A stretch of DNA of 64,000 nucleotides from the IMG/VR virus record IMGVR_UViG_3300021375_000017, positions 28,002 through 92,001 of that record; one strand, given 5' to 3'. The position numbers and the translations under genes were made by a program. The notes under the pieces were generated by a model that saw only the letters and a program-made list of their open reading frames with translations, did not search any database and was not told the DNA's origin. This DNA comes from a virus. Of the stretch, positions 1 to 64,000 are shown one piece after another; within the stretch, counting starts at the first letter, position 1, and the number at the start of each line of letters is the position of its first letter.

Positions 1-378
1 GGTACTTTGCCTAAGGCAGACGGTAACCCCTATGCTACAGAGAAAGGAGCATTCCGCAATCACCCTTGCACCAAGTGGGCAAACGAGACTGTAGCAAACT
101 CTAGATGGTTACTTGCTCATGGTATTGCATTATGTGAAGAGTATTTCAATCGATATGGGAAATGCCATACTTGCTTCAAGACTCTCCTTGCTGCTGATGA
201 AATCATTCCTTATGTGAAATGGGATGGTCATACTCCTTTTGTTCGTGCAATGCCTGAGGAGTTCAAGTTTGATGATAGTATTGACACACTCACTGCTTAC
301 AAAATGTACATTGCATCTAAACCATGGGTGAAAGATAACTATCTTCGTCTCCCTGATCGTAAACCTGAATGGATATGA
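1..378 (+). CDS. 5'-partial conserved cyanophage protein, pyrimidine-dimer glycosylase-like family
   Basis: Frame is open from base 1; HPCTKW, PF..AMP and YxxY motifs. Confidence 0.5.
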   Translation, partial: GTLPKADGNPYATEKGAFRNHPCTKWANETVANSRWLLAHGIALCEEYFNRYGKCHTCFKTLLAADEIIPYVKWDGHTPFVRAMPEEFKFDDSIDTLTAYKMYIASKPWVKDNYLRLPDRKPEWI

Positions 379-527
379 AAACTACATTAACTGTTAGTGA
401 CGATGGAATCCTTACATTTCCTGACGATCTGATGAAAGAACTTGGATGGAAAGAAGGTGATCTACTACAATGGATTGACAACAATGATGGTTCTTTCTCT
501 CTAGTAAAAAATGACGAAACACTTTAA
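375..527 (+). CDS. AbrB/MazE-like small DNA-binding protein (50 aa)
   Basis: Hand translation MKTTLTVSDDGILTFPDDLMKELGWKEGDLLQW; matches the G.LT.P......LG...GD swapped-hairpin pattern; ATGA overlap with upstream gene. Confidence 0.65.
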   Translation: MKTTLTVSDDGILTFPDDLMKELGWKEGDLLQWIDNNDGSFSLVKNDETL

Positions 528-720
528 ACAAACTTGTGACAAACCATATGATCGTCATGATTATAAAATGGTGTACTCAAACAATCAATCTGTGGTGGTA
601 GATTCATGGGAACAAGTTCGACAAATTTGGTGGGAAACTCCATCAGAATTTCAATCTCATATTGAAGTGTTGGATAAAATTAATATCCGTCCCAAACACA
701 TGACCAAAGGATTTGTATGA
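511..720 (+). CDS. hypothetical protein
   Basis: ORF packed into the operon. Confidence 0.6.
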   Translation: MTKHFKQTCDKPYDRHDYKMVYSNNQSVVVDSWEQVRQIWWETPSEFQSHIEVLDKINIRPKHMTKGFV

Positions 721-908
721 TCATTGATTATGATCACAACCAAGTACCAGTTCCACAAGAAATAGTTGATTTTTGTGACCACTTCACCTATAATGCTGAA
801 CGTGATGAACTGAGGTACCTTGATTGTGTCTATATGCATATGGGGTATTATGGTGGTGACCCTACACAACTTGAACAGATGAGACAACGTATTTTACCTA
901 TTTTTTGA
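717..908 (+). CDS. hypothetical protein
   Basis: ATGA-coupled ORF. Confidence 0.6.
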   Translation: MIIDYDHNQVPVPQEIVDFCDHFTYNAERDELRYLDCVYMHMGYYGGDPTQLEQMRQRILPIF

Positions 909-915
909 ATTTATT

Positions 916-1860
916 ATGAACAATGATTTTTTGTGGTGCGAGCGTTACAGACCACAGACCATTGATGAATGTATCCTCCCTGAGGCTACAAAGAAAACCT
1001 TTAAAGAATTTCTAGATAAGGGTGAGGTTCCTAATCTTCTTCTTTCTGGTCCTCCTGGTGTAGGTAAGACCACTGTCGCTAAAGCCCTTTGTAATCAACT
1101 TGGAGTAGATTCCTATGTCATCAACGGATCCGATGAAGGTAGATTTCTTGACACTGTACGGAATCAGGCCAAGAACTTTGCTTCGACCGTATCACTTTCG
1201 TCAGATGCAAAACACAAAGTCATCATCATTGACGAAGCTGATAACACAGGGAACGATGTACAACTCCTCTTACGGGCAAACATTGAGACGTTTTATAACA
1301 ACTGTCGATTCATCTTCACCTGCAATTATAAAAACAAAATCATCGAACCCCTACATTCTAGGTGTGCCGTCATTGACTTTGGAATCAAGGGAAAAGAACG
1401 ACAGGAAATTGCAGCAGGATTCTTCAAACGTCTCCAAGAAATCCTGGATGCAGAAGGTATTAAATATGATAACAAGGTCTTGGTAGAACTCATCAACAAA
1501 CACTTCCCTGATTGGCGTCGTGTTCTGAATGAGTGTCAAAGGTATTCCACTAGTGGTAGTATTGACTCTGCTATTCTTGCATCATTCTCTGACGTATCTG
1601 TAAATGACCTCATCAAAAACCTCAAAGAAAAGAACTTCTCCGAAGTTCGCAAGTGGGTTGTTTCTAACCTGGACAATGATGCTAGTGTCCTTTTCCGTCG
1701 TATTTACGATGCTCTTGTTGTATCCCTTGAAAACAATAGTATTCCTGCTGCTGTGTTGGTTCTTGCTAAGTATCAGTATCAAATGGCATTTTGTACGGAC
1801 CAGGAGATAAATATGCTTGCTTGTTTGACTGAAATAATGGTGGAGTGCGAGTTCCGTTAA
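916..1860 (+). CDS. gp44: clamp loader large subunit (AAA+)
   Basis: ERYRP, Walker A GPPGVGKT, DEAD, SRC motifs. Confidence 0.97.
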   Translation: MNNDFLWCERYRPQTIDECILPEATKKTFKEFLDKGEVPNLLLSGPPGVGKTTVAKALCNQLGVDSYVINGSDEGRFLDTVRNQAKNFASTVSLSSDAKHKVIIIDEADNTGNDVQLLLRANIETFYNNCRFIFTCNYKNKIIEPLHSRCAVIDFGIKGKERQEIAAGFFKRLQEILDAEGIKYDNKVLVELINKHFPDWRRVLNECQRYSTSGSIDSAILASFSDVSVNDLIKNLKEKNFSEVRKWVVSNLDNDASVLFRRIYDALVVSLENNSIPAAVLVLAKYQYQMAFCTDQEINMLACLTEIMVECEFR

Positions 1861-1877
1861 TTAACTAATAAAAAACA

Positions 1878-2168
1878 ATGAATGTAAAACTATTTCGTAT
1901 TATCACTGGTGAAGAAGTGATTGCAGAACTTCTTTCTGAAGATGACTCAACTGTGACTCTTCAGAATGGTCTAGTTGTTCTCCCTTCAGGACAGAGTGTT
2001 GGGTTTGCTCCATGGGCAATGGTGATTGATAAGGATCAACCTGAGATCACGGTAAGTAGAACACACATCGTATACATCGCTGAGGTTGATGAAGGTATCA
2101 CCAAGAAGTATAATGAAGTATATGGAAGTAAACTGGTAACACCAGACAAAAAGAAATTGATTCTTTAA
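1878..2168 (+). CDS. conserved T4-like hypothetical protein (Sm-like)
   Basis: KL...TGEEVIA pattern; position between gp44 and gp62. Confidence 0.7.
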   Translation: MNVKLFRIITGEEVIAELLSEDDSTVTLQNGLVVLPSGQSVGFAPWAMVIDKDQPEITVSRTHIVYIAEVDEGITKKYNEVYGSKLVTPDKKKLIL

Positions 2169-2171
2169 ATT

Positions 2172-2552
2172 ATGGAACTTAAGGACTGGTTGAACTCAAT
2201 TAATTTTACCAAGGAGAATCTGATTAAAGATGAACCTTCTTTGGCAAAAGACTATCCACCATACATCATCAATCGTTGTCTCTCTGGACACATGGATTGT
2301 ATTATGTTTGCCAACGAGATGAACAAGTACAGTTTTTTAGATAAAGATATGCAATATGAATTTTATCTAAATATATTGAGAAAGAGGAAGAGATTCTCTC
2401 CCTGGCTCCGCAAAGATAAGATCTCAGATTTAGAGATTGTGAAACGTTACTATGGTTATAGTAATGAAAAGGCTTCTCAGGCTTTGAAAATTTTATCCAA
2501 TGAGCAACTTAATTTTATTAAACAACGACTTGAAACTGGTGGAAAAAAATGA
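2172..2552 (+). CDS. gp62: clamp loader small subunit
   Basis: YPPYIINRCLS, RKRKRFSPW, YYGYS..KA motifs; synteny. Confidence 0.93.
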   Translation: MELKDWLNSINFTKENLIKDEPSLAKDYPPYIINRCLSGHMDCIMFANEMNKYSFLDKDMQYEFYLNILRKRKRFSPWLRKDKISDLEIVKRYYGYSNEKASQALKILSNEQLNFIKQRLETGGKK

Positions 2553-2992
2553 CACAGACTGTTGAGCCTCAGGTTGATTGGTCAAGAGACCAAATGGTAG
2601 AGGTTAGGCTAAATGAACCTGATGATTTCTTAAAAGTTCGTGAGACTCTGACCCGTATTGGGGTTGCCTCTAGAAAAGAAAAGAAACTTTACCAATCCTG
2701 TCATATTCTACATAAGCAAGGTAAATACTATATCGTACACTTTAAGGAGTTATTTGCCCTTGATGGTAAATACGCTAATCTTACTGTTAATGATGTTCAG
2801 CGTAGGAACCGTATTACTCGCTTGCTTGTTGATTGGGGCTTGATAGATGTTGTCATCGAAGAATCAATTCAAGATATTGCACCATTGAATCAAATCAAAG
2901 TACTCCCTTACAGAGAGAAGACAGAGTGGATTCTAGAACAGAAGTATAATATTGGTAAGAAGAATAATATCAAGGTTGGCCAACCTGAATAA
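2549..2992 (+). CDS. regA: translational repressor RegA
   Basis: DDFLKVRETLTRIG...LYQSCHILHKQG.YYIVHFKE. Confidence 0.97.
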   Translation: MTQTVEPQVDWSRDQMVEVRLNEPDDFLKVRETLTRIGVASRKEKKLYQSCHILHKQGKYYIVHFKELFALDGKYANLTVNDVQRRNRITRLLVDWGLIDVVIEESIQDIAPLNQIKVLPYREKTEWILEQKYNIGKKNNIKVGQPE

Positions 2993-3041
2993 ATAAGACT
3001 GAGACTCCTTTCGTGCGGTCTCTACAAAAGTCGGAACACCC

Positions 3042-3095
3042 AAAGACCTCTTGTCTCTTGACAGGGGTCTTTTTTTATGTTATACTGTATAAATA
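3042..3095 (+). promoter_or_regulatory. terminator hairpin overlapping a sigma70-like promoter, followed by a T4 late promoter
   Basis: Stem aaagacctcttgtc/gacaggggtcttt plus T-run; TTGACA 3058 - 17 bp - TATACT 3081; TATAAATA 3088. Confidence 0.75.
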
Positions 3096-3158
3096 AATTC
3101 GTTCTCCATGAAAAGAACTTAATTGCTTCTTGATTGGAAATTAAAAAAGAGGTAAACC

Positions 3159-4853
3159 ATGATTACACCAGAGGTGTATGAAGAATTTCGTACAGATGTT
3201 CTTAGCGTAATTAATAATCAAGAAATTTTTACATTAGCAAAAATAAAAGTTTTTATCAAACAAATGGCCGCTGGCAAGTCATGGTTCCAAGGTAAAGAAT
3301 TGTCGCCAGAGTTATATAAAGTATTTTGTAATCAAAAGTTTAATATTCGCGTAGCACCAAAAAACGAAACATGTAACGATGGTATCTTTGAAAAGGAAAC
3401 CGTTGTGGATGGTAAAAAATATAAGTACAGGGACATCACCCACATTAAAGATTCTTTGATGATGGATGAGTTTTTGTCTGATTGTTTTGACACAGATAAT
3501 ATCTATATTTTTTCAATCACTCATGCTAAATTTGGAATTTATTTTGAATGTTTTCTCAGATATGCCCTGTGTACAGTCCTGTGGATTGAAGAAGTTCATG
3601 AGTGTTTAGCAGTAGGTGATCCCGGATCAACTGCATATCAATATGGGACAGGATATAATACTCCATTTGATGCAAAGGTTGCATTGAGATTTAGAGAATG
3701 GATGAAAATTAATGGAAGAGTATTAGCGTTCACTGCTACTCCAACCCTGCATCAGCAAGAGTATGATGAATATATTATTGATGGTGGTATAAAAACAGAT
3801 CAAAAATTCTCTGATTTATTCTATAAGTGTAATGAACTTACAAATCTAGATTCTTTAATCCCTAACCAAGCTTGGGTGGATAAAACTATTCGATATAACC
3901 TTGTTTATAGAAAGACACAGGAATGTGTTGACCCGCATGTAGGAACTATGATTGATAGTTTATTAAACAGGGAATCTGAGTTAGAAGAACAAAAAAAAGT
4001 AGATCCCAATGTTCAATCAAAACTTACATCTCTGATTCGATGTGGTCAGGGTGGTGGAGCCTGGGGATGCCCTATTCATAAAGGTCCATTTGGTGGATCC
4101 GGCAAAAGAGATCCAATTGAACATGATATTGGAATGGTTCAAATTGTTGGAAAGCATCTTCAACAAAGAGGATTTGATTGTAATTCTCGTATGATTGCTA
4201 CTCTTCAGGAATCTGGTAGTGGTGGTAATAGAATCTGGAATTTAAATGGAGAGGTAGTCGAAAAGAAATTGTCATGGGAAGATGTGAAGAATCGTTTAAA
4301 TGATAATGATGATCTACTCCGACACTTAATTGTTGTAAATCGTGGTGGATCTGGAATTAATGTTTATAATATTGGAGCAATTTTTATTGCTTCTGTTAGA
4401 GATGCTCTTTGGTCCAGGGAACACATCCCATGTCAAGTTTTGGGAAGAGGTGTACGTTGTAATTGGGGATATGGAAATATTGGAAGAAAATATAATAACG
4501 ATTTGCGTAATTTTATCCCTGTCAAACAACTTGAAGGTAATATTGAAACTACTGTCGAAGTAATTAAAACAGCAAATAAATTAGATATTTGGTACCCTAG
4601 AGGACTTACCGACAGGGGTAGTAAAACTAAAGTTGATGTATGGGAAGATTCAGTTACTATTTTTAGACGTGACTATTGTAATTCTATACAAGATGGATAT
4701 TCTTGGTTACATGATCAAACCGGAACTAAACCCTCAATGATTGAAAGTGCATTACCTTTACCGGGGAAACTTCTGTGTCCACATTGTGGAAACCCAGTTT
4801 ATTATTCTGGAGATAAAACGGGTGATGGAACACTATTACCATTCTTTGAATAA
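3159..4853 (+). CDS. divergent SF2 helicase/ATPase-like protein (Res-type), with a C-terminal CxxC
   Basis: MAAGKS (Walker A-like), IEEVH (DExH-like), TATP motif III, QVLGRGVR motif VI, CPHC. Confidence 0.65.
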   Translation: MITPEVYEEFRTDVLSVINNQEIFTLAKIKVFIKQMAAGKSWFQGKELSPELYKVFCNQKFNIRVAPKNETCNDGIFEKETVVDGKKYKYRDITHIKDSLMMDEFLSDCFDTDNIYIFSITHAKFGIYFECFLRYALCTVLWIEEVHECLAVGDPGSTAYQYGTGYNTPFDAKVALRFREWMKINGRVLAFTATPTLHQQEYDEYIIDGGIKTDQKFSDLFYKCNELTNLDSLIPNQAWVDKTIRYNLVYRKTQECVDPHVGTMIDSLLNRESELEEQKKVDPNVQSKLTSLIRCGQGGGAWGCPIHKGPFGGSGKRDPIEHDIGMVQIVGKHLQQRGFDCNSRMIATLQESGSGGNRIWNLNGEVVEKKLSWEDVKNRLNDNDDLLRHLIVVNRGGSGINVYNIGAIFIASVRDALWSREHIPCQVLGRGVRCNWGYGNIGRKYNNDLRNFIPVKQLEGNIETTVEVIKTANKLDIWYPRGLTDRGSKTKVDVWEDSVTIFRRDYCNSIQDGYSWLHDQTGTKPSMIESALPLPGKLLCPHCGNPVYYSGDKTGDGTLLPFFE

Positions 4854-4905
4854 AACCGAATAAAAATCTACGGAGTTCACTACCCCGTTTTTTTGTTTTT
4901 TCTGT

Positions 4906-4913
4906 TATAAATA
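4906..4913 (+). promoter_or_regulatory. T4-type late promoter upstream of hsp20
   Basis: TATAAATA. Confidence 0.7.
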
Positions 4914-4971
4914 ATGAGTGAACGCCTTCGGGGTTCACACAATCAAATCTCGCTTATTTAAGGAGAAGTAC

Positions 4972-5403
4972 ATGACCAATCTCATGAAGTATAATGCTGC
5001 CGACCTGGACAAATTCATGGACAGGATTACGCGCAACACAATTGGAATGGATGACTACATTGATAGAATCCTAAGAGGTCAAGAAACATCAAACTATCCT
5101 CCATACAACCTCATTCAAGTCAGTGACACAGAATCACAACTAGAGTTAGCTTTGGCAGGATTCAAACCAGAAGAAGTCAATGTCTACACAGAAGAAGGAA
5201 AACTTTTCGTCGAAGGAAAACGAGAAGAATCCACAGAGAAAACAACATTCGTCCACAGAGGAGTGGCTGCAAGATCTTTCACCAGAGCTTGGACACTGGC
5301 AGAGGATACGGAAGTTGGATCAGTTAAATTTGAGAATGGGCTCTTAACGATTTCTATGAAGAGGATTGTTCCAGAACATCATCAACGTAAGAACTGGTTC
5401 TAA
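4972..5403 (+). CDS. hsp20: small heat shock protein
   Basis: YPPYN, LAGF, HRG...RSF, NGLL motifs; AGGAG RBS at 4961. Confidence 0.95.
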   Translation: MTNLMKYNAADLDKFMDRITRNTIGMDDYIDRILRGQETSNYPPYNLIQVSDTESQLELALAGFKPEEVNVYTEEGKLFVEGKREESTEKTTFVHRGVAARSFTRAWTLAEDTEVGSVKFENGLLTISMKRIVPEHHQRKNWF

Positions 5404-5423
5404 ATAGAACGTATCGTCGCCGC

Positions 5424-5475
5424 AGAGGGGTAACTGGCACAATCCAGTGACAACCCCTCTTTTTTATGTTATAAT
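5424..5475 (+). terminator. terminator overlapping a sigma70-like promoter
   Basis: agagggg...cccctct plus T-run; GTGACA - 17 bp - TATAAT. Confidence 0.65.
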
Positions 5476-5498
5476 TTATAAGAGGTATATTGTAAAAG

Positions 5499-5870
5499 AT
5501 GACTGTTAAACTATTACTATTGAAGTCTGGAGAAGACGTTATCGCAGACGTAAAAGAGATGTGTGTTGGTGATGAGGAAAAACCTACAGTGGTTGGTTAT
5601 TTTCTTAGATACCCTTGTCGAGTAAAATTGGTTGGACAAGATACGGATCATAAGGGAGATAAACAGCACCCGTTTAGAATGCAACTTACTCCATGGATGC
5701 CCCTAAGTAAAGATGAAATGATTCCTGTTGTTGCAGATTGGGTTGTCACTGCAACTGAACCAATTGATGAACTAAAAGAAGCTTACGAAAAAGGAGTAGA
5801 GAAAAATGAAAATAGAAAACTTGAAACTACTGTCACTGACGGATCAGAGACTGATCCTGACACAGATTGA
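5499..5870 (+). CDS. conserved cyanophage hypothetical protein (Sm-like)
   Basis: KLLLLKSGEDVIA; usual position before gp43. Confidence 0.7.
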   Translation: MTVKLLLLKSGEDVIADVKEMCVGDEEKPTVVGYFLRYPCRVKLVGQDTDHKGDKQHPFRMQLTPWMPLSKDEMIPVVADWVVTATEPIDELKEAYEKGVEKNENRKLETTVTDGSETDPDTD

Positions 5871-6072
5871 AGAGGTCTCAGCAGACCTGGGTGAACCAGA
5901 CTGTAAACTGATAGAACCTTTTATTCTTAATGCCAGTACAATGACACTATCCCCATGGTTTGTTGACATCACAAATCAGAATGAGTTTATGATTCATTCT
6001 GAAAAGATTTTGACAATTATGGAACCTAACAGTAAACTGAAAGTGATGTATGAGGACTTACTTAAGGAATGA
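5806..6072 (+). CDS. conserved cyanophage hypothetical protein
   Basis: LGEPDCKL..PF; coupled to gp43. Confidence 0.7.
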   Translation: MKIENLKLLSLTDQRLILTQIEEVSADLGEPDCKLIEPFILNASTMTLSPWFVDITNQNEFMIHSEKILTIMEPNSKLKVMYEDLLKE

Positions 6073-8609
6073 ATTTCTATACAAACATACAGATGATTGG
6101 AAATCAATTCCTTGTTCGTGGTTATGAGGACGGAAAGAGAGTTCACTATCGTGATACCAACTATCGTCCAACTCTGTATGTTAACTCTAAAGTCCCCACA
6201 AAATACAAAACTCTGGAAGGTGAATATGTTGAGGAAATTCAACCTGGAACAGTAAAGGACTGTAGAGACTTTTATAAGAAGTATGATGAGATCGAGAACT
6301 TCAAGATCTATGGTAATGAGAGATATATCTACCAATACATTTCTGACAAGTATCCTCAGGATGAGATAAAGTTTGACATCAAGAAGATGAGACTTTTGAC
6401 TATCGATATTGAGGTCTCATCAGAAGAGGGATTTCCTGACCCAGAACATTGTTCTGAGGAGATGTTGACCATCTCTATTCAGGATTATGCAACTAAGAAA
6501 ATTACAACTTGGGGCAGAAAACCATATACCCCTAGTCAGGACAATGTGACCTATCATTATTATCCTGAAGAAAGAGAAATGCTTGGTGCATTCATTGATT
6601 GGTGGATGAATGACTATCCTGATGTTGTGACTGGGTGGAATACCCGTCTGTACGACATCCCATATATCTGTGGAAGGATCGATAGGGTTCTGGGTGAGAG
6701 GGCCCTTAGGAATCTGTCTCCATGGGGTCTAGCGACCAAGAGAGAGACTTGGATCAATGGCCGTATGTTTTATATCTACGATATTGGTGGTATCACTGAC
6801 CTAGACTATCTGGAGTTGTATAAGAAGTTTACTTATGTGAATCGTGAGTCTTACCGACTGGACTTCATTGCAGAGGTTGAACTTGGTCAAAAGAAATTAG
6901 ACCACTCTGAGTTTGATACATTCAAAGACTTCTATACTGGTGATTGGAAAAAGTTTGTAGATTACAACATCGTTGACGTGGAACTTGTTGACCGTATGGA
7001 AGACAAGATGAAACTGATTGAGTTGGTTATCACCATGGCATACGATGGTAAGGTAAACTTTGGTGACCCAATGTTCCAAGTTAGATTGTGGGACACCATT
7101 ATCTACAACTATTTGAAGAAGAGGAATATTGTTATTCCTCCAAGGATCAATACTGATAAGAGTGAAAAGTTTGCTGGGGCCTATGTAAAGGAACCCAAAC
7201 CAGGTGTATATGATTGGGTTGTAAGTTTTGACTTGAACTCACTTTATCCGCATTTAATTATGCAATACAATATCTCACCTGAGACACTTCAGGAAGAGAA
7301 GCACCCATCAGTTACCATTCAAAAGATTCTTGATGAGAAACTTGATTTTCAGATGTATAAGGACTATGCGGTCTGTGCCAATGGTGCAATGTACCGTAAA
7401 GATGTGAAAGGTTTCCTACCTGAACTGATGGAGAAGATGTATGCTGAACGTAAGGCATTCAAGAAGGAGATGTTGAAGTCTAAACAGAAACTGGTTGACA
7501 TTGAATCAAAACTGAAGACCAATAAGGATCCAGTTCTCCGTAGACAGAGAGAACAAACCATCAAAGATATTGCTAAGTTCAATAACTTTCAGATGGTGAG
7601 AAAGATTTGTTTGAACTCTGCCTACGGTGCAATTGGTAATGCATACTTTAGATATTTCAAACTTGCCAATGCAGAAGCGATTACGATGTCAGGTCAGACA
7701 TCTATTCGTTGGATTGAAAATCATATGAATGAATATCTAAATAACTTACTTTCAACAGAAGATGTAGATTATGTCATCGCATCTGACACCGATTCAATCT
7801 ATCTTAACTTTGGACCTATTGTTGATAAATTTCTTGGTGATAAAGTTAACGATACGAGCAAGGTTGTTTCTATCATTGACAAAGTCTGTCAAGAGAAACT
7901 GGAACCGTTCATCGAAACATCTTATCAAAATCTTGCGACGTATGTAAACGCATACGATCAGAAGATGCAGATGAAACGGGAGAACATTGCAGACCGTGGA
8001 ATTTGGACTGCAAAGAAGAGATACATTCTCAATGTATGGGATAGTGAAGGTGTTAGGTATGAAGATCCTAAACTTAAGATCATGGGTATTGAGGCAGTCA
8101 AGTCATCCACTCCAGCACCCTGTAGGAGTATGATTAAGGATGCTCTCAAACTAATGATGAATGGAACAGAAGATGATGTGATTGAGTATATTGATAAGTG
8201 TAGAAGTGACTTTAAGAAACTTCCCATTGAAGCTATTTCTTTCCCTAGATCTGTTTCTGATGCCCAGAAGTATAAGGCACATGCAACGATCTACTCAAAG
8301 GGAACTCCTATTCATTGTCGTGGTGCCCTATTGTTCAATCACTACATAAAAGAAAAGAAGTTAACAAACAAATATTCACTTATCAATAACGGTGAAAAGA
8401 TTAAATTTTGTTATCTTAAAAAACCAAATATCATCCATGAGAATGTGATCTCATTTATTTCAGAGTTTCCAACAGAGTTGGGACTTGACCAATATGTGGA
8501 TTATGACTTACAATTTGAAAAGGCATTCTTAGAACCTCTCAAGGTCATTCTTGATGCCATTGGATGGAATGTAACTAAGATAAATACTTTAGAAAGTTTT
8601 TTTATGTAA
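6069..8609 (+). CDS. gp43: DNA polymerase, family B
   Basis: DIEV exonuclease I, SFDLNSLYP, K...NSAYG, ASDTDS. Confidence 0.98.
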   Translation: MNFYTNIQMIGNQFLVRGYEDGKRVHYRDTNYRPTLYVNSKVPTKYKTLEGEYVEEIQPGTVKDCRDFYKKYDEIENFKIYGNERYIYQYISDKYPQDEIKFDIKKMRLLTIDIEVSSEEGFPDPEHCSEEMLTISIQDYATKKITTWGRKPYTPSQDNVTYHYYPEEREMLGAFIDWWMNDYPDVVTGWNTRLYDIPYICGRIDRVLGERALRNLSPWGLATKRETWINGRMFYIYDIGGITDLDYLELYKKFTYVNRESYRLDFIAEVELGQKKLDHSEFDTFKDFYTGDWKKFVDYNIVDVELVDRMEDKMKLIELVITMAYDGKVNFGDPMFQVRLWDTIIYNYLKKRNIVIPPRINTDKSEKFAGAYVKEPKPGVYDWVVSFDLNSLYPHLIMQYNISPETLQEEKHPSVTIQKILDEKLDFQMYKDYAVCANGAMYRKDVKGFLPELMEKMYAERKAFKKEMLKSKQKLVDIESKLKTNKDPVLRRQREQTIKDIAKFNNFQMVRKICLNSAYGAIGNAYFRYFKLANAEAITMSGQTSIRWIENHMNEYLNNLLSTEDVDYVIASDTDSIYLNFGPIVDKFLGDKVNDTSKVVSIIDKVCQEKLEPFIETSYQNLATYVNAYDQKMQMKRENIADRGIWTAKKRYILNVWDSEGVRYEDPKLKIMGIEAVKSSTPAPCRSMIKDALKLMMNGTEDDVIEYIDKCRSDFKKLPIEAISFPRSVSDAQKYKAHATIYSKGTPIHCRGALLFNHYIKEKKLTNKYSLINNGEKIKFCYLKKPNIIHENVISFISEFPTELGLDQYVDYDLQFEKAFLEPLKVILDAIGWNVTKINTLESFFM

Positions 8610-8612
8610 AGT

Positions 8613-9299
8613 ATGACCATGGGCAAATATTATACTTATGCCTATTTGCGTGAAGATGGAACTCCTTATTATATCGGTAAAGGATTAAAAAACAGGAAAT
8701 CTAAAAAGCATTTTAGAAGAAATGGAAAAGTATTTTCTCCTCCATCAGAAGATAAAATAATTATTCTCAAACAGAATTTAACTGAAAAAGAAGCATTTAA
8801 GCACGAAATTTATATGATTTCCGTTTTGGGTAGAAAAGATTTGGGGACTGGTATTTTGAGAAATTTGACTGAAGGTGGTGAAGGGAGTAGTGGATATAAA
8901 CACTCCGATGAATTTAAATCTAAAATTAGAAAAGTTCAGAGTGGTAGAGTTATTTCCAATACAACTAAAGAAAAAATGAGAAATGCAAATCTTGGAAAAG
9001 TTTTATCTGATGAACATAAAAAAAAGATTGGAGAATCGCAAGGGGGGAAAGTTGTAAATGAGGAGGTTAGAAAAAAAATAAGTAATACACTAAAAGGAAA
9101 AAAACATAGTCCAGAAAGAATTAATAATATAAGAAAGGGAATGGGATGTGAAACTTATAAATTCATTTCCCCAGAAGGTAAAATAATTGAAGTTGATAAT
9201 ATGACGCAATTCTGCTATGATAGAAATCTACAGCAAAGTTGTATGTCAAACATCTGGAACAATAAAAGAAACTTTCATAAAGGATGGAAAAAAGCATAA
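8613..9299 (+). mobile_element. free-standing GIY-YIG-like homing endonuclease with NUMOD3-like repeats
   Basis: YYTYAYLREDGTPYYIGKG, NLTEGGEG, HS.E.K.KI repeats; AT-rich. Confidence 0.85.
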
Positions 9300-10216
9300 T
9301 GGACTTTTTATCAGATATTGTAAAAGAGATTGGAGATGACTTTACCAAACTTGCTGCCGACATCGATGACACTGAGACATATGTGGACACAGGTTCGTTC
9401 GTTCTTAACGCTCTTGTATCTGGGTCTATCCGTGGTGGTGTATCTGGGAATAAAATTACTGCAATTGCTGGCGAAAGTTCTACTGGAAAGACTTTCTTTT
9501 CACTCGCAGTGGTCAAGAACTTCTTGGATACTAATCCCGATGCATATTGCCTTTATTTTGATACTGAGGCAGCAGTTAATAAGTCACTACTAGTAAGTCG
9601 TGGCATTGATCTGAATCGACTAGTTGTTGTTAATGTCGTTACCATTGAGGAGTTTAGGAGTAAGGCTCTCAAGGCGGTAGACATGTATTCAAAAAAACCT
9701 GAAGATGAACGTAAACCTTGTATGTTTGTGTTAGATTCTTTAGGAATGCTTTCTACAGAGAAAGAAATCACTGATGCCCTCAATGAGAAACTTGTCCGTG
9801 ATATGACAAAATCTCAGTTGATTAAAGGGGCTTTCAGAATGTTGACTCTTAAATTGGGTCAAGCCAAAATACCAATGATTGTAACCAATCACACCTATGA
9901 TGTCATCGGAGCTTATGTTCCTACAAAGGAAATGGGTGGGGGTTGTTTAGTTGCGGGAACTAAGATACAAACAGAAAATGGTTCTATTCCTATTGAATCT
10001 ATTCAAGTTGGTGACAAAGTGAGAACTATGTTTGGTTATTCATCAGTTACTGACACTTTCCATTTCACCGATAAAGATGTTTATGAATTGGAATTGGAAG
10101 ATGGAGAAACTATTAGATGTTCTGGCGAACATAAGTTTTTAGTAGATACTGGAGATGGTTATGAATGGAAATCCGTTACTGAGTTATTACCTTCAGATAC
10201 TATCAAATCTATGTGA
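9299..10216 (+). CDS. uvsX: UvsX recombinase N-half fused to split intein N-fragment (IntN 9944-10213, 90 aa)
   Basis: Walker A GESSTGKT; ...KEMGGG|CLVAGTKI (block A) and CSGEHKF (block B); TAATG overlap at start. Confidence 0.93.
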   Translation: MDFLSDIVKEIGDDFTKLAADIDDTETYVDTGSFVLNALVSGSIRGGVSGNKITAIAGESSTGKTFFSLAVVKNFLDTNPDAYCLYFDTEAAVNKSLLVSRGIDLNRLVVVNVVTIEEFRSKALKAVDMYSKKPEDERKPCMFVLDSLGMLSTEKEITDALNEKLVRDMTKSQLIKGAFRMLTLKLGQAKIPMIVTNHTYDVIGAYVPTKEMGGGCLVAGTKIQTENGSIPIESIQVGDKVRTMFGYSSVTDTFHFTDKDVYELELEDGETIRCSGEHKFLVDTGDGYEWKSVTELLPSDTIKSM

Positions 10217-10221
10217 AAGTT

Positions 10222-10258
10222 GGTTCTGGACTAAATAATAATAATTGAGTCCAGAACC
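10222..10258 (+). promoter_or_regulatory. hairpin over the endonuclease translation start, with a late-promoter-like core in the loop
   Basis: GGTTCTGGACT...AGTCCAGAACC immediately before TTG; TAAATA inside. Confidence 0.6.
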
Positions 10259-10930
10259 TTGTTTTTATCCAATAAGTATACTGATTGTTATTTCCGTATT
10301 ATTAATAAGGCAAATCTTAGGAAACTTCCTCAAATTACTGAATGTCATCATATTATACCTAAATCATTAGGTGGAGGAGAAGAACCAGAAAACAAAGTAT
10401 ATCTAACACCAAGAGAACATTTTGTCTGTCATCATCTTCTTCTGAAGATGTTAGAGGGAAAATCAAAACAGAAAATGTGTTATGCTTTTTATAGAATGAA
10501 CTCCAGTAATAATGGAGTTAGGTGTGAAAATCTCAATTCTTATGATAGAATAAGAGAACACTACTCTCATCTCACTTCTGGAGTAAATAACCCATTTTAT
10601 GGGAAGGGGCATTTTGGATATTCTAACCCAATGTCCAAACCTGAGGTTCGGGAGAAACATAAACAAATAGTTTCTTCACCTGAACATAGAAAGATGATGA
10701 GTGATAAAATGTCTGGTGAAAATAATCCATTTTACGGAAGAACTCATTCAGATGAAACCAAGAAACATCTTTCTGAGTTGGCGTCTCAGAGAACAGGTGA
10801 AAACTCTTCCCGTTATGGGAAGAAACACAGACGAGTTGTTTGTGAACACTGCCAAAAAGAAATTACTTACCCAATGTATAAGAGGTGGCATGGAACGAAT
10901 TGTAAAGTCTATCAAGAAAATAAAGACTGA
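10259..10930 (+). mobile_element. HNH homing endonuclease with NUMOD3 repeats, inside split uvsX
   Basis: HHIIPKSLGG...N...LTPREH..CH; NNPFYG..HS.ETK repeats. Confidence 0.88.
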
Positions 10931-11366
10931 GGATGTTTATGACATCACAGTTGAAGGAGAACATCATTATATTCTTGGTAATGGTGTCGTGTCTCACAAT
11001 TCTGGCCTTAAGTATGCAGCGTCTACAATCATCTATCTCTCAAAGAAAAAGGAAAAGGATGGAACAGAAGTGGTCGGCAATCTTATCAAGGCTAAGACTG
11101 CTAAGTCGCGTTTAAGTAAAGAGAATAAAGATGTTACTATACGTCTCTATTACGATGAACGTGGTCTTGATAGGTATTACGGTCTCTTAGAACTTGGAGA
11201 ACTTGGTGGACTATGGAAAAACGTTGCAGGACGTTATGAGATGGATGGTAAGAAAGTCTATGCTAAGGCCATCCTGAAAGAACCTGAGACTTATTTTACA
11301 CCTGAAGTGATGGAAAAACTAGATGAAATCGCAAAAGAACAATTCTCTTATGGTTCGTCATTATGA
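10890..11366 (+). CDS. uvsX: split intein C-fragment (37 aa, 10890-11000) fused to UvsX C-half
   Basis: VYDITVEGEHHYILGNGVVSHN|SGLKYAAS (blocks F/G, Ser+1); continues KSR, LYYDERGLDRYYGL. Confidence 0.92.
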   Translation: MERIVKSIKKIKTEDVYDITVEGEHHYILGNGVVSHNSGLKYAASTIIYLSKKKEKDGTEVVGNLIKAKTAKSRLSKENKDVTIRLYYDERGLDRYYGLLELGELGGLWKNVAGRYEMDGKKVYAKAILKEPETYFTPEVMEKLDEIAKEQFSYGSSL

Positions 11367-11865
11367 TGTTGTTCCAGAGTCATACTGTAAAAAACTAATT
11401 GAGATATTTGAAAACTCCTCTAATCAGGAGTTTATCAATAATGATCACAAACCATGTTTCAGTCAGGTTAATCTGAGTAAAGAAAATCCTGAAATGGTCA
11501 GACAAATCATTCCCATTATTAAAGGTGTACATACTCTGTATAAGAAGGAAACCAAATCTTATTTTCTTCCAGAGTTAAATGCCCTTGAAGAACTTAGGAT
11601 TAAAAGATACCTTCCTAATGGTGAGGAAAGGTTTGATGAACATGTAGACGTGACTGACTATCCCTCATCAAGAAGGTCAGTTGCATTTTTATTTTATCTG
11701 AATACTAATGATGGTAATACAGTTTTTTCTAAACAGAAGTTGAACATTAAACCAAAGTGTGGTAGGGTAGTAGTATTCCCTCCTACATGGGAATATCCTC
11801 ATGCAAGACTCCCCCCAACAACTAGTAACAAATACATCATGAGTACATATATTCACTATGGATAA
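11350..11865 (+). CDS. 2OG-Fe(II) oxygenase
   Basis: HVD...FYLN...G.VVVFPP.W.YPH...KYI. Confidence 0.85.
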   Translation: MVRHYDVVPESYCKKLIEIFENSSNQEFINNDHKPCFSQVNLSKENPEMVRQIIPIIKGVHTLYKKETKSYFLPELNALEELRIKRYLPNGEERFDEHVDVTDYPSSRRSVAFLFYLNTNDGNTVFSKQKLNIKPKCGRVVVFPPTWEYPHARLPPTTSNKYIMSTYIHYG

Positions 11866-12490
11866 GGTTGAATTTTTAGTTCTGAAAAATCTAATACACA
11901 ATGAAAAATACTTGAGAAAGGTTCTTCCATTCATTAAAGAAGAATATTTTGATGATACTAAATATAAGGTAATCTTCGACGAGATCTCTACCTTTACTGC
12001 TGAGTATAACGAACTCCCTACAAAAGAGATTCTCAATATTGAGATTGAAAAGAGAAGAGATATTAATGAGGACTCTTATAAACAGATTTCTCATGTAGTT
12101 AATTGTCTTGAGGACGATGTTGTAGAGTTTGATTGGTTGGTTAACACTACTGAGAAGTGGTGTCGTGACCGTGCCATTTATCTTGCCTTGATTGAATCCA
12201 TTCAGATTGCTGATGGAGGAGATGTCAAGAAGGCACCAGATGCCATTCCATCTATTCTGTCTGATGCTCTGGCAGTTAGTTTTGACAACCATGTAGGACA
12301 TGATTACCTTGAAGATTATGAATCACGATACGAGTCTTATCACAGGAAGGAGGAGAGAATTGAATTCGATCTCGACTATTTTAACAAAATCACGAAAGGT
12401 GGGCTCCCTAACAAAACTCTTAACATCGCACTTGCTGGTTGCGTTCATCCAGAAACTAAAGTTAAAATTAGATTTAAGAAGATTTCTTGA
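11858..12490 (+). CDS. gp41: gp41 replicative helicase N-half fused to a 16-aa intein N-fragment (12440-12487)
   Basis: TKGGLPNKTLNIALAG|CVHPETKVKIRFKKIS*; break lies inside Walker A. Confidence 0.92.
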   Translation: MDKVEFLVLKNLIHNEKYLRKVLPFIKEEYFDDTKYKVIFDEISTFTAEYNELPTKEILNIEIEKRRDINEDSYKQISHVVNCLEDDVVEFDWLVNTTEKWCRDRAIYLALIESIQIADGGDVKKAPDAIPSILSDALAVSFDNHVGHDYLEDYESRYESYHRKEERIEFDLDYFNKITKGGLPNKTLNIALAGCVHPETKVKIRFKKIS

Positions 12491-13142
12491 TTATGGAATT
12501 TGGTGCTGGTTCTCCAGTTCCAAATTTCCATCCTTCGTTTAATTTAGTATCAATATTTTCTGGTAGTATTCTTTTCCATCCCTTTGTTCCTGGTAAGTAC
12601 ATTACCTTTTTTCCTTTATGTGCTTTACCTCCAAGAGATGCTCTTTGTTGTCTTCCTTGATTAGACGCCCAGTAATTGAATTCTTTAGATGCTCTTTGCT
12701 TTCCTCCAAAAGATGCTCTTTCCTTTCTACCTTCTTCTGTACTCCAGTAATAAAAATTTTTAATGTTATCTTTTAAATATTCTTGTTTTTGAGTTTCCAT
12801 TCCTTTGACCATCCATTCTTTTCTTTCATCTATTGGAACAGAAAAGAAACCAATCTTATTATCTCTACAAAATTCCCCAATTATTTTTCTATATTGTGGA
12901 GATAAGTTTGCTCCTAACATTTTCATAGACCTTAAGTCATTTGGATTTTTGTATATTTTCCATAACAAATAATGTGCTATGATATGTTCTCTAACATTTA
13001 GGTATGTAAGGTTACAATCATCATCTGTTCCTCCCATATGTTTAGGAACAACATGATGTTCGTGTAGTCCTGAATATTTTTTATAATCTTCTTTTCTTGA
13101 CTTATTGCCTTTGCATAAGTTAGAATAGATACGATCAAACAT
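12474..13142 (-). mobile_element. HNH homing endonuclease on the opposite strand, inside split gp41
   Basis: HEHHVVPKHMGG...NLTYL.VREH..AH; minus-strand TATAAATA at 13165-13172. Confidence 0.85.
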
Positions 13143-13176
13143 TCCCTGTCCCTGCTACTGCTATTATTTATATAAA

Positions 13177-14352
13177 ATGTGGATTGAAAAAGAAACAACA
13201 ATTGCTGAAATCAAAACATTACTTGATAATGGATATGAAGTAGAAGTTGATTCTCCCGATGGATATGTTCCAGTTAATTTCTTTATTAACAAAGGAATGT
13301 ATGATGAATATGTTTTGAGAATCGATGGCATTGATGAACTTATAAGATGCAATGCCAATCATTTATTTCAGACATCTTTGGGGTGGATGAGTGCATCGCA
13401 TCTTTATAAAAAATATAAAATAATGCATTTTTTAACCGAGAGTGGTTATAAACTTGGTAGTGTATTTAAAACAGGAAATCAAATACCTATTGTTGATATT
13501 AATGTAAATCATCCAAATCACAGGTATTATACTAATGGAGTTTCTTCTCATAATACTGGCGTCGGGAAATCTCTATTCATGTGCCATGTGGCTAGCTCCG
13601 TCTTGCTCCAAGGGAGGAACGTTCTCTACATTACAATGGAGATGGCAGAAGAGCGCATTGCTGAAAGAATTGATGCGAACCTCTTGAATGTAAATATCCA
13701 GGAAATTGTTGACCTTCCAAAACAAATGTTTGAAACAAAGGTTACAAACCTGGCACAAAAGACTCAAGGTCACCTAATTATTAAGGAGTATCCTACTGCC
13801 TCTGCTCATGCTGGACACTTCAAATCACTTCTTAATGAACTTGCACTTAAGAAGTCATTTCGACCTGATATTATTTTCATTGATTACCTTAATATATGTT
13901 CTTCCGAAAGATATCGCGGAAATAGCACTGTCAATTCATATTCATATATTAAAGCAATTGCTGAAGAACTTAGAGGACTTGCTGTTGAAGCAAACGTCCC
14001 TATCATATCTGCCACTCAGACCACTCGTTCTGGTTATGGTAGCTCTGACGTTGAGCTTACTGACACTAGTGAGTCCTTTGGTCTCCCTGCTACTGCTGAT
14101 CTTATGTTTGCCCTTATTTCGACTGAAGAGTTGGAATCGTTGGGACAAATACTTGTAAAGCAATTGAAGAATAGGTATAATGATTACTCTGTCCATAGAC
14201 GTTTTGTTGTTGGTATTGATCGTGCCAAGATGAGATTATATGATTGTGAACAGTCTGCACAGGATGACCTTCTTGACAATGGTAAGGAAGAAGAGTACAA
14301 TAATGATGAACAAGAAAAACCTAAAAAATCATTTAGTGGATTTAAATTTTAA
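13177..14352 (+). CDS. gp41: split intein C-fragment (126 aa, 13177-13554) fused to gp41 helicase C-half
   Basis: CNANHLF block B, IVDINV...YYTNGVSSHN|TGVGKS (Thr+1); IDYLN, SATQT, KNRY helicase motifs. Confidence 0.93.
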   Translation: MWIEKETTIAEIKTLLDNGYEVEVDSPDGYVPVNFFINKGMYDEYVLRIDGIDELIRCNANHLFQTSLGWMSASHLYKKYKIMHFLTESGYKLGSVFKTGNQIPIVDINVNHPNHRYYTNGVSSHNTGVGKSLFMCHVASSVLLQGRNVLYITMEMAEERIAERIDANLLNVNIQEIVDLPKQMFETKVTNLAQKTQGHLIIKEYPTASAHAGHFKSLLNELALKKSFRPDIIFIDYLNICSSERYRGNSTVNSYSYIKAIAEELRGLAVEANVPIISATQTTRSGYGSSDVELTDTSESFGLPATADLMFALISTEELESLGQILVKQLKNRYNDYSVHRRFVVGIDRAKMRLYDCEQSAQDDLLDNGKEEEYNNDEQEKPKKSFSGFKF

Positions 14353-14756
14353 TGACTGTAAATACTGAAGCATATCTTGAATTTGTCAATGCCGTCACCT
14401 CACAACAAAGTAAAGATCACGAAGCATTCCTCTATCGTCTTCAAGAATTGGAAGGCCAAGAGTTTCCTACCGAGCGACTGTTTACTGCTGCTGTAGGAAT
14501 GTCTGCTGAGGCAGGTGAGTTTACTGAAGTTGTCAAGAAGATCGTCTTCCAAGGTAAACCAGTAAATGAAGAAAACTTATTTCATCTGAAACGTGAACTT
14601 GGTGATATTATGTGGTATGTTGCTCAAGCGTGTATGGGTCTTGATACGACCATTGATGAAATTATTGAGATGAATGTTGAGAAACTGAAGTCTCGTTATC
14701 CTGGTGGAGAATTTTCCGTAAAACATTCCGAAGTCCGAAAGGAAGGTGATGTATGA
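14352..14756 (+). CDS. mazG: MazG-like NTP pyrophosphohydrolase
   Basis: EAGEF.E..KK...ELGDIMWY. Confidence 0.92.
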   Translation: MTVNTEAYLEFVNAVTSQQSKDHEAFLYRLQELEGQEFPTERLFTAAVGMSAEAGEFTEVVKKIVFQGKPVNEENLFHLKRELGDIMWYVAQACMGLDTTIDEIIEMNVEKLKSRYPGGEFSVKHSEVRKEGDV

Positions 14757-15448
14757 CCTACGACTTCTCATTTGCACATTCACCTGAAGGATTTGATAAT
14801 CATATCAACGATAGTATTCGTGGATATTCAAACCTCCTAGAAGATACTGTATCGTTCTCTCGATACTTTGTGGAGGATCATACTAAAGTTGTTGATGTTG
14901 GATGTTCAACTGGTAAACTTACCAAGATGATTATTGACAACAATCCTAATCGTCAGTACGCACATTATGTGGGTGTAGAACTTGCTGGTAGTTTTTATGA
15001 TGATCTTGAGGAACGTCATATAGAGGTTCGTAAAGAATACCCTGGTGCATTGTTAGAATGGGTTCGTGGTAATGTCACTAACTATGAGTTCAAGAACTGT
15101 TCTCTAGTAACATCACTGTTTACTCTACAGTTTATGCCCAAGACTACCAGACAAGATACGATCAATAAGATCTATAATGGTCTCAATGAAGGTGGTGCAT
15201 TTATCTTTGCTGAGAAGTTGATGTGTGAGAATGCATTCTTTCAAGAACTTCTTACCTTTAATCATTATGATTACAAGAGAAAGACTTTCAGTGCAGAACA
15301 AATCATGGATAAGGAGAAACAACTTCGTGATATGTTGAAACCTAATACATGGTCTGAACTAAGAGATATGGTGATGACTGCGGGGTTCAAAGACTGTCAG
15401 ATCTTCTGGAGAAACCATCAGTTCGTTGGAGTTATTGCAATTAAGTAA
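14753..15448 (+). CDS. cmoA: CmoA-like carboxy-SAM synthase (class I SAM fold)
   Basis: F.F.....FD.HI..SI.GYSN, DVGCSTG, FTLQF, GG.FI.AEK, typical of CmoA. Confidence 0.75.
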   Translation: MTYDFSFAHSPEGFDNHINDSIRGYSNLLEDTVSFSRYFVEDHTKVVDVGCSTGKLTKMIIDNNPNRQYAHYVGVELAGSFYDDLEERHIEVRKEYPGALLEWVRGNVTNYEFKNCSLVTSLFTLQFMPKTTRQDTINKIYNGLNEGGAFIFAEKLMCENAFFQELLTFNHYDYKRKTFSAEQIMDKEKQLRDMLKPNTWSELRDMVMTAGFKDCQIFWRNHQFVGVIAIK

Positions 15449-16845
15449 TGTGTGGAATTATTGGTGGATTTGATATTCCACAAATTGAAAAAGGTTTGAA
15501 CTCTATTATTCATAGGGGACCAGATAACCAACAGATTGTCCAAATGGAGAACATCTATTTTGGACATGTTCGTTTGTCTATTATTGATACTAGTAATGAG
15601 TCAAATCAGCCATTTGTTTATGGTGACACCACCATGATCTTCAATGGTACCATTTGGAACTATCGTGAGTTAAGAGAAGAATTGAATATTGAAACAAAGA
15701 CTTCAGGTGACACTGAGGTACTTTGTGCTATCTTGGATAGGTATGGTATTGAAGGATTGAATAAAGTTCAAGGAATGTTTGCCATTGCATTTACTCAAGG
15801 AGACGGTTCTATTACTATTGTGAGAGACCGTCATGGTGAAGTTCCTCTTCATTACTCTCTCCTTACAGGTCTCTTTCCATCATTCTCTTTCTGTTCAGAG
15901 ATCAAAGGTCTTTTGGCAATGGGGGAGATTGGTAAAACAGTTAAAATGTTAGAACCCGGATCATTTATTAAGGTTTCCTCTGATTACTCTGTAAAAGAGG
16001 GGTATTGGTATAACGTCAGAGAACATATCGAAGATACTTCTACATGGAACTTTAATGATTCTAAAGCGATGGTTTATAGAAACATTGTGATGGGTTCATT
16101 TGAAAGAACTGTTGCCGATGTTCCTGTTGCATGCTTACTCTCTGGTGGTATTGATTCTGCTATCACAACTCTCATTGCATCTAAACACATCCCAAACTTG
16201 GTGACATATACTGCAGTCCATGATGAGAACTCAAAAGATTTAAAGTCTGCTAGAAAAGTTGCTAAATATTTGGGAGTTGAACTCCGAGAAGTTATAGTTC
16301 AACCACCTACCATCGATGATGTTAATGATGTTATCAATACCATTGAGATGCCATATAAGGCCCAAGTAGAGATTGGATATCCTTGTATTCAACTTGCAAA
16401 AAGAATCCATGAAGATGGTTTTAAGGTGATTATGTCAGGTGAAGGTAGTGACGAACTCTGGGCATCCTATGGTATGAGTTACCATGGTATTAAGGATAAA
16501 GGTTGGACTGACTATAGAATAGGACTCTTTGGTTCACAACATCGTAAAAATTTCACAAGATGTAATAAGATTTTTATGAAGTATGGTATTGAATGTAGAC
16601 TACCTTTTTTAAACACTCAGTTAGTAGAGACTGCACTTGGTCTCAGTCAAGATACTGTTTGGGACGGTAAAGCTAGACCTAAAGCAATTCTCCAAGAGGC
16701 TTTCAGAGGTCAACTCCCAGATGATATTGTTGATAGAAAGAAGGTAGCATTTCAGGATGGTATGGGAATCAAATCTCTTTACGAAGACATTGTAGATTCT
16801 CCAAAAACATATTACACTAAACACTATAAGAAACAGTTCTCATGA
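15448..16845 (+). CDS. asparagine synthetase B-like glutamine amidotransferase
   Basis: N-terminal MCGI, HRGPD, RLSIID, SGDTE, LSGGIDS PP-loop, SGEGSDE, RLPFL. Confidence 0.9.
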   Translation: MCGIIGGFDIPQIEKGLNSIIHRGPDNQQIVQMENIYFGHVRLSIIDTSNESNQPFVYGDTTMIFNGTIWNYRELREELNIETKTSGDTEVLCAILDRYGIEGLNKVQGMFAIAFTQGDGSITIVRDRHGEVPLHYSLLTGLFPSFSFCSEIKGLLAMGEIGKTVKMLEPGSFIKVSSDYSVKEGYWYNVREHIEDTSTWNFNDSKAMVYRNIVMGSFERTVADVPVACLLSGGIDSAITTLIASKHIPNLVTYTAVHDENSKDLKSARKVAKYLGVELREVIVQPPTIDDVNDVINTIEMPYKAQVEIGYPCIQLAKRIHEDGFKVIMSGEGSDELWASYGMSYHGIKDKGWTDYRIGLFGSQHRKNFTRCNKIFMKYGIECRLPFLNTQLVETALGLSQDTVWDGKARPKAILQEAFRGQLPDDIVDRKKVAFQDGMGIKSLYEDIVDSPKTYYTKHYKKQFS

Positions 16846-18011
16846 AACTCCCCTACAAATTACAAGATGTTTATGACGGTGAAGCTCAACAGAAGTTCAC
16901 TGTCATTTCTACGTTCGCTGGTGGAGGTGGTTCGTCCACTGGTTATCGTCTTGCAGGTGGTAAGATCCTCTGTATCAATGAGTTTGTAGAAGAGGCAAGA
17001 AATACTTATTCCGAGAATTATCCATCTACTACTATTTTACCTGGTGATATTAAGGAGTTGACAGGTAAAGACTTCCTTGAAGCCACTGGTCTCAAACAAG
17101 GAGAACTTGATATTCTTGATGGTTCACCACCATGTTCTGCATTCTCTGTTGCAGGTTCAATGTGTCATAACATCTATGAAGAAGAGAGGGTAGACTTATT
17201 TGGAAACACCTACACCACTAGAGTTAGTGGTAAACATTCTGATGGTTGGGGAAAGACAAAAACTTATTCTGACGGTAAACAAGTTGAAAATATTGAAGAT
17301 TTGTTTTTTGAATATATCCGTATAGCAAAAGACATTCAACCAAAAGTAATTGTTGCAGAGAATGTCAAAGGATTGACTGTTGGTGAAGCTAAAACATACT
17401 ATGCAAAGATTACAAATGCATTTACAGAAATTGGATACCTAGTCACTTCTAAAGTAATGAAAGCATCAAATCATGGTGTGGGACAAGGACGGGAGAGACT
17501 TATCTTTATTGGAGTTCGTGAAGATATTGCAGATAAGATCGGAATGTTGATTACTGGAGTCAATAGTATATTTCCCAGACCTTCAAAAGAATCAACTACA
17601 ATTTCTGATATCATTGATGGTGTTGAGAATAATTCTGAAGATGTTAAAACTCTTACTGAAAAGTTGGTAAGTAGTAACATATACAAAAATGTTATCAGTA
17701 AGATGCCCAAGAATCCAGATAAAGTTTTGACTGGTATGGACTATCACCCTAAAGGACATTGTTTTAATACAAAGAGAGTCTCTTTAAAAAAACCATCTCC
17801 AACTCTTACTGCTAGTGGTGGTTTGATTCATTGGAACGAAGATCGTCCATTGACTGTTCCAGAACTTAAACGTATTCAATCACTTCCTGATGACTTTGTT
17901 TTGACTGGTACATATTCTCAACAGTCTGAAAGAGTGGGTAGAATGGTTCCACCTCTGATGATGAAAGCAATAGCAGAAAACATTTACAAAGAAGTCCTAT
18001 CTAAACTATAG
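16842..18011 (+). CDS. DNA cytosine-C5 methyltransferase-family enzyme, predicted carboxymethyltransferase
   Basis: FAGGGG (I), GSPPC (IV), ENV (VI), Q.RER (VIII), RIQSLPDDF (IX); motif X reads VGRMVPP. Confidence 0.85.
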   Translation: MKLPYKLQDVYDGEAQQKFTVISTFAGGGGSSTGYRLAGGKILCINEFVEEARNTYSENYPSTTILPGDIKELTGKDFLEATGLKQGELDILDGSPPCSAFSVAGSMCHNIYEEERVDLFGNTYTTRVSGKHSDGWGKTKTYSDGKQVENIEDLFFEYIRIAKDIQPKVIVAENVKGLTVGEAKTYYAKITNAFTEIGYLVTSKVMKASNHGVGQGRERLIFIGVREDIADKIGMLITGVNSIFPRPSKESTTISDIIDGVENNSEDVKTLTEKLVSSNIYKNVISKMPKNPDKVLTGMDYHPKGHCFNTKRVSLKKPSPTLTASGGLIHWNEDRPLTVPELKRIQSLPDDFVLTGTYSQQSERVGRMVPPLMMKAIAENIYKEVLSKL

Positions 18012-18022
18012 AAACTCTTCAA

Positions 18023-18030
18023 TATAAATA
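18023..18030 (+). promoter_or_regulatory. T4-type late promoter
   Basis: TATAAATA. Confidence 0.7.
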
Positions 18031-18060
18031 ATGATAATAGAAGTTGTTAGAACTAAAACC

Positions 18061-19533
18061 ATGTCGGATATGAGTAATCTGTACAGAGCTTATTCAGCTG
18101 TACACAGTTCTGAAGTTAGTGATCAGTTGAGTGAGTCTAGAGATCTCATTTCTGATATGCAGTTCAACCAACTGAACTCCTCTGATCTTCAGGAAGTTGC
18201 TGAAGAGATTCTGGAAGAGATGTTTGAACTTAGTCTTGATATTGAACAATCTTCTGATATCATTGCTGATATTTTGAGTGAGGCACTGAAGACCAGTCAG
18301 TCTGACCTCAAGTCACAAAAGATTGACTATATTGGAGAAGCATTTGATGCTGCTCTTGAGAATGGTCATACTGTAGAAAGATTCCTTGGTTATAGAAGGT
18401 CTAAGAAAGTTCAGGAGAACTTCCACAATACTTCCAACGAAGATCGTAGTAGTAAGAGACTTCACGAAGCCCTGATTGCTCAAGAGAGAAAGAACATCAA
18501 AGAAGGTATTCTTTCCCTGATTGAGAAGAAGACAAAAGATTCTTCTTACCTTGAGACCAACATGAAGAAGAGAGCGGAGAATAATGAGAAGGCCCGTAAG
18601 GACATGGAGAAGATGGGTTCAATGAAGAACCCCCAACTTGAAGAGTTCTCTCAAATCAGAAAAGATTGGAGTAGTGCCTACTCTTCCATCTATGAGAAGA
18701 TGGATCCTGTTGGTCAGGAAGATGGTGACATCGATAATGATGGTGATGAGGATAAGTCTGATAAGTATCTTGCTAATCGTCGTAAGGCCATTGGTAAGTC
18801 TATGGGTAAGAAAGGTAAGTGTGAGAAGTGTGGTAAAGATCCCTGTGAGTGTGATAAGAAAGAAGTAGAAGAAGGTTACAAGGAACTTCCTAAGAACAAG
18901 ATGTTCCGTAAGGCAGGTAACCTAGGACGTGAAGCGATCAGTACTCCTATTGATCCTGAGAAGCGTCAAAAGGCATATGATCGTTCTAAGAAAATCGTTA
19001 AGACTCTCAACAAAGCAAACGAAGAAGTCCAACAGGTTGATGAAGCAATCACCAGCGAAAAGGGTAAAGAAAAAATGAAGAAGATGATTGATGCTCGCAC
19101 CACTGATTCTGGTAGAGCAAAGCCAGGTAAAGGTCAAAACGTTAAAGACATTAGGCACATTGGTCGTGCTAATGTTGATGGGTATGGTGGTACACCTTCC
19201 AATCTAAAGGTTGCCAAGAACCCAGTAAAATCTAACTTCACTGGTCTCAATAGTGGAACCGGCAACAAAGCAGCAAAAAGAGCAGCAGCACTAAAGAAAG
19301 AAGAAGTAACATTCTCTGAAGCTGAACTGAAAGCCATTCAGACAAAGGTTGATGCATGGGATGTTGAAGAAGGTTATCAGCGTAATCCCGAGAAGGGAGA
19401 GGCTCAAGCAAGAAAGTCTGAAACTTCTGGTCAAAAGACAGAGAGAAATGTCCGTGATAGACTGAAGACTATGGATCCTAAGAAGGCTGAAGCAATGAAG
19501 AAACAGATGAGAGCTGTTGGTTTAAGTGTTTGA
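18061..19533 (+). CDS. large charged hypothetical protein, possibly virion-associated
   Basis: Long ORF after a late promoter; DGDIDNDGD motif; K/E-rich. Confidence 0.7.
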   Translation: MSDMSNLYRAYSAVHSSEVSDQLSESRDLISDMQFNQLNSSDLQEVAEEILEEMFELSLDIEQSSDIIADILSEALKTSQSDLKSQKIDYIGEAFDAALENGHTVERFLGYRRSKKVQENFHNTSNEDRSSKRLHEALIAQERKNIKEGILSLIEKKTKDSSYLETNMKKRAENNEKARKDMEKMGSMKNPQLEEFSQIRKDWSSAYSSIYEKMDPVGQEDGDIDNDGDEDKSDKYLANRRKAIGKSMGKKGKCEKCGKDPCECDKKEVEEGYKELPKNKMFRKAGNLGREAISTPIDPEKRQKAYDRSKKIVKTLNKANEEVQQVDEAITSEKGKEKMKKMIDARTTDSGRAKPGKGQNVKDIRHIGRANVDGYGGTPSNLKVAKNPVKSNFTGLNSGTGNKAAKRAAALKKEEVTFSEAELKAIQTKVDAWDVEEGYQRNPEKGEAQARKSETSGQKTERNVRDRLKTMDPKKAEAMKKQMRAVGLSV

Positions 19534-19548
19534 TATCTCGGAGTCCCG

Positions 19549-21582
19549 ATGAAAGACGTATTTAAATTTCTAAAGGACTCTAGAAAACTCCTGGAGTCCA
19601 CAACCTCTGAGAGGGCGGCTGAACTTGGTTACGAATATCGTGCCCGTGGAGTTTGGGGTGACCCAAGAACCAATAAGAGATATAGGACTGATGGTAATCG
19701 TTTCGTAGAGATTGACGAACCTAAAAAACAAGAAAGAGATCCTAAGGAAAAGGAACCCAAAACACTTTCCCAATTCAAGAAAGATGTTCCTCAACAGAAA
19801 CAACCTGAAGAGGAAGTACCTTCTGTTGCAAATCAGATGGATAGAGTTGTTCCTGGTGGACCAACTGAAACTGCAATAAGTTCAGGTGACCAGAAGACTG
19901 TTGAAAAACAACTCTCTCGTGGTAGAGAGAATGTTCAAAGTCCTGAGAGAAAGAAGCAAGTTGCTCAACAAGCATCTGATATTATTGCACAGTTACAAGC
20001 AGAGAAAGAGGCCGAAGAGAAGGCTGAACTGGAGGCAGAAGCACAGGCTCAGGCAGAATTAGAAAATCAAGAACCAGTAGAACCAGAAAAAGGTCCAGAG
20101 GATTTTAGGACTATTGATGATGTAGTTGCAGAGAAAGAAGAAGAGATTGACTATAATGATGATGAAGAAGCCTTTGAACAAGAGTATGAAGCATATGAAA
20201 AAGAAGCAGCAGAGATGATGAAGTCTCTGACTGACCGTCAAAAAAAGATGATGGAGAAAAAGTTTGCTTCTTTCACAGAAAGTTTGAAGAAGATTCCTTC
20301 TGCAACAGATAAGAAATCATTCCTTCAGTCAATGGCTCATGCAAAGTCATTTGAAGGTCGTGTGAATGCTGGTGCTGGTAAGAATAACCTTGGTTATGCT
20401 GACATTCAGAACTTAATGGCCAATCGTGATCGTTTATTGGAAGGTTATGGTGATGGATCTCCAGAACAAATCAAAAAGTTTGTACAATCTGTAAGAGCTA
20501 TTAAGGTATCTGATGAATTTGTAGATGCTTCTTTTGAAGTTCTTCCTGATGCGTTCAAAAAATCACTAAGTGGTAAGGGTCAAGTAACAACTGACAAGTA
20601 TGTGTCTGACGATAAGGCACATAAAGATATGCATTATCTTGGTAGAAATGAAGATGGTACTGCCAGAAGAGGTCCTGCTAGTAATAAAGACAGAGCAAAG
20701 TTGATGTGGAGAATCTACCTAGAACAGGGTGGACGTGATGCATACACAGGTCTTCCTCTAGACCTCCAAGCCATGGACCTAGAACATGTTCGTGGGTTCA
20801 ACAATAAAGATGGTGGAAAACCTGGTAAGGTAGAGTGGGAACAAAGAGAGAATGATGATAACATGACTCTTATTAATTCCAATGTCAACCAACAGAAGGT
20901 AGACCTTTCAATGGAGGAATTCTTTAAGAAGAAGGTTGACCCTAATAAGGACAAAGGAGAAGCTGACTTTGGTGGTATTGAAAAACTATTTGACAAACAA
21001 AACCAGATTGGTACTGTTGGAGATGAGTTAGCACAAACACTTCTTGGTGAAGGTGGTAAGGGATTGGCCGAGGGTGTATCAAGAGAAATTCTTGATGAAC
21101 ACTTTGCATCTGATGACAATAGTTACAATAGTCTGAGAGAAGAGTTCCGTAAGGTAGCAACTACACCAAAAGATAAGGCAAAGGCTGCTGGTATGAAGTC
21201 TAAACTTGGTAAGACACTTCTTAAAGCAACTGGTCTTGCTCGTGGTATTACTGATAAGAGTGGTAGAAGAACTGTTGCACTACAAGAAAATGTATATCGT
21301 GGTTTCTTGAAGTCCATGGCAAATGCAAAACCTGCAGACCGTCAAAAATATATGGATGGTTGGGCAGAGGCTATCAAACAGGGTAATGAGGAGAGAGAAC
21401 CAAAGGCAGTTAACCGTAAGTTACTTGAACTTGGTTTGATTGATGAGGACATCCTGAATGATAAGAAATTAGGTAAAGTTTTTAAAGAAGAATACGATGA
21501 AACTAGGAGAACATCTAAAACATATGGTAGGATGTTTATATCCAAGTACCACAAGGATAATAAATACTTCTATGGAATCTGA
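19549..21582 (+). CDS. large protein with a C-terminal HNH-like nuclease motif
   Basis: YLEQGGRDAYTG...DLEHV...N..LINSNVN. Confidence 0.6.
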   Translation: MKDVFKFLKDSRKLLESTTSERAAELGYEYRARGVWGDPRTNKRYRTDGNRFVEIDEPKKQERDPKEKEPKTLSQFKKDVPQQKQPEEEVPSVANQMDRVVPGGPTETAISSGDQKTVEKQLSRGRENVQSPERKKQVAQQASDIIAQLQAEKEAEEKAELEAEAQAQAELENQEPVEPEKGPEDFRTIDDVVAEKEEEIDYNDDEEAFEQEYEAYEKEAAEMMKSLTDRQKKMMEKKFASFTESLKKIPSATDKKSFLQSMAHAKSFEGRVNAGAGKNNLGYADIQNLMANRDRLLEGYGDGSPEQIKKFVQSVRAIKVSDEFVDASFEVLPDAFKKSLSGKGQVTTDKYVSDDKAHKDMHYLGRNEDGTARRGPASNKDRAKLMWRIYLEQGGRDAYTGLPLDLQAMDLEHVRGFNNKDGGKPGKVEWEQRENDDNMTLINSNVNQQKVDLSMEEFFKKKVDPNKDKGEADFGGIEKLFDKQNQIGTVGDELAQTLLGEGGKGLAEGVSREILDEHFASDDNSYNSLREEFRKVATTPKDKAKAAGMKSKLGKTLLKATGLARGITDKSGRRTVALQENVYRGFLKSMANAKPADRQKYMDGWAEAIKQGNEEREPKAVNRKLLELGLIDEDILNDKKLGKVFKEEYDETRRTSKTYGRMFISKYHKDNKYFYGI

Positions 21583-21588
21583 TAAAAG

Positions 21589-22854
21589 ATGAAAAGTTTC
21601 TTTAGATTTATTACAGAAGCAAGAAGTACACCTGTATCTGAGAAGGCCAAGAAGCTTGGTTTAGTCAGTGATGGTAGTGGTGGATGGAAAGATAGAGCAG
21701 GTAAGACTGTTGCGAGAACAGTTGGTGGTGAACTTAAGTTTACTGATAGAGGAACATCATCAGTTCAGTCTGATGGTGGTCAACAACCCGTAGCACAACA
21801 GAGACAAGAAGTTCCTCAACAAAAGAGAGCGTCAACTGAAGAACCTACTGAGAGAAGAAGTGGTGGTGATGATGAGGAAGAAGGTGGAGATGGTAAAAGG
21901 ACTGGAGAAAATGCAACCCTAGTATTTGGTAGATTTAATCCCCCAACTGTAGGACATAAGAAACTTCTTGATGCAGCTCTTCAGATTTCAGGTGATGGTG
22001 ACCTGAGAATTTATCCTTCCAGATCGGTTGATCCTAAGAAAAATCCTTTAGAGACTGGTCAGAAGACAGAACTCATGAAGAAGATGTTCCCCGATCATAG
22101 TGATAATATTATTAATGATGAGAGTATCAAAACTATATTTGATGCATTGAAGTTGGCAAGTAATGATGGATTCTCAAATGTAAAAATTGTTGTAGGTTCT
22201 GATCGTGTTGCTGAGTTTGACAATCTAGCTCAGAAATACAATGGTAAACTATATGACTTTGAAGAGATTGAAACTATCTCTGCTGGAGAAAGAGATGAAG
22301 ATGCAGAAGGTGTTTCTGGAATGTCTGCCTCTAAGATGAGAAAGGCTGCAACAGAGAATGACTTTGAGACATTCAGAAAAGGTATTCCTGATACTTTGGA
22401 TGATACTGCAACAAAACAGATGATGAATACTGTTCGTAAAGCAATGCAGGTTCAGACAGAATCTTGGAGTCTATGGGAAATTGCTCCTAAGTTTGACTGG
22501 AAGAACTTGAGAGAGAACTATGTAACTGGTAAGATCTTTAAGATTAATCAGTTGGTAGAGAATTTGAATACAGGATTTGTAGGTAAGATTGTTCGTAGAG
22601 GAACTAACTATCTTATTTGTGTGACAGAAGATAATATTATGTTTAAGTCCTGGATCCGTGATCTCCGTGAATATGAAGAGAAGAAACCTGATACCCGTGT
22701 TGGAAGTCCTGGTTACTTTAAGTATGCTGCCAAGATGACACCTGGTTTTGATAAAGGAGATAAGACCAATCTTCAACCTGGCGGAAAACCTTACAAAGGC
22801 CCTAAGACAAATATCAAGGAATTCATAAATAGATACAAAAGTAGAAATCTCTGA
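21589..22854 (+). CDS. cytidylyltransferase-like nucleotidyltransferase
   Basis: FGRFNPPTVGH, VVGSDR, MSASKMR. Confidence 0.85.
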   Translation: MKSFFRFITEARSTPVSEKAKKLGLVSDGSGGWKDRAGKTVARTVGGELKFTDRGTSSVQSDGGQQPVAQQRQEVPQQKRASTEEPTERRSGGDDEEEGGDGKRTGENATLVFGRFNPPTVGHKKLLDAALQISGDGDLRIYPSRSVDPKKNPLETGQKTELMKKMFPDHSDNIINDESIKTIFDALKLASNDGFSNVKIVVGSDRVAEFDNLAQKYNGKLYDFEEIETISAGERDEDAEGVSGMSASKMRKAATENDFETFRKGIPDTLDDTATKQMMNTVRKAMQVQTESWSLWEIAPKFDWKNLRENYVTGKIFKINQLVENLNTGFVGKIVRRGTNYLICVTEDNIMFKSWIRDLREYEEKKPDTRVGSPGYFKYAAKMTPGFDKGDKTNLQPGGKPYKGPKTNIKEFINRYKSRNL

Positions 22855-22859
22855 GATTC

Positions 22860-23402
22860 ATGAAAAGGAAAAATAAATTCTCGGATTGGAGAGAAGACCT
22901 GATTGAAGTTGCTGGTATTCCTGAACAGGAACCAAAGACTGATACTGATTCTGAGAAAGAGATTACTGAGAAGAAGATAAAGAATAAGATTGTAATTAAT
23001 CCCTCAATGAAGGAAGCCTTTGAAGAAATTGGTGGTACACTTCTTGAAGTTACAGAACTTGATGAGAAGATGGACATGAAGAAGGCTGATATGGGAGATG
23101 TCATTGACGACTTCTATAAGTCTGATGCTCCTCAGTTCAAAGGTAAGTCAAAGAAAAAAAGACGTGAGATGGCCATTGCAGCCAAGTTGAATACTGAAGC
23201 CATGAGTGTAGTTGATCAGATGAAAGCATCTGCAGAGTATTGGAAAAAGAATCCTCGTAAGGATTACAAAGCTGGTGATGGTGTCAAGAGAAATGAACGT
23301 GACGCTAGAGTCAATGCAGCAAGAAAGCCTAAAGATACAAGAACTTCACAACAAAGGATGAATGATGCTGTTGGAAAATCACGTGTAGGAGAGAGTGATT
23401 GA
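22860..23402 (+). CDS. hypothetical protein
   Basis: ORF; DF..SDAPQFKGKSK.KRR.MAIAA module. Confidence 0.7.
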   Translation: MKRKNKFSDWREDLIEVAGIPEQEPKTDTDSEKEITEKKIKNKIVINPSMKEAFEEIGGTLLEVTELDEKMDMKKADMGDVIDDFYKSDAPQFKGKSKKKRREMAIAAKLNTEAMSVVDQMKASAEYWKKNPRKDYKAGDGVKRNERDARVNAARKPKDTRTSQQRMNDAVGKSRVGESD

Positions 23403-23435
23403 TATATAGAGTATAGATACCCAATGAGGTTTATC

Positions 23436-23636
23436 ATGCTCACATTCCTACTCCCACTTGCATCCAAAATTATTTCTGATGCTGTCAACAAAATTCCAGA
23501 AAATGAAGAACTGGGTGAGAAACTTGTTGAGATCTGTCTTGCTATTCTTTCTAAGGCAGTTAAGTTGACCAAGACTGATATGGATGACCAACTTCTTGAA
23601 GTTGTAACCAAGGCAATTAAGAACAGAGAAGAGTAA
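23436..23636 (+). CDS. conserved small hypothetical protein
   Basis: GAGG RBS; T.TDMDD.L motif. Confidence 0.65.
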   Translation: MLTFLLPLASKIISDAVNKIPENEELGEKLVEICLAILSKAVKLTKTDMDDQLLEVVTKAIKNREE

Positions 23637-23704
23637 AAACCTGAGATATAGTCTCTCTAGTTTTTATAAATATTTCTATCTAACAAAGTTTATTAGGAAA
23701 AGAC

Positions 23705-24463
23705 ATGGCACTTTGGGGAAATAATGACAATGTAGATAGCGTAGGTGCTGTCGTCCTAGATTATGATACTGGTGTTGTTACTGGAACCGGTACTTCTTTT
23801 GGCCAGACCGGATCTGCTCAAGAGGGTGATGTACTCCGTTTTGGCACTAAGGCAACTACTTACTTTGGTGATGCAGTAATCGTTTCGATTGCATCTACCG
23901 TCCAATGTACTATTGGTTCTACTGCAGGTCTTTCTGGTGCCGCTATTGCCGGTGTACAGTTCGGAGTATCACAACTTCCAAAATATACTATTCTTGACAA
24001 TACATACAGTGAAACAAGAGCAGAAAATACATCTTTACTTGCAATTGTAAATACTTCGACCAGTACTATAGCAGTTGGTGGAACCACATTGATTCCTGTA
24101 ACTTCTGCTGAGGGAATCATTGTCGGAGATAGTCTTGAGGGTCCAACGTTCTCATCAACTTTAATTTCTGTTGTAGCTGATACACAACTGACTCTTGCAA
24201 GTGCTATTGGTGCAGGTGCTACCGTTAGTGCTGGTGCTGCACTCACAGTCAGTAGAGCACAAGGTGGGTATGATGCATTTGTTTACGGTACTAATGAAGT
24301 TTCGACTGAAGCTGAAACAGGTACTCAATATGAACTAACTCATGGTGGTTGGGTTGGTGTTACAACTTATACTGATAATGAAGGTAATTTGAGAGTTAAG
24401 AAAGAAACTCTGGTCGCAATGTCTGGTATTACCACAGGCGGAACAGACTACCACACTCCCTGA
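23705..24463 (+). CDS. probable virion structural protein
   Basis: MALWG start, G/T/S-rich, HGGWVG...RVK.E.LVAM; late promoter TATAAATA at 23665. Confidence 0.7.
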   Translation: MALWGNNDNVDSVGAVVLDYDTGVVTGTGTSFGQTGSAQEGDVLRFGTKATTYFGDAVIVSIASTVQCTIGSTAGLSGAAIAGVQFGVSQLPKYTILDNTYSETRAENTSLLAIVNTSTSTIAVGGTTLIPVTSAEGIIVGDSLEGPTFSSTLISVVADTQLTLASAIGAGATVSAGAALTVSRAQGGYDAFVYGTNEVSTEAETGTQYELTHGGWVGVTTYTDNEGNLRVKKETLVAMSGITTGGTDYHTP

Positions 24464-24469
24464 TAAGTA

Positions 24470-24862
24470 ATGATTTTCAATGAATTGAACGAAGGGAATT
24501 TCCTTCTCTTTGCTATTAAATATTATGAAAATCCTCAGGCCTTAACAAAGGAGGATTTTAATAAAGACTTGAATCACTTCAAGTATATTAAGAGACTCCT
24601 GAAAAGATATAAGAATAGCGGTGAACTAAAGATACACTTACTGATAAATCACTTTATCATATTGTATAATATCTTTGGTGATGCCGCTACTCCTATGTTG
24701 TTTTATAAAATTGAAAAAGATCTGTGGACAACTGTAAAAACATTCATTGTTTTTATGGACAAACTACCTGAGTATCCTCATACTTATATTCATGATATTG
24801 AGATGGATCAAACATGCCTAGAAGAACTGGAGCGAGTTACCAATGGACAAGGACAAGATTGA
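24470..24862 (+). CDS. conserved T4-like hypothetical protein
   Basis: NF.LFA.K.Y.NP...F..DL..FKYIKRL. Confidence 0.75.
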   Translation: MIFNELNEGNFLLFAIKYYENPQALTKEDFNKDLNHFKYIKRLLKRYKNSGELKIHLLINHFIILYNIFGDAATPMLFYKIEKDLWTTVKTFIVFMDKLPEYPHTYIHDIEMDQTCLEELERVTNGQGQD

Positions 24863-25166
24863 TAAGTTTGTAGATGCATTTCGTTCAGCAATGTATAATG
24901 AGTTCAGTGTCAATGAGGAAGGCATGGTGGCAAATCCTCCTGGGGGATCTGGTGGATTTAGTGGTTCCTCCGCTGCTGCTGGTCCTACTGCTGGTTACGA
25001 CCCCGTTATGAAATTGGATGGTAGAAATAAGTATGTTAGAAAGGCTATCAAAGATTTGATGGATAGGAAACAGAAGAGAGTAGATAAGAAGGCTAAGAAA
25101 AAAGCATTAGAATTTAACCCATACTTCAAACCCTTCAATGGATCAGGTAAAGGTAGCTCTAATTGA
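24843..25166 (+). CDS. hypothetical protein
   Basis: Overlapping ORF in the operon. Confidence 0.65.
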   Translation: MDKDKIDKFVDAFRSAMYNEFSVNEEGMVANPPGGSGGFSGSSAAAGPTAGYDPVMKLDGRNKYVRKAIKDLMDRKQKRVDKKAKKKALEFNPYFKPFNGSGKGSSN

Positions 25167-25509
25167 GCAAAAATTAGATGATCTTAAACCTATCATCGTC
25201 AAATTGGACAAAGCAATTGAGAAATTATCTGAGGTAAATATATCAGTTAGCAGGATGCTTGCTGTCCATGAAGAGCGAATATCAAAACAAGAAGAGATTG
25301 ACATTGTACTCTTTGCAAAAATTGACAAACTCCGTGATAAAATGGACGCAGATCATGACAGTGTGCTGCAAAGACTACGTGGACTAGAGAAACGTGTCTG
25401 GATGGCAGTTGGTGGATTGGCAGTACTGTCATTCATCGTATCACCAATGATGCAGAACATGTTGACACCACTACCCATACCCACTACAATGGTAAGAGGT
25501 TCTTCCTGA
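25138..25509 (+). CDS. coiled-coil protein with a C-terminal transmembrane helix
   Basis: LAVHEERI; W..VGGLAVLSFIV hydrophobic segment. Confidence 0.65.
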   Translation: MDQVKVALIEQKLDDLKPIIVKLDKAIEKLSEVNISVSRMLAVHEERISKQEEIDIVLFAKIDKLRDKMDADHDSVLQRLRGLEKRVWMAVGGLAVLSFIVSPMMQNMLTPLPIPTTMVRGSS

Positions 25510-25515
25510 TGACTA

Positions 25516-26505
25516 ATGGATTTTATTGATGTCAAATATATTCAACTTATATCATCAAGACTCCAGAAGTTCAAGAAGATAAAACCAAACCTGTATAACT
25601 GTCGTTGTCCTATCTGTGGGGACTCCCAGAAGGATAAGAAGAAGGCTAGAGGGTACTTCTACCGTATTAAGAATAATACCAACTACAAGTGTCATAACTG
25701 TGGGTTGAACATATCATTCAATAACTTCCTGAAACAGTTTGATGAACCTACTCATAAAGAATATATCTTTGAAAAGTTTAAAGGTAATCATACCGGGAAG
25801 AATTATCCAGTAGAACAACCAAAAGATATCTTTAAAAGGGTTGAGAGTTCTAAACCAACCTTTAAGAAAAAGGTAAAGATTGACTTACCTAATGCCTTTG
25901 ATGTTAATGTGTCAAAAGAGTATCTCCATAACAGAGCCATCTTTGATGGAAATTTTTACTATGCAGAAAACTTTCAGGTGTTTGTAAATACTCTGAAACC
26001 AGGGTCATTTACAAATACCAAATATGGTGAGAAAAGAATTGTGATTCCTCTTGTTAGGGATGACAAACTTATTGGTGTGCAGGGAAGAGCACTCTCCTCA
26101 AACCCTGTTAAATACTTAACCATTATGTTGGAAGAGGATGAACTCAAGGTGTATGGCCTTGATACAATTGACAAGGAGAATCCAATTTATGTCACAGAAG
26201 GACCATTTGACTCCACTTTCTTATCCAACGCTATTGCTATGTGTGGTAGTGATGTTGACCTCAGCACTATTGATTATCAATTCATATACGTCTATGACAA
26301 CGAACCAAGAAACAAACAAATCGTTGATCGAATCTCAAAACAAATTGATAGTGGGGAAAGGATAGTCATATGGCCATCTAACATTAAGGAGAAAGACATT
26401 AATGATATGATCCTATGTGGTCATAATGTGAAAGAGGTGGTAGAGAAGAACATCTATCAAGGATTAGAAGCAAAACTTAAGTTTACAACCTGGAAGAGAG
26501 TATGA
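25516..26505 (+). CDS. gp61: DNA primase
   Basis: CPICGDS...CHNC zinc finger; EGPFDS, DNEPRN, KDIND TOPRIM motifs. Confidence 0.96.
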   Translation: MDFIDVKYIQLISSRLQKFKKIKPNLYNCRCPICGDSQKDKKKARGYFYRIKNNTNYKCHNCGLNISFNNFLKQFDEPTHKEYIFEKFKGNHTGKNYPVEQPKDIFKRVESSKPTFKKKVKIDLPNAFDVNVSKEYLHNRAIFDGNFYYAENFQVFVNTLKPGSFTNTKYGEKRIVIPLVRDDKLIGVQGRALSSNPVKYLTIMLEEDELKVYGLDTIDKENPIYVTEGPFDSTFLSNAIAMCGSDVDLSTIDYQFIYVYDNEPRNKQIVDRISKQIDSGERIVIWPSNIKEKDINDMILCGHNVKEVVEKNIYQGLEAKLKFTTWKRV

Positions 26506-28802
26506 GCAACGGTATCAAGGTACAAAAAAGAAATGGTGATGTAGAGAAACTAGACCTGGACAAAATGCATCTCATGGTTGATGAGGCATGTAAAGATCTT
26601 GCAGGAGTCTCAGCATCACAGGTAGAGATGACATCTGGTATTCAGTTCTACGATGGTATTACTACTGATGAGATTCAAGATATTCTTATCCGTAGTGCCA
26701 GTGACCTGATTGATTTGGAACATCCAAACTATCAGTTCGTTGCTGCACGTCTTCTTCTATTCACTCTTCGTAAGCAAGTCTTTCAGAATAAGAAAGGTGA
26801 TGCTCCTGGGTTGAGGGAACATATTGAGAAGTGTGCATATAATGATCATTACGATAAACAGATTTTTGAAAAGTATTCTCTTGAAGAGATTGATAAGGTA
26901 AATACTTTTATCTACCATGATCGTGACATGTTGTTTACCTATGCTGGTCTTCGCCAGGTAGTTGACAAGTATCTGGTTCAAGATCGTAGTACTGGGGAAG
27001 TGTTTGAGACCCCTCAGTTCATGTATATCATGATTGCCCTTACCATCTTTCAGGATTACCCAAAGGAGACCCGTCTTGACTACGTCAAAAGATACTACAA
27101 CGCAATCTCCAAACATCGACTCAACATCCCCACACCAATCATGGCGGGAGTTAGAACACCACTTAGACAATTTGCTTCTTGTGTTCTTGTTGATGTTGAT
27201 GACTCCCTCGATTCTATCTTTAGCTCTGATATGGCTATTGGCAGATACGTTGCACAAAGGGCGGGTATCGGTATCAACGCAGGTAGAATCCGTGGCATCA
27301 ACGCTAAAATCAGAGGTGGAGAAGTGCAGCACACAGGTGTTGTTCCTTTCCTTAAAAAGTTTGAATCAACTGTACGATGCTGCACGCAAAATGGGATTCG
27401 TGGTGGATCAGCAACAGTCCACTTCCCCATCTGGCACCAAGAAATAGAAGATATTATTGTTCTCAAGAACAATAAGGGTACAGAAGACAACCGAGTGAGG
27501 AAACTTGACTACTCAATCCAAATTTCAAAGATTTTCTACGAACGTTTCATTGCGAATGGAGAGATTAGCTTATTCTCACCGCATGACGTACCGGGCTTGT
27601 ATGATTCCTTTGGTACTGATAGGTTCGATGACCTATATGTTGGTTTTGAACGAGATGAGTCTATTCCAAGAAAGACTATCGGAGCACAAGAACTCTTTCT
27701 AGATCTTCTGAAAGAGAGAGCAGAGACTGGTCGTATCTACATTATGAATATCGACCACTGTAATAGTCACTCTTCCTTCAAGGACAAGGTGAACATGAGT
27801 AACCTGTGTCAAGAGATTACACTTCCGACAGACCCTATCAATCACATTGATGATGTTGTTGGTGAGATTGCTTTATGTATTCTGTCTGCAGTTAATGTGG
27901 GCAAGATTCGTTCTGATGAGGAACTTGAAGATTTGTGTGATCTTTCAGTCCGTGGTTTAGAAGAACTGATAGACTATCAGGAGTATCCTGTAAGGGCCGC
28001 AGAGATAGCTACAAAGGCCCGTAGATCCCTTGGTGTAGGTTTCATTGGTCTTGCACACTATCTGGCTAAACTGGGGCATAATTACGACAGTCAAGAGGCA
28101 TGGGATGCCGTTCATCAACTCTCAGAATCCTTCCAGTATTATCTTTTGAAGTCTTCAAATGAACTTGCTAAAGAAAAAGGACATTGTGAATATTTTGGTA
28201 GAACGAAGTATGCAGACGGGATCCTTCCTATTGACACATACAAGAAGGACGTGGACGAAGTTTCATCACAGGAGTTACAGCATGATTGGGAGAGTCTACG
28301 ATCATCTATATCCACCCACGGACTTAGACACTCAACACTGTCTGCTCAGATGCCATCAGAAAGCAGTTCCGTTGTGTCAAACGCAACAAATGGAATTGAG
28401 CCACCTAGAGACTATCTGTCCATTAAGAAAAGCAAAAAGGGTCCGCTTAAGCAGATTGTTCCACAGTATGGTTCTCTTAAAAACAACTATACTCTTCTTT
28501 GGGACATGGCTTCTAATCGTGGTTATATCAATGTTGTAGCAGTGATGCAGAAGTTCTTTGACCAAGCCATCAGTGGTAACTGGTCTTATAACCCTGAGAA
28601 CTACCCTGATAATGAGGTTCCAGTCTCTGTAATGGCACAAGACTTCTTGACAACATACAAGTTGGGATGGAAGACTAGTTATTATCAGAATACATATGAT
28701 ATCAAGACTGATGAAGCACCAGAAGAAACTCCCGAACTTCAAAATCTCCTAAATGATATTATGGAGTCCGATGAGGACGATTGTGAAAGCTGTAAAATTT
28801 AG
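26502..28802 (+). CDS. nrdA: class Ia ribonucleotide reductase alpha subunit
   Basis: ATP cone, PTP.MAG, SNLCQE, C-terminal CESC. Confidence 0.98.
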   Translation: MSNGIKVQKRNGDVEKLDLDKMHLMVDEACKDLAGVSASQVEMTSGIQFYDGITTDEIQDILIRSASDLIDLEHPNYQFVAARLLLFTLRKQVFQNKKGDAPGLREHIEKCAYNDHYDKQIFEKYSLEEIDKVNTFIYHDRDMLFTYAGLRQVVDKYLVQDRSTGEVFETPQFMYIMIALTIFQDYPKETRLDYVKRYYNAISKHRLNIPTPIMAGVRTPLRQFASCVLVDVDDSLDSIFSSDMAIGRYVAQRAGIGINAGRIRGINAKIRGGEVQHTGVVPFLKKFESTVRCCTQNGIRGGSATVHFPIWHQEIEDIIVLKNNKGTEDNRVRKLDYSIQISKIFYERFIANGEISLFSPHDVPGLYDSFGTDRFDDLYVGFERDESIPRKTIGAQELFLDLLKERAETGRIYIMNIDHCNSHSSFKDKVNMSNLCQEITLPTDPINHIDDVVGEIALCILSAVNVGKIRSDEELEDLCDLSVRGLEELIDYQEYPVRAAEIATKARRSLGVGFIGLAHYLAKLGHNYDSQEAWDAVHQLSESFQYYLLKSSNELAKEKGHCEYFGRTKYADGILPIDTYKKDVDEVSSQELQHDWESLRSSISTHGLRHSTLSAQMPSESSSVVSNATNGIEPPRDYLSIKKSKKGPLKQIVPQYGSLKNNYTLLWDMASNRGYINVVAVMQKFFDQAISGNWSYNPENYPDNEVPVSVMAQDFLTTYKLGWKTSYYQNTYDIKTDEAPEETPELQNLLNDIMESDEDDCESCKI

Positions 28803-28815
28803 ACTAGAGGCGTAA

Positions 28816-30006
28816 ATGCAGTACGATTTCGTAGCAAGTAAAGAGTATAATAATGATAATAAGACTATTCAGGGAATGACAGTCTTCAATACCGAACAGG
28901 TCAATACCAAGAAACAACCAATGTTTTTTGGTAAACCACTTGGTATTCAAAGATATGATTCGTACAAGTATCCAGTTTTTGAGAAACTAACAACTCAACA
29001 ACTGGGGTATTTCTGGAGACCAGAGGAAGTTTCTCTCCAGAAAGATAGAGCAGACTATCAATTACTTCGTCCAGAACAGAAACATATCTATACTTCTAAC
29101 CTGAAGTACCAGATTATGTTGGACTCTGTTCAGGGTCGTGGCCCTGGTATGGCATTCATTCCTTACTGTTCCTTACCTGAATTGGAAGCTTGTATGGAAG
29201 TCTGGGGATTTATGGAGATGATCCATAGCCGTTCCTACACATACATCATTAAGAATGTGTATCCTGATCCTAGTGATATCTTTGATCATATTATCAATGA
29301 CCCACGTATCCTTGAAAGGGCTTCAAGTGTTACTGAGTCCTATGATGACTTTATTAATAGTGCCCAACAATGGGGTAACGGTAATATGTGGAAAGAAGAT
29401 TTCCGTGACACATATGCATCCAAAGAAGATATCAAAAATGTCAAAAGAAAACTCTATAGAGCAGTTGCAAACGTAAATATTCTTGAGGGTATCAGGTTCT
29501 ACGTTAGTTTTGCTTGTTCTTTCGCCTTTGGTGAACTTAAACTCATGGAAGGATCTTCCAAAATCATTTCACTAATTGCAAGAGATGAGAACCAACACCT
29601 AGCCATTACTCAGAATATCCTGAACAAGTGGAAAGATGGTGATGATCCTGAGATGAAACAGATTGCCAAGGAAGAAGAAGAGTGGGTCTACGCAATGTTT
29701 GACCGTGCAGTAAACGAAGAGAAGAAGTGGGCAGACTATCTGTTCCGTGATGGATCAATGATTGGTTTGAACGATGTTCTTCTTCAAAGATATGTTGAGT
29801 GGATTGCTAATCGCCGTATGAAGGCTATTGGTTTGAAACCTGTGTATGATGTTGCTGCTAAGAACAATCCTCTTCCCTGGACACAACATTGGATCTCTTC
29901 TAAGGGTCTTCAGGTTGCGCCCCAGCAAACTCAAGTGCAGTCGTATGTGGTTGGTGGAATTAAACAAGATGTCAGTAAAGATACATTTTCTGATTTTAAA
30001 CTTTAA
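28816..30006 (+). CDS. nrdB: ribonucleotide reductase beta subunit
   Basis: FWRPEE, E.IHSRSY, EGIRFY.SF, DE..H. Confidence 0.98.
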   Translation: MQYDFVASKEYNNDNKTIQGMTVFNTEQVNTKKQPMFFGKPLGIQRYDSYKYPVFEKLTTQQLGYFWRPEEVSLQKDRADYQLLRPEQKHIYTSNLKYQIMLDSVQGRGPGMAFIPYCSLPELEACMEVWGFMEMIHSRSYTYIIKNVYPDPSDIFDHIINDPRILERASSVTESYDDFINSAQQWGNGNMWKEDFRDTYASKEDIKNVKRKLYRAVANVNILEGIRFYVSFACSFAFGELKLMEGSSKIISLIARDENQHLAITQNILNKWKDGDDPEMKQIAKEEEEWVYAMFDRAVNEEKKWADYLFRDGSMIGLNDVLLQRYVEWIANRRMKAIGLKPVYDVAAKNNPLPWTQHWISSKGLQVAPQQTQVQSYVVGGIKQDVSKDTFSDFKL

Positions 30007-30011
30007 TTGAC

Positions 30012-30063
30012 TTTAAGACTGAAATGTAGTATTATATAAATATTATTAGAGTTCAGTCTTAAA
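30012..30063 (+). promoter_or_regulatory. RBS-sequestering hairpin enclosing a late promoter
   Basis: tttaagactgaa...ttcagtcttaaa 12-bp stem ending at the ATG; TATAAATA at 30035. Confidence 0.7.
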
Positions 30064-30684
30064 ATGAATAATTATATTCTTTATTATTACTTAAGGGAGG
30101 ACTTCGGTTCCCCCTTTTATGTTGGTTATGGAAAACCGAGAAGAATTAATTCCAGACACTCTAGAAGAAATGGTGCTGAAATTTTACCACATAGAGAGAG
30201 GAGATGGATTGTAAAATCTGGTTTATCTAAAGAAGAAGCAATAGAACTTGAGATAAAACATATAGCACTCTGGAAAAGAGAATGTGATGGTGGTGTATTG
30301 TTAAATCAAAATCTTGGTGGAGAAGGAAAACCTGGAGGACAAAAAACAAAAGGTTTTAGTGGTAGAAAGCACACTGAAGAAGCAAAGAAAAAAATAAGTG
30401 AAAAAGTTGCAGGAAAAAATAATCCAAGTTATGGTGTTCCTTGTAGTAAAGAACGAAAAAGAAAAATAAGTGAAAGAGCAAAAGAAAGATTTGCCGAAGG
30501 ATTTAAATCTCCTTCATCAGTAACTTATCTTTTAACAAGTCATTCTAAAGAAAAATTTAAGGTATTTGGAGAACTTAAAAAGTTTTGTAAGTCTCAAAAT
30601 ATTTCATACGCAACGATGCGCGCAGCAATTCTTTATGATAGAAAAGGTCCTAGAAGAAATGGATGGAGTATTGAGAAAATTTAG
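30064..30684 (+). mobile_element. GIY-YIG-like homing endonuclease
   Basis: YYYLRED...FYVGYG, N.NLGGEG, HTEEAKKKIS. Confidence 0.8.
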
Positions 30685-31072
30685 GATATCATTACCAGAA
30701 GATAAGTGTGTGATAAAACTTCAGGAATATTGTAAGTTTTCTTATACTCTTTTAAAAGTTCCTGTAGTATCTAAGCCTTTATGCGCTGGCGCAAACTGCC
30801 ACAATAATGTAAATCATTATGGGAATACTTATGGTGGAGAAAAAATAAGCGGTTATTATTTAATTACAGATATTGATGATGAAACTTATGGATGTGCTAT
30901 ATACCATAGTATTTGGAAAAATACTTATGGAGACTTAATAGACATAACACCATTTGATGATGGAAGAGAATATAATATGTTTTCTGTGTTGGATGATACC
31001 GATTATTACTCTGGAGTTGTTTATGATGGAAAAGATTATAAATTATTAGAACCCGGACTTAATATTGTTTAA
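30659..31072 (+). CDS. hypothetical protein (start uncertain)
   Basis: CH.NV...H.IW...DITP, a possible Cys-His-Asp triad. Confidence 0.55.
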   Translation: MDGVLRKFRISLPEDKCVIKLQEYCKFSYTLLKVPVVSKPLCAGANCHNNVNHYGNTYGGEKISGYYLITDIDDETYGCAIYHSIWKNTYGDLIDITPFDDGREYNMFSVLDDTDYYSGVVYDGKDYKLLEPGLNIV

Positions 31073-31183
31073 GATGTCAAAAAAGACACGTTCTCAGGAT
31101 TCCAACTCTAAGGTTAAGGCCAAGAGACAGGATGATTGGTGGTTCCATGAGGAGCCACTAAATACCACAGATACAATGGATAT

Positions 31184-31627
31184 GTGTGTGATTACGAAAA
31201 TCCGTGGTTGTTTCAAGGACAACCTTTTCTATCTGAGGATATTGGTGATTCTTTCGGCTTTGTCTATAGGATTACAAACCTCAAGAATGGTAGAAAATAC
31301 ATCGGGCGAAAGTACTTTTGGTCCAAACGAAAGCCTAGAGCTACAGTTAAGAACAAGTCAAGGCGAAGAGTTACAACTGAAAGTGACTGGAAAAAATACT
31401 ACGGAAGTTGTCCAGAGCTTAAGGACGATCTTACAAAGTATGGAAAGGAATCTTTTAGTAGAGAGATCATCTCACTCCATGTAACACTGGGAAAGGTAAA
31501 CTTTGAGGAGACCCGTCAGTTGTTTCTGAATGAGGTTCTGTCCCAAAAGTTGACAGATGAGACTCCTTTGTATTATAATTCCAACATCCTTGGTCGGTAC
31601 TACCGCAAGGATTATTTTAACAAGTAA
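31184..31627 (+). CDS. conserved GIY-YIG nuclease-like protein
   Basis: GFVYRITN...KYIGRK...YYGS...E...YNSNI. Confidence 0.75.
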   Translation: MCDYENPWLFQGQPFLSEDIGDSFGFVYRITNLKNGRKYIGRKYFWSKRKPRATVKNKSRRRVTTESDWKKYYGSCPELKDDLTKYGKESFSREIISLHVTLGKVNFEETRQLFLNEVLSQKLTDETPLYYNSNILGRYYRKDYFNK

Positions 31628-31641
31628 ACTGATTTGGATTA

Positions 31642-32265
31642 ATGATTAAGAAAATTTTTATGGGGTTGGTTAGTGTCACTACCCTTACTACAGCATGTGT
31701 GGCATCAACAAACCTTGATAAAGAGCTTAATGACATTACAGGAACTGCTCCTACCATAGAAGGTGTAGAGGAAACACCTACAGAGGAATTGGTAAAGGTA
31801 GAAAAAACCTGGAACTGTCCTACATGTTCTCCCAATGAACAATATGTTCTTAAGAAACTTCAGGAATATACTAAAATTAGTGATCGTAATGCTCTTGCAA
31901 CGATCATGGGAAACATTAAATCAGAATCAAACTTTCGTGCCAACATCTGTGAAGGTGGTGCCCGTGTCTCCTACACTGAATGTAAGTCTGGTGGATTTGG
32001 ATTGATTCAGTGGACTAGTATCGGACGGTATAAAGGTCTCGGAAATTTCTGTGCTAGATATCAGTGTGATCCTAGTAGTTTAGAAGGTCAAGTTCGTTGG
32101 ATGGTTAATGAACCAATCTTCCAACGTGTCCTCCCTGAGTTTGAAGGACATGGAGATACTATTCCTCAGTATATGTCACATGCATATTACTGGTTAGGAT
32201 GGGGGATCAAAGGATATCGTGAACAGTATGCATATGATTATAGTAAGAAAATGGTATTGATATAA
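31642..32265 (+). CDS. phage tail-lysozyme-like peptidoglycan hydrolase with a signal/lipobox
   Basis: IMGNI..ES.F, G.GLIQWT; N-terminal hydrophobic stretch ending LTTAC. Confidence 0.7.
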   Translation: MIKKIFMGLVSVTTLTTACVASTNLDKELNDITGTAPTIEGVEETPTEELVKVEKTWNCPTCSPNEQYVLKKLQEYTKISDRNALATIMGNIKSESNFRANICEGGARVSYTECKSGGFGLIQWTSIGRYKGLGNFCARYQCDPSSLEGQVRWMVNEPIFQRVLPEFEGHGDTIPQYMSHAYYWLGWGIKGYREQYAYDYSKKMVLI

Positions 32266-32274
32266 CTGAGTCAC

Positions 32275-32303
32275 TTGACAAAGACCTCAGAGTAGTCTAT
32301 ATT
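32275..32303 (+). promoter_or_regulatory. sigma70-like promoter for the RNA/tRNA cluster
   Basis: TTGACA - 17 bp - TATATT. Confidence 0.6.
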
Positions 32304-32307
32304 ATAA

Positions 32308-32375
32308 GGGTGGTTGAGAGACCACTGCGGTGATCCCCTTGGTAGTTCAGGATTAGCGGCGATAGGAACTACCAC
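32308..32375 (+). ncRNA. candidate structured RNA upstream of the tRNAs
   Basis: Stems gtggt/accac and ggtagttc/gaactacc; possible tgatcc/ggatta pseudoknot. Confidence 0.4.
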
Positions 32376-32377
32376 TT

Positions 32378-32450
32378 GCCCCGTTAGCTCAGGAGACAGA
32401 GCACGTTCCTTCTAAGAATGCGGTCGGGGGTGCGAATCCTCCACGGGGCG
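32378..32450 (+). tRNA. tRNA-Arg(TCT)
   Basis: Acceptor GCCCCGT/ACGGGGC; anticodon loop ctTCTaa; T-loop variant GTGCGAAT. Confidence 0.85.
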
Positions 32451-32454
32451 TCAT

Positions 32455-32527
32455 TGACCTATAGCTCAGTTGGTAGAGCGCGGAACTGTTAATTCTGTTG
32501 TCCTAGGTTCGAGTCCTAGTGGGTCAG
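32455..32527 (+). tRNA. tRNA-Asn(GTT)
   Basis: TGACCTA/TGGGTCA acceptor; ctGTTaa; GGTTCGAGTCC. Confidence 0.92.
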
Positions 32528-32542
32528 TTGTTTTTTATTTTT

Positions 32543-32749
32543 ATGAGTCTTCCAGAATATTCATTTGGTGGTCGTCCAGTAGAGTCCACGAATCTCCTTC
32601 TACTTATTAGTGAGATGGAGGGTACATATCAACACCTTAAGTACATGGGGTTTGAGGATGATATGAATACTCTTGATGAGATGAAGAAGAGATACTACAA
32701 ACTTTATTTTAGAACAAAGAAGAATGAAGCCATTCAAAATTCTAACTGA
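32543..32749 (+). CDS. hypothetical protein
   Basis: ORF. Confidence 0.6.
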   Translation: MSLPEYSFGGRPVESTNLLLLISEMEGTYQHLKYMGFEDDMNTLDEMKKRYYKLYFRTKKNEAIQNSN

Positions 32750-33299
32750 CGATTACTTTGTAGGAAACTTTGGATCTGTTGATGCCTCTGATGAAGTATT
32801 AAGATGCTGTAAAAGAAATTTTCCTGATGATGATAAACTAGATTCTGGAGCACTTCGTGGCGAATCAGTGGTAGATGAGAGACTTAGGAAATGTAAGACC
32901 AAAGGTATTAGTATAAGTCAAGTCAACTTTATTGAACAAGGACTGAGGAAGGCTATCATCTATATTAATGATATGAAGTGGAAGATGGATCTTAAACATG
33001 AGTGGGAGTCATCTATACAATACACTAGGTATATTGGTAAAGGAGATTTTTATGGTTGGCACAAAGACAACTCTGAATCTGCAAGTAGTATAGGTGATAG
33101 GAGACTTTCTATTGTGTATTGTTTAAGTTATGAGAAAGATTATACTGGTGCAGAGTTTGAAATAAAGGAAAGTAATGGTAATATATACAGAAGAAAGTTT
33201 GATTATGGAGACTTTATTGTCTTCCCTTCAGACAAACTACATAGAGTGAATCCTTTAAAGTCTGGAAACAGAACAACCTTAGTTGGTTGGTACATGTAG
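32724..33299 (+). CDS. 2OG-Fe(II) oxygenase (prolyl 4-hydroxylase-like)
   Basis: YGWHKD, RRLS, VFPS..LHRV.P..SG.R.TLVGW. Confidence 0.88.
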   Translation: MKPFKILTDDYFVGNFGSVDASDEVLRCCKRNFPDDDKLDSGALRGESVVDERLRKCKTKGISISQVNFIEQGLRKAIIYINDMKWKMDLKHEWESSIQYTRYIGKGDFYGWHKDNSESASSIGDRRLSIVYCLSYEKDYTGAEFEIKESNGNIYRRKFDYGDFIVFPSDKLHRVNPLKSGNRTTLVGWYM

Positions 33300-33322
33300 A
33301 GTCCATTTATCATACAAAAATT

Positions 33323-33985
33323 ATGAAAAAATTATTTGCTGCACTATTGTCATCAGTGGTTCTTACTACTCCAGTGATGGCTGACCCTGAAGTGAAGGGT
33401 TGGAAGACACATGACTCTATGGGATGTATGTTGCTTGGGGAATGTACTGATGATATTCAACAAGTCAGATCAATTAGAGACATTCAAAAGTATTATCCTA
33501 GTGATAGTTATAGTAATGTCGCTTCTGAGTTTGATTCAATTGTCCGGGCCCTTGATCAGATCGGAGTTAAAGTTTTTCTAGCGGATGAGAAATACTTTCC
33601 ACCAGGTCATAGGGGTGTATATCATACAGTAACTAACAACTTTTTCCTCAACACTAACTTCATGCACAAAGAAGGTGTATTGATGAGTGTGATGAGACAT
33701 GAAGGTTGGCATGCTGCTCAAGACTGTATGGCAGGAACCATTGATAACAGTATGATTGCTATCATTCTTCCAGAAGAAGAGATTCCTGCTATCTGGAGAG
33801 AGATGGCAGAGAGAACATATCCGGCATCAGCAGTACCATGGGAATCTGAAGCAGGTTGGGCAGGTAGAACTGAAGCAGTAACCGCAAATGCACTTGCCGC
33901 ATGTGCTAGGGGTTCTATGTGGACAGAGTATGAACCTACCCCAATGACGAGGGAATGGTTAGTTGAGAATGGATATATCAAATGA
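33323..33985 (+). CDS. secreted HExxH metallopeptidase-like protein
   Basis: Signal peptide; RHEGWH...E. Confidence 0.6.
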   Translation: MKKLFAALLSSVVLTTPVMADPEVKGWKTHDSMGCMLLGECTDDIQQVRSIRDIQKYYPSDSYSNVASEFDSIVRALDQIGVKVFLADEKYFPPGHRGVYHTVTNNFFLNTNFMHKEGVLMSVMRHEGWHAAQDCMAGTIDNSMIAIILPEEEIPAIWREMAERTYPASAVPWESEAGWAGRTEAVTANALAACARGSMWTEYEPTPMTREWLVENGYIK

Positions 33986-34021
33986 TTAAAGAATTTACTT
34001 TAGTAAAGAGGTTATACTATC

Positions 34022-34270
34022 ATGTTGGTAGTAAGATGCAAACAATGTAACACGGAGATCCATAGCACTAACAAAACACAGTCGTGCGGATGTCCTAACA
34101 TGATGACAGTCATTGGAGAAAAGATTTCTGCAGTTGACTTAAACAAAGTCATCATGTTAAATTCACAGAAGAACACTAAACAAAAAGATGTTCTGTCTTC
34201 TCAAGACTTGATGTATCAAGAGGAGAGAAGAAGCCGAAAGGTAAAAAAACTTGATTTTGAAATTAGGTGA
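34022..34270 (+). CDS. zinc-ribbon hypothetical protein
   Basis: CKQC...CGC. Confidence 0.65.
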   Translation: MLVVRCKQCNTEIHSTNKTQSCGCPNMMTVIGEKISAVDLNKVIMLNSQKNTKQKDVLSSQDLMYQEERRSRKVKKLDFEIR

Positions 34271-34272
34271 TT

Positions 34273-34434
34273 ATGTCTCATAACTGTATTACCGAAAAAC
34301 AGTGTCAGGAGATGATCGATAAAGCAATCGATAAACACAACAAAACTGCCTCACTCATTAGTGCTTGTATAGGTTCAGTATTACTGTTCTTCTATGCTCA
34401 AGGACTCTTGATTGTGGTAGGATTGTGGAAATAA
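34273..34434 (+). CDS. small membrane protein (53 aa)
   Basis: Hand translation MSHNCITEKQCQEMIDKAIDKHN...; AGGTG RBS. Confidence 0.55.
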   Translation: MSHNCITEKQCQEMIDKAIDKHNKTASLISACIGSVLLFFYAQGLLIVVGLWK

Positions 34435-34456
34435 TAATCATATACATATTACAAGA

Positions 34457-34624
34457 ATGAAATTTTATTCCGTGGAACACTGGCAAGAGAACTGGGAAGA
34501 ACTAATCTCAAAGGTTGAGAATGGTGAGTCAATAGGAATAACAAATGGAAAACATAGAGCAGTGATGGTTCCTGCAGATGAAGAAATTATAAGAATTCAT
34601 ACTGAACATAATGACGCGTCGTAA
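34457..34624 (+). CDS. Phd/YefM-like small protein (55 aa)
   Basis: Hand translation ...NWEELISKVENGESIGITNGKHRAVMVP. Confidence 0.5.
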   Translation: MKFYSVEHWQENWEELISKVENGESIGITNGKHRAVMVPADEEIIRIHTEHNDAS

Positions 34625-34958
34625 GAATAGATCATATAAAAGAGTCACAGATGATCGTGAACCAATCACAATCAAACATTCTGATATATGTTATCCAGGG
34701 GCTATCAAAGAGAAACAGGTAGATGATGCTGATACTTCTTATCCTGGTATTGTCATCAAATACGATACTGGATATCTGTTGGAAGATGGTGTTCATAGGA
34801 TAACCAAACTTCAACGTGAAGGTATCTATGAATCTCTTTTCTATGTGGTGACAGTGGAAGAATATAAGACTGGTCTGGTAGAGATGGTCTGTGGTTCTAA
34901 TCGTGTCACACTAGGAGAATGGAGCCATAACAAATTAAACTCACAAACTCATGGGTAA
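34611..34958 (+). CDS. ParB/Srx-like small protein
   Basis: YP.IV...LEDGVHRI. Confidence 0.5.
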   Translation: MTRRKNRSYKRVTDDREPITIKHSDICYPGAIKEKQVDDADTSYPGIVIKYDTGYLLEDGVHRITKLQREGIYESLFYVVTVEEYKTGLVEMVCGSNRVTLGEWSHNKLNSQTHG

Positions 34959-35553
34959 GTCAAGAACAATTTCAAAAATAAACTGGTCTTGGGATTATGG
35001 AAAGGTTGTAAGTGAAATAACTTGTACTGATGGTATAACCCAAATCAGAAATAATGATAAGAGACCACCAACATATCCTGCCCATGATATCGCACATTTC
35101 ATATGTGGATTTCATGAGGACTATGACTGGGATTATTTGTGGGATCAACATTCAGAATCTCTAATAAATGTCAGACTTGCAGAATATAATGCTGTCTTTA
35201 TTGAGAATCTTCTTTACTTTTATATAACAAACAAATATAAAAATAGTCCATGGACCATATTACAACTGGCAGAACCAATAAAGAAACACTTGAACTGGTT
35301 TGTTAAGGACTATTATAAATTTATCACACCAGAACTAAAACTTAGAAAAATATTTTTATCCAAACTAGATGAAAATATAGTCTGTCAACACTATCAGACT
35401 TATCATGATGTCTGTCTACTCCAGTTAAAAACTCCTCCTGGTGAGGATGTGCGAGATATTAAACTGGCACTTACTATGGACTCAAGTCTTGACCAGAAGA
35501 ACACAGAGGTGTATGATTATATCATTGAGATGAAGAGCATCTTGGGGAATTAG
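34951..35553 (+). CDS. hypothetical protein
   Basis: 200-aa ORF; HDIAH motif; 3' end runs into the tRNA. Confidence 0.6.
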   Translation: MGKSRTISKINWSWDYGKVVSEITCTDGITQIRNNDKRPPTYPAHDIAHFICGFHEDYDWDYLWDQHSESLINVRLAEYNAVFIENLLYFYITNKYKNSPWTILQLAEPIKKHLNWFVKDYYKFITPELKLRKIFLSKLDENIVCQHYQTYHDVCLLQLKTPPGEDVRDIKLALTMDSSLDQKNTEVYDYIIEMKSILGN

Positions 35554-35616
35554 CAATCTGGTGAATGCACCGAGCTCATAATTCGGTTAAGGTGGGTTCG
35601 GTCCCCACATTCCCTA
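35544..35616 (+). tRNA. tRNA with CAT anticodon (elongator Met or Ile2)
   Basis: GGGGAAT/ATTCCCT acceptor; ccgag-ctCATaa-ttcgg; GGTTCG. Confidence 0.85.
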
Positions 35617-35645
35617 TTGACATTTCGGTGTCAAACCCTTATAAT
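35617..35645 (+). promoter_or_regulatory. consensus sigma70 promoter
   Basis: TTGACA - 17 bp - TATAAT. Confidence 0.8.
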
Positions 35646-35667
35646 ACTAAGGTCAACAAACAAGCAA

Positions 35668-35883
35668 ATGACTATCACTTCTAAGTTCAAAAAGGATCTT
35701 CAGACTCTACGTGGGGCTGCAAATGGGGACTTCTTCCTGGATGTAAAGAACCCAAAACTTTTTAAAAAAGTTCGTAAGTATTATGATAACAATGGAGTAG
35801 TATTTTCTGGTGATCCTTTGGATGATTATGATATTCTCATCGATTGTATTGCTGCAGATCTAGAAACTGTTGAGGTTGGTTGA
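35668..35883 (+). CDS. conserved cyanophage hypothetical protein
   Basis: ORF after the promoter. Confidence 0.7.
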   Translation: MTITSKFKKDLQTLRGAANGDFFLDVKNPKLFKKVRKYYDNNGVVFSGDPLDDYDILIDCIAADLETVEVG

Positions 35884-36140
35884 TTGTGAAGGTGACTACA
35901 AAACCAACTGTTCTTCTGGAACAGTTTCCCTATCGGTATATTCAGGTCGGTGTATTAGAAATCAATGGTAAACCTGATTGTAGAATTCAGAAAGTGGATT
36001 CATATACCGGTCGTTATAAAGACATTTATCTTTGCGACAACGAAATGCAACTGATGACTGCAATGGAAGATTTTGAATACACTCGCTGGCTTGATCCGGA
36101 TGGGGTTCCTTGTTATGTTAGAGACTCGGTAGGTCGTTAA
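35880..36140 (+). CDS. conserved cyanophage hypothetical protein
   Basis: Coupled ORF. Confidence 0.65.
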   Translation: MIVKVTTKPTVLLEQFPYRYIQVGVLEINGKPDCRIQKVDSYTGRYKDIYLCDNEMQLMTAMEDFEYTRWLDPDGVPCYVRDSVGR

Positions 36141-36212
36141 AGTGTCCTGGTGGAGTCAATAGACCCTTATGGTTTCTTGTTTCCATCTAAAGAACAAGTG
36201 GCGTGCATGAAA
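36122..36212 (+). ncRNA. wcaG-like RNA motif
   Basis: Two UGGYG motifs (TGGTG, TGGCG) and a cttgtt/aacaag stem, upstream of an NAD-dependent epimerase. Confidence 0.6.
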
Positions 36213-36220
36213 GACCTCTG

Positions 36221-36253
36221 AAGGGGATCCTAACAAGGGATCCCCTTTTTTTT
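36221..36253 (+). terminator. intrinsic terminator
   Basis: aaggggatcc/ggatcccctt plus T8. Confidence 0.85.
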
Positions 36254-36285
36254 CTAAATAGGTATAGTTACTAATCTTTGGTAAA

Positions 36286-36594
36286 ATGACATACAAAGGT
36301 ACGGCAGGTAAGTCTGCAAGTGGAGCATCTATGTCAAAGTATGATGTGGAAGTAGAAGCTAGACTTCAGGCACTAGAGTCAGAAACACATACAAAACCAA
36401 CTGGTGCAACACACGCAAAAATTGAAGAGAGACTGGCTGCTCTTGAAGCAGCAGTGACAGAACTTAAGTCTACATCAGCTGTCTCTGCACCATCTGGTAG
36501 TGTTGAAGCACTTATTAAAAGACTGAATGATATTCCTGCAATCACAGAACATTGTACTAAAGATGCTGATGGTGTCAGAAGACTTAAGGTGTGA
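36286..36594 (+). CDS. coiled-coil hypothetical protein
   Basis: SASGASMSKYDVEVEARL. Confidence 0.65.
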   Translation: MTYKGTAGKSASGASMSKYDVEVEARLQALESETHTKPTGATHAKIEERLAALEAAVTELKSTSAVSAPSGSVEALIKRLNDIPAITEHCTKDADGVRRLKV

Positions 36595-36622
36595 TATAAT
36601 AAATTAGTTGTAGTAAAAAATT

Positions 36623-37678
36623 ATGAGTAAATATAATAAGACTGCACTAGTGCTTGGTGCAGGTGGTTTTATTGGTAGTCACATGGTAAAGAGACTACGT
36701 GCAGAAGGATACTGGGTTCGTGGAGTTGATCTCAAGAACCCAGAGTTCACTTCGACTGAAGCAAACGAATTCATTCGAGGAGACTTGCGTGAAGCTGACT
36801 TTGTTCGTCGTGTTCTTCGGTTCAAAGGATATCAAGGGAACTTCTATCATAGTGTTCCTGAAAGACTTCATCTTCCTTTTGATGAGATCTATCAGTTTGC
36901 TGCTGATATGGGTGGTGCAGGTTTTGTTTTCACTGGTGAGAACGACGCAGACATCATGCACAACTCTGTAACTATTAATCTTAATGTTCTTGAATCGCAG
37001 CGTCAATTAAATGACTATAAACAGGTCAATAGAACTAAAATTTTCTACTCTGGTTCTGCTTGCATGTATCCAGAGCACAATCAACTCGATCCAGATAAAC
37101 CTGATTGTCGTGAAGAATCCGCATATCCAGCAGCACCAGACTCAGAATATGGATGGGAGAAACTCTTCTCCGAACGACTATACCTATCTTATAATCGTAA
37201 TCATGGTATTCCTGTTCGGGTTGCTAGGTATCACAATATCTTCGGACCAGAAGGAACCTGGCAAGGTGGAAGAGAGAAGGCTCCAGCTGCTATCTGCAGG
37301 AAAGTTGCTAACCTCCCGCCACAAGGTGGAGCCATCGAAGTGTGGGGAGATGGTTTACAGACTCGTTCCTTCTTGTTCATTGATGAATGCATCGAAGCGA
37401 CTAGAAGAATGATGGACTCTGACTTCATTGGACCAGTGAATATTGGTTCTGAAGAGATGGTGACTATCAATCAACTTGTAGACATTACCGCGAGAGTAGC
37501 AGAGAAGGAAGTTACTAAGATTCATATTGATGGACCTCTAGGTGTTCGCGGTCGTAACTCTAACAATGATCTCATTCGTGAGAAGTTGAGTTGGAATTAT
37601 GAGATGACACTTGAAGAAGGTATCCGGTACACATATTACTGGATTAATGAACAGACCAATATACAGGAGACAAAATAA
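36623..37678 (+). CDS. NAD-dependent epimerase (GDP-mannose 3,5-epimerase-like)
   Basis: GAGGFIG, AADMGG.GF, SACMYP, YGWEK, GGREKAPAA. Confidence 0.92.
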   Translation: MSKYNKTALVLGAGGFIGSHMVKRLRAEGYWVRGVDLKNPEFTSTEANEFIRGDLREADFVRRVLRFKGYQGNFYHSVPERLHLPFDEIYQFAADMGGAGFVFTGENDADIMHNSVTINLNVLESQRQLNDYKQVNRTKIFYSGSACMYPEHNQLDPDKPDCREESAYPAAPDSEYGWEKLFSERLYLSYNRNHGIPVRVARYHNIFGPEGTWQGGREKAPAAICRKVANLPPQGGAIEVWGDGLQTRSFLFIDECIEATRRMMDSDFIGPVNIGSEEMVTINQLVDITARVAEKEVTKIHIDGPLGVRGRNSNNDLIREKLSWNYEMTLEEGIRYTYYWINEQTNIQETK

Positions 37679-38391
37679 TGGCTGGTATCACACATAGTCA
37701 GATTAAAAATCTGATGGCAGGCAGAGATAAAATTACTATATTTGAAATTGGTTGTGCAGATGGTAGAGACACTAAAAAGTTTCTGAATACTTTTGGTCCC
37801 GAACTTACCATCTACACCTTTGATCCTGAACCTATTAATGAGGTATTTGTAACACAACTTGGTCAGAAAGATGCATTTGGTGGTGGCAATGACCAACTGG
37901 CAAATGATGATAGGCATATCTTCCATCCTTATGCGATGTGTGATTATAAAGGAACCATCACATTTAACAGGTCTCAAAACTTAGATGGACCTGGACAAGG
38001 TGAAAATTGGGGTAGATACTCTGGTTCGATTCACCGTCCTGTAACTCACTTAGAAAGTCCTAAGTACGGTAAACGATGGGCTGCATGTATTTTTGAGGAA
38101 ACTGTAGAAGCAAAATGTTCTTCAATTGACATTTTCTGTGAAGAAAATGGTATTGATCATGTTGATTTTGTATGGATGGACACTCAGGGAGCAGAAAGAG
38201 ATGTTCTCAAAGGTGCTCAGAGAATGCTCCCAAACATCGATTATATCTATACTGAGTACTATGATGAAGAGATGTATAAAGATTGTGCAGGATTAGAAGA
38301 GATCAAATCTCTTCTTCCTAACTATGTTCTTGAGCACAATTGGAGATGTGATGATGCTGATGGTGGTGATGTTCTAATGAGGAGAATATGA
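37678..38391 (+). CDS. FkbM-family methyltransferase
   Basis: EIGCADG, WMDTQGAE..VL.G. Confidence 0.85.
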   Translation: MAGITHSQIKNLMAGRDKITIFEIGCADGRDTKKFLNTFGPELTIYTFDPEPINEVFVTQLGQKDAFGGGNDQLANDDRHIFHPYAMCDYKGTITFNRSQNLDGPGQGENWGRYSGSIHRPVTHLESPKYGKRWAACIFEETVEAKCSSIDIFCEENGIDHVDFVWMDTQGAERDVLKGAQRMLPNIDYIYTEYYDEEMYKDCAGLEEIKSLLPNYVLEHNWRCDDADGGDVLMRRI

Positions 38392-39239
38392 AGGTATTGA
38401 TTCTCGGTTCCAGCGGTCAGATCGGAGCATATTTAACTGAGTACCTTAGTGGTAAGTGTCATGAAGTATTTGAGTATGATATTGTCAACACAGAAGATCA
38501 AGACCTTACACAGATTCCAAACCTTGCATTAGAACATCTGATCAAGGAATCGGACTTTGTGTTCTTTCTTGCCTTTGATGTTGGTGGTTCTAGGTATCTG
38601 AAGAAGTATCAACACACTTTCAAGTTCATTGACAACAATGCCAGGATGATGGTAAGTGTCTTTGGTCTTCTAGAGAAGTATAAAAAGAGATTTGTGTTTG
38701 CATCTTCACAGATGAGTAACATGAGTCACTCTCCTTATGGTGTGATGAAGAGAGTTGGTGAACTCTATACCAAAACATTGAACGGTCTTCTTGTTAAGTT
38801 CTGGAATGTTTATGGTATTGAGAAAGACATGGACAAGGCTCATGTTATCACTGACTTTATCAAGAGGGGATTTGAAGAGGGTCAGTTTGAGATGTTGACT
38901 GATGGTACAGAACAGCGTCAGTTCTTATATGCTGAGGATTGTTGTGAAGCATTGGAGACAGTAATGGAAAACTATACTGACTTCAAACCAGAAGATCCAC
39001 TTCATATTACATCATTCCATTCAGACTCTATTAATCATATTGCTGGTATTATCCAAGGTCAGTTCAACTTAATTGGTAGGGATGATGTAAGAATCACACC
39101 TGGTGTTGCAAAAGATACTGTTCAACTTGATAAGAGGAATGAGGCCGACAACTACATACTAGGTTGGTGGGTACCAAAGACAGGAATTGACGTAGGTATC
39201 TCAAAAGTGTTTAACGAAATGAAGAAGAATTATGAATAG
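38388..39239 (+). CDS. NAD-dependent epimerase/dehydratase
   Basis: GSSGQIG, YGVMK, NVYG. Confidence 0.85.
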   Translation: MKVLILGSSGQIGAYLTEYLSGKCHEVFEYDIVNTEDQDLTQIPNLALEHLIKESDFVFFLAFDVGGSRYLKKYQHTFKFIDNNARMMVSVFGLLEKYKKRFVFASSQMSNMSHSPYGVMKRVGELYTKTLNGLLVKFWNVYGIEKDMDKAHVITDFIKRGFEEGQFEMLTDGTEQRQFLYAEDCCEALETVMENYTDFKPEDPLHITSFHSDSINHIAGIIQGQFNLIGRDDVRITPGVAKDTVQLDKRNEADNYILGWWVPKTGIDVGISKVFNEMKKNYE

Positions 39240-39948
39240 ACAACAGGTGCTGGCAGTAGCAACTTCATCAGATCTTGGATCAAATGCAAACGTATTGTGT
39301 GAGTTTATAGGTAAGAAAAAAGACTCTACCTTTGTTGACCTTGGTGTTCGTGATGGTTTTTCTTCTGCCCTTCTTTCTTTGAACTCTAAGAAGAATAACA
39401 ATAAGATCTATGGTGTCGATGTAAACTTCAATAACTTTAGATCTGAACTTGTAGATGGCCAGAACTATCTACAACTAGAAGGTGATAGTTCCACTATTGG
39501 TAAGTATGCTGACCTTGAAGACTTGAAAGAGATTGACTTCTTGTTTGTTGACTCTCTTCATGTTAGAGAACAGGTTCTTTGTGAACTTCATTACTGGGTT
39601 CCTCGTTTGAAGGAAGGTGGTACTGTCGCATTCCATGATTCTCATTGGCCAGAAGGTAAAAGAGACCAGACTGGTGGCAAGTCTTGGAACCGTGTTGATG
39701 ATGCCATTAGAGAGTTCTTTGGTTTAGATGTTCTTGAAGACTATGAAGATGACAACCTTGAGGTTACGTGTTATCCTCCTAGCTGGGGTATGACGTTTGT
39801 CACACTCAAGACTAAAAACTTTGAGAGTATTGTGAAAGATTGGAATAAAGTTTTCAGTACCCGTAATGACTTGATTTCAGTATTTTGGAACAAGGAAAAT
39901 GTTGGAGATAGGACAATTGAATTGGAGATGAGTTATGAAGCTAATTGA
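39232..39948 (+). CDS. class I SAM methyltransferase (Methyltransf_24-like)
   Basis: DLGVRDG.S, D.LFVD.LH, GG..AFHD. Confidence 0.8.
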   Translation: MNRQQVLAVATSSDLGSNANVLCEFIGKKKDSTFVDLGVRDGFSSALLSLNSKKNNNKIYGVDVNFNNFRSELVDGQNYLQLEGDSSTIGKYADLEDLKEIDFLFVDSLHVREQVLCELHYWVPRLKEGGTVAFHDSHWPEGKRDQTGGKSWNRVDDAIREFFGLDVLEDYEDDNLEVTCYPPSWGMTFVTLKTKNFESIVKDWNKVFSTRNDLISVFWNKENVGDRTIELEMSYEAN

Positions 39949-40816
39949 TGTTTTTAATTTTTCACATGAACCTATTGAACTTTTAGAGATGAGACTGAGG
40001 ATTGTGTATCCTCATGTCGATCTCATCTGTATCAATGAAAATGCCACTACCTATACTGGTATTGAACGTGAACTACAATTTGAGAAGCATAAAGAACATC
40101 TAGATTTTTATTTTGGTGATAAGATTGTTCATCGTGTAATTGATACCAGAGAACGTAATCTAGACTTCACCACATTCCAACAGGAGTATCATACTAATAG
40201 AGATAAATCACATCCTACTAGACCTGCTACAAGAGGTCTTCCAGAACGTTGGCATCGTTCAATGTATGGTCGAGATTGTCTTATTGAATCTCCTTTAGAG
40301 GTTGCTGAGGATGAGGACATTATCATTCAGAGTGATTTGGATGAGATTCCTAACCCTGAGTTTCTGAAAGAAGCAAAAGAGATTGTGGAAGATGGTTACA
40401 TGTATACGTGTATCCAGAAGTTCTATATGTGTCATGTGAATAGACTCCAAACTGACAAGGGTAAGGATGTTGATGATTGGAGAGGTTCACAGTTTAGTAC
40501 ATTCAAGTATCTGAAAGAACATGGTGGTTTTAATGATTGTAGGAATCTTCCTCACGAACACGAATACACAATCGATAATGGAGGGTGGCACTTTAGCTTC
40601 CTTGGAGGAGAGGACAAGATCAAACAGAAACTCAATGGTTATGGTCACCAAGAACATAACCATGACGGTGTGAAGAACTCTCTTGGTTCTAACATCACAG
40701 ATAACCAGGATATTCTTGGTAGAACCTGGATGGGAACAAGAATTGTTCCTCTTGATAATGATCTCCCTGACGAGATTGTAAATAACCCAGAACGCTATAA
40801 GGAGTTCATTGCATGA
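39935..40816 (+). CDS. GT17-like glycosyltransferase
   Basis: E...T.TG, SDLDEIP, GGWHFSF. Confidence 0.8.
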   Translation: MKLIDVFNFSHEPIELLEMRLRIVYPHVDLICINENATTYTGIERELQFEKHKEHLDFYFGDKIVHRVIDTRERNLDFTTFQQEYHTNRDKSHPTRPATRGLPERWHRSMYGRDCLIESPLEVAEDEDIIIQSDLDEIPNPEFLKEAKEIVEDGYMYTCIQKFYMCHVNRLQTDKGKDVDDWRGSQFSTFKYLKEHGGFNDCRNLPHEHEYTIDNGGWHFSFLGGEDKIKQKLNGYGHQEHNHDGVKNSLGSNITDNQDILGRTWMGTRIVPLDNDLPDEIVNNPERYKEFIA

Positions 40817-41772
40817 TTACATCTGAAATATATTATGGATCTGGTATTGGAAACCAGATTTGGCACTACGTTGTTACCAGACTCATTGCAGAGAAGAATG
40901 GTTATAAGTATGGGATCATGGGTAAAGATAGGTGGAAAGGTCAAGCCTTTATGCATATCGACTTTGGTGAAGAAGTAGTAGGTGGTTCAGGTCCAGAAGG
41001 AGGACCACCTGAGAGTCTTCCAGAAGGTATCACAAACTATTATAAAGAACACTTCCTACGTCACCCTGTGACTAATGGAAACGTAGGTCTTCCTGATCCT
41101 AACCTTCTCAATGTTCCTGATGGAACTAAGATTGAAGGAACCATGCAGAGGATGTCATATGTTGATGAATTTCGTGAAAAGATCTGTGAATGGTTATCTT
41201 ATTCTGAGGAATTGAGTTTCCCTGAATATACTGATAAAGATTCTTGTGTCATTCAGTTTCGTGGTGGTGATTACCTGACTGGTAACTCTGCACTTCCTCC
41301 ATCGTATTATGAAATGGCGATGGATAATATGAGGAGGGTGACCAATAATACAAAGTTGAAGTTCTATGTTGTTACTGATGATCCCACTAACGCAGCAAAG
41401 TATGTTCGTGGTGCAGAGGTTATTGGTTCTGCCATCACTAAAGAGAAAGACCCATATCAAGGAAGTATAGGATGGTATAAGTATCCTGGTGGTCCTATTG
41501 GTATTGATTATGCTATTCTCAATCAAGCAGAGAATGTGATTATCAGTTCATCTACCTTTGCCTTCTGGCCAGTATGGACTAACACTAATGCAGAGAATGT
41601 AATCGCTCCCAAGTATTGGTTTGATTGGAACAACTCTGATGGTTGGTGGAGACCTTCTGAAGCTATTGTTGATGACTGGTTCTGGATGGACAGGACAGGT
41701 GATATTGACAATGGTGTAGACTGTAAGAAACAGTTTGACAAATACAAAGAAACTAATAACTTGTATCAATGA
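40813..41772 (+). CDS. GT11-like (alpha-1,2-fucosyltransferase-like) glycosyltransferase
   Basis: GIGNQ, FRGGDY, TDD, SSTFAFW. Confidence 0.8.
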   Translation: MITSEIYYGSGIGNQIWHYVVTRLIAEKNGYKYGIMGKDRWKGQAFMHIDFGEEVVGGSGPEGGPPESLPEGITNYYKEHFLRHPVTNGNVGLPDPNLLNVPDGTKIEGTMQRMSYVDEFREKICEWLSYSEELSFPEYTDKDSCVIQFRGGDYLTGNSALPPSYYEMAMDNMRRVTNNTKLKFYVVTDDPTNAAKYVRGAEVIGSAITKEKDPYQGSIGWYKYPGGPIGIDYAILNQAENVIISSSTFAFWPVWTNTNAENVIAPKYWFDWNNSDGWWRPSEAIVDDWFWMDRTGDIDNGVDCKKQFDKYKETNNLYQ

Positions 41773-42446
41773 TTGATCTACCTAATGTAACACTTATTTG
41801 TGTTTCCAGTGTGAATTTTGAACAGACCCTGTATGCCTTTCAAAAGAGTATGCAGGGTATTCGTTTTGGTGCTGTGAAACTTGTATCAGATCAGGATCGT
41901 CCTGACTTTGAGGAAACAGGTATCACTGTAGAGAAGTGTCCAAAGATTACTTCGATTGATGAATACAGTCACTACATGATATATGATCTACAGAAACATG
42001 TAGACACAACTCACTGTATTACTATCCAGGCTGACGGGTTTATTATCAACCCTGAGAAGTGGGATCCATTGTGGTTAGAGTACGATTATATTGGAGCACC
42101 ATGGGAACACTCTGACGGGGCATACATTGACCCTTGGGGAGGACACCAGAGAGTTGGTAATGGTGGATTCACTCTCCGCTCTAAGAAACTCCTAGAGGTT
42201 CCTAACAATGCTTATGTCCACTTTGATGTGAACTGGGGCAACTTCTACAAACACATGGACGCAAATGATACCGCAGAGGATGGATGTATCTGTGTCCATA
42301 ACAGACATATATACGAAGTATTAGGTTGTAAGTTTGCTCCTGTAACTGTTGCCGCCAGGTTTGCCCATGAGAAACCTGTTCCAGAAACCAGAGGTATCAC
42401 ACCTTTCGGATTCCATTATCATCTTCCTCCAGGAACTGTATTATGA
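41769..42446 (+). CDS. glycosyltransferase-like protein (DUF5672-like)
   Basis: QADG, YDYIGAPW, VGNGGF.LRS, ED, FGFH. Confidence 0.7.
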   Translation: MIDLPNVTLICVSSVNFEQTLYAFQKSMQGIRFGAVKLVSDQDRPDFEETGITVEKCPKITSIDEYSHYMIYDLQKHVDTTHCITIQADGFIINPEKWDPLWLEYDYIGAPWEHSDGAYIDPWGGHQRVGNGGFTLRSKKLLEVPNNAYVHFDVNWGNFYKHMDANDTAEDGCICVHNRHIYEVLGCKFAPVTVAARFAHEKPVPETRGITPFGFHYHLPPGTVL

Positions 42447-43306
42447 AAATTATTATTTGGGGACACTACCCTCTCCATAGTTCGACACATGGATATATTC
42501 ACGACACATATTTCAAAGCATTTGAAAGTCTTGGTTATGATGTAATGTGGGTCTCTAATGAAGACCATCTCATAGACTATGCAGGTACTGTCTTCTTTGT
42601 AGAGGACTCTCAGAAGTCTGCAATGCCTGTTAGACCTGACTGTAAATACATCACTCACCACGTAGACACCAAATACTTAACAGACCGTGGGGTTCCCTTT
42701 GAGAACGTTCTTAAACTAGGTAACTGTATTCGTAATACAGTTCATTTTGAAAAGGTTGAAGACCTATGCCATTGGGATGAGTCAACTAGAACTCTCTATC
42801 AAACATGGGGAACTGATCTTCTTCCCAATGAGATCAACGTTGATGAACCTACAAAGTTTGACGAAAGTAATCGATACATCAATTACATTGGTATGATGTA
42901 TGAACAAGGTCCATATTGGATTCAATACTTTGCACACTGTGCAGAAAAGAATGGTAAAGAAGTCAAACTCTACACACAGTCTGTGTCTCATCAAGAGAAT
43001 CGTATGTTGATTCGAAACTCATTTATCTGTCCTGACTTCAGAAGTGATTGGCATCTACAGTGTGGTTATATTCCTTGTAGGATTCAGAAGAATATTAGTT
43101 ACGGAAGAGTTCAAGGAACTAACTCTCCATTTATCAAAGAGGCCTTTGGTGACTACGTGGTTTATGGTGGAACACCAGAAACTCTTTACCATAACTTGAT
43201 TGATACAGAAAGAGGTGGTAAGATCAATATGAAGGAGGCAATGCAGTTCATTAAAGACAAGCATACCTACATTAATCGAATCAACAATATTCTAAAGTTC
43301 TTATGA
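42443..43306 (+). CDS. glycosyltransferase-like hypothetical protein
   Basis: YIPCR..KNISYG, HTY.NR; cluster context. Confidence 0.55.
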   Translation: MKIIIWGHYPLHSSTHGYIHDTYFKAFESLGYDVMWVSNEDHLIDYAGTVFFVEDSQKSAMPVRPDCKYITHHVDTKYLTDRGVPFENVLKLGNCIRNTVHFEKVEDLCHWDESTRTLYQTWGTDLLPNEINVDEPTKFDESNRYINYIGMMYEQGPYWIQYFAHCAEKNGKEVKLYTQSVSHQENRMLIRNSFICPDFRSDWHLQCGYIPCRIQKNISYGRVQGTNSPFIKEAFGDYVVYGGTPETLYHNLIDTERGGKINMKEAMQFIKDKHTYINRINNILKFL

Positions 43307-44094
43307 TTGGTTTTAATCACCTTGGTATTATTGGAAGACTGGGTAACCAGATGTTCCAATATGCAGCACTCCGTGGTATTGCTAATACTCACGGTTATGA
43401 GTTCACTATTCCTGAAAGTGACTTCAATGATGAGTGGAATGACCATCAACTTTTTGATGCATTTAACCTTCCACATCTAAAGAGTAAAGGAAGAGTTTCT
43501 GACAAGTTTGTACAAGAAAGACAGTTCAATTATGATTCTGAAATGGTTGAACAGTGTCCTGATGATATTAGTCTTTATGGATACTTTCAGACAGAGAGAT
43601 ACTTCTCACACATTGCAGACTCTATCAAAGAGGACTTCACATTCAAGAAAGATGTAGTCACAAACTGTAAAGAAGTTATGGAGGAACTCTCAGAACCCAT
43701 TGCACTTCATGTCCGTAGGACTGACTATGTGGAGAAGTCACAAGACCATCCACCTTGTAGTCTAGAGTATTATCATATAGCACTAAAACGTTTCAATGAA
43801 AAGAGACCTGTTGTTATCTTTACTGATGATGTGCAGTGGTGCAAAGACCAGGACATCTTTGCACCTGATCGTTTCCTTATCTCAGAGACAGGAAACAATG
43901 TGTATGATTTGTGCCTTATGACTCTATGTACTGATTATATCATTGCAAATTCTTCATTCTCTTGGTGGGGTGCATGGTTGAGTCAGAATCCTGATCCAGA
44001 AGTTATTGCTCCTAAGACTTGGTTTGGTTCTACTGGATATACTGCAAAGAATAATACTGTAGATATTATCCCTAATCGTTGGACTCAAATTTGA
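43303..44094 (+). CDS. GT11 alpha-1,2-fucosyltransferase-like
   Basis: GRLGNQMFQYA, HVRRTDY, NSSFSWWGAWL. Confidence 0.9.
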   Translation: MIGFNHLGIIGRLGNQMFQYAALRGIANTHGYEFTIPESDFNDEWNDHQLFDAFNLPHLKSKGRVSDKFVQERQFNYDSEMVEQCPDDISLYGYFQTERYFSHIADSIKEDFTFKKDVVTNCKEVMEELSEPIALHVRRTDYVEKSQDHPPCSLEYYHIALKRFNEKRPVVIFTDDVQWCKDQDIFAPDRFLISETGNNVYDLCLMTLCTDYIIANSSFSWWGAWLSQNPDPEVIAPKTWFGSTGYTAKNNTVDIIPNRWTQI

Positions 44095-44849
44095 TGACTA
44101 AACTTTCTATTGCTATCCCAACCTATGAGATGAATGATAAAGGTGCAGAATATCTCACAGAGTTGTTTGAGACTATTAAGTTCCAAACATTTCAAGATAT
44201 TGAAGTTTGTGTATCTGACCACTCACAGGATGATAGTATTCTAGATGTTTGTGGTGAGTATGCAAACTACTTTACTATTCAATACTACAAGAATGAAGAG
44301 AAGAGAGGTAATGGTCCAGCCAATACTAACTCTGCTGTAGAGATGTGTAGTGGTGACATTACTAAGATTATCTTTCAGGATGACTTACTTATTAGTTCTA
44401 TTGCACTTCAAAGAATTGTAGAGACTTATGAGGAACAAAACTGTAAGTGGTGTTTCAATGGGTTCTTACACACCAGTAACGGTAGAGAACACTTCCGACC
44501 AATGATCCCTAAATGGACACCGGAAATGTTAGAAGGTCGTAATCTTCTTGGTAGTCCTTCTAGTGTTTCTTTTATTACTAAAAAGTTTCTACCATTCGAT
44601 GAAGAATTAGTATTACTTATGGATACTGAATTCTATCACAGAATGAGATATGATCATGGTATGCCATATATCATTGAAGAGTATTTAACATCAAATAGAG
44701 AGCATGATAATCGTGTTAGTTCTTCGACTGTTAAATATAATGCTAGGGTAGAACACCCTGAAGGTCCTTGGTTAGTTAATACCGAAGAACTTAATTATGT
44801 TATTGACAAACATTTAGAAACAAGAAAGTATCCAGATGAAAAAGTTTGA
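44094..44849 (+). CDS. GT2 glycosyltransferase
   Basis: SIAIPTY, VSD.S.D, FQDD. Confidence 0.85.
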   Translation: MTKLSIAIPTYEMNDKGAEYLTELFETIKFQTFQDIEVCVSDHSQDDSILDVCGEYANYFTIQYYKNEEKRGNGPANTNSAVEMCSGDITKIIFQDDLLISSIALQRIVETYEEQNCKWCFNGFLHTSNGREHFRPMIPKWTPEMLEGRNLLGSPSSVSFITKKFLPFDEELVLLMDTEFYHRMRYDHGMPYIIEEYLTSNREHDNRVSSSTVKYNARVEHPEGPWLVNTEELNYVIDKHLETRKYPDEKV

Positions 44850-45663
44850 TTTATCAAGGGCAACCTTTATTATCCCAATCAGAATAGAATCTGATGACAG
44901 ATTGAGGAATGTAATCACCTCAGTCTGTTTTTTATTGTCTAATTTTGATACTAATGTAATTATCAAAGAGGTTGATAAGACCTCTGTATTTCACGAGAAA
45001 GCACTCCCACAGATCAAAGATTTTTGTGAGGACATTAGTGACCTAACTCATGTGTTTGAACAGTCAGACTCACCTTCTTTTCATAGACAGAAGGTTCTGA
45101 ATGATATGATTATGATGTCCACCACACAAGTGGTTGTGAATTATGATTGTGATATTATCCTTCCCATTGCTTCTTACATGCAAGCATATGATAGGATTGT
45201 AACTGGATCATCTGATGTTGTTTATCCCTATGGTAGTGGTAACTTCCAACTTCAAGTATTTGGAGATGACCAAGTTGTTACTAACTTTCTTGTGAATGAG
45301 TTTGACTTCTCTGCATTCAAAGATGTATTAAAAGTCTATGATGCAAAGTATGGATTTGTTCAGTTCTTCAATAGAGGTGTCTATATTGAAGGTGGATTAG
45401 AGAATGAAAACTTTGTTGCATATGCCCCAGAGGATGTTGAAAGACATTATAGATACACTACACTGGGATACAGTGTTTCTAGAATCAATGATGTAATCTA
45501 TCACTTAGAACATTCTAGGTCTCCAAACTCATGGTTTAATAACCCGTTCATGCATTCAAATAATGTTGAATGGGAAAAGATTCAGAGGATGGACAAAGAA
45601 ACTCTAAAGGAATATATCACTAGTCAAGATTATTATAAGGTGAGAATTGATGGACAAAAATAA
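44836..45663 (+). CDS. GT2/GT7-like glycosyltransferase
   Basis: FIIP, DCD, GG.ENENF..Y.PED, YHLEH. Confidence 0.8.
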   Translation: MKKFDLSRATFIIPIRIESDDRLRNVITSVCFLLSNFDTNVIIKEVDKTSVFHEKALPQIKDFCEDISDLTHVFEQSDSPSFHRQKVLNDMIMMSTTQVVVNYDCDIILPIASYMQAYDRIVTGSSDVVYPYGSGNFQLQVFGDDQVVTNFLVNEFDFSAFKDVLKVYDAKYGFVQFFNRGVYIEGGLENENFVAYAPEDVERHYRYTTLGYSVSRINDVIYHLEHSRSPNSWFNNPFMHSNNVEWEKIQRMDKETLKEYITSQDYYKVRIDGQK

Positions 45664-46438
45664 GGCAGTATTCAAACTCAAAAATATTGGCCCAATCTAT
45701 TGTATCAATCTCGATGATCAACCTGAAAGATGGGAATACATGGAGAACCAATTTAAGTATTGGGAGATTGAAAACTACACTAGAGTCTCTGCGTATGATG
45801 GTAGAGAGGATGACCTAAGTGAGATACTCAAGGGTCGTTATCCAGACATGATGAGTTCTGGTGAGATTGGTTGTACTACATCTCACTTGAAAGCAATCAA
45901 ACAATTTTATGATTCAGGTGAACCCTATGCAATCATGATGGAAGATGATTGTGAACTTGATTTGGTAAGGTTCTGGAACTTTACTTGGCAAGACTTCTAT
46001 GCCAAGATTCCTTATGACTGGGATGTGTGTCAAATTGCAATTATATGTACAGGAGATATTCATATCAAAGTTCACAAGAGGTTTGTGAATGAGTTCTCTA
46101 CTGCATGTTATTTGATCACACGTCATCATGCAGAGAAATTAATTCGTCTTCATTGTAGAGGTGACAAGTACAAACTGGACAATGGTGTCAGACCACGTCC
46201 AGTTGCTGATGACCTGGTGTATAACTCAGGTAACACCTACGCCCTTCCACTCCTTCTGTATAAGACGGAACTGGGTTCAAGTATTCATCCTGACCATGTT
46301 GATGCATTCCACAAAGGAAATTATCAAGCTCAGATGAATTTCTGGAGTCAGAAGGGAGCACAGATGTCCATCAACGAACTGATGGAGTTTGATCCTTACC
46401 TGGGTCGGGTATCTGATCCAACACAACAAAAGGGTTGA
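45650..46438 (+). CDS. GT25-like glycosyltransferase
   Basis: YCINL....ER, GEIGC..SH, EDD. Confidence 0.85.
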   Translation: MDKNKAVFKLKNIGPIYCINLDDQPERWEYMENQFKYWEIENYTRVSAYDGREDDLSEILKGRYPDMMSSGEIGCTTSHLKAIKQFYDSGEPYAIMMEDDCELDLVRFWNFTWQDFYAKIPYDWDVCQIAIICTGDIHIKVHKRFVNEFSTACYLITRHHAEKLIRLHCRGDKYKLDNGVRPRPVADDLVYNSGNTYALPLLLYKTELGSSIHPDHVDAFHKGNYQAQMNFWSQKGAQMSINELMEFDPYLGRVSDPTQQKG

Positions 46439-46615
46439 CAAGATCACACTCTTATGATATATTATAAATATACTGGTGTTAGGGGTTATCTTAACACTAA
46501 GTAATAAAACCAATCTCCGCAAACTTGAGTAAGGTTTTATATGATAAATCAGAGACAAGTCGAGTCTCTTAACATCCGTAGGTTAATCTCTACGAGAAAA
46601 AAAGGTAAAACAAAA

Positions 46616-46987
46616 ATGTTCAAATCTGTATTCGCAGCAACTGCTGCTCTGTCCATGTCCACTGGCGCTGCTTTCGCTGGACCCTACGTCAATGTAGAAG
46701 CTAATTCTGGTTGGACCGGTTCTGATTACGGTGGTACCGCAACCGATCTTCACGTTGGCTACGAAGGTGAATTCGGTGAGAGTGCTTCTTACTACGTCCA
46801 AGGTGGTGCAACTATCGTCAGTCCTGATGGTGCTGAAAGCGACACTGTTCCTTCTGGTAAGGCAGGTCTCGGTCTTGCACTGACTGATGCTCTCGGTGCT
46901 TATGGCGAAGTCTCCTTCGTTGGTAGTGGCGACAGTGACATCGATCGCGGTTATGGTACCAAGTTGGGTCTGAAGTACAGCTTCTGA
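46616..46987 (+). CDS. small outer-membrane beta-barrel-like protein
   Basis: Signal peptide AFA|GPY; C-terminal KYSF. Confidence 0.7.
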   Translation: MFKSVFAATAALSMSTGAAFAGPYVNVEANSGWTGSDYGGTATDLHVGYEGEFGESASYYVQGGATIVSPDGAESDTVPSGKAGLGLALTDALGAYGEVSFVGSGDSDIDRGYGTKLGLKYSF

Positions 46988-47009
46988 TATTGTTACTAAA
47001 ATAACACAT

Positions 47010-47038
47010 TAGACCTCCTTCGGGGGGTCTTTTTTTAT
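47010..47038 (+). terminator. intrinsic terminator
   Basis: agacctcc-ttcg-gggggtct plus T-run. Confidence 0.85.
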
Positions 47039-47055
47039 GGGCAGTTTTTGAAAGA

Positions 47056-47129
47056 GTTAAATTTTATTTAAGTGTGTATATATACCGAGGTTTGTTTATC
47101 TTTAAATCATCTTAACTTCATTTTAAAGA
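47056..47129 (+). promoter_or_regulatory. putative cyanobacterial Pho box
   Basis: TTAA cores at 47057/47068 and 47102/47112/47123 (10-11 bp period), upstream of the pstS operon. Confidence 0.55.
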
Positions 47130-47203
47130 CAAACCCTGAAGACCCTGTTACAATAAAAAAGTCTTCAACGGACAAACCCAAAAACATTACAAAGGAATTT
47201 TAA

Positions 47204-47563
47204 ATGAAACAAATTGCACTTGCCGTCCTGACATTAACTGCACTGGCGACACCTGCTATGGCTGGTCCCTATGTTGAATCCAAGTCTGAGTTCAAAGGAA
47301 CTGATGAAGATTTTGGTAAGCAAGTCCACCAAGGACGTATTGGATATGAGTGGAAGACTGGAAACTTTGCTCCATACATCGAAGGTGGTGCTGGAGTATC
47401 TGTTCCCGATGGTGGAGAACAAGAAGGTTTTACTGCACTTGAACTCGGTAGTAAAGTAAAGATCACTGATAATTTCAGTGCTTATGGTAAGTGGGAAAAC
47501 ATCTTCCAAGAAGATTCTACCCGTGATTGGAAAGTAGAAGTCGGCACCAAGTACAAGTTCTGA
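47204..47563 (+). CDS. small outer-membrane beta-barrel-like protein
   Basis: AMA|GPY; C-terminal KYKF; paralog-like to the 46616 ORF. Confidence 0.7.
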   Translation: MKQIALAVLTLTALATPAMAGPYVESKSEFKGTDEDFGKQVHQGRIGYEWKTGNFAPYIEGGAGVSVPDGGEQEGFTALELGSKVKITDNFSAYGKWENIFQEDSTRDWKVEVGTKYKF

Positions 47564-47573
47564 TAGAAAATAA

Positions 47574-48533
47574 ATGAAACTCAAAGCAATCGCAGCAACT
47601 GCAGTAACCATTCCTCTTATGGTTGCCTGTGGTGGAGTTAAGGAAACATTTCAACTAAGTGGTGCAGGTGCTACCTTTCCTGCTCCTCTCTATAACTCCT
47701 GGTTCCAACGAATGGCGCAGGAGACTGGTAACCAAGTAAACTATCAAGCAGTTGGTAGTGGATCTGGTGTCCGTCAGTATGTTGCTGGTACAGTTGACTT
47801 TGGTGCCAGTGATGGTGCTGTAAGTGATGAGAAGCAAACCATTCCGATGATCCACATCCCTATGACTGGTGGTGCTATTGTTCCTGCTTACAATATGCCT
47901 GGTTGTGATGTTAAGATGACTCAGACACAACTTGCTGATGTATATCTTGGTAAGATTACTAACTGGTCTACCTTTGGATGTGAAAGTAAAACTATTGTTC
48001 CTGTCTTCCGTTCTGATGGTAGTGGCACCACAAAAGGTTTCACTAACTCACTATCAGCATTCTCTCCTGAATGGAAAGAGAATGTTGGCACAGGTAAGGC
48101 AGTAAAATGGCCTGTTGGTATCGGTGGTAAAGGTAACTCTGGTGTTGCCGCACAAGTGAGGCAAGTTACTGGTTCTATTGGTTACCTAAATTATGGTTAT
48201 GTTGTAAACAGTGACTTCCAACAGGTTGCTCTACAGAACAAGGCAGGTAATTATGTCACAGCAAATGCTAAAACATCTGCAGCAGGTCTATCAAAGATCG
48301 TCCTGGACGATCAGCTTCGTGGTGCTGATGCTAACCCTGCTGGTGCCAATGCATATCCTATTGTCTCTCTGACATGGATTCTTGCTTACCCTGAATCCAA
48401 ACCAGGAGTAAAAGAGACTCTTCGATATATGTTGAGTCCTGAAGCACAATCTATCTCTGACTCACTAGGTTATGTTCCTCTTCCAGAGGACCTTCGACAA
48501 AGAGCACTAGGTGCTGTTGATACTATCAACTAA
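47574..48533 (+). CDS. pstS: phosphate-binding protein PstS
   Basis: GAGATFP, YQAVGSG.G, DFGASD, RSDGSGTT; lipobox VAC. Confidence 0.97.
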   Translation: MKLKAIAATAVTIPLMVACGGVKETFQLSGAGATFPAPLYNSWFQRMAQETGNQVNYQAVGSGSGVRQYVAGTVDFGASDGAVSDEKQTIPMIHIPMTGGAIVPAYNMPGCDVKMTQTQLADVYLGKITNWSTFGCESKTIVPVFRSDGSGTTKGFTNSLSAFSPEWKENVGTGKAVKWPVGIGGKGNSGVAAQVRQVTGSIGYLNYGYVVNSDFQQVALQNKAGNYVTANAKTSAAGLSKIVLDDQLRGADANPAGANAYPIVSLTWILAYPESKPGVKETLRYMLSPEAQSISDSLGYVPLPEDLRQRALGAVDTIN

Positions 48534-48542
48534 ATTTACACA

Positions 48543-48568
48543 GGACAGTTGAAAGACTGTCCTTTTTT
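48543..48568 (+). terminator. intrinsic terminator
   Basis: ggacagtt-gaaa-gactgtcc plus T6. Confidence 0.75.
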
Positions 48569-48668
48569 GATGGGCCCCCAGATGATGGTATGATGCAACC
48601 AGTATATCAAGGTGTAAGGTCTCATTAGAGTCCCTTTTTAATAAATAAATTAACACCGCTTTCATCAA

Positions 48669-49091
48669 ATGCCAGAGGAAGTTGCCAAGAAGGAAGAACC
48701 CAAAAAGAAGGGTATTCTGGGGAAAATAAAGGAGGCAACTGATGACAAAGAAGAACAGATTGCTATTTTGTCTACTTTTGTTAGGCTTGGTATCCTTGTT
48801 TGGAGTGGCGGAATACTCACACTCGCTTATATTAAACTACCCCCTGCACTGGGAATCCCCGAGCAGAAACTAGATCCTACTTTTATCGCAAGTGTCTTTA
48901 CTGGGGTGCTTGCGACTTTTGGTGTTCAGGCAGCAAAGAAAGCAGGTGAAAGTGGTAAAGGTAATGATAATGGAGTTACTAAACAAGATATGGAAAGATT
49001 GATTGAGGCAGCATCACAAACTGCTCCTTCACAGACAATTAGAATTGAACAAGTACCTGTTGTAATATCTGCGGTAGAACCTAAAGGTTAA
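48669..49091 (+). CDS. conserved two-TM membrane protein
   Basis: VRLGILVWSG.ILTL, DPTFIASVFTG. Confidence 0.7.
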   Translation: MPEEVAKKEEPKKKGILGKIKEATDDKEEQIAILSTFVRLGILVWSGGILTLAYIKLPPALGIPEQKLDPTFIASVFTGVLATFGVQAAKKAGESGKGNDNGVTKQDMERLIEAASQTAPSQTIRIEQVPVVISAVEPKG

Positions 49092-49285
49092 TGTGTACCA
49101 TCATTAATTATGGAATTGCTTTCTTCCAAGTAGTAATTATGAATTGTGTACAACCAGTCAATTGGCAGTACTGTTATCGTGTGGATCAATGGTTGGTCCA
49201 GGATCTTCAGTATGCATGGGAATTAAAGACAGGTAAGGTTCATCCCTATCAGACTGAAAAAGAATACCTAGAAAGTTTTAAGTAA
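49091..49285 (+). CDS. hypothetical protein
   Basis: TAATG-coupled ORF. Confidence 0.55.
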   Translation: MCTIINYGIAFFQVVIMNCVQPVNWQYCYRVDQWLVQDLQYAWELKTGKVHPYQTEKEYLESFK

Positions 49286-49352
49286 GGATCTCATAACAAA
49301 CCACCATTCCTAAGGAACACCACTATAATAGATAATGTAGTTGGCAATCAAC

Positions 49353-49484
49353 ATGACTTTATCTCACGTATTACTTTGGATATCAATCCCATTTGTAATC
49401 ACTACAGTACTGTTTGGATTTTACAAAGGGGAGAACGTTTATTATGAATCAGATAAGTATGACGGGAATGGAACAGCACATTAA
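49353..49484 (+). CDS. ndhP: NdhP-like NDH-1 small subunit (43 aa)
   Basis: TM helix plus FG....YYESDKYDGNGTAH, matching the NdhP C-terminus (FYD.D.Y.GNGSAH). Confidence 0.7.
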   Translation: MTLSHVLLWISIPFVITTVLFGFYKGENVYYESDKYDGNGTAH

Positions 49485-49668
49485 AGTTCGTTATGAATTT
49501 GCCATGAGTTCATTTGCTAGAATGTATGGAGTCAAGAATGTACTAAACTCACAAACTATACCAACCTTCTGTAGAGAGTGGGCTATTGATGATGAAAAAA
49601 ATATACCAACAGGAACATTAACAACAGTTGATTTCTATTTTAGAGACTTATGGATGAGGGACAATTAA
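49468..49668 (+). CDS. hypothetical protein
   Basis: ORF MEQHIKVRYEFAM... Confidence 0.5.
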   Translation: MEQHIKVRYEFAMSSFARMYGVKNVLNSQTIPTFCREWAIDDEKNIPTGTLTTVDFYFRDLWMRDN

Positions 49669-49732
49669 TTGTAATTAGTTTTTATACTTTCATTGGATTA
49701 TTTTTATTTGTACTTTCTTTAATTTCAGAATA

Positions 49733-49819
49733 ATGACACACTATATTACAGCAATGCTAATACTAACTTCAATAACATCATTTGTTTTATGGGGACTTAA
49801 TAATGCGTATCCATCATGA
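49733..49819 (+). CDS. 28-aa TM peptide, weakly NdhQ-like
   Basis: MTHYITAMLILTSITSFVLWGLNNAYPS; TAATG and ATGA coupled. Confidence 0.4.
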   Translation: MTHYITAMLILTSITSFVLWGLNNAYPS

Positions 49820-49901
49820 TTAGTGGTCTTTTTGTATTCTCATTCATCATACTACTGGTTAGTGGTATGGAATTAACATGGTCAGTTAAACAAGGAAAAA
49901 A

Positions 49902-50063
49902 ATGATACTACAGTTTGCTAGGTTTTGTGGGACTGTACTAAACAACCCATACGGATTAGGATTCCTATCATCTATTTTAATTTTGGTTCCCATCGTGGGA
50001 ATGTGGGCAGTTCATAAATATCAGTGGGAACACTGGGAACCTTTTACGAGGAAACATAAATGA
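49902..50063 (+). CDS. small membrane protein (53 aa)
   Basis: Hand translation ...LVPIVGMWAVHKYQWEHWEPF. Confidence 0.55.
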   Translation: MILQFARFCGTVLNNPYGLGFLSSILILVPIVGMWAVHKYQWEHWEPFTRKHK

Positions 50064-50269
50064 ATCCAGTAATATTAATCGGTTACTTCACACCGCTGGT
50101 TATTATTTTTATAGTATTGAAACTTTCTATATGGGTATCTGCTGTCAACGACGAAAAAAATTATGTCGGAAAAGAACCCTTTAGAAAACGAGGACCCTAT
50201 ACTATGGAGGCGTATATAGATGTTGACGCAGAGGAAGAAGAATATGGAGATCGCACAGACTATAGATAA
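50060..50269 (+). CDS. small membrane protein
   Basis: N-terminal TM; ATGA coupled. Confidence 0.55.
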   Translation: MNPVILIGYFTPLVIIFIVLKLSIWVSAVNDEKNYVGKEPFRKRGPYTMEAYIDVDAEEEEYGDRTDYR

Positions 50270-50389
50270 TGCTCTTTATCAACACTATACAATTGAACAA
50301 GGAAAACCTGTACCAAATTGGAGGTATATAAAAGACCAAGATTGGTGGTGTGAATACCTTAAAAATCTAGGAATAGATCCAAGAAATCC

Positions 50390-50587
50390 ATGAACGAAGA
50401 AGAGGATTATGACTACACAATAAGTGTAAGAATAGAAGATATAAAACTCATGCATCACTGTGTGAAAGAAACTATTAAGTATTGGCCAGGAGCTCCAGCC
50501 AGACCCTATGAAGAACAAGAACAGTTATGGGCTCTAAGAGATAACTTATTTAAAATAATACTTGAAGACCAATTTGAGAATTCATGA
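50390..50587 (+). CDS. hypothetical protein
   Basis: WPG.P.RP.EEQE motif. Confidence 0.6.
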   Translation: MNEEEDYDYTISVRIEDIKLMHHCVKETIKYWPGAPARPYEEQEQLWALRDNLFKIILEDQFENS

Positions 50588-50768
50588 AATTATTACTACA
50601 TCCACATACTAATGTAAGCGATCCTGTGTGGTCGGTCATTTTTATGGTCTTTCTTTCTCTTTGTATGGCTGGTTATAGTATCTACTATATACTAGGAGTT
50701 GATGAAAAGAAAGTTGAGAAGACAATTAGATATAGATAGAGAAGAACTTATGAAAAGGATTACGGAAG

Positions 50769-51026
50769 ATGCAAAAACTAATTAATGTTTTAGCACTATT
50801 GTCGTTTGCAGGAACTGCATCTATTGTAGGTGGTGGCACATATGTTTATCTCAATAAGGATTCTATTATTGAGAATGTAAAGGGACAAGTTGCGAGTGCT
50901 GCAGCCGAAGCAATTTCTGGAGCACTTCCTGGTATGTTGGATTCTACAATGCCAGAACTTCCTGGTGTTACTGGCGACGCAATTCCATCACTTCCTACCA
51001 CCACTGGTCCAGCACTTCCATTCTAA
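50769..51026 (+). CDS. membrane-anchored hypothetical protein
   Basis: N-terminal TM, Pro-rich tail. Confidence 0.65.
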   Translation: MQKLINVLALLSFAGTASIVGGGTYVYLNKDSIIENVKGQVASAAAEAISGALPGMLDSTMPELPGVTGDAIPSLPTTTGPALPF

Positions 51027-51029
51027 CAG

Positions 51030-51833
51030 TTGATGGATATTCCAAACATCAGAACAAACACTATACCCACTAATAGTATACCTATTAATAGTATAAAAAT
51101 TTTACCAGTTAGAAGTGTTTTAAATGATGTACCTTCAATACAAACTTATGATCCACCGGTTACGGTTCAGGTAGGTACTCCCATTGTTGATATACCTGGT
51201 TGTGTTGAGGCACATGAATCTAATAATCCGTTAAACGAAAACCTTGACGATTCAAGAGGAATACTAACATATTGTGATGGAAATGTACCGTCATTCAATC
51301 CACCTAATTATACACCAAATCAAACATTACCCACCAGACCTTCTACGGTAGACACCAGGTTTAATGAACCGGATACAAAAATAGAATCACCAAGAACAGA
51401 TTCTTCATCAACTGCACCGACAGTTAAATGTCCCACACCTGTTCAAGAAACAAGAGAACCTGTTGGAACGTATCTTAATGGATATAAAGAGAAAGTAATT
51501 GCCTATGAGTTGATCGATGGCACTTGTATCAGAATTACAGAACCTGTACCAATTATAGAACAAGTTATCTCTGGTCTTCCTAGTGGTGGTCAGGTAATGC
51601 AGGTTGGTGGTATTACAGTGATCGCAACTACATCTGCACTATTAGCAAAACCGTTGGTCGATATACTATTGAAAGTAATCAAACCAACGGTAAAGAAAGT
51701 TCTAAAGAAGATTTCCACTATTCGGGGGAAACAACTGAAGACCTTGTCTGTAAAGGAACGCCAAGCAGAGCAGCGGGATCGGAATCAAGCGATTGCAAAG
51801 TTGAAGTCTGTGAAGGCGAAGGTGAAGAAGTAG
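51030..51833 (+). CDS. conserved cyanophage hypothetical protein
   Basis: PIVDIPGCVEAH...CDG..PSFNP. Confidence 0.7.
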   Translation: MMDIPNIRTNTIPTNSIPINSIKILPVRSVLNDVPSIQTYDPPVTVQVGTPIVDIPGCVEAHESNNPLNENLDDSRGILTYCDGNVPSFNPPNYTPNQTLPTRPSTVDTRFNEPDTKIESPRTDSSSTAPTVKCPTPVQETREPVGTYLNGYKEKVIAYELIDGTCIRITEPVPIIEQVISGLPSGGQVMQVGGITVIATTSALLAKPLVDILLKVIKPTVKKVLKKISTIRGKQLKTLSVKERQAEQRDRNQAIAKLKSVKAKVKK

Positions 51834-52665
51834 GTCTAGGGATAGAATGACGATGTTGTGGAACAACAGTAACATTTTGAACTACTACATCAGCACAGAT
51901 TTTATAGTAAGGACTTTTGGGATGAAAACTAATACCAGATTTCATTAACTCACCACAGTTCTTGAGTCTTGCAATCTCAAAGTCCAATCTTTTGTTGGCT
52001 GTGATTTGTTGTTGTAATTCTATTTGAGTTTGTGCTGCTAACTTACATTGGTCTTGAAGAGTTTTGTCTAAAGGACGAGACCAAGTAACAGAAAATCCAA
52101 GACCTAAATTATAATTATCTTTTTGACCAGTTCTTACAGGAACCTCATACACAACTCTTCCTGGATTATCTGGAATACCATCACCAATGTCATTACCATC
52201 CTCATCAAAACGACCCTCAAAGTCTGTCATGTCATATACAGGATCATTATAATATGGTTCCCAAGGTAATGACCTGGAGACTGCTCCAGTAACGTATGGT
52301 GTAACATTCATTGTGGGACCTTGACACTGAATACCTCCCCCGTAGGTGTTTGTAATATAAGGTCCCTGGAGGACTTGGATGGCTTGGTTGGTAACTGAAC
52401 CAGAACTATTAGCAACAGGGGCAGCAGTAGCACTGACACCTCCAACAGACTCTGCAAGAACCTTTGTAGGTGATAAGAAACCAATTAAACATACTCCGAT
52501 TACTGGGAAAAAATGGAAATTGTGTCGGTTACTGACTCTACTACTGTTTCTCTTTGTATTATTGTTTGGTTTTGAAGACCAGGTCCGCTGTATGTTTCTG
52601 TATATTGAAAGGCTCCTCCTGGAAGAGTCTGAGAGAAACTTGGTCTGTTTGATAATCCTACCCAT
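51718..52665 (-). CDS. secreted conserved hypothetical protein (start uncertain)
   Basis: Signal-like segment then GGVSATA.PVANSSGSVTNQA; RLKNCG. Confidence 0.6.
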   Translation of the reverse strand: MGRIIKQTKFLSDSSRRSLSIYRNIQRTWSSKPNNNTKRNSSRVSNRHNFHFFPVIGVCLIGFLSPTKVLAESVGGVSATAAPVANSSGSVTNQAIQVLQGPYITNTYGGGIQCQGPTMNVTPYVTGAVSRSLPWEPYYNDPVYDMTDFEGRFDEDGNDIGDGIPDNPGRVVYEVPVRTGQKDNYNLGLGFSVTWSRPLDKTLQDQCKLAAQTQIELQQQITANKRLDFEIARLKNCGELMKSGISFHPKSPYYKICADVVVQNVTVVPQHRHSIPRPTSSPSPSQTSTLQSLDSDPAALLGVPLQTRSSVVSPE

Positions 52666-52943
52666 CGTGAAGTCACTCCTTCAATTTCATTAACAGTTGA
52701 TGATGTTGCAGGTCTCAATTCACCTGCTGCAGTAATACCACTTCCAGTCACAGAGTATTCATATCCTGTTCTGTAATCCATCGAATTGATGGTTTCTTTG
52801 ATGTTTTGTGTCGTCTCTGTGTGACTTGTCATACTTCCTTGCGTAAAGTTGGGCACGACTGGCACTGCACCAACAGGTTGAAGCAGTCCATGTATAATGC
52901 CCAAGATTAAACCAAAACCAATAGACTCTTTTAGTCTAGACAT
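52500..52943 (-). CDS. secreted conserved hypothetical protein
   Basis: Signal peptide plus VPVVPNF.QG. Confidence 0.7.
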   Translation of the reverse strand: MSRLKESIGFGLILGIIHGLLQPVGAVPVVPNFTQGSMTSHTETTQNIKETINSMDYRTGYEYSVTGSGITAAGELRPATSSTVNEIEGVTSRWVGLSNRPSFSQTLPGGAFQYTETYSGPGLQNQTIIQRETVVESVTDTISIFSQ

Positions 52944-52951
52944 GATTTAAA

Positions 52952-53446
52952 TCAACGAATAGTTACTTCAGTTACGAATTGTCCTGTGGCAGTAGTGCCA
53001 GCTCCACCAGCAGTAAGAGTCATAACACCCGCAGAATCGATAGTACCCGCAAGAGTTCCTGCAGTTCCACCAATCTGAGTTGTAGAATCTCCATAAAGAT
53101 TTGGAGAGTCAAATTGACCAGAAGTCAATGCCACTTGTGTGGTCGTGGTAGTGTCGCCAATAAAATTAGTCTCTGTAAAACTAAATGCTTCACCAGAGTT
53201 AGTAACAGCATAACTTCCTGCACTAATTGTAGCTGGAGCAGTAGCAGAACTACCAGTTAATCCACCCAAGGTGGAAGCAGTAATATTAGATCCAGAAACA
53301 GAATAAGTAGAACCAAGTCTTGTGGACTGAATAGCTGGTCCTTCAACGGTCAATTGAACACTAGAAGAATGTCTAGAAGTAAGTTCACCAGCAGATACAC
53401 TTCCGGTAGTCATCATTAACATAATAAAAGGTAAGAACCTTTTCAT
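52952..53446 (-). CDS. secreted S/T/G-rich hypothetical protein
   Basis: Signal peptide; SSVQLTV...AGGAGT.A.GQF. Confidence 0.7.
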   Translation of the reverse strand: MKRFLPFIMLMMTTGSVSAGELTSRHSSSVQLTVEGPAIQSTRLGSTYSVSGSNITASTLGGLTGSSATAPATISAGSYAVTNSGEAFSFTETNFIGDTTTTTQVALTSGQFDSPNLYGDSTTQIGGTAGTLAGTIDSAGVMTLTAGGAGTTATGQFVTEVTIR

Positions 53447-53532
53447 TTGTTATCGAACTCATACACTGTTTTTATTTATCTAAAGGTGATCTATAAATAT
53501 ACTTACTGTATAGGAATGAACAGTTTAATATA

Positions 53533-53790
53533 ATGTCCGATAAAGAGCTATCTGACCTGTCATTTAACAGGAAAGAATGTCCCAAGTGCGGTGCTGTATG
53601 GTTAAATGGTAATCATATATGGAGAACAGGTATTAATGGAAATGAAGACACTCTTCATAACTTAGTCTGTTCAAAAGCAAATGATCCTCAATGTATTAAT
53701 AGAAAATACAAAAAAGGATTTGTCTATGAAAACGCTGACTCTTGGGAAAAGAGATCAGTATTTATTGGTAACTGGAATCCTAATGAGTAA
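53533..53790 (+). CDS. zinc-ribbon hypothetical protein
   Basis: CPKCGA.W; late promoter at 53492. Confidence 0.65.
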   Translation: MSDKELSDLSFNRKECPKCGAVWLNGNHIWRTGINGNEDTLHNLVCSKANDPQCINRKYKKGFVYENADSWEKRSVFIGNWNPNE

Positions 53791-53944
53791 AAATCAAGTG
53801 AAGAAAGAAGAACTTAAAGTAAAAGTTCTAAAACTTAAAGACGAAGTATATAACGAACCAAAAACAGTTTGGCAAAAAGAAAAAGATCTAGCCCATAAGT
53901 ATCTTAATAAGGTGTTAGATATTCTAGAAGAATATAGATACTAG
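53783..53944 (+). CDS. small hypothetical protein
   Basis: AHKYLNKVLD..EEYR. Confidence 0.55.
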   Translation: MSKNQVKKEELKVKVLKLKDEVYNEPKTVWQKEKDLAHKYLNKVLDILEEYRY

Positions 53945-54015
53945 TTCTTATGAACCCGGACAAGCCTAATCCTACAGGGATTGAGCCAGTCTGTCAAGTG
54001 GCTTTAGAAAAAGGG

Positions 54016-54049
54016 TTGACAGACACCTGGGAATGGTTTATTATAAATA
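54016..54049 (+). promoter_or_regulatory. overlapping sigma70 and late promoters for psbA
   Basis: TTGACA - 17 bp - TATTAT; TATAAATA at 54042. Confidence 0.7.
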
Positions 54050-54084
54050 AGTCGAGAGGTTACGGAATCAACACATTCCTTTAC

Positions 54085-54200
54085 TGTTCGTAACACTCCT
54101 CAAACCGAGACCTATAGGGTGTATAAATCACGTCTCTCATATCCCCGGCTGAGGGTGCTGGGGAAATAGTAACTCCACCATTCCCTGATGGTCTTACTTT
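54085..54200 (+). ncRNA. PhotoRC-II-like structured 5' UTR of psbA
   Basis: Stems gagac/gtctc, cccc/gggg, accat/atggt in the long psbA leader. Confidence 0.55.
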
Positions 54201-54213
54201 TTTGTTCAAAACA

Positions 54214-55290
54214 ATGGCTACAACTCTTTCAAGACAACAAACATCCCCATGGCAGAATTTCTGTGAGTGGGTAACTTCAACAAACAATCGTCTTTATGTC
54301 GGCTGGTTCGGTGTGCTCATGCTCCCGACACTGCTTGCAGCAACAATCTGCTTCATCGTTGCCTTCATCGCTGCTCCGCCTGTTGACATAGACGGCATCC
54401 GTGAACCCGTTGCTGGTTCACTCATGTATGGTAACAACATCATCTCTGGTGCAGTTGTTCCTAGTTCAAACGCAATTGGTCTTCACTTCTACCCCATTTG
54501 GGAAGCAGCATCTTTGGATGAATGGCTTTACAATGGTGGTCCTTTCCAACTGGTAGTCTTCCACTTCCTTATCGGCATCTATGCATATATGGGACGTGAG
54601 TGGGAACTTTCCTACCGCTTGGGCATGAGGCCCTGGATCTGTGTAGCATACTCTGCTCCAGTAGCAGCAGCATCTGCTGTATTCCTCGTCTACCCCTTCG
54701 GTCAAGGTTCATTCTCCGACGCTATGCCACTTGGCATCTCTGGTACGTTCAACTACATGTTGGTCTTCCAATCAGAGCACAACATCCTGATGCATCCCTT
54801 CCATATGGCGGGTGTAGCAGGTGTCTTCGGTGGTTCACTGTTCTCCGCCATGCACGGCTCACTGGTGACCTCTTCCTTGGTTCGTGAAACAACCGAGACC
54901 GAGTCACAGAACTATGGTTACAAGTTTGGTCAAGAAGAAGAGACCTATAACATCGTCGCAGCCCATGGTTACTTCGGTCGTTTGATCTTCCAATACGCAT
55001 CATTCAACAACTCCCGTTCCTTGCACTTCTTCCTTGCTGCATGGCCTGTTGTTGGCATCTGGTTCACCGCTCTTGGTGTTTCTACGATGGCTTTTAATCT
55101 CAACGGTCTGAATTTTAATCAGAGCATTCTGGATAGTCAGAACCGTGTTGTTAATACCTGGGCCGACGTGTTGAACCGTGCCGGTCTTGGTTTAGAAGTG
55201 ATGCACGAAAGAAATGCTCATAATTTCCCACTTGACCTCGCCGCAGCAGAAAGTACTCCTGTAGCACTTACTGCTCCTACTGTTGGTTGA
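54214..55290 (+). CDS. psbA: photosystem II D1 protein
   Basis: NRLYVGWFG...[13 protein letters not shown]. Confidence 0.99.
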
Positions 55291-55315
55291 GTTAGTTAGA
55301 AAAACTGAATAACAA

Positions 55316-55343
55316 GAAAGAGACCTTTGGGTCTCTTTTTTTT
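55316..55343 (+). terminator. intrinsic terminator
   Basis: aagagacc-tttg-ggtctctt plus T-run. Confidence 0.85.
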
Positions 55344-55432
55344 GTGTATAGATATATTTCACGGGTGATCAGACATTGGAACAATAATGGAAATAATGAT
55401 ATAATACATAATGAAGTTCTTCAAAAACAATC

Positions 55433-56092
55433 TTGAAAATATTTTTAGATACTGCAGACCTTGATATGATCACTCCTGCGTATGAGACTGGTCTCATTGA
55501 TGGTGTCACAACAAACCCCACACTCATTCTAAGGAGTGGTAGAACCCTTCAAGAGGTTGCACAGGAACTCTCAGGTCTCCTGGCATTAGAAAGTATCTCT
55601 ACAGAGGTTGTAGCGGATACTTCAGGAGAGATGTTGAACCAGGCCCAAGAGTTTATTACTATCTCTCCAGCAATAACCATCAAAGTTCCTTGTACTGTTG
55701 AAGGACTGAAGGCGTGTAAGGAATTATCTAAAGTTGGTGTAAAAACTAATGTCACCCTTGTCTTCTCAGTTGCACAAGCAATCTTAGCAGCAAAGGCAGG
55801 AGCAACTTATATCTCCCCATTCATTGGTAGATGGGAAGATAATTCAGTTGATGGTTTGGAATTGATTCAGAAGATTAGGAAGGTCTATAACCAACTCAAT
55901 GCAACAGGTCTTAAGACACCTCAAATTTTAGGAGCATCAATTCGTGATGTGAGACAGGTAGAGAAATGTGCAGAGTATGGTGCAGACGTTGTTACCATTC
56001 CTCCTATCGTATTTTGGAAGATGTATAAGAACGTTATGACTGACAAAGGACTGGAACAGTTTCAAAAAGATTGGGAAGATGCAAACAAGTAG
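55433..56092 (+). CDS. talC: transaldolase TalC
   Basis: IFLDTA, GVTTNPT, IKVP, N.TL.FS, SPF.GR, ASIR; TTG start. Confidence 0.95.
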   Translation: MKIFLDTADLDMITPAYETGLIDGVTTNPTLILRSGRTLQEVAQELSGLLALESISTEVVADTSGEMLNQAQEFITISPAITIKVPCTVEGLKACKELSKVGVKTNVTLVFSVAQAILAAKAGATYISPFIGRWEDNSVDGLELIQKIRKVYNQLNATGLKTPQILGASIRDVRQVEKCAEYGADVVTIPPIVFWKMYKNVMTDKGLEQFQKDWEDANK

Positions 56093-56177
56093 AAACACTC
56101 ATTGACTTCTATTGTAAAGAAATATAAAGATACACTTAAGTCACTAAAGGGTCTTATGGACACCTGAATAACCGTCC

Positions 56178-56215
56178 ACCACCTCCTTGACGGGGGTGGT
56201 TTTTTATTGTATAAT
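56178..56215 (+). promoter_or_regulatory. stem-loop plus sigma70 promoter cassette (near-identical copy at 60861-60898)
   Basis: accacctcc/gggggtggt stem; TTGACG - 17 bp - TATAAT. Confidence 0.75.
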
Positions 56216-56236
56216 AATCTCATACACATCAGACCC

Positions 56237-56671
56237 ATGTCCTACGAAGCAACTGTTGAATTCAAATTTGATGCCACCTACACTCATGATTATAGTCGTG
56301 GGTTTGGTTCTACCATTGATGACGACTTCATTCCAGAAGAACACTTTGTAATCACTGCACCTGCTGCTGACCTCAGTGCCCGACAATACTTCAAACTATT
56401 TGAGAAGTTTATGTTGGCAGTTGGTATGACTCCTCATAACATTCGTGAGGGTGCTATGTCTTTGGTCTTGAATGAATGGGTCAATGATGCAGACCAACGT
56501 AAAATCTGTGAGGAGTATGAAGTCACAAGGAATGAAGACCTCCATGAAAAGTTTAAGGAATGGAAGGAACGTGATGAAGAGATTGAGTCCATTCGCAATT
56601 CGCAAATAACGAATGACATTGACTCTGCAAATGGTGTAGCATGTGTTGATGGAACTTTTAATGAGGTTTGA
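56237..56671 (+). CDS. hypothetical protein
   Basis: ORF after the promoter. Confidence 0.65.
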   Translation: MSYEATVEFKFDATYTHDYSRGFGSTIDDDFIPEEHFVITAPAADLSARQYFKLFEKFMLAVGMTPHNIREGAMSLVLNEWVNDADQRKICEEYEVTRNEDLHEKFKEWKERDEEIESIRNSQITNDIDSANGVACVDGTFNEV

Positions 56672-56872
56672 CCTATGGGTATGATATTGACACTGGTAAA
56701 GAAGAAGTCATTCCTATGGATGAGGACTTTATGAACCGATTGCAAGACCTGGTAAAAGATGTGGAGTTAGACGATTAGTAATGGGGCAGCAAAGTCGGGT
56801 AGGGGTATTTGGCTTGCGTAAGTCCCCATTTTATTCTATAATATAAATAGTAATACCCCTACTAAAAGAACA

Positions 56873-57619
56873 ATGTATTATACTTACGCATACCTGCGGG
56901 AAGATAAAACTCCTTATTACATTGGAAAAGGCAAAGGCGATAGAATTTATAAAAAAAGCAATAGGGAAATTAAACCACCAAAAGATAGGACAAGAGTAAT
57001 TTTTCTAAAACAAAACCTCACTGAAGAAGAAGCATTTAAACATGAAAAATATATGATTGCCGTGTTTGGTAGGAAAGATTTAGGAAATGGTATTCTTCGC
57101 AACAGGACTGATGGTGGAGAAGGAAATAGTGGGTTGATTCATAGTCAAGAATCAAAAAGAAAAATAAGTGAAGCAGTAAAGGGAAAAAATCATCCTCTAT
57201 ATGGAATATCTCCTTCAAAAGAAACGAGGAAAAAAATGAGTAATTCTTTGAAGGGAAGAATAATCTTTCCAGAATGGAGAGAAAAAATGAGTAAATCTCA
57301 TATTGGAAGACCAGGAACTTATGGATTTGATGGAAAGTTTCATAGTCAAGAAACTAAACAAAAATTGAGACAAATAAATCTTGGTAGAAAACATTCTGAA
57401 GAAACTAGAAGAAAAATAAGTGAATCGCATAAATGCTCAAATCATTATCAATATGGAAAACCTCTTTCAGAAGAAACAAAGAAGAAATTAAAAGAAATAA
57501 ATATTGGAAAAAATAATCCAAATTATGGAAAACACTGGTGGAACAATGGACATATTTCCAAACTTAGTATAGAATGTCCTGGAAATGGTTGGATTCGTGG
57601 TAGAATTGCAAATAGATAG
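56873..57619 (+). mobile_element. GIY-YIG-like homing endonuclease with NUMOD3 repeats
   Basis: YYTYAYLREDKTPYYIGKG; close paralog of the 8613 gene. Confidence 0.87.
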
Positions 57620-57633
57620 GAGGTAATTTTACT

Positions 57634-58029
57634 TTGGGAATGTTTGATTATCTGAGAAGTTCTTATGATTTAGGCGAGCAGTTTACCAATACTCGTCTTC
57701 ACACAAAAGACATAGAAGAGCATGGAATAGGTGGCACAATGACTCAATACTGGTTGTCTCCTGATGGACAACTATATTGGATTGATTACTCTCATACTGC
57801 TGACTTTGTTGAATTCAAAGAAGGTGATGAAGGATACACTGAAAAGAATTCCTGGACAAACTTCCAGTGGATTCCAAACGGAACCCGTGGTAGAGTGAGA
57901 CCAACGAACCTCACCAAATACATCACCGTGTATCCTGAAAGTTGGGATGGTGAGTGGGAACACTGGCCTGAGTGTCGTATCCATTTTAAAGGAGGTGTCC
58001 TACAAGATTATGAAAACTCTTATCTATGA
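57634..58029 (+). CDS. conserved hypothetical protein
   Basis: MGMFDY...TKD; GGAGG RBS. Confidence 0.7.
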   Translation: MGMFDYLRSSYDLGEQFTNTRLHTKDIEEHGIGGTMTQYWLSPDGQLYWIDYSHTADFVEFKEGDEGYTEKNSWTNFQWIPNGTRGRVRPTNLTKYITVYPESWDGEWEHWPECRIHFKGGVLQDYENSYL

Positions 58030-58479
58030 GGAAGTAAAATGACTAAAGAAGAAAAACTCTTGAATTATATTCAAGATAATATTGATGATTGGACTAACGA
58101 AGCAATTTACGATTATAACCTGTATGGTGTGGTTGATTACGAAACTGCTAAAAAGTTAATTCTTTTTGGTGCTAGTACTATTGCTTATGAGAGGGACACT
58201 TGAAGAACTGGCACAGGGATGCTCCAAGTGTCCCTGTATTGACTTTTTTGAGGGTGTTGGGTTAGACTTGGGAAAATGTTTTGAACAGATTATCTACCAC
58301 CGCACACTGAACTCTTTGCATTATACAAATGACTAACGAACAAATTGAAATGCTCCGCCTTCTTATTCAAGATGAGATTGAAATTGCTGGAGTTGGAGTT
58401 GAAGGTATGGAAGATGGTGTCTGGGACTTTATGGATAGTCAATTAGACAAACGATGGAAAGAGTTTCAGGAGAGTTTCA

Positions 58480-58689
58480 ATGACTGAACACAAGATTGAC
58501 TACAAGATTAAATACAAACCTCAATTCCCAGAACCTTCTAATTGGCAGTGTTATTTGTATGGAAACAGACCTGGAGGATGGGGATTGGTATACTGTCCAG
58601 AAAAAGGAAAAGTACCAAATCGTTTTGTGAGATTTATGATGAGAATTTGTTTTGATTGCTATTGGGTAAAGAAGGACAACAATGACTGA
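58480..58689 (+). CDS. hypothetical protein
   Basis: ORF with a GGAG RBS. Confidence 0.55.
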   Translation: MTEHKIDYKIKYKPQFPEPSNWQCYLYGNRPGGWGLVYCPEKGKVPNRFVRFMMRICFDCYWVKKDNND

Positions 58690-58805
58690 AAAAGAAGGAC
58701 AACTTTACTTTGTTATATCTGAATGGTGGGATCAAGTTTTCACATCAGGAGATAGCAAAGACGTGAGCATCCGTACACTTGTAGAATACATTATGGAACT
58801 GGAGG

Positions 58806-59048
58806 ATGAAGATGATGATTGATTATGACAAGTTTAAGCAAATGTTTCTTCAGGGTGCTGCTTTCAGTATTGGTATTGTAGGCATTGCAATCATCTGTAT
58901 TGTTATGCTCTCTGGTGGTGAAGATGAAACACTCATGAAACCACATGCCGAAGTAGTTGACACCTACAAAGGATGTGATATAGTAAGATGGTCTACGAGT
59001 AAAATGGCTGAGTATAAGTATTTCCTCTACTGTGAGAAAAACAAATGA
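58806..59048 (+). CDS. membrane-anchored hypothetical protein
   Basis: TM plus VVD.YKGCD.VR. Confidence 0.6.
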   Translation: MKMMIDYDKFKQMFLQGAAFSIGIVGIAIICIVMLSGGEDETLMKPHAEVVDTYKGCDIVRWSTSKMAEYKYFLYCEKNK

Positions 59049-59359
59049 CGTATTTTAAATACATCACAGATCATCTGCTTCGTGCTTGGGTTCAGTCCTG
59101 GACTTATAACTTCAGGATTTGGGCAGACCTAATGACCAATAACTATGAGACATATGCTAATCCTTATGGTGAAAGTCCAGAACGAGAATGTTATGAATGG
59201 TTCTGGGCATCTATCAATATGGATGAGACATACCCTAAAGAGTTCCTTGAATATCTTCAGCAGATGGTAGATGATATTGATAGTGGTAAAGTGAAGACAT
59301 ATCCTATGGATGATGTTCTTAAAATATGGACAGAAGATGCACAAAAGTATTATGACTGA
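59045..59359 (+). CDS. hypothetical protein
   Basis: EC..WFW...ETYPKEFLE.L. Confidence 0.65.
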   Translation: MTYFKYITDHLLRAWVQSWTYNFRIWADLMTNNYETYANPYGESPERECYEWFWASINMDETYPKEFLEYLQQMVDDIDSGKVKTYPMDDVLKIWTEDAQKYYD

Positions 59360-59540
59360 CAACTGGAAGAAATGGACTATCTGGACTTCCATTTATGTTT
59401 TTGATTATTGTGTGTTTTCTTGGAGAAATCACATGTGGCCACATCTTGATGGATACGCAGATGAAGGTATGATGAAAACACTTTTCTGGCATTACCTAAA
59501 CTACGGCAATACTACAATCTACTATGAATGGGACAACTGA
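59352..59540 (+). CDS. hypothetical protein
   Basis: Coupled ORF. Confidence 0.5.
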   Translation: MTDNWKKWTIWTSIYVFDYCVFSWRNHMWPHLDGYADEGMMKTLFWHYLNYGNTTIYYEWDN

Positions 59541-59827
59541 TGACTGATTACGAACAAAAACTCTATGATGTGATTGCTGATTGGTGGGATGAAGTGTTTG
59601 TTGTCAATCCACCATCAGTAGATCGTGATGGTGAGTATATGGATAAGAACCCTACCATCATTGACCTTGTAAAATCTATCAGTGAGATAGATGATTGGGA
59701 TAAACCAATCCCAGAAGGTGTTGATCCTTACAATTTAACTGGAAGAGATCCAACACGTTCTGTATGGAAGAATGGTAAACGCCCTTCCCCAGATTATTAC
59801 GAAATATGGTATACAAAAGAACAATGA
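59540..59827 (+). CDS. hypothetical protein
   Basis: TGATG-coupled ORF. Confidence 0.55.
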   Translation: MTDYEQKLYDVIADWWDEVFVVNPPSVDRDGEYMDKNPTIIDLVKSISEIDDWDKPIPEGVDPYNLTGRDPTRSVWKNGKRPSPDYYEIWYTKEQ

Positions 59828-60144
59828 CACACAACCTCCCAGATAAAGATGATGCTCCATGGTTGAATACAACTCTGGATGGATTCAATGAAGAACTTGC
59901 ATTAAAATCTCTTGGAATTGATCGTGAAACTTTTGGACAGAAACCTTGGAATGAAGGTGATTTAGATTATGAAGCACCAAATGGTGATCACATCAAGAAC
60001 TATCCTGATGTCACCCGTGTAGAGGTGATTGGTAGTGATGGACGTGAGTATGTTCGTTATGAATGTTCTAACGTTCAGGTGTCACTACAGGATGACGGAC
60101 AAACAATCAAAGTATTTCTATTTTCTACCTATGACAATCCCTAA
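59824..60144 (+). CDS. hypothetical protein
   Basis: VTRVEVI...GR.YV...SLQDDG.T.KVF. Confidence 0.6.
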   Translation: MTHNLPDKDDAPWLNTTLDGFNEELALKSLGIDRETFGQKPWNEGDLDYEAPNGDHIKNYPDVTRVEVIGSDGREYVRYECSNVQVSLQDDGQTIKVFLFSTYDNP

Positions 60145-60514
60145 TTTCAAATCCCGACATGATTGGGAAGCATTTACATCAATGTTTGATGCACGTTGGC
60201 ATTGTAAGAAAGCATTGCTAGATCGTGTCAAAGATGATCTCTATCCCAAATATAGATGGGAAGAACTCAATGCAGGAACACTTGAAGTGATCAATGACAT
60301 CACACAATCTCTGTTGTATGATGTAGAGCACACATTCAAAGAAGAGCATCCAGAGTATAAGACTGAGGATGATGAATGTTTTATCCCTCGTTCTTCATTC
60401 AAGGAGAATGTAACAGAAGCTCTTCTGGAAGCAAACCAGAAGTTCTGGAACTCTGCTAACGAATGCCCTCCATGTGACACTCTGCATGTAAAGAATGTGA
60501 TAAAGCAAGAGTGA
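60131..60514 (+). CDS. hypothetical protein
   Basis: ORF. Confidence 0.6.
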   Translation: MTIPNFKSRHDWEAFTSMFDARWHCKKALLDRVKDDLYPKYRWEELNAGTLEVINDITQSLLYDVEHTFKEEHPEYKTEDDECFIPRSSFKENVTEALLEANQKFWNSANECPPCDTLHVKNVIKQE

Positions 60515-60840
60515 AGGCAAGACATCAAGCAAACCCAGAACGCACAAGAAATAATGATCTGAAAAGAAACTATGGTATAACTCTTGAAGAACATACAAAA
60601 ATGTATGAAGAACAAAATGGACGATGTGCTATTTGTGGTAATGAAGGTAATGGTAAGTGGAAAAAGTTATGTGTAGACCATTGTCACACCACTGGTAAGA
60701 TTAGAAAACTACTCTGCAACAACTGTAACACCGCACTGGGGCTGGTAGGAGACAATGTAGATACCCTTCAGAAGATGATTGAGTATCTTGCTGCTGCTGA
60801 GTCTACACCTGTAGCACTCGTAGCACCATCTGTAGGATGA
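60511..60840 (+). mobile_element. EndoVII-like homing endonuclease, probably 5'-truncated, ending in a D1 C-terminal tail
   Basis: YGIT...Q...CAIC...VDHCH.TG.IR.LLC..CN.ALG; ends [17 protein letters not shown]. Confidence 0.8.
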
Positions 60841-60929
60841 TATGCCTGATGGTAGTCTTCACCACTCCCTTGACGGGGGTGCTTTTTTATTGTATAATGA
60901 CCACAGATAAAACTAACCAAGAATGTCAT

Positions 60930-61163
60930 ATGTCATATGAATACGGATCAAAAGAATTCTATGCAGAACAATTTGCTGATTTGATTGCAGATGTTCAACA
61001 TGACTCGCCAGAATTTAGTGACAATCTAGTTGCTGGCTTCTTGCTTGCCCTTGATGACTGGCGTCAGTATCACGTCAAGCAAATTCTAGAACTAGACAGA
61101 GTTGAATTTAAACTCAATGACCAAAATAGTGACCACATGACAAACACCCCAGATGAAATTTAA
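60930..61163 (+). CDS. hypothetical protein
   Basis: ORF after the promoter at 60870-60898. Confidence 0.6.
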   Translation: MSYEYGSKEFYAEQFADLIADVQHDSPEFSDNLVAGFLLALDDWRQYHVKQILELDRVEFKLNDQNSDHMTNTPDEI

Positions 61164-61434
61164 AGCATTAGTATTCATCCGTCTACGATCACAGGTTGAT
61201 GACTCTCCAGGTAATGCTGTGAGAGATGGTAGTAAGCGATTGTCTGAGCTGAATATCAAGAAACTTAGACTTGGTAAGGTAATTGATATTTGGTTGGAAG
61301 CACCGACCAGAGAGTATGCAGTGAAAGAAATTGAAATGCTTTCTGATCGTTTCTATGCCAACACAGTCATGGAAGATTGGGACTATGAATTGACTGAGAT
61401 TGAAAGTTTCCCCAAAGGTATTGACAATGGATGA
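61153..61434 (+). CDS. purS: FGAM synthase subunit PurS
   Basis: V.D.PG.AV...RLGK.I...AN.VMED. Confidence 0.88.
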   Translation: MKFKALVFIRLRSQVDDSPGNAVRDGSKRLSELNIKKLRLGKVIDIWLEAPTREYAVKEIEMLSDRFYANTVMEDWDYELTEIESFPKGIDNG

Positions 61435-61621
61435 TTTTAACGCACCAGGATCCAATAAGAGTTGGATGGACGATGGTTTCAAGAAGTATGCTGCTGAATG
61501 GCAACTCAATAATATTGAGAAACTATTAGATGCTAAGGTAGAACGCTGTCATGTATACAACAGCGACGACCGAGATGTAGTATACAATCAAATTACTATT
61601 ACATACAAACAGGAGGACTAA
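61427..61621 (+). CDS. hypothetical protein
   Basis: Coupled ORF. Confidence 0.55.
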   Translation: MDDFNAPGSNKSWMDDGFKKYAAEWQLNNIEKLLDAKVERCHVYNSDDRDVVYNQITITYKQED

Positions 61622-62319
61622 TGGAAGTAATTGTAGAAGGAAAGGTAAAAACAGTATATCAAGGTGACGATGCTGATCGTGTCATCATTGAGTATCACGA
61701 TAAAGTGACTGCAGGGAACGGAGAGAAGGAAGATCATCCTTTAGGAAAAGGATCTCTCTGTTGCAGTATCTCATCTGTTATCTTTGAGAAACTTACTAAA
61801 GAAAATATTCCAACCCATTACATTGATATGGTTGGTGCTAATAAGATGATCTGTAAGAAGGTAGAGATTGTTCCACTAGAAGTTATTTGTAGGAATCGTG
61901 CTGCTGGATCTATTGTTCGTGAGACAACTCTCAAGGAAGGTTATCCTCTTCCTCATCCTATTGTAGAATTCTTCTTAAAAGATGATAGTAAGCATGACCC
62001 TTTACTTACACCAGATCGTGTGCGTTTGATGGGATATGATCCTGAACCTTTCATTGAGATGACACTAAGGATTAATGATTACCTTCGTCAGATGTTCTAC
62101 ATCATGGGTATTGATCTTGTAGATTTTAAAATTGAGTATGGATATACTGCTCATGGTGAGTTACTACTTGCCGATGAGATCAGTCCTGATAGTATGAGAC
62201 TATGGAAGATTGGTAGTGACGAAAGATTTGATAAAGATCTATTCAGAAACGATGAAGGTGATATTGTCCCTGCCTATCGTGAGATCCTTGACCGACTACA
62301 ACCCCTTGCAATTCAATGA
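61621..62319 (+). CDS. purC: SAICAR synthetase
   Basis: EGK.K.VY, PLEVI.RN.AAGS, DFK.E.G, LADEISPDS.RLW, DKD.FR. Confidence 0.96.
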   Translation: MEVIVEGKVKTVYQGDDADRVIIEYHDKVTAGNGEKEDHPLGKGSLCCSISSVIFEKLTKENIPTHYIDMVGANKMICKKVEIVPLEVICRNRAAGSIVRETTLKEGYPLPHPIVEFFLKDDSKHDPLLTPDRVRLMGYDPEPFIEMTLRINDYLRQMFYIMGIDLVDFKIEYGYTAHGELLLADEISPDSMRLWKIGSDERFDKDLFRNDEGDIVPAYREILDRLQPLAIQ

Positions 62320-62576
62320 CTGAAGAACAACTTGACAAGATCCGTTTTAGATTTGGTGGAGACTGGTATGATACTTGGTGGTTAGCAATCAGTGAAAGGT
62401 TTGATTCATTAAACTCATTAGCATCGTGGGAACCAAGTTTCTTTGATCTCATCAATAAAGGATGGTTAGATATGTACTACATACCCCCAAAGAAACAAAC
62501 TCAAGAAGAGTATATTAAATCCTTCCTTAACTCCAACCCATACTATAACGAGAAGTATTACGGATATGAAACATGA
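62316..62576 (+). CDS. hypothetical protein
   Basis: Coupled ORF. Confidence 0.55.
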   Translation: MTEEQLDKIRFRFGGDWYDTWWLAISERFDSLNSLASWEPSFFDLINKGWLDMYYIPPKKQTQEEYIKSFLNSNPYYNEKYYGYET

Positions 62577-62803
62577 AACTAATTAAGTTCACCCGTGATT
62601 GTGATTTTGGACAAGATTGGTATGTCCAAGTATTATTCACCAAACGATGGGCACTTTTTCAAGCATCAGCACATTGGTATGAGTATCCTGTTTGGCCTTT
62701 TCTTCAAATCCAATCTGGTATGGGCAATCTAATTTCTATTTTGTTTAGTTTCTATAAGTTTGGATTCAATATTGGATTACTGGAACGCACTTGGAGATTT
62801 TAA
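62573..62803 (+). CDS. hypothetical protein
   Basis: Coupled ORF. Confidence 0.55.
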   Translation: MKLIKFTRDCDFGQDWYVQVLFTKRWALFQASAHWYEYPVWPFLQIQSGMGNLISILFSFYKFGFNIGLLERTWRF

Positions 62804-62805
62804 TA

Positions 62806-63039
62806 ATGACCATCAAAGAAAAAAAGACCCTACTTAAGAAACTTGAAACTGCCTATAAAACTTGTTTTGATTGTGGACACAAGTATGGAGTTTATTCTGT
62901 AGGTTGTTCATCTGTTTATGAATCAAAGTGTGGTGTATGTGGTGAGACAAAACCTATTACAGAAACCCGAGACTTTGGTTTCTTCAGTAGTACAATACGC
63001 AAACTTAAAAAAGAGATTAATGAAACACGAAATCCCTGA
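62806..63039 (+). CDS. zinc-finger hypothetical protein
   Basis: CFDC...CGVC...TETRDF. Confidence 0.6.
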   Translation: MTIKEKKTLLKKLETAYKTCFDCGHKYGVYSVGCSSVYESKCGVCGETKPITETRDFGFFSSTIRKLKKEINETRNP

Positions 63040-63289
63040 TATCATTAGAAAGAATTCTTTTGATTGCTTCAAGAGTTTGAATGAAGCAGAACGTGCTGTT
63101 GTTATGTTTGGTGAGGATGAGTATCGTAAGTCATTAGACCTTGATAATGATGATGCTCCCTGTTGGAAGATACCTAGTGGAGAGTCAACTACCTTTGTTG
63201 GTTGGAACCCTATGTGTATCCCAACGATGGATTACATAGTATGGAAACTACAAAACCGTGAGAAAATTATTAAAGGAGAAATTTACTGA
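63020..63289 (+). CDS. hypothetical protein
   Basis: Coupled ORF. Confidence 0.55.
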   Translation: MKHEIPDIIRKNSFDCFKSLNEAERAVVMFGEDEYRKSLDLDNDDAPCWKIPSGESTTFVGWNPMCIPTMDYIVWKLQNREKIIKGEIY

Positions 63290-64000
63290 TGGACTATAAA
63301 ACTTCTGGTGTTGACATCATTAAGGGACGATCTTTTGTAGATTATATCAAAGCACTGGCACCTAACATTGGTGGGTTCAATGGAATAATGGAAATCCCAT
63401 CGGGATATGAGAAACCTGTACTTGTATCTGGTGCTGATGGTGTCGGAACTAAAATTAATATCTGTAGGATTGCTAATGATTACACCACTATTGGTCAGGA
63501 TCTCGTTGCTATGTGCGTCAATGACGTTATATGTTCTGGTGCTAAACCATTATATTTTCTAGATTATATCTCTACCAAATCACTTGATGATAATGTCAGT
63601 GATATTGTGCGTGGAGTTGCCACTGGTTGTGCAATGGCTGGAATGGAATTACTAGGTGGAGAAACTGCCGAACATTTTAGAGCAAATGATTATGACCTTG
63701 CTGGTTTCTGCACTGGTATTGTAGAGAAGAACCAGATTATTGATGGTAGTGAAATGTGGCCGGGTGATGTAGTCATCGGTATTGAGAGTAGTGGTCTTCA
63801 TAGTAATGGATACACACTGGTCAATGATATGCTGTGGCGAAATTATATTTACTATAAGGAGATGCCGGAACTGTTGGTGCCAACCACCATCTATGCCCGT
63901 CTCATTCAGCACCTGTTGGACGAAGTTCCTATCCTAGGAATGGCACATATTACTGGAGGAGGACTGCCTGAGAACCTCCCACGATGCCTTCCAGAGCATC
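63289..64000 (+). CDS. purM: AIR synthase PurM (3'-partial)
   Basis: Hand translation MDYKTSGVDI...DGVGTK...DLVAMCVND...GGETAE...SSGLHSNGY...HITGGGLPENLPR. Confidence 0.95.
   Translation, partial: MDYKTSGVDIIKGRSFVDYIKALAPNIGGFNGIMEIPSGYEKPVLVSGADGVGTKINICRIANDYTTIGQDLVAMCVNDVICSGAKPLYFLDYISTKSLDDNVSDIVRGVATGCAMAGMELLGGETAEHFRANDYDLAGFCTGIVEKNQIIDGSEMWPGDVVIGIESSGLHSNGYTLVNDMLWRNYIYYKEMPELLVPTTIYARLIQHLLDEVPILGMAHITGGGLPENLPRCLPEH

Follow-up and report, generated by a model that had tools for sequence, protein, structure and literature searches.

A VidaL-family split intein with a 16-residue N-fragment in the Walker A codons of a marine phage gp41 helicase

How can a phage make its replicative gp41 helicase when the gene is cut in two within the codons of the Walker A motif and a gene on the opposite strand lies in the gap? 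The question is raised by a 64,000-nucleotide stretch of viral DNA (the window; positions 28,002 to 92,001 of IMG/VR record IMGVR_UViG_3300021375_000017), in which the helicase is encoded by two open reading frames (ORFs) on one strand. The N-half (11858-12490, +; 210 aa) comprises 194 extein residues ending in TLNIALAG, followed by CVHPETKVKIRFKKIS and a TGA stop codon. The C-half (13177-14352, +; 391 aa) starts with 126 intein residues, which run directly into TGVGKSLF... A first-pass annotation, made from the sequence alone, had described a helicase fractured by an atypical split intein with a 16-aa N-fragment and an antisense HNH gene between the halves, and both halves, their intein motifs and the HNH gene were found as it described them. 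The features of the locus are as follows.

11858..12439, + strand: gp41 helicase N-extein, 194 aa, ending ..KTLNIALAG (ORF; end-to-end alignment with S-BM3 gp41 residues 1-194; weak Pfam DnaB N-terminal match)
12440..12490, + strand: IntN, 16 aa (CVHPETKVKIRFKKIS), with TGA stop at 12488-12490 (ORF; related loci; alignment with VidaL IntN)
12490..13178, no strand: 689-bp inserted cassette within one Trp codon (delimited against unsplit allele L010)
12474..13142, - strand: HNH homing endonuclease gene, 222 aa (PHROG 655, Pfam HNH)
13165..13172, - strand: TATAAATA, a match to the T4-type late-promoter consensus and predicted promoter of the HNH gene, whose ATG lies 22 nt downstream
13097..13126, + strand: candidate sigma-70-like promoter, TTGACT-18-TAGAAT, ~50 nt upstream of the IntC start and within the HNH coding region
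13177..13554, + strand: IntC, 126 aa (MWIEKE...CNANH...HPNHRYYTNGVSSHN; phmmer match to VidaL 6vgv; 594 homologues)
13555..14352, + strand: gp41 helicase C-extein, 265 aa and stop, beginning T+1 GVGKS (Walker A; Pfam DnaB_C, E = 1e-16)

The junctions are ..NIALAG/CVHPETKVKIRFKKIS and stop in the N-half and ..VSSHN/TGVGKS in the C-half. The intein-free gp41 of Synechococcus phage S-BM3 reads NIALAG-TGVGKS, and its alignment with the window exteins has neither a gap nor an extra residue at the junction. Splicing would therefore rebuild a complete Walker A motif, as had been proposed. The aligned part of the C-half is 83% identical to S-BM3 gp41, and the alignment begins exactly at TGVGKS. IntC contains block B (..IRCNANH..) and block F/G (..HPNHRYYTNGVSSHN), and the catalytic set is present: Cys1, His62 of IntC (in CNANH), His125, Asn126 and Thr+1. 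The first-pass annotation had named Thr as the +1 nucleophile; Cys1/Thr+1 is found in ~12% of inteins (PMC11766414) and is thus an ordinary pairing. It had also listed CNANH as block B without comment, to which we add that Asn replaces the Thr of most inteins (N-x-x-H) and is invariant in 74/74 copies; this replacement was counted against the trans-splicing reading. The fragments have net charges of +4 (IntN) and -4 (IntC, including -8 over its first 63 residues), the former figure replacing the earlier “strongly basic”; their complementarity was counted in favor.

Homology and predicted structure both identify the element as a natural VidaL-family, S1-type atypically split intein whose two parts, IntN and IntC, have 16 and 126 aa. 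IntC matches VidaL chain 6vgv over residues 4-125 (phmmer, E = 3.4e-11), and the 142-aa intein of an unsplit allele matches over residues 5-141 (E = 3.2e-12). The AF2 model of that allele (L010:3950-4375, 97-98% identical to split ones) is a HINT domain (pLDDT 97.3), its top PDB match is 6VGV (TM 0.89, rmsd 1.4 Å), and all top Foldseek hits are inteins. The window IntN aligns with the VidaL IntN CLPKEAVVQIRLTKKG, and the split S16/M17 aligns with G16/M17 of VidaL. In the model, this point falls in the loop of residues 14-18, between strands 7-13 and 19-24, i.e., the S1 loop after the second strand. The comparison with catalogued atypical split inteins that had been suggested thus gives the VidaL type and rejects the AceL/GOS-TerL (S2) type. 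Neither IntC nor the 142-aa unsplit allele gave a Pfam intein match, and PF14890 matches of some homologues stem from a second intein (gp41-1). Routine annotation will therefore report such helicases as two unrelated genes.

The kind of intein is already known, as the VidaL family is in use as a protein-ligation tool. VidaL (PDB 6VGV/6VGW) comes from Lake Vida metagenomes and is a natural, cysteine-dependent intein with an atypical split of the S1 type (Neugebauer et al. 2017 and Burton et al. 2020, as cited in PMC13014065); the sequence compared here was taken from the supplement of PMC10264447. The two inteins share ~30% identity, a near-identical fold, the aligned residue at which they are split, a basic IntN of 16 aa (C-x-P-x-E/T-x-V-x-I-R-x-x-K-K-x), an IntC of ~125 aa from M-[IW]-E-[EK]-K, Cys at block B:6, an HPNHRYY block F, a terminal SHN and an insertion in the P-loop of a phage ATPase. 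They differ in their exteins (UvsX-type, ESG/SGK, in the VidaL of the literature versus gp41 helicase, G/TGVGKS, here), the +1 residue (Ser versus Thr), block B (A-F-N-H versus N-A-N-H), origin (Antarctic brine versus temperate marine cyanophage) and ~70% of residues. The differences in exteins and +1 residue were counted against the trans-splicing reading. The inteins named in the 2017 study reportedly include a “VidaL T4Lh”, for T4-like helicase, in which case a helicase host is already precedented.

Closely comparable inteins, with IntC 32-36% identical, occur in the UvsX genes of Pseudomonas phage PA5oct and Salicola phage SCTP-2. The PA5oct gene is split in the same way, its N-half ending ..FAGESG/CLPETAKVKIRLSKKQS and stop, and the SCTP-2 intein is unsplit. 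Unlike in the window, the host gene is UvsX, Ser is at +1, and the insertion is closer by two residues to the P-loop GKS triplet; in PA5oct, moreover, the place of the antisense HNH gene is taken by an ORF of 478 aa on the sense strand. Among other natural split inteins with short N-fragments, PolB16 OarG (15-aa IntN; PMC10189870) is a cysteine-less (Ser1) intein that matches the model only distantly in structure (TM 0.58), and the AceL/GOS TerL inteins (25- to 37-aa IntN) are split at S2, after the first helix, according to PMC13014065.

The locus also resembles the “fractured genes” of Dassa et al. 2009 (PMC2677866), which include cyanophage gp41-1 to gp41-7. In both, an essential phage DNA metabolism gene is halved on one strand, each half carries part of a split intein, the halves are separated by a free-standing endonuclease gene that has a T4 late-promoter-like element, the neighborhood is the same (UvsX, 2OG oxygenase, gp41), and split alleles without the endonuclease gene exist (Dassa gp41-7). 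However, the Dassa inteins have their split at the canonical site of the endonuclease domain (IntN ~88 aa, IntC ~38 aa) rather than at S1 after residue 16, they interrupt gp41 at position 356 rather than at Walker A, and their endonucleases are GIY-YIG or Vsr-like rather than antisense HNH (PHROG 655). Identity with the gp41-1 split intein (position 356, ..TRSGY/.., IntN of ~88 aa from CLDLKTQ) was rejected, as the window C-extein is uninterrupted there and reads through ..TTRSGYGSSDVEL... Some relatives have both inteins, with P0005, P0009 and P0018 carrying gp41-1 too.

The intein is common in marine viromes and not rare in nature, with homologues in 594 database proteins and 76 IMG/VR loci. 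The earlier description of short N-fragments as rare therefore holds for characterized inteins but not for this one. The IMG/VR loci include 6 unsplit alleles, ~56 split by an antisense HNH gene (the fractured arrangement recurring in ~55 loci), 2 split by another gene and 4 HNH-less “scar” alleles that retain the stop/start arrangement and both ORFs. The peptide C[VI]HP[ED]T.[VI][KR]IR[FMY].. ends the N-half in ~50 related loci holding that part, and IntNs are 14 to 20 residues long. Every IntN read begins with Cys1, all C-extein starts examined have Thr+1, and the block-B Cys, Asn and His, HPNHRYY and terminal SSHN are kept in 74/74 IntC copies. Ratios of dN/dS were 0.26 for IntC, 0.09-0.15 for the exteins and 0.14-0.24 for the HNH gene, whose size (~220 aa) is kept in ~55 loci; these values indicate purifying selection on IntC and HNH. 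A megablast search of 50,697 phage records gave 305 that match the C-extein only and 0 that cover the intein; thus, either the cultured cyanophages of that collection are without it or the window's own record is masked.

Comparison with the unsplit allele L010 places the cassette to the base pair: L010 reads TCT TGG TGG ATT, and the window reads TCT TGA ..cassette.. ATG TGG ATT. The 689 bp therefore split one Trp codon (TG/A...AT/G), creating both a stop and a start codon, and this provides a base-pair view of a free-standing endonuclease gene fracturing an intein at a noncanonical site. The split and unsplit alleles show no microhomology at the cassette ends. GC content is 32% in the cassette versus 37-39% in the exteins. 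The antisense ORF was matched to the “homing endonuclease” family PHROG 655 (E = 9e-16) and, weakly, to Pfam HNH (E = 0.013). It shares its final 17 nt with the 3' end of the N-half, so that its stop codon falls within IntN codons 12-13. TATAAATA occurs 10 times in the window (3.8 expected), and the copy at the HNH gene, the sole one on the minus strand, probably acts as a T4-type late promoter of that gene. Loci differ very little in the 35 nt that precede the IntC ATG. The possible sigma-70-like promoter at 13097..13126, upstream of IntC, is a weak lead, with 10/12 matches in a scan that as a whole was not enriched over shuffles.

These features very probably reflect a mobile class 1 VidaL-family mini-intein in the gp41 Walker A codons of a T4-like cyanomyovirus, cut at S1 by an antisense HNH cassette, with the helicase halves joined by protein trans-splicing. 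Two polypeptides, gp41N(194)-IntN(16) and IntC(126)-gp41C(265), would be made. By homology with VidaL, the basic 16-residue IntN hairpin would dock into the acidic, nearly complete IntC and complete the HINT fold. An N-S acyl shift by Cys1 would follow, Thr+1 would attack the thioester, and Asn142 would cyclize, aided by His141. An O-N shift would then give an uninterrupted gp41 whose P-loop reads ..IALAG-TGVGKS... The HNH gene is probably transcribed late through its TATAAATA promoter, and the enzyme would cut alleles lacking the cassette or the whole element, which would explain horizontal spread of intein and HNH gene among cyanophage gp41 genes.

Trans-splicing would be needless if the HNH gene had simply broken the intein and the halves were decaying pseudogenes in a phage that uses another helicase of its own or of its host. 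HNH insertions can be destructive, and another helicase could exist, as the 92-kb record, in which just one DnaB_C-type helicase was found, is ~48% complete; this incompleteness was also counted against the trans-splicing reading. Such decay is nevertheless most unlikely, because both halves are intact ORFs in ~60 independent loci under the selection described above, the catalytic intein residues are all invariant, split alleles that have lost HNH still keep the stop/start arrangement and both ORFs, and gp41 is essential in T4-like phages. The intein-like residues would be incidental if an intron, trans-splicing of RNA or a ribosomal bypass of the 689-bp insert joined the halves no later than translation. 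Group I introns and a single translational bypass (gene 60) do occur in T4-like phages, but the probability of this at the locus is close to nil: an Rfam search of 9000-15000 on both strands (E <= 1) matched no family, the insert encodes a conserved antisense protein, and its removal alone would leave a complete 142-residue intein still needing splicing, as in natural unsplit alleles. RNA-level joining was rejected on this search and because both intein parts are protein coding and under purifying selection. Alternatively, the intein fragments could serve only as a dimerization module for unligated halves, since the two fragments of a split intein bind each other tightly and there are split proteins that function unligated. 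This is very unlikely for a break inside the P-loop, where 142 intein residues would stay wedged in the ATP site. Furthermore, the observed universal conservation of Cys1, the block-B His, His141, Asn142 and Thr+1 is expected only if the chemistry is used, and the homologue VidaL trans-splices with a t1/2 of ~1 min (as cited in PMC13014065).

Mobility of the element is evident from comparisons among loci. IntC and HNH have synonymous divergences of 0.53 and 0.68, versus ~1.4 for the exteins. Near-identical intein and HNH units occur in helicase genes 20-34% diverged; in L003 and L004, for example, IntC is identical and HNH is 3.9% apart, while the N- and C-exteins differ at 34% and 19% of nucleotides. 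The element therefore spreads horizontally, and is still spreading, among cyanophage helicase genes. HNH has been lost independently at least 3 times, leaving still-split scar alleles. In the IntC tree, which is midpoint rooted only, the unsplit alleles form one clade nested within a split-dominated tree; co-conversion during homing could also yield this nesting, and the change may have been insertion of the cassette or its precise loss. A tentative and rather doubtful reading is that the lineage represents a natural experiment on intein splitting and re-joining, in which the unsplit alleles are re-fusions, the 14-residue IntN is active and S1 splitting is reversible. If the unsplit alleles are re-fusions, S1 splitting would be reversible in nature, and the lineage would offer matched cis and trans pairs for mechanistic work. 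If the 14-residue variants (L028 and L045) are active, they would be natural IntNs shorter than the published 15-residue record (PolB16, PMC13014065).

The window intein is a mesophilic marine VidaL relative with Thr+1 and different exteins, and hundreds of natural sequence variants and near-isogenic unsplit partners are available. For protein semisynthesis, split inteins are valued when their N-fragment is of a length that peptide synthesis can supply. Only a handful of natural inteins of this sort, about five, have been characterized (PMC11923092). In addition, a canonical split intein in UvsX, at 9284-11366, adjoins the helicase intein in the same phage, and the two form a candidate orthogonal set.

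The gp41 replicative helicase of the window is encoded by two genes separated by an antisense endonuclease gene.

Features at the gp41 locus
11858-12490, plus strand: gp41 N-half ORF, 210 aa; 194 helicase residues to ..KTLNIALAG, then CVHPETKVKIRFKKIS and TGA
12474-13142, minus strand: HNH homing endonuclease ORF, 222 aa; PHROG 655 (E 9e-16), weakly Pfam HNH (E 0.013)
12490-13178: inserted cassette, 689 bp
13177-14352, plus strand: IntC-gp41 C-half ORF, 391 aa; 126 residues to ..HPNHRYYTNGVSSHN, then TGVGKSLFMCHV..; Pfam DnaB_C (E 1e-16)

The helicase halves, the antisense HNH gene and the intein fragments of 16 (IntN) and 126 (IntC) residues described in the first-pass annotation were all recovered in the ORF listing and raw sequence, in which the 3' end of the HNH ORF and the N-half ORF share 17 nt. 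The N-half opens with 194 residues from the N-terminal region of a gp41/DnaB-type helicase, and the neighboring genes (gp43 polymerase, UvsX, 2OG-Fe(II) oxygenase, gp41, and MazG) have the synteny of T4-like cyanomyoviruses, e.g., Synechococcus phage S-BM3. The window is part of a viral record in IMG/VR of 92 kb (about 48% complete) that contains one DnaB_C-type gene. Alignment of both halves with the S-BM3 gp41, which has no intein, gives ..KTLNIALAG/TGVGKSLFMCHVASSVLLQGRNVLYITMEMAEERIAERIDANLLNVNIQEI.. (slashes mark splice junctions) with zero residues lost or duplicated. Removal of the 16 + 126 residues and joining of Gly194 to Thr+1 would therefore rebuild the Walker A loop, as had been proposed from the sequence alone.

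No intein domain was found in the gp41 intein of the window by Pfam search. Comparison with catalogued atypical split inteins, advised in the first-pass annotation, identified a VidaL homologue: the window IntC matches PDB chain 6vgv_A (“VidaL”) in a PDB sequence search (E 3.4e-11), and a natural unsplit allele (L010:3950-4375), whose intein is 97-98% identical to that of the window, matches it over residues 5-141 (E 3.2e-12). The structure predicted for this unsplit intein from a 34-row alignment (pLDDT 97.3, pTM 0.88) retrieved the VidaL crystal structure first in Foldseek (TM 0.89, rmsd 1.4 Å, 30% identity), followed by the Mtu RecA, gp41-1, DnaB, NrdJ-1, Npu DnaE, and PolB16 inteins (TM about 0.6-0.75). 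The published VidaL sequence has an IntN of ESG/CLPKEAVVQIRLTKKG and an IntC beginning MIEEKKVTVQEL.. (supplement of PMC10264447), and its split between G16 and M17 aligns (HMMER) with S16 and W17 of the unsplit allele, i.e., S16 (before the stop) and M17 in the window. The split point falls, in the model, in a loop (residues 14-18) between strands 7-13 and 19-24 and corresponds to the S1 site of VidaL and PolB16, directly after beta-strand 2 (PMC13014065). Agreement of fold, sequence homology, split position, and catalytic residues places the element in the VidaL-type family, with splicing activity predicted by analogy.

The layout is shared with the fractured genes of Dassa et al. 2009, but in those the split lies at the canonical site and the endonuclease is GIY-YIG or Vsr-like. 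The gp41-1 intein, a canonical split intein elsewhere in gp41, was rejected as the identity, as the window gp41 is uninterrupted at that site. The window element agrees with VidaL in all sequence and structure tests and would be expected to work like it. A “T4Lh” intein, whose host may be a T4-like helicase, was reportedly included in the paper introducing VidaL, in which case the gp41 host gene would have precedent as well. The locus is a clear example of an endonuclease gene fracturing an intein at a noncanonical site, and its main value is practical, in its Thr+1, its mesophilic marine origin, and its many natural variants, including 14-aa IntNs, with matched unsplit alleles.

None of the 74 IntC copies departs from the block-B Cys, Asn, and His, from the H-x-N-H-R-Y motif, or from the terminal S-S-H-N. 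Cys occupies position 1 of all IntNs seen, and Thr, previously noted as the +1 nucleophile, begins the C-extein (the downstream helicase part) in the window and in all C-extein starts examined. Simple pairwise Nei-Gojobori estimates (pairs with 0.05 < dS < 2) give dN/dS of 0.26 for IntC, 0.14-0.24 for HNH, and 0.09-0.15 for the exteins. The IntN is strongly basic, as also noted earlier, with a net charge of +4 versus -4 for IntC (-8 in its first 63 residues), and these opposite charges fit the electrostatic steering described between fragments of other split inteins (PMC2677866). No terminator-like site was found between the gp41 halves, so co-transcription of both is plausible from the sequence; a sigma-70-like match 50 nt upstream of IntC is not above chance. 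Invariant catalytic residues, retention of Cys1 and Thr+1, low dN/dS, complementary charges, and the lack of a terminator-like site argue strongly against the halves being a pseudogene and in favor of active class-1 trans-splicing, with chemistry like that of VidaL, for which a t1/2 of about 1 min is cited in PMC13014065.

The unsplit allele reads ..AAG ATT TCT TGG TGG ATT GAA.. at the junction, and the window reads ..AAG ATT TCT TGA-TTATGG...[HNH]...TATAAA-ATG TGG ATT GAA.., so the cassette sits within one Trp codon, between its second and third bases. The remnant TG becomes a TGA stop with the first cassette base, and the remnant G an ATG start with the last two; no microhomology was found at the cassette ends in this comparison. 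Within the cassette the HNH ORF meets no stop codon; it ends in IntN codons 12-13. A minus-strand match to the T4 late-promoter consensus, TATAAATA, precedes the HNH ATG by 22 nt as a candidate promoter, and the surrounding 35 nt are nearly invariant across loci. T4 late-promoter-like elements also accompany free-standing endonuclease genes in the fractured genes of Dassa et al. 2009. The whole window contains 10 copies (3.8 expected), nine on the plus strand, the one before the antisense HNH gene being the sole minus-strand copy. GC content is 27-32% in the cassette and intein versus 37-39% in the exteins.

Allele states among 76 IMG/VR loci with close relatives (remaining loci are truncated at contig ends)
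Unsplit: 6 loci (L008-L013)
Split, antisense HNH gene of about 220 aa only: about 36 loci
Split, HNH plus extra sense-strand ORF (100-260 aa) between IntN and HNH: 18 loci (L015, L017, L018, L022-L026, L028, L029, L031, L034, L036, L039, L041, L045, L047, L064)
Split, HNH homologue on sense strand: 1 locus (L069)
Split, different gene in place of HNH: 2 loci (L030, L038)
Split, no intervening gene: 4 loci (L043, L044, L048, L063)

This context comparison covers IMG/VR loci only. PHROG 3708, a family with no assigned function, is matched by several of the extra sense-strand ORFs, and a metallo-protease PHROG weakly by one; no such ORF lies between the IntN stop and HNH in the window. Scars of three kinds mark the four split alleles that lack an HNH gene: the left cassette end is kept and IntC starts MEFIEKE from a cassette remnant (L043:1421-1500, L044:158-240), frames overlap (L048:89-150), or stop and start overlap as TAATG (L063:3951-4010). 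They represent at least three independent deletions after which the intein stayed split without an HNH gene. IntN length ranges from 14 to 20 residues across loci; the 14-residue IntNs (CVHPETKVKIRF[RK]K, then stop; L028:2853-2897 and L045:2853-2897) are shorter than the “record-short” 15-aa PolB16 fragment (PMC13014065).

Nucleotide differences between loci
L003 vs L004: IntC 0%, HNH 3.9%, N-extein 34%, C-extein 19%
Window vs L003: IntC 2.6%, HNH 8.3%, N-extein 32%, C-extein 20%
L049 vs L050: IntC 1.1%, HNH 40%, N-extein 21%, C-extein 23%

Synonymous divergence is 0.53 in IntC and 0.68 in HNH versus about 1.4 in both exteins. The intein and HNH gene have moved recently as a unit between diverged helicase genes (L003/L004; window/L003), and endonuclease genes have also been exchanged inside a resident intein (L049 versus L050). 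HNH replacement in an otherwise unchanged intein was observed in this pair and in L051, L053, and L057. All six unsplit alleles cluster in a single clade (SH-aLRT 88) on the midpoint-rooted IntC tree. This clade falls within a group with full support that also includes the window and four more split alleles, and the group in turn sits among further split alleles. Such a rooting suggests a derived unsplit form (a re-fusion), although co-conversion during homing could leave the same pattern.

VidaL-family short-IntN split inteins are common in nature, as 594 proteins in a 5.8-billion-protein collection match IntC (E <= 1e-3) and a cluster-representative search found the intein in 229 clusters at 50% identity. 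The earlier statement that short N-fragments are rare holds for characterized “atypically split” inteins, about five in the literature (PMC11923092), but not for their natural distribution. Most of the 594 are IntC-gp41C proteins of 374-393 aa, and a few are unsplit precursors of 594-600 aa (..IALAG/CVHPETKVKIRFRKISWWIEKE..). The intein is at the extreme N terminus (split) in at least 30 of the 229 clusters and internal (unsplit) in others; hosts are gp41-like helicases (SHN/T[GN]VGKS), UvsX/RecA (SHN/SGKS), and other P-loop proteins. Among phage genomes (tblastn), UvsX of the Pseudomonas phage PA5oct group carries the same intein type (35.6% identity) and is split alike, with an 82-aa N-half to ..FAGESG/CLPETAKVKIRLSKKQS and a stop, a 478-aa ORF, and then IntC-UvsX; in Salicola phage SCTP-2 UvsX, the intein is unsplit. 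In PA5oct (NC_071039.1, 134722-137728), the annotated “UvsX-like recombinase” gp274 opens with a 127-aa IntC and gp276, annotated as an 82-aa “hypothetical protein”, consists of the UvsX N-extein and a 17-aa IntN, so this cultured jumbo phage has an unannotated VidaL-type split intein.

Three homologous proteins (P0005, P0009, and P0018) carry both the Walker A intein and the gp41-1 intein, as do loci L033, L042, and L078 (gp41-1 site ..TRSGY/CLDLKTQVQTQQG..). Where both are split, the helicase comes in three pieces, and two orthogonal trans-splicing reactions would be required; P0009 combines an unsplit Walker A intein with a split gp41-1 intein.

UvsX of the window (9284-11366) is likewise fractured, by a canonical split intein.

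Features at the UvsX locus
9284-10216: UvsX N-half to ..MGGG, then IntN of about 90 aa (..MGGG/CLVAGTKIQ..)
10259-10930, sense strand: HNH+NUMOD3 endonuclease; PHROG 655 (E 1e-43)
ATG at 10890: UvsX IntC, 37 aa; ends ..GNGVVSHN/SGLKY

Adjacent replication/recombination genes therefore contain two different split inteins, and the two HNH proteins have only the catalytic core in common (46% over 35 aa). A 228-aa ORF (8613-9299) between gp43 and UvsX carries NUMOD3 repeats (Pfam E 3e-9) and begins in GIY-YIG-like fashion (..YYIGKG..); it is probably the third gene for a free-standing homing endonuclease in a 5-kb stretch.

Follow-up and report, generated by a model that had tools for sequence, protein, structure and literature searches.

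A three-gene cassette in the 64,000-nucleotide window (the whole stretch of viral DNA analyzed here) probably directs post-replicative DNA cytosine hypermodification in a T4-like cyanophage, with 5-carbamoylmethylcytosine as its product (probability roughly 0.7). The cassette is a further member of a known and partly characterized system, the CmoA-CmoX-CmoY pathway of Synechococcus phage S-B43 (Yang et al., Nat Commun 2025, PMC12783734; CmoX structure, PDB 8YF3). In the proposed pathway, CmoA would turn SAM and host prephenate into carboxy-SAM (Cx-SAM). CmoX would then flip out a cytosine, probably within GpC, and attack its C6 through Cys98. The carboxymethyl group would be moved to C5 while Arg367 holds the carboxylate of the cofactor, yielding 5-carboxymethylcytosine (5cxmC). 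Subsequently, the PP-loop domain of an AsnB-fold enzyme, which would replace the glycine ligase CmoY found in the same slot of S-B43, would adenylate the 5cxmC carboxylate. Glutamine would be hydrolyzed at the Cys1 Ntn site of this enzyme and the ammonia channeled to the acyl-adenylate, and the neutral 5-carbamoylmethylcytosine so produced would shield the DNA from host nucleases. For the first two steps, support comes from close orthologues in S-B43 whose activities have been assayed. Amidation as the third step is most likely, given the domains that the enzyme has, the conservation of its catalytic residues, the changes at its acyl-substrate positions and the strict linkage of its gene.

Organization of the locus

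The genes of the cassette follow gp41 and mazG in a chain of overlapping stop and start codons (Table 1). The gp41/mazG and cmoA/AsnB-like junctions read TAATG (14350-14354 and 15446-15450), and the mazG/cmoA and AsnB-like/cmoX junctions read ATGA (14753-14756 and 16842-16845). This overlap-coupled arrangement had been described in a first-pass annotation of the sequence, and the reading frames were found exactly as reported there. The C-terminal part of gp41 forms the upstream end of the coupled chain and represents context outside the pathway. mazG adjoins cmoA likewise in S-B43, in RN05-S and in most related contigs, constituting a case of synteny. A promoter and terminator scan of positions 12500-19000 returned counts no higher than those of shuffled sequence and is uninformative on operon boundaries.

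Table 1. Genes and sequence elements of the predicted cytosine hypermodification locus (window coordinates).
Feature	Position	Strand	Basis
gp41-type DnaB-like helicase, C-terminal part	13177..14352	+	PF03796 DnaB_C, 9.6e-17
MazG-like nucleotide pyrophosphohydrolase	14352..14756	+	PF03819, 2e-08; phrog_229, 3.6e-55
cmoA, predicted carboxy-SAM synthase, 231 aa	14753..15448	+	TIGR00740; orthology to SpCmoA
AsnB-fold glutamine amidotransferase, 465 aa, predicted 5cxmC-DNA amidotransferase	15448..16845	+	Profiles, AF2 model, linkage
Cys2 codon (TGT), glutaminase N-terminal nucleophile after Met1 removal	15451..15453	+	Sequence
PP-loop SGGIDS, residues 232-237, ATP pyrophosphatase signature	16141..16158	+	Sequence
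cmoX, predicted DNA cytosine C5-carboxymethyltransferase, 389 aa	16842..18011	+	80% identity to SpCmoX; PDB 8YF3
cmoX motif IV SPPC, residues 95-98, catalytic Cys98	17124..17135	+	Alignment with SpCmoX
cmoX insertion of ~17 aa after catalytic-loop Cys108, relative to SpCmoX	17166..17225	+	Alignment
cmoX Arg367 codon (AGA), motif X VGRMVPP	17940..17942	+	Aligned with SpCmoX Arg350

CmoA and CmoX

The window CmoA matches TIGR00740 across residues 11-231 (E 1.6e-31) with 109.8 bits. The curated cut-off of this profile is 193.3, and the S-B43 enzyme SpCmoA, a verified Cx-SAM synthase (PMC12783734), also lies below it at 115.6 bits. The two proteins are 85% identical in a gapless alignment of all 231 aa, and the best PDB match of the window protein is E. 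coli CmoA (4GEK, 2.3e-26). Its assignment as a carboxy-SAM synthase, predicted to convert SAM and prephenate to Cx-SAM, is thus supported. Chorismate mutase (PF01817) was not found in the virus record, so the prephenate would be drawn from the host.

CmoX belongs to the DNA_methylase family (PF00145, 2e-54), is 80% identical to SpCmoX and matches PDB 8YF3 over its full length (E 3.6e-194). Residues S95-P96-P97-C98 align with the SPPC motif of SpCmoX. Arg367, which replaces the motif-X Asn, aligns with SpCmoX Arg350, a residue that contacts the carboxylate of Cx-SAM (PMC12783734). SPPC and the motif-X Arg are the two features by which a CmoX is named (PMC12783734), and the window protein has both, as do all 72 unique CmoX sequences that adjoin an AsnB-like gene. 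The insertion of about 17 residues recurs in the 99-100% identical CmoX proteins of loci L004, L008-L011, L063 and L071 and is absent from most other relatives. LC-MS data document the S-B43 activities of CmoA and CmoX in vitro, in E. coli cells and in the DNA of virions, and SpCmoX accepts Cx-SAM only and SAM not at all (PMC12783734). The window CmoX is therefore probably a Cx-SAM-using cytosine C5-carboxymethyltransferase, its likely target being GpC as in S-B43. This context accounts for 12% of the cytosines in the window.

The AsnB-like amidotransferase

The product of the middle gene carries the hallmarks of asparagine synthetase B, namely a Cys1 Ntn glutaminase site, a PP-loop and a two-domain fold. 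It matches GATase_6/7, Asn_synthase (PF00733, 8.5e-42) and the AsnB model NF006949 (4e-79). Its N-terminus reads MCGIIGG, with Cys2 as the putative nucleophile, and an Ntn glutaminase domain (residues ~2-190) precedes a PP-loop synthetase domain (~200-465). The AF2 model (pLDDT 93.7) superposes in both domains on AsnB/ASNS, with TM scores of 0.86-0.88 to E. coli AsnB (1CT9) and human ASNS (6GQ3).

Conservation was counted over 77 unique members of the clade, with positions given in E. coli AsnB Cys-1 numbering. The glutaminase residues R49, N74, G75 and D98 and the S, G, G, D and S of the PP-loop are present in all 77. The Cys nucleophile is found in 75/77, the remaining two being gapped there, probably through start-site calls. 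E348 (76/77), D351, K429 and K449 are likewise invariant or nearly so. Conversely, AsnB residues T321, T322, R324, K376 and D384 have become A, Q, E, L and N; the Q, E and N are universal in the clade (77/77), and the A and L occur in 74/77. The window equivalents of T322, R324, K376 and D384 are Q306, E308, L360 and N368. Four of the replaced residues belong to the AsnB synthetase active site or its vicinity; two of them are documented there. R324 and K376 are reported as conserved synthetase-site residues in older mutagenesis work. In human ASNS, the pocket that receives the alpha-amino group of aspartate contains D400 (equivalent to D384), and the universally conserved T336, here equated with T322, is essential (PMC6748925). 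E348 and D351, which contact the aspartate moiety in ASNS models, are retained in the AsnB-like protein, so the replaced residues alone are no proof of a change in substrate. In the glutamine pocket, E76 is Thr in the window protein and varies among T, E, A and C in the clade. The protein also misses the AsnB equivalog cut-offs (266.6 vs 499 bits for NF006949; 263.7 vs 267.1 bits for TIGR01536) and stops at AsnB position 506 of 553, lacking the last ~47 residues.

Distribution and gene linkage

Locus contexts were drawn from two IMG/VR scans and one genome scan. The linkage set comprises 113 unique loci with an AsnB-like gene at least 40% identical to that of the window; the 47 flanked by 2.2 kb or more on each side were taken as informative. 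cmoA and cmoX both lie beside the AsnB-like gene in 46 of these 47, in four gene orders (A-N-X, N-X-A, X-N-A and N-A-X, with N the AsnB-like gene) and across hosts as distant as those of cyanophages and actinophages. Roughly 100 independent contigs carry the triad, whose arrangement is thus not due to chance. Such a neighborhood search had been proposed beforehand in the first-pass annotation. The 46/47 linkage and the 85% and 80% orthology of CmoA and CmoX lend support to its predicted order of events, in which Cx-SAM would serve C5-carboxymethylation of cytosine and glutamine-dependent amidation would follow.

The AsnB-like clade is monophyletic and sits on a long branch. Neither cmoA nor cmoX accompanies the more distant AsnB homologues of bacteria (L126-L136). 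In L081, a complete 115-kb phage, a member of the AsnB-like clade occurs without cmoA and without a C5-MTase. There, the gene adjoins a radical SAM enzyme, and a thymidylate-synthase homologue is nearby, so the clade can also serve another carboxylate.

Relation to S-B43 and to glutamine-type ligases

The window and S-B43 share the genomic arrangement gp41 - mazG - cmoA - slot - cmoX, the closely similar CmoA and CmoX with SPPC and the Cx-SAM arginine, and an overall logic in which a carboxyl handle is installed and then capped by an ATP-dependent amide. The slot between cmoA and cmoX holds CmoY in S-B43 and is empty in S-CRM01 and RN05-S. SpCmoY is a 271-aa single-domain, glycine-specific ligase that produces an anionic glycine amide, whereas the window encodes a 465-aa two-domain glutamine amidotransferase predicted to yield a neutral primary amide; the 17-aa loop insertion of CmoX is a further difference. 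Identity between the AsnB-like protein and SpCmoY is 21% over the PP-loop domain (residues 227-450). Given its N-terminal Ntn glutaminase domain, the window protein is not a CmoY orthologue, although the capping role is probably shared.

The first-pass annotation had referred to a report of phage 5-carboxymethylcytosine with a different amide ligase; that report exists (PMC12783734), and the ligase is the glycine-specific CmoY. The suggestion that a glutamine-amidotransferase version might be the new part overestimated its novelty, as this version had already been predicted: the same paper names a cluster of glutamine-hydrolyzing ligases (representative A0A7T0Q3R0), proposes ammonia as their substrate and reports that the glutamine-type ligase chosen was insoluble (PMC12783734). 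The window protein fits this cluster, having glutamine-hydrolyzing and AMP-forming ligase domains beside CmoA and an Arg-bearing CmoX. Streptomyces phage TurkishDelight (gp123-125) shares the domain architecture and likewise encodes the ligase beside CmoA and a CmoX with the Arg, and its gp124 is 41% identical to the window protein within one monophyletic clade. Its gene order differs (parB-cmoX-N-cmoA, versus cmoA-N-cmoX in the window), as do its host and phage type. Neither A0A7T0Q3R0 nor TurkishDelight was found in the searched supplements of PMC12783734. The TurkishDelight enzyme is the sole named member of the AsnB-like clade in the phage collection.

Alternative readings

Could amidation precede transfer? 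The AsnB-like enzyme would then amidate Cx-SAM, or a free nucleotide, and CmoX would transfer a ready-made carbamoylmethyl group. The end product and gene set would be identical, and AsnB-fold enzymes (AsnB, beta-lactam synthetase, carbapenam synthetase, TsnB9) normally use small-molecule carboxylates. However, an amide cofactor would leave without a partner the carboxylate-binding Arg that is kept in 72/72 unique adjoining CmoX sequences. Furthermore, the 80% identical SpCmoX takes Cx-SAM only, and 5cxmC within DNA is the substrate of SpCmoY, whose gene fills the corresponding slot (PMC12783734). Amidation ahead of transfer seems quite unlikely. It is unlikely, too, that the enzyme acts on 5cxmC in DNA to produce a group other than a simple amide, such as a QueC-like nitrile, the amide of a different amine or a further tailored moiety. 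Amide caps do vary among CmoA/CmoX systems (PMC12783734), the glutamine-pocket position E76 is variable in the clade, and the PP-loop gives weak matches to QueC (PF06508, 1.5e-4). Yet the QueC match is confined to residues 229-285, whereas the AsnB match spans both domains in full. The conserved glutaminase residues (C1 in 75/77, the others invariant) argue for ammonia as the nucleophile, and no additional tailoring gene consistently accompanies the triad across its four gene orders.

Two further readings uncouple the cassette from DNA hypermodification. The middle gene would be very improbable as an ordinary asparagine synthetase serving as an auxiliary metabolic gene. AsnB models are its best family matches, with TIGR01536 missed only narrowly, and its fold and catalytic machinery are complete, but it keeps company with cmoA and cmoX from cyanophages to actinophages and fills the exact CmoY slot of S-B43. 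In addition, T322, R324 and D384 are replaced in every clade member and T321 and K376 in 74/77, and the protein ends well before the AsnB C-terminus. Least credible is a role for CmoA in tRNA cmo5U34 synthesis with a host CmoB, the MTase being a plain 5mC methylase. tRNA modification is the classical role of CmoA, and the phage has tRNA genes (Arg-TCT, Asn-GTT and Met-CAT), none of which is a known cmo5U substrate. The first-pass annotation had seen no cmoB-like gene in the window, and a PF08003 search of the whole 92-kb virus record also found none. The MTase has Arg instead of Asn in motif X, SpCmoX refuses SAM, and S-B43 virion DNA bears a carboxymethyl-derived base (PMC12783734). Asparagine synthesis as auxiliary metabolism, the tRNA cmo5U role and cofactor-level amidation were rejected on linkage, residues, the missing CmoB and the conserved Arg.

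Related enzymes and modifications

With AsnB (1CT9) and ASNS (6GQ3), the amidotransferase shares the two-domain fold, the Cys1 Ntn glutaminase, the SGGxDS PP-loop and E348, D351, K429 and K449, and the mechanism of acyl-adenylate formation and channeled ammonia should therefore be the same. It differs from them in the five replaced residues, the shorter C-terminal end and the sub-cut-off NCBIfam scores, and its gene context favors a carboxylate carried on DNA over aspartate. Its next-best structural matches are beta-lactam synthetase, the carbapenam synthetase CarA and the hydroxyamidotransferase TsnB9, which illustrate how readily the AsnB fold is retargeted to non-aspartate carboxylates. Their substrates are small molecules, whereas the predicted substrate of the window enzyme is a base in duplex DNA.

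A carbamoylmethyl (acetamide) group also serves as an anti-restriction mark on phage DNA in the case of phage Mu Mom, which forms N6-carbamoylmethyladenine (PMC13219725). The Mom modification lies on adenine N6 rather than cytosine C5 and is made by a GNAT enzyme using Gly-tRNA, through a route unrelated in both chemistry and evolutionary origin (PMC13219725). Among tRNA modifications, cmo5U synthesis by CmoA/CmoB is the source of the borrowed CmoA and Cx-SAM, and ncm5U of the Elongator pathway is the corresponding C5-carbamoylmethyl pyrimidine of RNA. The window system differs from both in its predicted target, DNA cytosine, and in the lack of CmoB in its record.

Implications

On balance, the virion DNA may be expected to carry 5-carbamoylmethylcytosine at about one in ten cytosines (GpC). 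This would be a natural base never yet observed; no report of it in DNA was found in the literature searched. If so, 5-carbamoylmethylcytosine would be added to the natural DNA bases. The AsnB fold would then include an enzyme that works on DNA, amidating a duplex-DNA base via channeled ammonia, and this enzyme would be the first one known to form the amide of C5-carboxymethyl pyrimidines in a nucleic acid. The window orthologue may offer a practical alternative to the insoluble published enzyme, because it is only 41% identical to the TurkishDelight protein and is flanked by near-copies of the well-behaved CmoA and CmoX of S-B43. The cmoA-cmoX slot would represent a swap site among closely related cyanomyoviruses, lacking a capping gene in some and occupied in others by one for a glycine cap, by one for an ammonia cap or by an additional CmoX paralogue. 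Uncapped, glycine-capped and ammonia-capped relatives with a near-identical backbone would then form a natural system for asking which host defenses each cap evades.

The cassette and its phage

The window covers the final 64 kb of an IMG/VR virus record that is 92 kb long and has a CheckV completeness of ~48%. It encodes psbA, and its nearest nucleotide matches are the Kyanoviridae Synechococcus myoviruses RN05-S, RB11-B, S-B43, S-B05 and S-CRM01, which together identify the source as a T4-like cyanophage. Between positions 13177 and 18011, five plus-strand genes are linked through stop/start codon overlaps reading TAATG, ATGA, TAATG and ATGA, as the first-pass annotation had described. That annotation also saw no cmoB-like tRNA gene, and CmoB was indeed not found when the entire 92-kb record was searched.

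Genes of the overlapping chain and neighbouring features of the window
Position	Feature	Strand	Match or remark
10701-11366	221-aa ORF		weak intein splicing domain match (PF14890, 3.5e-06, under cut-off)
11858-12490	210-aa ORF, separate from gp41 C-part		weak match to the DnaB N-terminal domain, below threshold (E 0.0064; 17 bits vs cut-off 23)
12474-13142	222-aa ORF between the 210-aa ORF and the gp41 C-part ORF	antisense	
13177-14352	gp41 C-part, 391-aa ORF, first of chain	+	DnaB_C, 9.6e-17; gp41 match in most relatives to residues 119-391 only
	mazG, second of chain, between gp41 C-part and CmoA-like gene	+	
14753-15448	CmoA-like protein (cmoA), 231 aa, third of chain	+	TIGR00740, 1.6e-31
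15448-16845	AsnB-like protein, 465 aa, fourth of chain	+	GATase_6/7 + Asn_synthase; NF006949, 4e-79
16842-18011	C5-MTase (cmoX), 389 aa, fifth of chain	+	PF00145, 2e-54
18031-22854	three large ORFs (500, 677, 421 aa) downstream of cmoX		cytidylyltransferase-like domain (PF01467, phrog_395) in the last; block partly conserved downstream in relatives, first ORF shared with S-B43 as well

Flanking enzymes and the S-B43 system

Cassettes of this type, glutamine-using ligase included, already have a published description and interpretation. For Synechococcus phage S-B43, three activities were demonstrated by Yang et al. (Nat Commun, December 2025, PMC12783734). CmoA produces carboxy-SAM (Cx-SAM), and CmoX, a C5-MTase homologue with an SPPC motif and an Arg350 that contacts the cofactor carboxylate (PDB 8YF3), places a carboxymethyl group on C5 of cytosines in GpC; when S-B43 CmoX is expressed in E. 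coli, the Cx-SAM comes from the bacterium's own CmoA. The third enzyme, CmoY, a small ligase resembling asparagine synthetase, then links glycine to the carboxylate so formed. S-B43 virion DNA contains the glycine amide only, at about 10% of cytosines. For the glutamine-using ligase cluster the authors proposed ammonia as substrate, but soluble enzyme was unobtainable (PMC12783734). This is the report of phage 5-carboxymethylcytosine with a different amide ligase that the first-pass annotation had mentioned; its suggestion that the glutamine-amidotransferase version may be the new part is overtaken by the published description of such cassettes.

Judged by sequence, cmoA and cmoX of the window are orthologues of the characterised S-B43 genes. 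CmoA aligns with its S-B43 counterpart gap-free at 85% identity and scores 109.8 bits on the CmoA model, under the curated cut-off, as does the verified S-B43 enzyme (115.6 bits). CmoX is 80% identical to that of S-B43, matches 8YF3 over its full length (E 3.6e-194), retains SPPC at residues 95-98 and, in the alignment, places Arg367 where S-B43 CmoX has Arg350, but carries an extra 17 aa in the loop after Cys108. If its specificity is GpC as in S-B43, the 12% of window cytosines in this context would be candidate modification sites. Across window positions 1-64000, GpC (observed/expected 0.64) and CpG (0.45) are depleted, while GG and CC are not.

In some close relatives the AsnB-like gene and cmoX are separated by a translationally coupled gene for a further CmoX (L044:6389-7516; also loci L042, L045-L047, L054 and L055). 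This 375-aa protein is 69% identical to the window CmoX and keeps SPPC and GRMVPP. Its divergence is greatest within the variable region, and it therefore probably has a different, second sequence specificity.

An AsnB-fold amidotransferase between cmoA and cmoX

What fills the cmoA-cmoX slot varies: a full two-domain enzyme in the window, a 271-aa CmoY in S-B43, and nothing in S-CRM01 and RN05-S, where cmoX directly follows cmoA (L139:3001-4838 and L140:3001-4840, respectively). In the latter two phages, 5-carboxymethylcytosine may remain uncapped in the DNA, provided that no ligase is encoded elsewhere in the genome. The window protein is 21% identical to CmoY, over the PP-loop domain only. 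Its AlphaFold model (pLDDT 93.7, pTM 0.92) gives TM 0.86-0.88 against E. coli AsnB and human ASNS. After these, the closest structures are TsnB9, beta-lactam synthetase and carbapenam synthetase, which share the AsnB fold but have been redirected to different carboxylates.

Comparison of 77 unique clade members with E. coli AsnB (Cys-1 numbering) reveals a divided pattern of conservation. The glutaminase residues R49, N74, G75 and D98 never vary, nor does the PP-loop SGGxDS; C1 is found in 75 of 77 members, and E348 (76/77), D351, K429 and K449 show little or no variation. Five other positions are replaced: T322 by Q, R324 by E and D384 by N in every member, and T321 by A and K376 by L in 74/77. 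Human D400, equivalent to D384, belongs to the pocket that receives the alpha-amino group of aspartate, and human T336, taken here as T322, is essential and conserved across all kingdoms (PMC6748925). The machinery for ammonia production and adenylation is thus intact, whereas the acyl-substrate site is partly remodelled. The window protein is also shorter than E. coli AsnB, ending at position 506 of 553.

Linkage and distribution of the triad

Two IMG/VR scans and one prokaryotic-genome scan yielded 113 unique loci with an AsnB-like gene at least 40% identical, of which 47 contain it full-length with at least 2.2 kb on either side. The first-pass annotation had proposed looking for the triad in other phages, and cmoA and cmoX are both present in 46 of these 47 loci. 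With A, N and X denoting cmoA, the AsnB-like gene and cmoX, the orders are X-N-A (22 loci, often with parB in front), A-N-X (21), N-X-A (two), N-A-X (one) and N alone (one, L081). The more divergent AsnB homologues of bacteria (L126-L136) lack both cmoA and cmoX as neighbours, and the linked proteins form a single clade on a long branch away from AsnB.

Clade hosts include cyanophage contigs, Streptomyces phage TurkishDelight, chromosomes of Nonomuraea, Streptosporangium and Streptomyces, and a Gemmataceae MAG. The order parB-cmoX-amidotransferase-cmoA occurs on chromosomes or large contigs (L117-L125) of six Nonomuraea species, Streptosporangium, Streptomyces sp. NRRL S-455 and the Gemmataceae MAG. 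These loci are presumably prophages, and such lysogens might provide a cultivable source of modified DNA. Among the IMG/VR contigs, L004 encodes an AsnB-like protein and a CmoX both 99-100% identical to those of the window, whereas in L003 the AsnB-like gene is 99% identical but CmoX only 81%, without the 17-aa insertion. This mosaic suggests recombination between cassette variants.

Proposed pathway

In the favoured model, to which we assign a probability of roughly 70%, Cx-SAM would be synthesized, DNA cytosine would be carboxymethylated at C5, and the base-borne carboxylate would be adenylated and then attacked by glutamine-derived ammonia, giving the predicted product 5-carbamoylmethylcytosine. 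The first two steps have been demonstrated for close orthologues; we infer the third. A literature search found no paper reporting 5-carbamoylmethylcytosine in DNA. That the final product is something other than this simple amide seems improbable.

Amidation could instead take place on the cofactor, before transfer. This is a slightly weaker candidate still, since the CmoX arginine that binds the carboxylate is kept, with SPPC, in 72/72 unique CmoX sequences neighbouring AsnB-like genes. Ordinary asparagine synthesis is very unlikely, and a role in tRNA modification even more so; both are contradicted by the linkage, the remodelled site, the missing CmoB and the phage tRNA set.

To the published picture, the present analysis adds the residue-level signature of the AsnB-like clade, a linkage statistic over four gene orders, the slot swap among close cyanomyovirus relatives and the L081 exception. 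The L081 phage is complete at 115 kb and has terminal repeats; its AsnB-like protein, 48% identical, is nested within the linked clade in the tree, yet cmoA and a C5-MTase are absent throughout the phage. In the region L081:4989-10297 the AsnB-like gene has as neighbours a radical SAM protein (6815-8245) and, nearby, a thymidylate-synthase homologue (9641-10297). The AsnB-like enzyme can thus serve in another pathway, and L081 may use a different base-modification route with the same final amidation.

Follow-up and report, generated by a model that had tools for sequence, protein, structure and literature searches.

Motif X of the DNA cytosine C5-methyltransferase (C5-MTase) encoded at 16842-18011 of the window carries an arginine in place of the usual asparagine, and the gene lies downstream of a cmoA homologue and an asnB-like gene. 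This raises the question whether the enzyme transfers a carboxymethyl group from carboxy-SAM (Cx-SAM) instead of a methyl group from SAM, and which base finally results in the phage DNA. By the window we mean the whole stretch of 64,000 nucleotides analysed here, positions 28,002 to 92,001 of a 92-kb IMG/VR virus record (IMGVR_UViG_3300021375_000017) which is about 48% complete. Its source is a T4-like cyanomyovirus, related to the Synechococcus phages S-B43, S-B05, RN05-S, RB11-B and S-CRM01. Between 13177 and 18011 five genes follow one another on the (+) strand, with stops overlapping the next starts. Genes and motifs referred to below are:

13177..14352, + strand: DnaB/gp41-like helicase part, first of the five genes (Pfam/NCBIfam); the DnaB_C match (Pfam) starts about 125 residues after the ORF start
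14352..14756, + strand: mazG-like pyrophosphohydrolase (Pfam PF03819); its stop overlaps the start of cmoA downstream
14753..15448, + strand: cmoA, carboxy-SAM synthase, 231 aa (class I methyltransferase fold; identity to SpCmoA of phage S-B43)
15448..16845, + strand: glutamine-hydrolysing AsnB-like amide ligase, 465 aa, in the CmoY slot (Pfam GATase_6/7 and Asn_synthase)
16842..18011, + strand: cmoX, predicted DNA cytosine C5-carboxymethyltransferase, 389 aa (PF00145, match to 8YF3)
17124..17138, + strand: motif IV SPPCS with catalytic Cys98; Ser99 replaces the canonical Gln (alignment to HhaI Gln82)
17166..17216, + strand: 17-aa insertion in the active-site loop, residues 109-125 (gap in the 8YF3 alignment)
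17265..17270, + strand: Tyr142-Ser143 of the active-site loop, signature of the Arg class (102/103 Tyr, 100/103 Ser)
17928..17954, + strand: motif X ERVGRMVPP, residues 363-371 (Arg367 codon AGA at 17940-17942)

The MazG-like gene is widespread among cyanomyoviruses without cmoA and cmoX. We treat it as a mere upstream neighbour, its position implying no membership in the pathway.

Based on the sequence comparisons described below, we read 16842-18011, with a probability of about 0.9, as an orthologue of CmoX in a pathway leading from CmoA via CmoX to an AsnB-like amidation, as proposed. In such a pathway the phage CmoA would convert SAM and prephenate to carboxy-SAM. CmoX would flip out a cytosine, Cys98 would attack C6, and the carboxymethyl group of Cx-SAM would be passed on to C5, with Arg367, in place of the motif X Asn, binding the carboxylate of the cofactor. 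The product of CmoX would be 5-carboxymethylcytosine in DNA. The AsnB-like enzyme would most likely adenylate this carboxylate and then amidate it with glutamine-derived ammonia released by its N-terminal Cys2 glutaminase domain, and the product of the ligase would be 5-carbamoylmethylcytosine. If confirmed, this product would add a new base to those occurring naturally in DNA and be the DNA counterpart of ncm5U in tRNA.

The motif X arginine and the orthologue of phage S-B43

The methyltransferase (389 aa) matches Pfam PF00145 (E=2e-54) and carries SPPC at residues 95-98. In agreement with the original prediction, sequence and translation both give ERVGRMVPP for motif X, with Arg367 at 17940-17942. 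HMMER aligned residues 295-304 of M.HhaI to residues 358-367 of the window protein, placing Arg367 on Asn304, so that the predicted substitution of the motif X Asn was recovered; Ser99 fell on Gln82 of PCQ. The motif X column is Asn in HaeIII (IGNAVP) and DNMT1 (VGNAVPP), too. For M.MpeI (4DKJ) the phmmer alignment spans residues 161-282 only, and the equivalence to Asn374 was taken from PMC12783734. Instead of the canonical signature of C5-MTases forming 5mC (G-N-[AS]-V and P-C-Q), the window enzyme exhibits G-R-M-V and P-C-S.

The arginine is invariant across 74 unique close homologues of 38-100% identity. We furthermore inspected the 150 nearest 50%-identity cluster representatives, 146 of them alignable at motif X. 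Here 101 carry Arg, 36 Asn and five Leu, with one each for Lys, Tyr, Met and Asp. Since Arg is invariant in the 74 homologues and common in the nearest representatives, the swap at position 367 is not chance variation.

Among solved structures the best match of the window CmoX was PDB 8YF3 (E=3.6e-194; 79.6% identity over 372 aligned positions). This is SpCmoX, the CmoX of Synechococcus phage S-B43 (Yang et al., Nat Commun, Dec 2025, PMC12783734). Foldseek, run with an AF2 model of the window CmoX (pLDDT 90.3), likewise ranked 8YF3 first (E=1e-52, TM 0.96), followed by HhaI and HaeIII. Motif X ERVGRMVPP, SPPC and the cofactor contacts are identical in the two proteins, and both genes follow cmoA in the genome of a T4-like cyanomyovirus. 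Window Arg367 aligns to Arg350 of SpCmoX; the two numberings are offset by a 17-aa insertion that the active-site loop of the window protein contains and that of SpCmoX lacks.

The original prediction assumed that a natural basic residue at this position binds the carboxylate. This holds for the orthologue: in 8YF3, solved at 1.9 A, Arg350 is in contact with the carboxymethyl group of the bound Cx-SAM (PMC12783734). Wild-type SpCmoX accepts Cx-SAM as sole cofactor and not SAM, and its product is 5-carboxymethylcytosine (5cxmC) at GC motifs (PMC12783734). Of the contact and catalytic residues listed in that paper (Phe25, Glu47, Phe48, Asp69, Cys98 and the Arg; PMC12783734), all are present in the window protein, Cys98 as part of SPPC, and they are invariant in the 74 homologues except for one gap at Phe25.

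A precedent named in the original prediction, the use of Cx-SAM by M.MpeI after an engineered exchange of Asn for Lys, is correct (N374K), and M.MedI N377K is a similar case, Cx-SAM use again going together with a basic residue in place of the motif X Asn (PMC12015181, PMC12783734). These engineered enzymes contain Lys, not Arg, retain methylation, keep the canonical PCQ and target CG. In the natural enzymes, by contrast, the catalytic Cys is followed by Ala or Ser and the loop contains Tyr-Ser, and SpCmoX is exclusive for Cx-SAM.

That the arginine marks the use of Cx-SAM is hence correct, but already known from an enzyme with 80% identity. Replacement of this Asn by Arg has been published as the diagnostic feature of natural DNA carboxymethyltransferases, and the window therefore adds one more member and no new principle. 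From the sequence similarity we infer that the cofactor chemistry, the Arg contact and the ligation on DNA, which were demonstrated for the orthologues, would apply to the window proteins as well. The amine used by the window ligase, the order of the steps and the target sequence of CmoX (GC in S-B43) are deduced, too.

The specificity or kinetics of the window CmoX may differ from those of SpCmoX, because the target-recognition region shows only 64% identity and the active-site loop contains the 17-aa insertion. This insertion directly follows motif IV and was modelled as a hairpin of low confidence (pLDDT about 50-67). Eight of the 74 unique homologues share it, and four others have a related variant of 17 aa. 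In 8YF3 about 39 residues are unmodelled (333 of 372 present), presumably those of a flexible active-site loop.

Alternatively, the enzyme might be an ordinary SAM-dependent 5-methylcytosine methyltransferase, in which Arg367 is neutral variation. The complete C5-MTase fold and set of motifs would fit such an enzyme. We give this explanation next to no credence, since the Arg is invariant in the lineage and tightly linked to cmoA (see below), and since the 80%-identical orthologue refuses SAM.

Association of the arginine with cmoA

The cmoA gene of the window is located two genes upstream of cmoX. Its product is 85% identical to SpCmoA of S-B43 across all 231 aa, and the top NCBIfam match is TIGR00740 CmoA (1.6e-31, under the curated cut-off). 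SpCmoA was assayed and is a Cx-SAM synthase with a kcat of 2.33 per s (PMC12783734). The census in the same study comprises 5,615 candidate CmoX proteins with SPPC and Arg, and 4,257 CmoA genes in their contigs (PMC12783734).

We compared the gene context of 109 distinct methyltransferases of the SPPC clade, pooled from IMG/VR loci that were retrieved with the alignments of Asn-type and Arg-type representatives. Among the 96 Arg-type enzymes, 77 have a match to the CmoA HMM of at least 60 bits in the locus, usually right beside the methyltransferase gene and in the same orientation. A weaker match was found for 13 further Arg-type enzymes and none for the remaining six. For the Asn type, 0 of 13 showed any CmoA-HMM match in their IMG/VR loci (Fisher p=1e-12 against the Arg type, a value overstating independence because the sequences are related, although the pattern is still clean). 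The expectation that G-R goes along with an adjacent cmoA is thereby met with 90 of 96 Arg-type against 0 of 13 Asn-type viral methyltransferases having cmoA in the locus. A scan of 85 putative CmoA ORFs gave a match to NCBIfam TIGR00740 in every case.

Isolated phages exhibit the same association. Arg-type cyanophages, Streptomyces phage TurkishDelight, Pseudomonas phage PaBG and Erwinia jumbo phages carry a CmoA homologue. No cmoA was found in nine isolated lineages without the Arg, namely YongM, phi3Ts, P37 and Fnu1 (Asn), phi18:3, LoVEphage, BMBtp14 and Fpv5 (Met) and Melnitz (Leu). The single Arg-type isolate without a CmoA match (at E<=1e-6) is Moraxella phage Mcat8 (L131), whose genome of 40.7 kb is of temperate size. 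Its Arg-type enzyme, encoded at 23862-24932 of KR093632.1, contains MGRMVAP and SPPCS and is 45% identical.

As six pooled Arg-type enzymes and that of Mcat8 have no phage cmoA in the DNA examined, the Arg is not strictly dependent on a phage-borne synthase. The host CmoA could supply the cofactor where the phage gene is missing. By analogy to SpCmoX, which obtained Cx-SAM from the E. coli CmoA when produced in E. coli, the Mcat8 enzyme may rely on the CmoA of its host.

In the Erwinia and Dickeya jumbo phages (L139), a distance of about 19 kb separates cmoA (about 12.3-13.4 kb) from the Arg-type domain (about 31-34 kb). This domain is the C-terminal part of a protein of about 710 aa, and its motif IV region shows no SPPC in the alignment. 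Either a rearrangement of the domain or an error in the alignment might account for this.

The glutamine-type ligase and the order of the steps

The gene between cmoA and cmoX encodes a relative of asparagine synthase. The NCBIfam search matched AsnB PRK09431 with 4e-79 (266.6 bits, cut-off 499), and PDB 1CT9 (AsnB) matches residues 20-442, covering both domains (E=4e-43). We rejected an assignment as asparagine synthase proper, since the score of 263.7 bits for the equivalog TIGR01536 lies under the curated cut-off of 267.1. The window ligase has the same two-domain fold as E. coli AsnB (1CT9), with glutaminase residues and PP-loop (SGGxDS) conserved, but its C-terminus is about 90 aa shorter, and its acceptor is presumably the carboxymethyl group on DNA instead of aspartate. 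Cys2, Arg42, Asn66-Gly67, Asp88 and the PP-loop SGG[IV]D (SGGID at residues 232-236 of the window ligase) are the same in all of 46 unique homologues, which reach down to 41% identity. Residue 68, by contrast, is Thr in the window ligase, and Thr, Ala, Cys or Glu occur among the homologues. Its counterpart in E. coli AsnB is Glu76. The AlphaFold model of the ligase, built from a 16-row alignment, reached a mean pLDDT of 57.5 and was left out of the fold search.

In S-B43 the slot between cmoA and cmoX is occupied by the gene of SpCmoY, an ATP-dependent ligase which joins glycine to 5cxmC already present in DNA (PMC12783734). Both ligases have a PP-loop domain of the asparagine-synthetase type. 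SpCmoY, however, comprises 271 aa without a GATase domain, whereas in the window ligase (465 aa) a class II glutamine amidotransferase domain is present and intact. A ligase of the glycine type was thus rejected for the window, the identity to SpCmoY being 21% and confined to the synthetase part, with an extra glutaminase domain of 200 aa. A search of the 92-kb record (about 48% complete) for an S-B43-type glycine ligase retrieved nothing but the glutamine-type ligase, as a weak match. The neighbour of cmoX in the window is of another ligase type than that in S-B43.

The window ligase is a member of the second ligase cluster described with SpCmoX (A0A7T0Q3R0), which is predicted to use glutamine-derived ammonia and of which soluble protein was unobtainable (PMC12783734). 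Its nearest relative among isolated phages is gp124 of TurkishDelight, presumably the A0A7T0Q3R0 protein. It is 41% identical over the full length, contains glutaminase and synthetase parts and is encoded beside an Arg-type transferase and CmoA. Unlike in the window, the order of genes is cmoX, ligase, cmoA, with two ParB-like genes upstream. This group of five genes (two ParB-like, Arg-type transferase, glutamine-type ligase, CmoA) lies at the genome end of TurkishDelight (L004, 88490-93518). ParB-like genes are found beside the transferases of PaBG and BMBtp14, too. Our literature search for carbamoylmethylcytosine in phage DNA gave only the prediction in PMC12783734.

The ligase might attach an amine other than glutamine-derived ammonia, e.g. 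an amino acid, so that the final base would not be 5-carbamoylmethylcytosine. SpCmoY, the sole ligase of this system assayed so far, uses glycine. Furthermore, Thr at residue 68 differs from Glu76 of E. coli AsnB, this residue varies among the homologues, and the ligase scores just below the asparagine synthase cut-off. We nevertheless regard another amine as unlikely. The invariance of Cys2, Arg42, Asn66-Gly67 and Asp88 in 46 homologues would be difficult to understand if the enzyme had no glutaminase activity, SpCmoY has no glutaminase domain at all, and glutamine-derived ammonia is what PMC12783734 predicts for the second cluster as well.

The type of ligase varies among cyanophages. Of 72 typed unique CmoX contexts from cyanophage contigs, 51 have a glutamine-type ligase in the slot that separates cmoA from cmoX, 18 a glycine-type ligase and three no ligase. 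Genes similar to that of SpCmoY (79-95% identity) occupy the slot in other contigs. On the CmoX tree the ligase type switches at least 11 times, while the Arg and the cofactor contacts stay fixed. The glutamine-type cassette is thus common in marine cyanophage contigs, and the window represents a natural intact example of the type which the authors of PMC12783734 could not express.

Across the IMG/VR cyanophage contigs (L005-L130) the ligase appears as a swappable cassette. One contig (L013) is a mosaic, in which ligase and CmoA are 98-99% identical to those of the window and CmoX, without the insertion, 81%. In six contigs (L102, L104-L107 and L110) an extra 1.1 kb is located between the ligase gene and cmoX.

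The fixed contacts bear on the order of the steps. Since the Arg and the other contacts are invariant across ligase types, CmoX should use the same donor whatever the ligase, and this supports amidation after the transfer to DNA, as shown for SpCmoY. It might alternatively be that amidation comes first, the ligase turning Cx-SAM into carbamoylmethyl-SAM and the transferase moving the amide to DNA. Since cmoA, the ligase gene and cmoX are translationally coupled, their arrangement does not tell which step comes first. We consider amidation before transfer very improbable. A carboxylate-binding Arg would be purposeless for an amide donor, yet it is invariant together with glutamine-type, glycine-type or no ligase. 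In addition, SpCmoX takes Cx-SAM directly and SpCmoY works on DNA already carboxymethylated. Amidation after transfer, which the original prediction had deduced from the arginine, thus stands for the glycine-type ligase, as SpCmoY acts on 5cxmC in DNA; for the glutamine-type ligase of the window the order would probably be the same.

Second-site residues and other motif X variants

The exchange at motif X is accompanied by changes in the active site. In the Arg class, 88 of 103 enzymes have Ala or Ser at position 99, directly behind the catalytic Cys; in the Asn class, 29 of 36 have Gln. Tyr142 (102 of 103) and Ser143 (100 of 103) are nearly constant in the Arg class, while both positions are variable or absent in the Asn class. 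On a tree of the cluster representatives, built with the columns of motif X, position 99 and the loop masked, Arg and Asn interchange at least 13 times. In about seven of eight independent pairs position 99 shifts along with motif X, and in none does it shift the other way (p about 0.016 in a sign test). The corresponding test for Ser143 gave a p of about 0.03. Judged from these alignments, the switch to Arg covaries with positions 99 and 143, and the cofactor switch appears to have arisen many times in this methyltransferase clade. The main text of PMC12783734 does not discuss the covarying positions (99, 142-143).

According to the original prediction, an exchange of the Arg for Asn should restore methylation. 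The orthologue contradicts this, as SpCmoX R350N is inactive with SAM as well as with Cx-SAM (PMC12783734). A cofactor switch requiring several residues would explain why R350N is inactive and not a methylase. We lean slightly towards the combined view that the cyanophage cassette may make 5-carbamoylmethylcytosine and that the cofactor switch involves several residues (Asn to Arg, Gln to Ala or Ser, and Tyr-Ser). The covarying second-site residues are concrete targets for the design of cleaner carboxymethyltransferases for methylation sequencing.

Besides Arg and Asn, other residues occur at motif X. The set of these variants comprises P0022, P0012, P0016, P0018, P0024, P0057, P0067, P0038, P0075, L132 (Melnitz-3), L133, L136, L137 and L138, and none of the cases from isolated phages has cmoA. 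Leu is found in Methylophilales phage Melnitz and four representatives, and Met (GMSVPP) in phages of Cellulophaga, Bacteroides, Flavobacterium and Bacillus; Tyr and Asp occur, too. A natural Lys is present in P0022, whose motif X GKSVPP makes it the natural twin of the engineered N374K.
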